The notes under the pieces were generated by a model. That model was given only the letters and a program-made list of their open reading frames with translations. It was not told the origin of the DNA and searched no databases. Of a DNA stretch of 64,000 bases, positions 1-64,000 are shown one piece after another. The number at the start of each line of letters is the position of its first letter. Positions within the stretch are counted from its first letter, which is position 1. The DNA is from Escherichia coli (lineage in GTDB: Bacteria; Pseudomonadota; Gammaproteobacteria; Enterobacterales; Enterobacteriaceae): the NCBI RefSeq assembly GCF_965641715.1, contig NZ_OZ282453.1; one strand, given 5' to 3'. Made by a program: the position numbers and the translations under genes.

Positions 1-21537: not shown

Positions 21538-22104
21538 ATGGGCAACACTAAGTTGGCTAATCCGGCACCGCTGGGCCTGATGGGCTTCGGCATGACCACC
21601 ATTCTGCTTAACCTGCACAACGTGGGTTATTTCGCTCTGGACGGTATTATTCTTGCCATGGGCATTTTCTACGGCGGCATCGCGCAAATTTTTGCCGGTC
21701 TGCTGGAGTACAAAAAAGGCAACACTTTCGGTTTAACCGCATTCACCTCTTACGGTTCTTTCTGGCTGACGCTGGTTGCGATTCTGCTGATGCCGAAACT
21801 GGGTCTGACCGATGCGCCAAATGCACAGTTCCTTGGTGTCTACCTGGGTCTGTGGGGCGTATTTACGCTGTTTATGTTCTTCGGCACTCTGAAAGGCGCA
21901 CGCGTCCTGCAATTCGTTTTCTTTAGCCTGACCGTGCTGTTTGCCCTGCTGGCGATCGGTAACATTGCCGGTAATGCCGCGATCATCCACTTTGCCGGCT
22001 GGATTGGTCTGATCTGCGGTGCCAGCGCAATCTATCTGGCGATGGGTGAAGTGCTGAACGAGCAGTTTGGTCGCACCGTTCTGCCGATTGGTGAATCCCA
22101 CTAA
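21538..22104 (+). CDS. satP: succinate-acetate/proton symporter SatP (YaaH)
   Basis: 188 aa, 6-TM GPR1/FUN34/YaaH-family protein MGNTKLANPAPLGLMGFGMTTILLNLHNVGYF... Confidence 0.92.
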   Translation: MGNTKLANPAPLGLMGFGMTTILLNLHNVGYFALDGIILAMGIFYGGIAQIFAGLLEYKKGNTFGLTAFTSYGSFWLTLVAILLMPKLGLTDAPNAQFLGVYLGLWGVFTLFMFFGTLKGARVLQFVFFSLTVLFALLAIGNIAGNAAIIHFAGWIGLICGASAIYLAMGEVLNEQFGRTVLPIGESH

Positions 22105-22114
22105 TTGTTTTGAG

Positions 22115-22140
22115 ATCCCCCCGCTCGGGGGGATTTTTTT
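22115..22140 (+). terminator. rho-independent terminator after satP (convergent with mog stop)
   Basis: cccccc-gctc-gggggg stem-loop followed by T7 run; overlaps the mog stop codon on the opposite strand. Confidence 0.75.
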
Positions 22141-22726
22141 ATTCGCTAACGTCGCGTCTTGCACTCTTCGGTCTGAATGCAGCAACCACTTCTGGTGCCG
22201 TTTCAACGTATGGCCCTTCCAGCAACTGAATGCAGTACGGTACGCTGGCAAAAATACCATGCACCACAACGTTACCCGCTGCGTCCTTCACGCCTTCCAG
22301 CGTCTCTTTAATTGACTTCGGCTGACCGGGTAAGTTAAGGATCAGCGCCTGTTTGCGAATCACGCCCACCTGACGCGAAAGGATCGCAGTTGGTACAAAA
22401 TGCAGGCTGATCTGGCGCATCTGTTCACCAAAGCCAGGCATCTCGCGGTCCGCTACTGCCAGCGTCGCATCGGGCGTTACGTCACGACGCGCCGGGCCAG
22501 TTCCGCCCGTGGTGAGCACCAGATGGCAACTCATTTCATCCACCAGCTCACACAACGTTTGCTCGATGATCGCCTGCTCATCGGGGATTAAGCGGGTTTC
22601 CAGTTCAAACGGCGTGGTTAGCGCCGATGTCAGCCATTCTTCCAGCGCAGGGATGCCTTTATCCTGATAAACGCCGCTGGATGCGCGATCAGAGATGGAA
22701 ACTAAGCCAATACGTAAAGTATTCAT
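22139..22726 (-). CDS. mog: molybdopterin adenylyltransferase MogA
   Basis: 195 aa from MNTLRIGLVSISDRASSGVY...; contains GGTG motif (TTGGTGPARRD). Confidence 0.93.
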   Translation of the reverse strand: MNTLRIGLVSISDRASSGVYQDKGIPALEEWLTSALTTPFELETRLIPDEQAIIEQTLCELVDEMSCHLVLTTGGTGPARRDVTPDATLAVADREMPGFGEQMRQISLHFVPTAILSRQVGVIRKQALILNLPGQPKSIKETLEGVKDAAGNVVVHGIFASVPYCIQLLEGPYVETAPEVVAAFRPKSARRDVSE

Positions 22727-22840
22727 CAAGATTTTTCCGTTTAAACAGTCTCGTTAAACAGAATGATACACTGCGAAGGGAGTGACAGACAGGCTTCAGA
22801 AGAGGTAGCGTGACCGGCTTCCCGGTCACGCTAAGAATGA

Positions 22841-23794
22841 TTACAGCAGATCGCCGATCATTTTTTCCAGTTTTTCCTGGTCAACAGCAAACTTACGGAT
22901 ACCTTCCGCCAGTTTATCTACTGCCATTGGATCCTGGTTGTGCTGCCACAGGAACTCGGACTCAGTGATACGCGCCGGACGCGCTTTCACTTCGCCGGTG
23001 TAAGACAGTTTACGTTCGATAGCCCCTTCGCTCTCAGCCAGCTCTTTCAGCAGTGCCGGTGCGATGGTCAGACGGTCGCAGCCTGCCAGTTCCAGAATTT
23101 CGCCGATGTTACGGAAGCTTGCGCCCATAACCACGGTTTCATAACCGTGCTCTTTGTAGTACTGGTAGATTTCAGAGACAGAAACCACGCCCGGATCTTC
23201 TGCCGGAGCGTACTCTTTCTTATCGGTATTCGCTTTGTACCAGTCAAGAATACGACCAACAAACGGCGAGATCAGGAATACGCCCGCTTCCGCACAAGCA
23301 CGAGCCTGAGCGAAGGAGAACAGCAGGGTCAGGTTACAGTTGATACCTTCTTTTTCCAGCTGTTCCGCAGCACGAATACCCTGCCAGGTAGAAGCCAGTT
23401 TGATCAGAATACGATCGTTGCTAATACCTGCATCGTTGTAGAGTTTGATCAGGCGTTTTGCTTTCGCAATTGACGCTTCGGTGTCATAGGAAAGACGCGC
23501 ATCAACTTCAGTTGAGATACGGCCCGGAACCAGTTTCAGGATTTCCAGACCAATATTTACTGCCAGTTTGTCGGTCGCGTCCACGATCTGCTGCGCGCGA
23601 TCGTTGCTCTGCTGTTTCGCCCAGGCGACAGCATCATCAATCAACTTACGGTATTCCGGAATCTGCGCTGCGTTAAGAATGAGAGAAGGGTTGGTTGTGG
23701 CATCCTGCGGTTGATACAGCTTCATTGCCGCGATGTCCCCAGTGTCGGCCACTACGGTGGTGTACTGACGAAGGGAGGTCAATTTGTCCGTCAT
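22841..23794 (-). CDS. talB: transaldolase B
   Basis: 317 aa from [40 protein letters not shown]; ORF-track frame extends 21 codons upstream from a GTG. Confidence 0.95.
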
Positions 23795-24072
23795 GATAGT
23801 ATTTCTCTTTAAACAGCTTGTTAGGGGGATGTAACCGGTCTGCCCTGATGATATCACGACGCAACGTCAGCGCAACCGCCGACAAGACGGTTATCGCCAG
23901 GCGAGACAGTTTCGGGTTTCTGACACTGCGTTGATATCGCCCGCCATTTTTATACAAAACCTCATGTATGCTACGCAGAAGTTATCAAGTACCTCGTAGC
24001 GTATATACTTCTTAAACAATTGGTAACGTTTACACAGGAAAGTCATCGCGACCGGCAATAAGAGGGATATGC

Positions 24073-25503
24073 ATGCCAGATTTTTTCTCCTTTATTAACA
24101 GCGTCCTTTGGGGATCGGTAATGATTTACCTGCTCTTCGGCGCAGGTTGTTGGTTCACTTTTCGCACCGGATTTGTGCAGTTTCGCTACATCCGCCAGTT
24201 TGGCAAAAGTCTTAAAAATAGCATTCATCCACAGCCAGGCGGTTTAACCTCATTTCAGTCATTGTGTACCAGTCTTGCGGCGCGCGTGGGTAGCGGCAAC
24301 CTGGCCGGCGTTGCGCTGGCTATTACCGCCGGTGGACCTGGAGCCGTCTTCTGGATGTGGATTGCCGCGTTTATCGGCATGGCGACCTCGTTTGCCGAAT
24401 GTTCCCTGGCACAACTTTATAAAGAACGTGACGTCAATGGGCAGTTTCGTGGCGGACCGGCATGGTATATGGCGCGCGGGCTGGGGATGCGCTGGATGGG
24501 CGTTCTGTTCGCCGTCTTTTTGCTCATCGCCTACGGCATAATTTTCAGCGGAGTTCAGGCAAACGCTGTTGCCCGAGCCCTGAGTTTTTCTTTTGATTTT
24601 CCCCCGCTGGTGACAGGCATTATTCTCGCTGTCTTTGCTCTGCTGGCAATCACTCGCGGTCTTCATGGCGTCGCCCGGCTCATGCAGGGGTTTGTCCCGT
24701 TGATGGCGATAATCTGGGTACTGACCAGCCTGGTGATTTGCGTAATAAATATCGGGCAACTTCCCCACGTCATTTGGTCTATTTTTGAGAGTGCTTTTGG
24801 CTGGCAGGAAGCGGCAGGCGGCGCGGCGGGATATACCTTAAGCCAGGCGATTACTAACGGTTTTCAGCGCAGTATGTTTTCCAATGAGGCGGGAATGGGT
24901 TCGACGCCAAACGCGGCAGCGGCAGCGGCGTCCTGGCCTCCGCATCCGGCAGCGCAAGGAATTGTCCAGATGATTGGCATTTTTATCGACACCCTGGTCA
25001 TCTGTACGGCAAGCGCCATGCTGATATTACTGGCGGGTAACGGCACAACCTACATGCCGCTGGAAGGTATTCAGCTTATCCAGAAGGCGATGCGGGTGCT
25101 AATGGGTTCCTGGGGTGCTGAGTTTGTTACCCTCGTGGTTATTCTGTTTGCCTTCAGCTCCATCGTTGCCAACTACATTTATGCCGAAAACAATCTCTTC
25201 TTTTTACGCCTGAACAACCCTAAAGCGATCTGGTGTTTGCGGATCTGCACCTTCGCAACGGTCATCGGCGGCACCTTGCTAAGTCTTCCGCTGATGTGGC
25301 AACTGGCAGATATCATAATGGCCTGCATGGCTATTACCAATTTGACCGCCATTTTACTGCTCTCGCCTGTGGTTCATACCATTGCCAGTGATTATCTACG
25401 CCAGCGTAAACTCGGCGTGCGCCCGGTGTTTGATCCATTGCGTTATCCGGATATCGGTCGCCAGCTTTCTCCGGACGCGTGGGATGATGTTTCGCAGGAG
25501 TAA
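24073..25503 (+). CDS. yaaJ: alanine/glycine:cation symporter family transporter YaaJ
   Basis: 476 aa polytopic membrane protein; K-12 position between talB and yaaA. Confidence 0.88.
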   Translation: MPDFFSFINSVLWGSVMIYLLFGAGCWFTFRTGFVQFRYIRQFGKSLKNSIHPQPGGLTSFQSLCTSLAARVGSGNLAGVALAITAGGPGAVFWMWIAAFIGMATSFAECSLAQLYKERDVNGQFRGGPAWYMARGLGMRWMGVLFAVFLLIAYGIIFSGVQANAVARALSFSFDFPPLVTGIILAVFALLAITRGLHGVARLMQGFVPLMAIIWVLTSLVICVINIGQLPHVIWSIFESAFGWQEAAGGAAGYTLSQAITNGFQRSMFSNEAGMGSTPNAAAAAASWPPHPAAQGIVQMIGIFIDTLVICTASAMLILLAGNGTTYMPLEGIQLIQKAMRVLMGSWGAEFVTLVVILFAFSSIVANYIYAENNLFFLRLNNPKAIWCLRICTFATVIGGTLLSLPLMWQLADIIMACMAITNLTAILLLSPVVHTIASDYLRQRKLGVRPVFDPLRYPDIGRQLSPDAWDDVSQE

Positions 25504-25572
25504 TCACAACTATCGATCAACTCATTCTCTTTTTTTGCTAAAGTCGGCATAAATTTCCTGCAAGGACTGGAT

Positions 25573-26349
25573 ATGCTGATTCTTATTTCACCTGCGAAAA
25601 CGCTTGATTACCAAAGCCCGTTGACCACCACGCGATATACACTGCCGGAGCTGTTAGACAATTCCCAGCAGTTGATCCATGAAGCGCGGAAACTGACGCC
25701 TCCGCAGATTAGCACGCTGATGCGTATCAGCGACAAACTGGCAGGTATCAATGCCGCTCGCTTTCATGACTGGCAGCCAGATTTCACGCCGGAGAATGCC
25801 CGCCAGGCGATTCTGGCGTTTAAAGGTGATGTCTACACCGGCTTGCAGGCCGAAACCTTCAGCGAAGACGATTTCGATTTTGCCCAACAGCATTTGCGAA
25901 TGCTTTCCGGCTTGTATGGCGTACTCCGCCCGCTCGATTTAATGCAGCCTTATCGTCTGGAAATGGGGATCCGTCTTGAGAATGCCCGAGGGAAAGATCT
26001 GTATCAATTCTGGGGAGATATCATCACCAACAAGCTGAACGAGGCGCTCGCAGCACAAGGCGATAATGTGGTGATTAATCTGGCGTCAGATGAGTATTTT
26101 AAATCGGTGAAGCCGAAGAAATTGAATGCCGAGATTATCAAGCCGGTGTTCCTCGATGAGAAGAACGGCAAATTTAAGATAATCAGCTTCTACGCTAAGA
26201 AAGCACGCGGTCTGATGAGTCGTTTCATTATTGAAAATCGGCTGACCAAACCAGAGCAACTGACTGGTTTTAATAGCGAAGGTTACTTCTTTGATGAAGC
26301 TTCCTCCAGCAATGGCGAACTGGTGTTTAAACGCTACGAGCAGCGTTAA
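25573..26349 (+). CDS. yaaA: peroxide stress resistance protein YaaA (UPF0246)
   Basis: 258 aa [35 protein letters not shown]... Confidence 0.9.
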
Positions 26350-26361
26350 GTTTGTAGTCAA

Positions 26362-26480
26362 TGCCGGATGCGGCGTGAACGCCTTATCCGGCCTACAAAA
26401 GCATGCAGATTCAATATATTGCAGAATTCACGTAGGCCTGATAAGACGCGCCAGCGTCGCATCAGGCGCTGAATGCCGGA
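26362..26480. repeat. REP/BIME element (two REP units in inverted orientation)
   Basis: gccggatgcggcgtgaacgccttatccggcctac followed by gtaggcctgataagacgcgccagcgtcgcatcaggc, the canonical E. coli REP palindromes. Confidence 0.85.
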
Positions 26481-26501
26481 TTGTTACCGGGCGTTTGTCA
26501 T

Positions 26502-26798
26502 TTAGCGGTGATGTTTGCCTGGACCATGACCGCCGTGATGATCATGATGAGCTTTCTTATGGTGACGCGGCGGTGGCGGCGGTCCGTGTGGGTGCCAGCG
26601 ATTGCCTCGCCATTCATAATGTTGTTTCCACCAGCCGTGGTCGCGCCAGTGACCGCCATCCCAGTAATAACCGCGATTATCACGATCGCCTATCTGTAAT
26701 TTTACTGACGGGACTAACGTAATTTCCGCAGCCTGCGTTGCCATGGGAGCGACCAGAACCAGGGAAAGTGCGAGTACGATAGATTGCATCTTTTTCAC
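26502..26798 (-). CDS. yaaX: small secreted His/Pro-rich protein YaaX (DUF2502)
   Basis: 98 aa, signal peptide [24 protein letters not shown]-terminal [28 protein letters not shown]. Confidence 0.85.
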
Positions 26799-27011
26799 AG
26801 GTTACTCCTTTTATCATTGCCCGTTATGGGTCGATATCCGGAGATTACGCGATGAGAACGGCGGTTGTTATTCTCCGCAATCCTAATCTCTAAGTTACCG
26901 CATTTATTGAGAATTCCTCCTTTTTCCCTGTCGTTTCTCTCCATATTTTCTTCACAAAAAAGCCGGGCTGCATAAAAGCAAACCCGGCCTGATTGAGATA
27001 ATGAATAGATG

Positions 27012-28298
27012 TTACTGATGATTCATCATCAATTTACGCAACGCAGCAAAATCGGCGGGCAGATTATGCGAAAGCAAGGGTAAATCGGCACGTTCTGCCA
27101 GCTCTTTTGGCAGATCCAACGTTTCACCGAGAATCGCTTCCACGCTCTCTTTAAATTTCGCCGGATGCGCGGTGCCGAGGAACAAGCCATATTCGCCTGG
27201 ATTCAACTGGTCACGCAGCGCACGATACGCTACGGCAGCGTGCGGCTCCGAAGTGTAGCCCAGTTCTTTTAACTCACGCATTGTCTGTTGCGTGGTTTCA
27301 TCATCCACGGCTGCATAACCCAGCTCTTTCAGTTGCCAGATTTTGCGGCGGAACAACTCTTCCACACGCGGCCAGTTGTTCGGCTGACTCACGTCCATCG
27401 CGTTGGATAACGTCGCCTGAGTCGCTTTGGGTGACCACTGACCGTCGTGCAGGAAACGTGGCACGGTATCGTTCACGTTGGTCGCAGCAATAAAACGTTT
27501 CACCGGCAGACCGAGTGACTTCGCCAGCAGACCCGCCGTCAAATCGCCGAAGTTTCCGCTTGGCACCGAGACAACCAGCTGGTTGCGCGCTTCCTGCGGC
27601 AGCTGCGCAACTGCTTCAAAGTAGTAGCAAATCTGCGCCAGCAACCGGCTGATGTTAATCGAGTTAGCTGAGTTTAACCCCAGCGCCACTTTCAGCTCTT
27701 CATCATCAAACGCCTGCTTCACCAGCGCCTGACAGGCATCGAAATCGCCGTCGATGGCAACAGTTTCGATATTGCCGCCCAATGTACAGAACAGTTTTTC
27801 TTGCAGTGGACTGATTTTGCCTCGTGGATAGAGGATAACCACTTTCACATTCGGTAAACCGTAGAAAGCATGAGCCACTGCCGCTCCGGTATCACCGGAG
27901 GTCGCGGTCAGAATGGTCACTGGCTTATCGCCCGCAATATGGGTCAGCATTTGTGCCATAAAGCGACCGCCGAAATCTTTAAATGCCAGCGTTGGCCCGT
28001 GGAACAATTCCAGACAACCGACATCGCTTTCAACATTGGCGACCGGAGCCGGGAAGGCAAACGCCGCGCGCACGCGCTCTTCCAGGATTTCCTGCGGGAT
28101 TTCATCACCAATAAACGCCGAGAGGATCTTCGCACTGCGGGTGACAAAATCCAGCTTCAGCATCTCATCAATTTCAGTCAGGCTGAATTCCGGCAGGTCG
28201 TGCGGAAAAAACAGCCCCTGATTTTTGCCCAACCCCTGGGTTACGGCTTGCGCAAAGCTGACCTGCTCATTGTGATCTTTAAGATTGTAGAGTTTCAT
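27012..28298 (-). CDS. thrC: threonine synthase
   Basis: 428 aa MKLYNLKDHNEQVSFAQAVTQGLGKNQGLFFP...; PLP-binding K in LFHGPTLAFKD. Confidence 0.97.
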   Translation of the reverse strand: MKLYNLKDHNEQVSFAQAVTQGLGKNQGLFFPHDLPEFSLTEIDEMLKLDFVTRSAKILSAFIGDEIPQEILEERVRAAFAFPAPVANVESDVGCLELFHGPTLAFKDFGGRFMAQMLTHIAGDKPVTILTATSGDTGAAVAHAFYGLPNVKVVILYPRGKISPLQEKLFCTLGGNIETVAIDGDFDACQALVKQAFDDEELKVALGLNSANSINISRLLAQICYYFEAVAQLPQEARNQLVVSVPSGNFGDLTAGLLAKSLGLPVKRFIAATNVNDTVPRFLHDGQWSPKATQATLSNAMDVSQPNNWPRVEELFRRKIWQLKELGYAAVDDETTQQTMRELKELGYTSEPHAAVAYRALRDQLNPGEYGLFLGTAHPAKFKESVEAILGETLDLPKELAERADLPLLSHNLPADFAALRKLMMNHQ

Positions 28299-29231
28299 TT
28301 AGTTTTCCAGTACTCGTGCGCCCGCCGTATCCAGCCGGCAAATATGAACAAAACCTTCCTGATTTTGCAGGTAGTTCTTACCCAACCAGTCGGCAACGCG
28401 CTGGGCGGTATCCGGCTTGTCACACAGAGCAAACAAGGTCGGCCCGGAGCCGGAGATACCGCTCGCTACCGCGCCGATTTCCGCGACCGCCTGCCGCGCC
28501 TGCCGGAAGCCAGGCAGTAACCGTTCACGGTAGGGTTCTGCGATAACATCTTTCATCAGCTTCGCGGCAAGCTCAGGCTGACGGGAATAGCAGGCGTGAA
28601 TGAAGCCTGCCAGATGTCGCCCGTGCGCAATGCAATCCTGGCGGCGATACTGCGCCGGTAAAATAGCCCGGGCTTCTGCCGTCGAGACTTTAATCCCCGG
28701 ATACGCCAGCACCCACAGCCACTCATCAAACCCTGGCACTTGCTGGCTGATGATGTCGTTTTCTTCGATCATCAACTGCATACCACCAAGAAAACACGGT
28801 GCCACGTTGTCGTAATGAATGCTGCCGGAGATACGCCCTTCCAGCTCGCCCATCAAAGCCAGCAAACGAGTGTCATTAAGCGGCTTGCCGCAGTGTTCAT
28901 TCATCGCCATCAGCGCCGCGACCACCGAACAGGCGCTGGAGCCTAAGCCCGAACCGATCGGCATATTCTTTTCCAGTGTCATCGCCACTGGAATTTGCTT
29001 GCCCAGCTCCTGGCAAAAACGCTCCCAGCACTGATAAACGATATTCTCCCGTGGTTCTGACGGCAGCTTATCGGCAAAACGTCCGAGGTTGTTGAGACTG
29101 AATGTCTCTGCCGCCTCAACCGTGACTACATCTCCGAGCAATGCACCATCAACGGGTGTCACCGCCGCCCCGAGCACATCAAACCCGACGCTCATATTGG
29201 CACTGGAAGCCGGGGCATAAACTTTAACCAT
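28299..29231 (-). CDS. thrB: homoserine kinase
   Basis: 310 aa [24 protein letters not shown]...; GHMP kinase motif [10 protein letters not shown]. Confidence 0.97.
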
Positions 29232-29232
29232 G

Positions 29233-31695
29233 TCAGACTCCTAACTTCCATGAGAGGGTACGTAGCAGATCGGCAAAGACACCGGCAGCGGTAACGTCAT
29301 TGCCCGCACCATATCCGCGCAGCACCAACGGCAGCGGCTGATAATAGTGGCTATAGAAGGCCAGGGCGTTTTCGCCATTTTTCACTTTGAACAGCGGATC
29401 ATTACCATCCACTTCGGCAATCTTCACGCGGCAGACGCCATCTTCATCAATATTGCCAACATAGCGCAAAACTTTTCCTTCATCACGGGCCTTCGCCACG
29501 CGCGCGGCAAAGAGATCGTCGAGCTGTGACAGATTCGCCATAAAAGCGGCAACATCACCCTCGGCGTTAAACTCTGCGGGCAGCACTGGTTCAATTTCAA
29601 TATCCGCCAACTCCAGTTCACGTCCCGTTTCACGAGCGAGAATCAATAGTTTACGCGCTACATCCATACCAGAAAGATCATCTCGCGGATCCGGTTCGGT
29701 ATAACCCATTTCCCGCGCCAGCGTAGTCGCCTCGGAGAAACTCATGCCTTCGTCTAACTTGCCGAAGATATAAGAAAGCGAACCTGAAAGAATGCCGGAG
29801 AACTTCATCAATTCATCACCAGCATTGAGCAGATTTTGCAGGTTCTCAATAACCGGTAATCCAGCCCCAACGTTGGTGTCATAGAGGAATTTACGCCGCG
29901 ATTTTTCCGCCGCATGACGCAACAGATGGTAGTAATCCATCGACGAGGTGTTGGCCTTTTTGTTCGGCGTGACAACGTGGAAACCTTCGCGCAGGAAGTC
30001 GGCATATTGATCCGCCACTGCCTGGCTGGAGGTGCAGTCAACAATGACCGGGTTCAGCAGATGATATTCTTTCACGAGGCGAATTAAGCGCCCGAGATTA
30101 AACGGCTCTTTGGCTTGCGCCAGTTCTTCCTGCCAGTTTTCCAGGTTTAGGCCATGCACATTGGTGAGCAGAGCCTTCGAGTTGGCAACGCCGCAGACAC
30201 GTAAGTCGATATGTTTATTCTTCAACCAGCTTTGCTGACGCTTCAGTTGCTCCAGCAGCGCACCGCCAACGCCACCGACGCCAATCACAAACACTTCGAT
30301 AACCTGATCGGTATTGAACAGCATCTGATGAGTAACGCGCACGCCAGTGGTCGCATCATCGTTATTTACCACGACAGAGATTGAGCGTTCAGAAGATCCC
30401 TGAGCAATGGCGACAATGTTGATATTGGCGCGGGCCAGCGCGGCAAAGAATTTCGCCGAGATCCCACGCAAGGTGCGCATACCATCACCTACCACCGAGA
30501 TAATGGCCAGCCGTTCCGTCACCGCCAGCGGCTCCAGTAAGCCTTCTTTCAGTTCCAGGTAGAACTCTTCCTGCATTGCCCGTTCAGCTCGCACACAGTC
30601 GCTTTGCGGAACGCAGAAACTGATACTGTATTCGGAAGATGATTGCGTAATCAGCACCACGGAAATACGGGCGCGTGACATTGCAGCAAAGACGCGCGCC
30701 GCCATGCCGACCATTCCTTTCATCCCCGGGCCGGAAACGCTGAACATTGCCATGTTATTCAGATTGGAAATGCCCTTGACCGGTAATTCGTCTTCATCAC
30801 GACTGGCACCAATGAGCGTACCTGGTGCTTGAGGATTTCCGGTATTTTTAATCAGGCACGGGATCTGGAACTGGGCGATGGGGGTAATGGTGCGGGGGTG
30901 AAGAACTTTAGCGCCGAAGTAGGAAAGCTCCATCGCTTCCTGGTAGGACATCGATTTCAACAACCTCGCATCGGGCACCTGACGCGGGTCGCAGGTATAA
31001 ACCCCGTCAACGTCCGTCCAAATCTCGCAACAATCGGCGCGTAAACAGGCAGCCAGCACCGCCGCGGAGTAGTCGGAACCGTTGCGTCCAAGTACCACCA
31101 GTTCGCCTTTTTCATTACCGGCGGTGAAACCTGCCATCAGCACCATGTGATCAGCCGGAATACGACTTGCCGCAATACGGCGGGTGGACTCAGCAATATC
31201 GACGGTAGATTCGAGGTAATGCCCCACTGCCAGTAGTTTTTCGACCGGATCGATAATGGTAACGTTGTGACCACGCGCTTCTAACACGCCGGCCATAATG
31301 GCGATCGACATTTTCTCGCCACGGCAAATCAGCGCAGCGTTAATGCTATCCGGGCACTGCCCTAACAAACTAATGCCATGCAGGACATGTTTTATTTGGG
31401 CAAATTCCTGGTCGACGAAAGTTTTCAATTGCGCCAGCGGGAATCCCGGCTGGGCGGCGGCGAGTCCCGTCAGAAGTTCGGCAAAAATACGTTCGGCATC
31501 GCTGATATTGGGTAAAGCATCCTGGCCGCTAATGGTTTTTTCAATCATCGCCACCAGGTGGTTGGTTATTTTGGCGGGGGCAGAGAGGACGGTGGCCACC
31601 TGCCCCTGCCTGGCATTGCTTTCCAGAATATCGGCAACCCGCAGAAAACGTTCTGCATTTGCCACTGATGTACCGCCGAACTTCAACACTCGCAT
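29233..31695 (-). CDS. thrA: bifunctional aspartokinase I / homoserine dehydrogenase I
   Basis: 820 aa from [32 protein letters not shown]...; ORF-track frame extends 14 codons upstream. Confidence 0.97.
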
Positions 31696-31720
31696 GGTTG
31701 TTACCTCGTTACCTTTGGTC

Positions 31721-31757
31721 GAAAAAAAAGCCCGCACTGTCAGGTGCGGGCTTTTTT
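31721..31757 (-). terminator. thr operon attenuator (leader terminator hairpin)
   Basis: On the thr strand: GCCCGCACC-TGACA-GTGCGGGC followed by U8, between thrL and thrA. Confidence 0.85.
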
Positions 31758-31775
31758 CTGTGTTTCCTGTACGCG

Positions 31776-31844
<69 letters not shown>

Positions 31845-31889
31845 TGTTGTGTACTCTGTAATTTTTATCTGTCTGTGCGCTATGCCTAT

Positions 31890-31925
31890 ATTGGTTAAAG
31901 TATTTAGTGACCTAAGTCAATAAAA
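31890..31925 (-). promoter_or_regulatory. thr operon promoter (approximate)
   Basis: TTGACT (-35-like) and TTTAACC/TAACCA (-10-like) upstream of thrL on the minus strand. Confidence 0.5.
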
Positions 31926-32054
31926 TTTTAATTTACTCACGGCAGGTAACCAGTTCAGAAGCTGCTGTCAGAGACTCTTTTTTTAATCCACACAGAGACA
32001 TATTGCCCGTTGCAGTCAGAATGAAAAGCTGAAAAATACTTACTAAGGCGTTTT

Positions 32055-32741
32055 TTATTTGGTGATATTTTTTTCAATATCATGCAGCAAACGGTGCAAC
32101 ATTGCCGTGTCTCGTTGCTCTAAAAGCCCCAGGCGTTGTTGTAACCAGTCGACCAGTTTTATGTCATCTGCCACTGCCAGAGTCGTCAGCAATGCCATGG
32201 CTCGTTCGCGTAAAGCTTGCAGTTGATGTTGGTCTGCCGTTGTGTCACTTTTCGTCGGTTGTTGTATTAATGTTGCTAATTGATAGCAATAGACCATCAC
32301 CGCCTGCCCCAGATTGAGCGAAGGATAATCCGCCACCATCGGCACACCAGTAAGAACGTCAGCCAACGCTAACTCTTCGTTAGTCAGCCCGGAATCTTCG
32401 CGACCAAACACCAGCGCGGCATGGCTCATCCATGAAGATTTTTCCTCTAACAGCGGCACCAGTTCTACTGGCGTGGCGTAGTAATGATATTTCGCCCGAC
32501 TGCGCGCAGTGGTGGCGACAGTGAAATCGACATCGTGTAACGATTCAGCCAGCGTCGGGAAAACTTTAATATTATCAATAATATCACCAGATCCATGTGC
32601 GACCCAGCGAGTGGCTGGCTCCAGATGTGCCTGACTATCGACAATCCGCAGTTCGCTAAACCCCATCGTTTTCATTGCCCGCGCCGCTGCCCCAATATTT
32701 TCTGCTCTGGCGGGTGCGACCAGAATAATCGTTATACGCAT
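32055..32741 (-). CDS. lasT: SpoU-family RNA 2'-O-methyltransferase LasT (YjtD)
   Basis: 228 aa from MRITIILVAPARAENIGAAARAMKTMGF... (SPOUT fold motifs). Confidence 0.85.
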   Translation of the reverse strand: MRITIILVAPARAENIGAAARAMKTMGFSELRIVDSQAHLEPATRWVAHGSGDIIDNIKVFPTLAESLHDVDFTVATTARSRAKYHYYATPVELVPLLEEKSSWMSHAALVFGREDSGLTNEELALADVLTGVPMVADYPSLNLGQAVMVYCYQLATLIQQPTKSDTTADQHQLQALRERAMALLTTLAVADDIKLVDWLQQRLGLLEQRDTAMLHRLLHDIEKNITK

Positions 32742-33140
32742 ATTGCCACTCTTCTTGACCAAATGACCGCGAACAGGGTGATCACTGTCAACTTATTACG
32801 CGGTGCGAATTTACAAACTCTTAACGTAAGTCGCAGAAAAAGCCCTTTACTTAGCTTAAAAAAGGCTAAACTATTTCCTGACTGTACTAACGGTTGAATT
32901 GTTAAAAAATGCTACATATCCTTCTGTTTACTTAGGATAATTTTATAAAAAATAAATCTCGACAATTGGATTCACCACGTTTATTAGTTGTATGATGCAA
33001 CTAGTTGGATTATTAAAATAATGTGACGAAAGCTAGCATTTAGATACGATGATTTCATCAAACTGTTAACGTGCTACAATTGAACTTGATATATGTCAAC
33101 GAAGCGTAGTTTTATTGGGTGTCCGGCCCCTCTTAGCCTG

Positions 33141-33281
33141 TTATGTTGCTGTTAAAATGGTTAGGATGACAGCCGTTTTTGACACTGTCGGGTCCTGAGG
33201 GAAAGTACCCACGACCAAGCTAATGATGTTGTTGACGTTGATGGAAAGTGCATCAAGAACGCAATTACGTACTTTAGTCAT
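33141..33281 (-). CDS. yjjY: small protein YjjY (46 aa)
   Basis: Reverse complement reads MTKVRNCVLDALSINVNNIISLVVGTFPQDPTVSKTAVILTILTAT; below the 60-aa ORF-track cutoff; divergent from arcA. Confidence 0.5.
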   Translation of the reverse strand: MTKVRNCVLDALSINVNNIISLVVGTFPQDPTVSKTAVILTILTAT

Positions 33282-33376
33282 GTTACGCCGATCATGTTAA
33301 TTTGCAGCATGCATCAGGCAGGTCAGGGACTTTTGTACTTCCTGTTTCGATTTAGTTGGCAATTTAGGTAGCAAAC

Positions 33377-34093
33377 ATGCAGACCCCGCACATTCTTATC
33401 GTTGAAGACGAGTTGGTAACACGCAACACGTTGAAAAGTATTTTCGAAGCGGAAGGCTATGATGTTTTCGAAGCGACAGATGGCGCGGAAATGCATCAGA
33501 TCCTCTCTGAATATGACATCAACCTGGTGATCATGGATATCAATCTGCCGGGTAAGAACGGTCTTCTGTTAGCGCGTGAACTGCGCGAGCAGGCGAATGT
33601 TGCGTTGATGTTCCTGACTGGCCGTGACAACGAAGTCGATAAAATTCTCGGCCTCGAAATCGGTGCAGATGACTACATCACCAAACCGTTCAACCCGCGT
33701 GAACTGACGATTCGTGCACGCAACCTGCTGTCCCGTACCATGAATCTGGGTACTGTCAGCGAAGAACGTCGTAGCGTTGAAAGCTACAAGTTCAATGGTT
33801 GGGAACTGGACATCAACAGCCGTTCTTTGATCGGCCCTGATGGCGAGCAGTACAAGCTGCCGCGCAGTGAGTTCCGCGCCATGCTTCACTTCTGTGAAAA
33901 CCCAGGCAAAATTCAGTCCCGTGCTGAACTGCTGAAGAAAATGACCGGCCGTGAGCTGAAACCGCACGACCGTACTGTAGACGTGACGATCCGCCGTATT
34001 CGTAAACATTTCGAATCTACGCCGGATACGCCGGAAATCATCGCCACCATTCACGGTGAAGGTTATCGCTTCTGCGGTGATCTGGAAGATTAA
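33377..34093 (+). CDS. arcA: aerobic respiration control response regulator ArcA (OmpR family)
   Basis: 238 aa [30 protein letters not shown]... receiver domain plus winged-helix. Confidence 0.97.
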
Positions 34094-34110
34094 TCGGCTT
34101 TAACACCGTC

Positions 34111-34148
34111 AAAAAAAACGGCGCTTTTTAGCGCCGTTTTTATTTTTC
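34111..34148. terminator. bidirectional rho-independent terminator between arcA and creD
   Basis: aaaaaaaa-cggcgc-ttttt-agcgccg-tttttattttt: GC stem flanked by A-run and T-run, between convergent arcA and creD. Confidence 0.8.
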
Positions 34149-34152
34149 AACC

Positions 34153-35505
34153 TTATTTCCAGATACGTAATTCATCGTCCGTTGTAACGTCTTTACTGGC
34201 TTTCATTTTCGGCAGTGAAAACGCATACCAGTCGATATTACGGGTCACAAACATCATGCCGGCCAGCGCCACCACCAGCACACTGGTTCCCAACAACAGC
34301 GCGCTATCGGCAGAGTTGAGCAGTCCCCACATCACACCATCCAGCAACAACAGCGCGAGGGTAAACAACATGCTGTTGCGCCAGCCTTTCAATACCGCCT
34401 GCAAATAAATACCGTTCATTAACGCCCCAATCAGACTGGCGATTATCCATGCCACGGTAAAACCGGTATGTTCAGAAAGCGCCAGCAAGAGCAAATAAAA
34501 CATCACCAATGAAAGCCCCACCAGCAAATATTGCATTGGGTGTAAACGTTGCTCGGTGAGCGTTTCAAAAACAAAGAACGCCATAAAAGTCAGCGCAATC
34601 AGCAGAATGGCATACTTAGTCGCCCGGTCAGTTAATTGGTATTGATCGGCTGGCGTCGTCACTGCGACGCTAAACGCGGGGAAGTTTTCCCAGCCGGTAT
34701 CATTGCCTGAAGCAAAACGCTCACCGAGATTATTAGCAAACCAGCTGCTTTGCCATTGCGCCTGAAAACCTGACTCGCTAACTTCCCGTTTGGCTGGCAA
34801 AAAATCACCTAAAAAACTGGGATGCGGCCAGTTGCTGGTTAAGGTCATTTCGCTATTACGCCCGGTAGGCACCACAGAAAGATCGCCGGTACCGCTTAAA
34901 TTCAATGCCATATTCAGCTTCAGGTTCTGCTTCCGCCAGTCCCCTTCGGGTAAAGGGATATGCACGCCCTGCCCGCCTTGCTCTAACCCGGTGCCGGGTT
35001 CAATCGTCAGCGCCATTCCGTTAACTTCAGGCGCTTTCACCACACCAATACCACGCGCATCCCCGACGCTAACCACAATAAATGGCTTGCCTAAGGTGAT
35101 ATTTGGCGCGTTGAGCTCGCCAAGACGCGAAACATCGAAATCGGCTTTTAGCGTTAAATCACTGTGCCAGACCTGACCGGTATAAATCCCTATCTTGCGT
35201 TCTTCCACGTTCTGATTGCCATCAACCATCAATGACTCAGGTAACCAAAAATGGATAAAACTTCGTTTCCGCTCCACGGTTTTATCCTCTTCCTGTACCG
35301 TATAAAGCTCGGTCACAGGAATAGCGATAAGCGGCCCAACGAGTTTTTGCGGCCCGCTGGTACTTTGGCGAATCGCATCTTCCACATCGCTACGGTAATC
35401 GGCACGTTCGACAATCACCTGCCGAATCAGCATTATCGGAATCAACAACAGCAATACTGCACCAAACAGGGTGGTCATTTTCCAGAACAGGGGGGATTTC
35501 AACAT
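34153..35505 (-). CDS. creD: inner membrane protein CreD
   Basis: 450 aa membrane protein MLKSPLFWKMTTLFGAVLLLLIPIMLIRQV... Confidence 0.9.
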   Translation of the reverse strand: MLKSPLFWKMTTLFGAVLLLLIPIMLIRQVIVERADYRSDVEDAIRQSTSGPQKLVGPLIAIPVTELYTVQEEDKTVERKRSFIHFWLPESLMVDGNQNVEERKIGIYTGQVWHSDLTLKADFDVSRLGELNAPNITLGKPFIVVSVGDARGIGVVKAPEVNGMALTIEPGTGLEQGGQGVHIPLPEGDWRKQNLKLNMALNLSGTGDLSVVPTGRNSEMTLTSNWPHPSFLGDFLPAKREVSESGFQAQWQSSWFANNLGERFASGNDTGWENFPAFSVAVTTPADQYQLTDRATKYAILLIALTFMAFFVFETLTEQRLHPMQYLLVGLSLVMFYLLLLALSEHTGFTVAWIIASLIGALMNGIYLQAVLKGWRNSMLFTLALLLLDGVMWGLLNSADSALLLGTSVLVVALAGMMFVTRNIDWYAFSLPKMKASKDVTTDDELRIWK

Positions 35506-35562
35506 AGTCTTCTCCTTTGCAATGGCAGCAGGATACGAAGGCTATGTGGGAAGAATTTGAAG

Positions 35563-36987
35563 CTATGTGAAGTGACGGTGAAGTCGAAGCGAGGCCAGCA
35601 CGCCACCTTCCTGCACGTTGCGCAGCGTGACTTCGCCGTTAAACAAACGGGCGACCTCACTGACGAACGCCAACCCCAGACCGCTGCTTTTTTGCCCATT
35701 TGCACGCGGCAAAGAGTAAAAGCGTTCAAAAATACGTGACAGCGCGTAGTCAGGAATACCACTACCGGTATCCAGCACCTTAAGCGTGACGTGTTCATGA
35801 TCCACTTCGGCGCTTAGCGTTATGCGACCGCTCTCAGGGGTAAAATCGATGGCGTTATCCAGTAAATTCCCCAGCGCCTGCTCCAGTAACGCCGGTTCAG
35901 CAGCAACGTTAACCTCAGTAGGCATAACATGCAAAGTGATGTTTTTTTCTGCCAACTGCACGGTGCGCGCTTCGCTGACGCGGCGAAATAATGCCGCCAC
36001 ATCAACAGCAGTCAGAACGACTTCCTGACGATTCTCCAGTCTTGCCTGGCGTAGTAACGTTTCTACCAATGCCTGCATACGCGCATTTTGCGTCAGAATG
36101 TTGTCGGTAAAACGAGCCACCACTTCCGGTGGCGGACCTTCGCGTAAAATTTCCGCCGCGCCACGAATCGCCGCCAGTGGGCTTTTTAGCTCATGGGTTA
36201 ACGCATAAACATACTGCTCAATATAGTTTTTCCCTTCCAGCTTCACGCGCATACTTTCCAGCGCCTGCGCAAGCTTACGCAACTCGCTACTGCCGAGTTC
36301 AGGAAGAGGAACGGGCTTATTGTCAGTGACGGAATCAGCATAGCGAGTGAGCCGGGCAATGGAGCGGTTGATCCACCAAACCATGCCTGCGCCAATCACC
36401 AGTGCAATCCCCAGCAAAATGGCGCTGGCCCATAAAATTCGCCGCTCGCTGCGCTTAATGACCGGAGCCATCGCCGCGTTCGGTTTGCCTACGCTCAAAA
36501 CGCCAATAAGCCGCGAGCCGTCCATAATCGGCGCGGCAACATACATCACTGAACTTTCGGGATCGGCAGGATTTTGCAACGTGCTGCGCGCACCATACTG
36601 ACCACGCAACGTTAGCCAGACGTCATTCCAGCGCGAATAATCCTGCCCAACGGCTTTATTTGCCGAATCGAACAATACTTTGCCCTGCGCATCGGTCATA
36701 TAGACATGATATTCATTGCGCACTTTGTTAATGCCACCGATATTGGCGCGAAACGGGCGATGTTGTAGCTGATTAAACGCCTGCGCCAGTTGCCCATGCG
36801 TTGGGTCCCCAGAGAGCAAATTGGGACGCGCCAGCTCCGCCAGCAACGTTGCGGTGTCGATCAGCGTCCCCTCCGTTGCTCTTCGCACGCCCGGTTTAAC
36901 TTCTTTGACAAAAATAGCCAGTACGAACCAGGCCGCCACCGCCACCAGTAAAAAATAGCCCAGCAACAACCGCATGCCGATACGCAT
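35563..36987 (-). CDS. creC: sensor histidine kinase CreC
   Basis: 474 aa, two TM segments, H-box ELKSPLAAIRGAAEIL, HATPase motifs (DNAIDF, LDTGSGI). Confidence 0.93.
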   Translation of the reverse strand: MRIGMRLLLGYFLLVAVAAWFVLAIFVKEVKPGVRRATEGTLIDTATLLAELARPNLLSGDPTHGQLAQAFNQLQHRPFRANIGGINKVRNEYHVYMTDAQGKVLFDSANKAVGQDYSRWNDVWLTLRGQYGARSTLQNPADPESSVMYVAAPIMDGSRLIGVLSVGKPNAAMAPVIKRSERRILWASAILLGIALVIGAGMVWWINRSIARLTRYADSVTDNKPVPLPELGSSELRKLAQALESMRVKLEGKNYIEQYVYALTHELKSPLAAIRGAAEILREGPPPEVVARFTDNILTQNARMQALVETLLRQARLENRQEVVLTAVDVAALFRRVSEARTVQLAEKNITLHVMPTEVNVAAEPALLEQALGNLLDNAIDFTPESGRITLSAEVDHEHVTLKVLDTGSGIPDYALSRIFERFYSLPRANGQKSSGLGLAFVSEVARLFNGEVTLRNVQEGGVLASLRLHRHFT

Positions 36988-37676
36988 TACAGGCCCCTCA
37001 GGCTATATCCCATGCCGCGATGAGTATTAATCGGTGAAAGATCGGGGTTGATGGCGCGCAGCTTGGCACGCAACGTTTTAATGTGGGTATCGACGGTGCG
37101 ATCGTAGGTGTCCTGCGCATCTTCCCATACGCTATCCATTAGTTGCTGGCGGGACCAGACGCGGCCTGGCGACTTGAGTAACGTCTTCAGCAATAAAAAC
37201 TCATACCGCGTCAGCGTTAATGGCGTGTCAAACCAGCTGATCTGCGCCGCGGGTTCATTCAATTCAAAATGTCCAATACGGATGACGGGAGACGGCGACG
37301 AGAACTTCTTCACCCGACGGAGTAAGGTGCGCACCCTGGCGCACACTTCGCGGGGTGAAAACGGTTTAGCTACATAGTCGTCAGCGCCAATTTCCAGCCC
37401 AAGCAGGCGATCGACCTCTTCACTTCGGGCCGTCAGGAACAGTACAGGTAACGCCGGATGGAGCGCCAGTAACTGGCGGCACAATTCAAAGCCGCTGATA
37501 TCAGGCAAACCAACATCGAGAATCATGACGTCGGGAACCTGCTGGCGAGCTTTATCCAGCACCGGCAAGCCTCGCTCAAAGACCTCGACGGCAAAACCTT
37601 CCTGCTGCAACATGTAGACCAGCGTGTCGGCTATCCCTTGCTCATCTTCCACTAACCAGACCGTTTCCCGTTGCAT
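36987..37676 (-). CDS. creB: response regulator CreB (OmpR family)
   Basis: 229 aa MQRETVWLVEDEQGIADTLVYMLQQEGF...; 1-nt overlap with creC. Confidence 0.93.
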   Translation of the reverse strand: MQRETVWLVEDEQGIADTLVYMLQQEGFAVEVFERGLPVLDKARQQVPDVMILDVGLPDISGFELCRQLLALHPALPVLFLTARSEEVDRLLGLEIGADDYVAKPFSPREVCARVRTLLRRVKKFSSPSPVIRIGHFELNEPAAQISWFDTPLTLTRYEFLLLKTLLKSPGRVWSRQQLMDSVWEDAQDTYDRTVDTHIKTLRAKLRAINPDLSPINTHRGMGYSLRGL

Positions 37677-37688
37677 AAATCGCCTCTG

Positions 37689-38162
37689 TTATTGCCGCCA
37701 CGGCATGACAGGAACCGCGCTAATCGCGTTTTTCGGCGAACCTTCTACAACTTTGTCGGAGTAAGCCAGATAAGCGAGCGCGTTGCGTTTGGCGTCATAA
37801 AAGCGCACGACCTGTAACGACTTAAAGACCAGGGACGTGCGTTTTTTGAATACTACCTCGCCCTGAGCTTTGCCGTTTTTAATACGATCCGACAGTTCAA
37901 TCGGCCCGACTTGCTGACAAGAAATAGCCGCATCGGAGGTATCTTCCGCCAGGCCCAATCCCCCTTTAATACCCCCGGTTTTCGCCCGGCTCACATAACA
38001 GGTGACATTTTTCACATCGGGATCGTCAAAGGCTTCCACAACAATTTTGTGATCTGGGCCGATCATTTTAAATACGGTGTCGACCGAACCAATCTCTTCT
38101 GCATGAGCCAATGGCCCCAGCATTATCAGGCTTAAAGACAGGATCAAATGCTTGTATTTCAT
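37689..38162 (-). CDS. creA: periplasmic protein CreA
   Basis: 157 aa with signal peptide [21 protein letters not shown]; first gene of creABCD. Confidence 0.9.
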
Positions 38163-38372
38163 ATTGTTACCATTTTTATCTATTACACGAGCAATTAGTT
38201 CGTCACGGTAAATAACATATTGATTAAGAACAAAATCTCAATACTTTTATTTCCGTCAAGACCTAAAACATACTCTACTAAGAAAAAAACACTGAATGCT
38301 AAAACAGCAAAAAATGCTATTATCCAATTACCTGATGTCAGGTGCTCGTTGTTGAAAGGATGAGGATATTTT

Positions 38373-39242
38373 ATGGATCAGGCCGGCATTATTCGCGACC
38401 TTTTAATCTGGCTGGAAGGTCATCTGGATCAGCCCCTGTCGCTCGACAATGTAGCGGCGAAAGCAGGTTATTCCAAGTGGCACTTACAGAGAATGTTTAA
38501 AGATGTCACTGGCCATGCTATTGGCGCGTATATTCGTGCTCGTCGTTTGTCGAAATCGGCGGTCGCACTACGCCTGACTGCGCGTCCGATTCTGGACATC
38601 GCGCTGCAATACCGCTTCGACTCTCAACAGACATTTACCCGCGCATTCAAGAAGCAGTTTGCCCAGACTCCTGCACTTTACCGCCGTTCTCCTGAATGGA
38701 GCGCCTTTGGTATTCGCCCGCCGCTGCGTCTGGGTGAATTCACTATGCCAGAGCATAAATTTGTCACCCTGGAAGATACGCCGCTGATTGGTGTTACCCA
38801 GAGCTACTCCTGTTCGCTGGAGCAAATCTCTGATTTCCGCCATGAAATGCGTTATCAGTTCTGGCACGATTTTCTCGGCAACGCGCCGACCATTCCGCCA
38901 GTGCTCTACGGCCTGAATGAAACGCGTCCGAGTCAGGATAAAGACGACGAACAAGAGGTATTCTATACCACCGCGTTAGCCCAGGATCAGGCAGATGGCT
39001 ATGTACTGACGGGGCATCCGGTGATGCTGCAGGGCGGCGAATATGTGATGTTTACCTATGAAGGTCTGGGAACCGGCGTGCAGGAGTTTATCCTGACGGT
39101 ATACGGAACGTGCATGCCAATGCTCAACCTGACGCGCCGTAAAGGTCAGGATATTGAGCGATACTACCCGGCAGAAGATGCCAAAGCGGGAGATCGCCCA
39201 ATTAATCTGCGCTGTGAACTGCTGATTCCGATCCGTCGTTAA
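38373..39242 (+). CDS. rob: AraC/XylS-family transcriptional regulator Rob (right origin-binding protein)
   Basis: 289 aa MDQAGIIRDLLIWLEGHLDQPLSLDNVAAKAGYSKWHLQRMFKDVTG (AraC HTH) plus GyrI-like C-terminal domain. Confidence 0.95.
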   Translation: MDQAGIIRDLLIWLEGHLDQPLSLDNVAAKAGYSKWHLQRMFKDVTGHAIGAYIRARRLSKSAVALRLTARPILDIALQYRFDSQQTFTRAFKKQFAQTPALYRRSPEWSAFGIRPPLRLGEFTMPEHKFVTLEDTPLIGVTQSYSCSLEQISDFRHEMRYQFWHDFLGNAPTIPPVLYGLNETRPSQDKDDEQEVFYTTALAQDQADGYVLTGHPVMLQGGEYVMFTYEGLGTGVQEFILTVYGTCMPMLNLTRRKGQDIERYYPAEDAKAGDRPINLRCELLIPIRR

Positions 39243-39886
39243 CGCTGCAGCTCATCTAATGCAGGGGCGTCCAGATGCGAGATGTCCCCTGCGGTTTCAA
39301 CGACCCAGCCAGACGCCAGCCACAGGCTTTCCTGATAATCCACGCGCGAAATAGAACAGTTACGCAGACGTAAGCGGCGCTCTGCCCATGCTGGTAATCC
39401 GAGAATCGTACTCACCAGGCATCCCAGTGCAATACCATGACTCACCAGCAGCGGTCGGCTTCCCTGCGGTAAGTCCCGGCAAGATTCCAGTGCCGCATTG
39501 ACGCGATCGCTGAGCTCCTGCATTGACTCGCCTTCAGGAATACGCCCGTCAACGGTGCCATTGACCAGCTGCCGACGCCAGTTCTCTTCTTCTTCGGTCA
39601 GAGAATCGATATGTCTTTTTTCCAGCACACCCATGTTTAATTCACGCAGGCGAGAATCAAAGATGATGTCACAGCCGCAGGCCTGGGCGATGATTTCCGC
39701 CGTACGCCGGGTGCGTCCTAAATCGCTACTGATGATATGCGTAATGCCAAGCTCTTTGGCACGCGTCGCCACCTGCATCGCCTGTTGCTCACCTTTGGCG
39801 GTCAGCGGGCTGTCAGACTGGCCCTGAATACGTCGCTCGGCGTTCCACTGCGTTTCACCGTGGCGGACTAGGTATACCTGTAACAT
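39239..39886 (-). CDS. gpmB: histidine-phosphatase family protein GpmB (probable phosphoglycerate mutase)
   Basis: 215 aa MLQVYLVRHGETQWNAERRIQGQSDSPLT (RHG catalytic motif); 4-bp convergent overlap with rob. Confidence 0.93.
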   Translation of the reverse strand: MLQVYLVRHGETQWNAERRIQGQSDSPLTAKGEQQAMQVATRAKELGITHIISSDLGRTRRTAEIIAQACGCDIIFDSRLRELNMGVLEKRHIDSLTEEEENWRRQLVNGTVDGRIPEGESMQELSDRVNAALESCRDLPQGSRPLLVSHGIALGCLVSTILGLPAWAERRLRLRNCSISRVDYQESLWLASGWVVETAGDISHLDAPALDELQR

Positions 39887-39925
39887 GCTTTTTTTCCGTA
39901 TACTGCTGTAACGTTAATTTTCTGA

Positions 39926-40450
<525 letters not shown>

Positions 40451-40596
40451 GCGCCTGATGCGACGCTGCCGCGTCTTATCATGCCTACCAAACATATTGA
40501 AATTACGGGTATTTGTAGGACGGATAAGGCGTTCACGCCGCATCCGGCATTCGGTGCACGATGCCTGATGCGCCACGTCTTATCAGGCCTACAAAA
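40451..40596. repeat. REP/BIME cluster
   Basis: gcctgatgcgacgctg...gtcttatcatgcctac and gccgcatccggcattcggtgcacgatgcctgatgcgccacgtcttatcaggcctac REP palindromes between yjjX and trpR. Confidence 0.8.
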
Positions 40597-40938
<342 letters not shown>

Positions 40939-40970
40939 TTAGCGGGGGAAGCAAAATGCCTCCCCCGGTT

Positions 40971-40988
40971 GTACTCGCTAAAGAGTAC
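40971..40988. promoter_or_regulatory. TrpR operator (autoregulation) in trpR promoter
   Basis: Palindrome GTACTCGCTAAAGAGTAC about 50 bp upstream of trpR, matching the GTACT-N-AGTAC trp-operator core. Confidence 0.6.
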
Positions 40989-41012
40989 GATAGCATATCA
41001 TAAACGTGCGGA

Positions 41013-42950
41013 TCAGTAACGACGTCCCCATTCCGTGGCGCTCATCAACGTCGGTTTATCCCCCATGAAATAGCGGTAGTAAGCGTCATAAGCCAGCACG
41101 TTCTTCACATAACCGCGCGTCTCGGAGAACGGAATACTCTCGACAAATGCCACAGCGTCGATACGCCCGGCGCTGTTGCCAAGCCAGGTTCGCACCCGTC
41201 CAGGTCCGGCGTTATAAGCTGCTGAGGAGAAAATACGGTTATTACCAAATTGCTGATAAACATATTGCAGGTAACTGGTGCCAATGTTGATATTCGTTTC
41301 CGGATCCAGCAATTGCCCAGGGCTGCTATAACCAGGAATAGAGAACATCTTCACCGTATGGGTCGCCGTGCCCGGCATAATCTGCATCAGGCCGCTGGCC
41401 CCTACCGGTGATTTCACTTTCGGATTCCAGGCGCTCTCCTGACGGGCAATCGCCATCGCATAGCTTTGCGGGATCTCCTTCCCACTGGTGTAACGTTTGA
41501 AAAGATCGTTGTAAGCCAGCGGGAATCGCTCTTCCAGATGATCCCAAAGCTTCCCGGCGATCGTTGCCTGAACGCTAAGATCCCACCATTGGTTGTTGAA
41601 AGCATACCGCGCCAGTTGAGCCTGCTCTGTTTTTGACTTGCTCTTCACCAGATTGGCCCACTCGCTACGCGCGGTGTTATCGAGATTCCAGTACATCAAC
41701 TCGCGCACGCGCGCCATCTCCGGCCCCTGAGTCAGGGCGCTGTCAACATTCTGCGGCGCTTTATCAATCTTCAGCTCATACTCTTCGCCGATGCGTTGTG
41801 CAGCAACCATCGGGTAGAAACCACGCTGTTGCATGAGTTGATGCAAAATCTCTTTTGCTTCAGCTTCACGTCCGCGTTCCAGCAATAAATCCGCCTGCCA
41901 GTAACGCCATTCATCTTTCTCTTTCGCCTCCATCGGCAAACGCGCCAGCCAGGTATTCAGGCCACGACGATCGCCGGTGCCAAGCGCCATTCGTACACGG
42001 CGTTCAATAAGCGAAGTAGATTGCGAGCGCATAATGGCGTCATCGCGCCATTTCGCCTGCTCGTCGGTGACATCGTTGCCCATCAAACGCCAGGCGACGA
42101 TATCGCGCAGCTCCTGAATCTGATCTTCATTAAGCTGCTGCGCCTGGGCAAGCGATGGGATCATCAGCCGTGCATTCTCAGCATCCTGCCGCGCCACACT
42201 GGCAAACGCCACCGCCGCCATTTGACGGGTAAAATCGGTCGCTCCGGTTGTACGCGCGAAGGTCAGTACCGTATTAGGGTTGTTCGCCAGTGAAATGATT
42301 GCCGAGGCGATAGTCTGGTAATCGGCAGGCATCTGCCCTGCCAGCACTGTTACCAGGCCTGTGTTACCCGCTTTCATCGCCAGACGGATACGCTCTAAAT
42401 ACGCCAGCGGATCTTGTTTACCTGACGCACGCCAGACGCTAAATAACTTGTCACAGGCGTTAGGCTGGCTCTTGCCGGTTAGCCACAGCTCTTTCGCCCC
42501 TTGCCAGGCTTCTTCACTCTGCCCGGTGTTCCATTTCGCATAGTAGTAATTACATTGCGCTTCGGTAGTTCCGGGCTTTTCCGGGCTAAAGGCTAACAAG
42601 CCACGCCAGTCTTCACGCCGCGCCAGTTCATTGACGAAACGAGATTGCAGCGTGCGAGCGGGAGGAAGCGTGGGGTTAGCGCGAACAAAGTTAGTGACCG
42701 TCACCGCCGGTTGATTCATCAGATCATCGGTGATCTGGCGGTATTCCAGGTAGGGATAAAGCGGATAATCCTTCAGTCCAGGCATCATTTGTTCGACCAC
42801 ATCCATTTGTCGATTATCCCAGGCCTGCTTGATTTGCGCGTAACGACTACGCTGCTCATCCAGTGAGTCGGCTCGCGCCACGCTGCTGACCGTCAGCAGA
42901 CAGACACCGGCAGCCAACAGCCGCCAGGTAACTTGTTTGGCTTTTTCCAC
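41013..42950 (-). CDS. slt: soluble lytic murein transglycosylase Slt70
   Basis: 645 aa from GTG start (M)EKAKQVTWRLLAAGVCLLTVSSVARADSLDEQRSRYAQIK...; C-terminal lysozyme-like domain (ESAWNPKVKSPVGASGLMQIMP). Confidence 0.93.
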   Translation of the reverse strand: MEKAKQVTWRLLAAGVCLLTVSSVARADSLDEQRSRYAQIKQAWDNRQMDVVEQMMPGLKDYPLYPYLEYRQITDDLMNQPAVTVTNFVRANPTLPPARTLQSRFVNELARREDWRGLLAFSPEKPGTTEAQCNYYYAKWNTGQSEEAWQGAKELWLTGKSQPNACDKLFSVWRASGKQDPLAYLERIRLAMKAGNTGLVTVLAGQMPADYQTIASAIISLANNPNTVLTFARTTGATDFTRQMAAVAFASVARQDAENARLMIPSLAQAQQLNEDQIQELRDIVAWRLMGNDVTDEQAKWRDDAIMRSQSTSLIERRVRMALGTGDRRGLNTWLARLPMEAKEKDEWRYWQADLLLERGREAEAKEILHQLMQQRGFYPMVAAQRIGEEYELKIDKAPQNVDSALTQGPEMARVRELMYWNLDNTARSEWANLVKSKSKTEQAQLARYAFNNQWWDLSVQATIAGKLWDHLEERFPLAYNDLFKRYTSGKEIPQSYAMAIARQESAWNPKVKSPVGASGLMQIMPGTATHTVKMFSIPGYSSPGQLLDPETNINIGTSYLQYVYQQFGNNRIFSSAAYNAGPGRVRTWLGNSAGRIDAVAFVESIPFSETRGYVKNVLAYDAYYRYFMGDKPTLMSATEWGRRY

Positions 42951-43160
42951 AAGCGCATCCTCTAAGTGTAAATACATCAATGCAGCGTCATGCCGCGTAA
43001 TAGATTTATGCTAACCAGTCATTGCCGTTTACGCCACGTTACGGACACTTTTTTACTTTTACTGCGAGGGTGATCGACCGGCTGGGATTAGGCGGGGAAA
43101 AAGGCTACACTTCGCCTTTGAAAACTCATCATCACGATAAACATAGAGGCGAAGTCCAAC

Positions 43161-44828
43161 GTGGCTCAATTCGTTTATACCATGCATCGTGTCGGCAAAG
43201 TTGTTCCGCCGAAACGTCATATTTTGAAAAACATCTCTCTGAGTTTCTTCCCTGGGGCAAAAATTGGTGTCCTGGGTCTGAACGGCGCGGGTAAGTCCAC
43301 CCTGCTGCGCATTATGGCGGGCATTGATAAAGACATCGAAGGTGAAGCGCGTCCGCAGCCAGACATCAAGATTGGTTATCTGCCGCAGGAACCGCAGCTG
43401 AACCCGGAACACACCGTACGTGAGTCCATTGAAGAAGCGGTTTCAGAAGTGGTTAACGCCCTGAAACGCCTGGATGAAGTGTATGCGCTGTACGCCGATC
43501 CGGATGCCGATTTTGACAAGCTGGCCGCTGAACAAGGCCGTCTGGAAGAGATCATTCAGGCTCACGACGGTCATAATCTGAATGTACAGCTTGAGCGTGC
43601 GGCGGATGCGCTACGTCTGCCGGACTGGGACGCGAAAATCGCTAACCTCTCCGGTGGTGAGCGTCGTCGCGTGGCGTTGTGCCGCCTGCTGCTGGAAAAA
43701 CCAGACATGCTGCTGCTCGACGAACCGACCAACCACCTGGATGCCGAATCCGTGGCGTGGCTGGAACGCTTCCTGCACGACTTCGAAGGCACCGTGGTGG
43801 CGATTACCCACGACCGTTACTTCCTCGATAACGTTGCAGGCTGGATCCTCGAACTTGACCGCGGTGAAGGTATTCCGTGGGAAGGTAACTACTCCTCCTG
43901 GCTGGAGCAGAAAGATCAGCGCCTGGCGCAGGAAGCTTCACAAGAAGCGGCGCGTCGTAAGTCGATCGAGAAAGAGCTGGAGTGGGTACGTCAGGGAACT
44001 AAAGGCCGCCAGTCGAAAGGTAAAGCACGTCTGGCACGCTTTGAAGAGCTGAACAGCACCGAATACCAGAAACGTAACGAAACCAACGAACTGTTTATTC
44101 CACCTGGACCGCGTCTGGGCGATAAAGTGCTGGAAGTCAGCAACCTGCGTAAATCCTACGGCGATCGCCTGCTGATTGATGACCTGAGCTTCTCGATCCC
44201 GAAAGGGGCGATCGTCGGGATCATCGGTCCGAACGGCGCGGGTAAATCGACCCTGTTCCGTATGATCTCCGGTCAGGAACAGCCGGACAGCGGCACCATC
44301 ACTTTGGGTGAAACGGTGAAACTGGCATCGGTTGATCAGTTCCGTGACTCAATGGATAACAGCAAAACCGTTTGGGAAGAAGTTTCCGGCGGGCTGGATA
44401 TCATGAAGATCGGCAACACCGAGATGCCAAGCCGCGCCTACGTTGGCCGCTTTAACTTTAAAGGGGTTGATCAGGGTAAACGCGTTGGTGAACTCTCCGG
44501 TGGTGAGCGCGGTCGTCTGCATCTGGCGAAGCTGCTGCAGGTTGGCGGCAACATGCTGCTGCTCGACGAACCAACTAACGACCTGGATATCGAAACCCTG
44601 CGCGCACTGGAAAACGCCCTGCTGGAGTTCCCTGGCTGCGCGATGGTTATCTCGCACGACCGTTGGTTCCTCGACCGTATTGCCACGCACATCCTGGACT
44701 ACCAGGATGAAGGTAAAGTTGAGTTCTTCGAAGGTAACTTTACTGAGTACGAAGAGTACAAAAAACGCACGCTGGGCGCAGACGCGCTGGAGCCGAAGCG
44801 TATCAAGTACAAGCGTATTGCGAAGTAA
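43161..44828 (+). CDS. ettA: energy-dependent translational throttle protein EttA (ABC-F ATPase)
   Basis: 555 aa, two ABC cassettes (GVLGLNGAGKST and GIIGPNGAGKST Walker A; LSGGERRRVALCRLL and LSGGERGRLHLAKLL signatures). Confidence 0.95.
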   Translation: MAQFVYTMHRVGKVVPPKRHILKNISLSFFPGAKIGVLGLNGAGKSTLLRIMAGIDKDIEGEARPQPDIKIGYLPQEPQLNPEHTVRESIEEAVSEVVNALKRLDEVYALYADPDADFDKLAAEQGRLEEIIQAHDGHNLNVQLERAADALRLPDWDAKIANLSGGERRRVALCRLLLEKPDMLLLDEPTNHLDAESVAWLERFLHDFEGTVVAITHDRYFLDNVAGWILELDRGEGIPWEGNYSSWLEQKDQRLAQEASQEAARRKSIEKELEWVRQGTKGRQSKGKARLARFEELNSTEYQKRNETNELFIPPGPRLGDKVLEVSNLRKSYGDRLLIDDLSFSIPKGAIVGIIGPNGAGKSTLFRMISGQEQPDSGTITLGETVKLASVDQFRDSMDNSKTVWEEVSGGLDIMKIGNTEMPSRAYVGRFNFKGVDQGKRVGELSGGERGRLHLAKLLQVGGNMLLLDEPTNDLDIETLRALENALLEFPGCAMVISHDRWFLDRIATHILDYQDEGKVEFFEGNFTEYEEYKKRTLGADALEPKRIKYKRIAK

Positions 44829-44837
44829 TGCGTAAAA

Positions 44838-44990
44838 TGCCGGATGCGGCGCGAACGCCTTATCCGGCCTACAAAACCAGCAATTTCAATACGTTGTAAA
44901 ACTGTAGGCCTGATAAGACGCGGTAAGCGTCGCATCAGGCATTGAGCACCGAATGCCGGATGCGGCGTGAACACCTTTTCCGGTCTACAA
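44838..44990. repeat. REP/BIME cluster (3 REP units)
   Basis: gccggatgcggcgcgaacgccttatccggcctac ... gtaggcctgataagacgcggtaagcgtcgcatcaggc ... gccggatgcggcgtgaacaccttttccggtctac. Confidence 0.85.
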
Positions 44991-45125
44991 CAGCCTTAGC
45001 ATCCGCAATTTCGTAGCGGGTCACCCGTACAGGTTCTTTCTAATCTCGACAGCCTCTTCCAGAGAGGTTTTCAACTCATCAAAAAAACTCATTTTATACC
45101 TCGCCTTTGAGCAGTTTCGTCACGG

Positions 45126-64000: not shown

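Follow-up and report, generated by a model that had tools for sequence, protein, structure and literature searches.

The gene yaaX of Escherichia coli is best read as a monocistronic, Rcs-induced gene for a Sec-exported periplasmic stress protein, in which a conserved folded core is followed by a disordered, histidine-rich tail. We give this reading a probability of roughly 0.6. The gene lies in a window of 64,000 nucleotides, which is the whole stretch of DNA that was analysed. Both yaaX and the family to which its product belongs, DUF2502, are already known and annotated; in E. coli genomes the entry reads yaaX or DUF2502 domain-containing protein. As a correctly annotated domain-of-unknown-function gene, it has a genomic anatomy without surprise. 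The analysis adds the distinction between the conserved folded core and the variable tail, the lineage-specific nature of the poly-proline run, a tail dimorphism within E. coli, and a link to Rcs at the level of the family. On the E. coli map, yaaX is one of the very first genes; a function, if found, would fill a gap in the picture of what is put out by a stress pathway with ties to antibiotic tolerance, capsule and biofilm.

The coding sequence and its ribosome binding site are located as follows:
26502-26798, minus strand: yaaX coding sequence, 98 codons plus TAA (26504-26502), with a GTG start at 26798.
26804-26810, minus strand: Shine-Dalgarno sequence AAGGAGT, 6 nt before the GTG, in a block invariant in seven genera.

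The ORF on the minus strand translates exactly as quoted in the first-pass annotation and gives a product of 98 amino acids. The GTG start is backed by the AAGGAG Shine-Dalgarno motif 6 nt upstream and by an ATG or GTG at the equivalent aligned position in six other genera. The window carries an O157:H7-type E. coli allele, 100% identical to yaaX of the O157:H7 strain PV15-279, and the gene was found in 5421-5424 of 5426 complete E. coli genomes. The gene is flanked upstream by thrC, which has the same orientation, and downstream by the convergent yaaA. Three records labelled as plasmids in the E. coli genome collection carry both thrC and yaaX; these are probably mislabelled or misassembled chromosomal replicons.

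YaaX is a bona fide member of DUF2502 (PF10697). It scored 52.3 bits (E 6.7e-14) against a Pfam gathering threshold of 27 bits, with residues 25-96 on profile positions 1-89/90. When compared with a 65-sequence family alignment, every near-invariant position of the core motif that follows the signal peptide, P-x-V-x-L-x-I-G-D-R-D-x-x-G-x-Y-W-D-G-x-x-W-R-D-x-x-W-W, is present. Beyond DUF2502, no meaningful match was obtained in Pfam, NCBIfam, PADLOC or PHROGs. Sub-threshold NCBIfam matches (Phr, FomA, Spy) cover the signal peptide only (Spy: E 0.36, residues 1-28) and were discarded. The first-pass annotation, which assigned no function, was correct on this point; no characterised relative was found in Pfam, NCBIfam or the PDB.

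The N-terminus was analysed manually:
26730-26798, minus strand: signal peptide, residues 1-23, with n-, h- and c-regions and agreement with the -3/-1 rule; predicted cleavage A23|A24.

The n-region is MKKM, the hydrophobic h-region has a Kyte-Doolittle peak of 3.2, and the c-region PMATQA|AE ends in a cleavage site of the A-x-A type, with small residues at -3 and -1. Neither a lipobox cysteine nor a twin-arginine motif was found in the N-terminus. The signal-peptide features are kept in 25/25 aligned orthologs, and P18 and A23 are invariant. YaaX is thus predicted, from these features, to be a Sec-exported periplasmic protein of about 9 kDa. The first-pass annotation had correctly recognized the signal peptide, but its term "secreted" should be replaced by "exported to the periplasm", again as a prediction.

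The mature protein was divided with an alignment of 25 orthologous sequences from Escherichia, Citrobacter, Enterobacter, Leclercia, Kosakonia, Cronobacter, Buttiauxella, Yokenella and others. In this conservation analysis, which had been suggested as a check in the first-pass annotation, a conserved core is separated from a tail that is alike among the orthologs in composition only. The core is placed as follows:
26589-26729, minus strand: DUF2502 core, residues 24-70 (47 residues), rich in Trp, Tyr, Arg, Gly and Asp and supported by conservation, selection and the AF2 model.

Invariant or near-invariant core positions are P, G, D, G, YWDG, WR and W, and mature YaaX has 6 Trp versus about 1 expected (P about 5e-4). 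Within E. coli, dN of the core is 0. For Citrobacter and Buttiauxella, against which dS was estimable, dN/dS of the core is 0.025-0.055 versus 0.48-0.56 for the tail. Judged by these substitution rates, the core is under strong purifying selection. AlphaFold2 with the full-length alignment gave a pLDDT of about 87-94 at residues 31-70, compared to 44-66 in the tail, and a core-only run with 65 diverse sequences reached a pLDDT of 91 and a pTM of 0.65. In the core model, a helix at core positions 31-37 is followed by a beta hairpin at 38-47, and short beta bridges are present as well. The comparison of this model with PDB folds gave no match and the profile search of PDB sequences gave a chance hit alone (E 1.8); no structural or sequence relative of known function was found for the core in either.

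The emphasis of the first-pass annotation on W, H, G, R and the PPPPP run was correct as to composition, but the tail, including PPPPP, is the least conserved part of YaaX, and the W/G/R-rich part is the conserved DUF2502 core. According to the model, the latter is a conserved, confidently predicted folded domain of 47 residues and not compositional noise. Attention therefore moves from the Pro/His tail to a Trp-rich domain without a structural relative in the PDB. Several readings of the core were rejected. An EF-hand-like DxDxDG interpretation of GDRDNRG was dropped, because motif position 5 is not acidic across the family. WW domains and the Trp-rich WXXGXW/YXWGXW repeats show a superficial likeness in pattern (G-YYW, two spaced Trp, a W-x-P ending, about 40 residues), and no profile or fold similarity to them was detected. 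The family alignment contains no conserved His or Cys within the core, so any metal site would have to sit in the non-conserved tail.

The tail and its proline run are placed as follows:
26505-26588, minus strand: low-complexity tail, residues 71-98 (28 residues, 36% His), predicted to be disordered (pLDDT 44-66).
26568-26582, minus strand: penta-proline run, residues 73-77, encoded by CCG CCG CCA CCG CCG.

The Pro/His-rich tail and the odd composition noticed at first sight are far from chance: His accounts for 14 of the 75 residues of mature YaaX, with 1.65 expected (P about 1e-9), and for 10 of the 28 residues of the tail (P about 2e-10). Across all six reading frames of the window, the tail is the most His-rich stretch of 28 residues. 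Among the 25 orthologs, tail length ranges from 22 to 41 amino acids, net charge at pH 7 from -6.4 to +4.6 (median -0.5) and His content from 17 to 40%, while H+D+E has a median of 54%. Pooled over 190 family proteins, tails contain 18% His versus a background of 2.2%, and the median per tail is 24% (182 tails). The sole conserved property of the tail is His enrichment, plus Asp in most genera. Given the range in charge, it is the ligand and titratable residues that are conserved and not the charge, which argues against a conserved electrostatic role in polyanion binding and fits His/Asp-rich periplasmic metal-handling segments.

In the 25-ortholog alignment, only E. coli and a few near relatives have the PPPPP run, and we infer that it is a lineage-specific linker outside the conserved mechanism. 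Two tail allele classes occur in E. coli, of which the K-12/O157 type has PPPPP. Only 90-95% nucleotide identity with yaaX of the window was reached in 1388 of 5424 E. coli genomes (about 26%). In the one strain of the divergent class that was examined, the tail reads PPPSPRHNKHNDHRGDHRPGPDKHHR, and PPPSP replaces PPPPP. The two tail alleles differ by codon indels and substitutions; a tail dS of 0.92 within E. coli was set aside as an alignment artefact caused by codon indels. The tail of the PPPSP allele (L015 379-480; PPPSP...HNDHRGDHRPGPDKHHR) resembles the tails of other genera more than the K-12/O157 type (26505-26588) does. A further run, PPPPPP near position 58882 of the window (frame +1), is an off-frame artefact inside the minus-strand ORF 58389-59171, and no plausible plus-strand gene was seen there.

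The family is small. When 1.84 billion representative proteins were searched with a profile of the core, only 112 clusters were recovered, and 157 hits were obtained in the word index. The members that were scanned contain DUF2502 and no other domain. Their common plan consists of a signal peptide, one or two copies of P-G-V-S-L-x-I-G-D-R-D-x-R-G-x-Y-W-D-G-x-x-W-R-D-x-x-W-W, and a tail of low complexity that is enriched in His, Asp, Arg, Gly and Pro. Named members belong to the Enterobacterales (Pantoea, Serratia, Brenneria, Rouxiella, Chimaeribacter), with a few from Betaproteobacteria (Deefgea, Azonexus). The Enterobacterales are the order having the Rcs system; the Betaproteobacteria are not known to have it.

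Eleven DUF2502 members end in a Cys-flanked CPPGQAKKG(N/R)C, which replaces or follows the His-rich tail (P0138, P0145, P0178, P0183, P0189, P0194, P0202, P0204, P0213 and P0219 are named examples); P0202, the member of this type that was scanned, matched DUF2502 only in Pfam. Two metagenome proteins, P0100 and P0105, combine an N-terminal half of the E. coli YaaX type with a C-terminal half, YWDGYDYRDPSYWKQHNGPRGEKHYT, typical of distant members (P0180, P0202), and may be recombinants or assembly chimeras.

The single paralog of YaaX in E. coli is YpeC (b2390). Both have a signal peptide and the core (YpeC: 85 bits on Pfam DUF2502), and ypeC is monocistronic and Rcs-dependent as well. In contrast to YaaX, the tail of YpeC is rich in Arg, Gly, Tyr and Asp, with His just in the terminal GHGHRH and no poly-proline. 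Moreover, ypeC differs from yaaX in its locus (yfeO-ypeC-mntH), in being a direct MarA/SoxS target and in its far stronger response to Rcs activation. The Serratia marcescens gene SMDB11_2817, called a yaaX-like DUF2502 gene by its authors (PMC8470065) and compared here by that published description, shares with yaaX an Rcs-responsive promoter which needs rcsB, but belongs to another genus and locus. Another Serratia member, P0214, differs from YaaX by two core motifs, a longer tail and a gene position between ihfA and btuC.

Concerning a mechanism, the functional module would be the core, with a component of the envelope or a partner protein as its ligand when the envelope is under stress. 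Divalent metals (Zn/Ni/Cu) and/or protons would be bound with low affinity by the His/Asp tail, which could thereby buffer periplasmic metal or make the behaviour of YaaX metal- or pH-dependent. Taken jointly, these two assumptions form a tentative proposal with the odds somewhat against it. Metal or proton binding of the tail as such is plausible, considering the family-wide enrichment of His and Asp in tails. Segments rich in His and Asp occur in periplasmic metal proteins, for instance in the loop of ZnuA, the N-terminus of ZinT and the "metal sponges" PcoE and SilE. The YaaX tail is comparable to these segments in compartment, intrinsic disorder and enrichment of metal-ligand residues, and the His-rich segment is conserved in the YaaX family as a compositional feature, as is characteristic of periplasmic His-rich metal-binding proteins. 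YaaX differs from ZnuA, ZinT, PcoE and SilE in that there is no sequence or profile similarity, and Met-rich motifs like those of PcoE and SilE are missing. Homology to any characterised metal-binding family was not detected in Pfam, NCBIfam, PDB sequences or PDB folds. No sign of a control of yaaX by Zur, CusR or PcoR was found and no known metal-responsive regulator is linked to the gene. yaaX does appear in differential-expression lists of cusS mutants and of silver exposure, where the direction is not given and the neighbouring thrLABC genes change too. A literature search on DUF2502 proteins returned no report on metal binding, localisation or phenotype.

His-rich low-complexity tails can also be functionally neutral. 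Accordingly, the tail of YaaX might be an irrelevant appendage drifting by codon indels, and the core might do everything, e.g., bind peptidoglycan, LPS, capsule or a partner, without any role for metal. This explanation is possible and on balance doubtful. It would account for the variation in sequence, length (22-41 amino acids) and charge and for codon indels even within E. coli, as well as for the fact that the core alone is under strong constraint and alone is predicted to fold. Family members with two copies duplicate the core motif and not the tail, and the conserved W, Y, R and D surface residues are typical of carbohydrate-binding sites. However, drift alone would not maintain the His enrichment, which persists nearly family-wide with a median of 24% in 182 tails and is found also in distant two-copy members and in the GHGHRH end of YpeC; almost all members keep a tail of 20-40 residues.

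The placement of yaaX in the Rcs regulon, a part of our preferred reading of an Rcs-induced periplasmic stress protein, is taken from published expression data. yaaX was up 1.9-fold on overexpression of RcsB (PMC2731931), reached a log2 value of 4.1 with colicin M, where it is listed with Rcs genes (PMC3599342), and was up 8-12-fold with a LolCDE inhibitor (PMC5105897), under which ypeC was up 42-60-fold. In an O157:H7 isolate with disrupted rcsB, ypeC was down 23.7-fold (PMC5343319), and under altered Rcs activity it ranks with the genes that change most. The promoter of SMDB11_2817 was up several log10 in a gumB mutant, needs rcsB and has been adopted as an Rcs reporter (PMC8470065). Three DUF2502 genes in two genera thus respond to the Rcs envelope-stress system according to published reports, and the envelope connection of YaaX is supported independently by this regulation. 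One paper tags yaaX as "RpoS stress induced".

With respect to small periplasmic stress proteins of other regulons, YaaX is similar to CpxP, Spy and ZraP in being small, bearing a signal peptide and being induced by an envelope-stress regulon. In contrast to YaaX, these proteins are alpha-helical and form an unrelated family, and no fold match was obtained. YaaX is therefore placed outside the characterised metal-binding, chaperone (CpxP/Spy/ZraP) and WW/WXXGXW families. Several envelope-stress regulons encode their own periplasmic inhibitor, which raises the alternative that YaaX and YpeC are feedback modulators touching RcsF, IgaA or RcsC/D, as CpxP does for Cpx and ZraP for Zra, and not protective effectors. 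We consider this very unlikely. The strong change of ypeC on altered Rcs activity, the change of yaaX in the same direction, the small size and periplasmic location of the proteins and a family distribution nearly identical to that of the Rcs system would agree with it. It is countered by the missing homology or fold similarity to CpxP, Spy and ZraP, since the Spy signal (E 0.36) covers the signal peptide only, by the direct control of ypeC through MarA/SoxS and by the members in Betaproteobacteria, which are not known to have Rcs. These few members also count against the reading preferred here.

A more far-reaching version combines several of these elements. The DUF2502 core might be a previously undescribed mini-fold and the hallmark of a class of Rcs-controlled periplasmic effectors that is almost restricted to Enterobacterales; the members of this class, YaaX and YpeC with their homologs, would then either bind a specific envelope component, metal- or pH-gated via the His/Asp tail, or act back on Rcs signalling. 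We regard this as speculative and unlikely.

The region upstream of yaaX contains the following elements, listed in the direction of transcription:
26956-26990, minus strand: intrinsic terminator of the thr operon, upstream of the yaaX promoter; hairpin with dG -24 kcal/mol and z -4.5, followed by a U-run.
26898-26917, minus strand: conserved upstream block GGAATTCTCAATAAATGCGG, a candidate regulator site, with ATTC.CA.TAAATGCGG invariant in seven genera.
26866-26893, minus strand: conserved upstream block TTAGAGATTAGGATTGCGGAGAATAACA, near-invariant in seven genera, with a possible -35 hexamer ATAACA.
26872-26885, minus strand: RcsB-like 14-mer TAGGATTGCGGAGA, with a perfect left half-site TNRGA and no match in the right half (3 mismatches in 8 specified positions).
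26842-26847, minus strand: candidate -10 hexamer TAATCT, in the conserved block CGTAATCTCC after a variable, spacer-like stretch of 14 nt.
26820-26830, minus strand: CCC-loop-GGG hairpin in the presumed 5' UTR, with a stem that is conserved and a loop that is variable across genera; the fold is weak (dG -6.5 kcal/mol, z -1.3).

The position of the thr terminator upstream of yaaX indicates that the gene has its own promoter. About 130 bp between this terminator and the start codon are conserved in seven genera in a promoter-like pattern, in the order GGAATTCTCAATAAATGCGG block, TTAGAGATTAGGATTGCGGAGAATAACA block, the variable 14-nt stretch, CGTAATCTCC, the CCC/GGG hairpin and the Shine-Dalgarno sequence. 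With TAATCT as the candidate -10 element, transcription would start near 26835. The sigma-70 consensus scan made no call for TAATCT or for any other yaaX promoter. The same consensus scan for promoters and terminators missed the thr terminator, and its single "terminator" lies inside the coding sequence and was disregarded.

The upstream region was searched for the RcsB homodimer box TN(G/A)GAN4TC(T/C)NA (PMC7913699). In the E. coli yaaX promoter, no box with two or fewer mismatches was found, and the best matches, e.g., TAGGATTGCGGAGA, have 3 mismatches in the 8 specified positions. Within the GGAATTCTCAATAAATGCGG block, a match with 2 mismatches (TTGGGAATTTCTGC) is present at -123 in four genera. 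At the same distance as TAGGATTGCGGAGA of yaaX, about -90 from the start codon, ypeC carries TAAGAGTTATGGCG, and it has CGTAATAT at a position comparable to the candidate -10 element of yaaX. A lone TNRGA half-site is expected by chance about 2.5 times per 160 bp on two strands; the weight of the half-site comes only from its conservation and its shared position. We propose a candidate RcsB site upstream of yaaX; as there is no canonical RcsB box in the E. coli promoter, the regulation could be indirect. When the region upstream of K-12 ypeC (L001 4888-5001) is compared with 26842-26893 of the window, a -10-like element CGTAAT(A/C)T and a TARGA half-site about 90 nt before the start are common to both. 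In the Serratia family member, TAAGAATTGCGTAA at -114 is similar to TAGGATTGCGG of yaaX.

The gene order thrABC-yaaX-yaaA-yaaJ-talB is kept in Enterobacter, Kosakonia, Cronobacter, Citrobacter, Buttiauxella and Leclercia. Genes for distant DUF2502 members always stand alone, in contexts unrelated to one another, and offer no operon partner as a guide; guilt by association with operon members or neighbours failed, since the family members are monocistronic. In the pairs yaaX and yaaA, and ypeC and mntH, the adjacent genes are convergent, and their closeness was treated as coincidence.

A polyproline motif such as PPPPP needs EF-P; the output of the PPPPP allele of YaaX is therefore probably EF-P dependent, and the PPPSP allele is expected to stall less. 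A proline-related pause in yaaX has been seen both by ribosome profiling and by the nascent-peptidyl-tRNA (iNP) method (review PMC13410324). yaaX thus shows the features of polyproline stalling, namely at least three consecutive Pro codons (PPPPP) and the cited pause, and the reported pause means that the gene is translated. A missing signal peptide or missing expression had been named in the first-pass annotation as grounds for abandoning its proposal; the signal-peptide features are present, and expression is shown by published transcriptomics and the translation pause. The assumption that yaaX is a spurious or decaying ORF in the thrC-yaaA spacer, to which its shortness, odd composition, GTG start, lack of a known phenotype and the many frameshifted or truncated variants in databases might lead, is effectively refuted by its retention in at least 5421 of 5426 E. 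coli genomes, its synteny in at least six other genera, the purifying selection on the core, the conserved Shine-Dalgarno sequence and promoter, the confident AF2 core, the regulated transcription and the ribosomes observed on yaaX mRNA in published work.

Downstream of the gene, a repeat element was found:
26358-26472, within 26328-26493, no strand: inverted REP pair (BIME), inverted repeats forming a hairpin with dG -59 kcal/mol and z -4.1.

This BIME lies just past the yaaX stop codon and fills the space that separates yaaX from the convergent yaaA; about 39 copies are present per genome. Rfam gave sub-threshold naRNA4 matches on both REPs and ES036 (CssrF) at 26397-26439 on the plus strand, with 38.8 bits versus a gathering score of 37.6 bits. 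In strain Ecol_745 the BIME is missing, and the gap between yaaX and yaaA measures 39 nt versus 152 nt.
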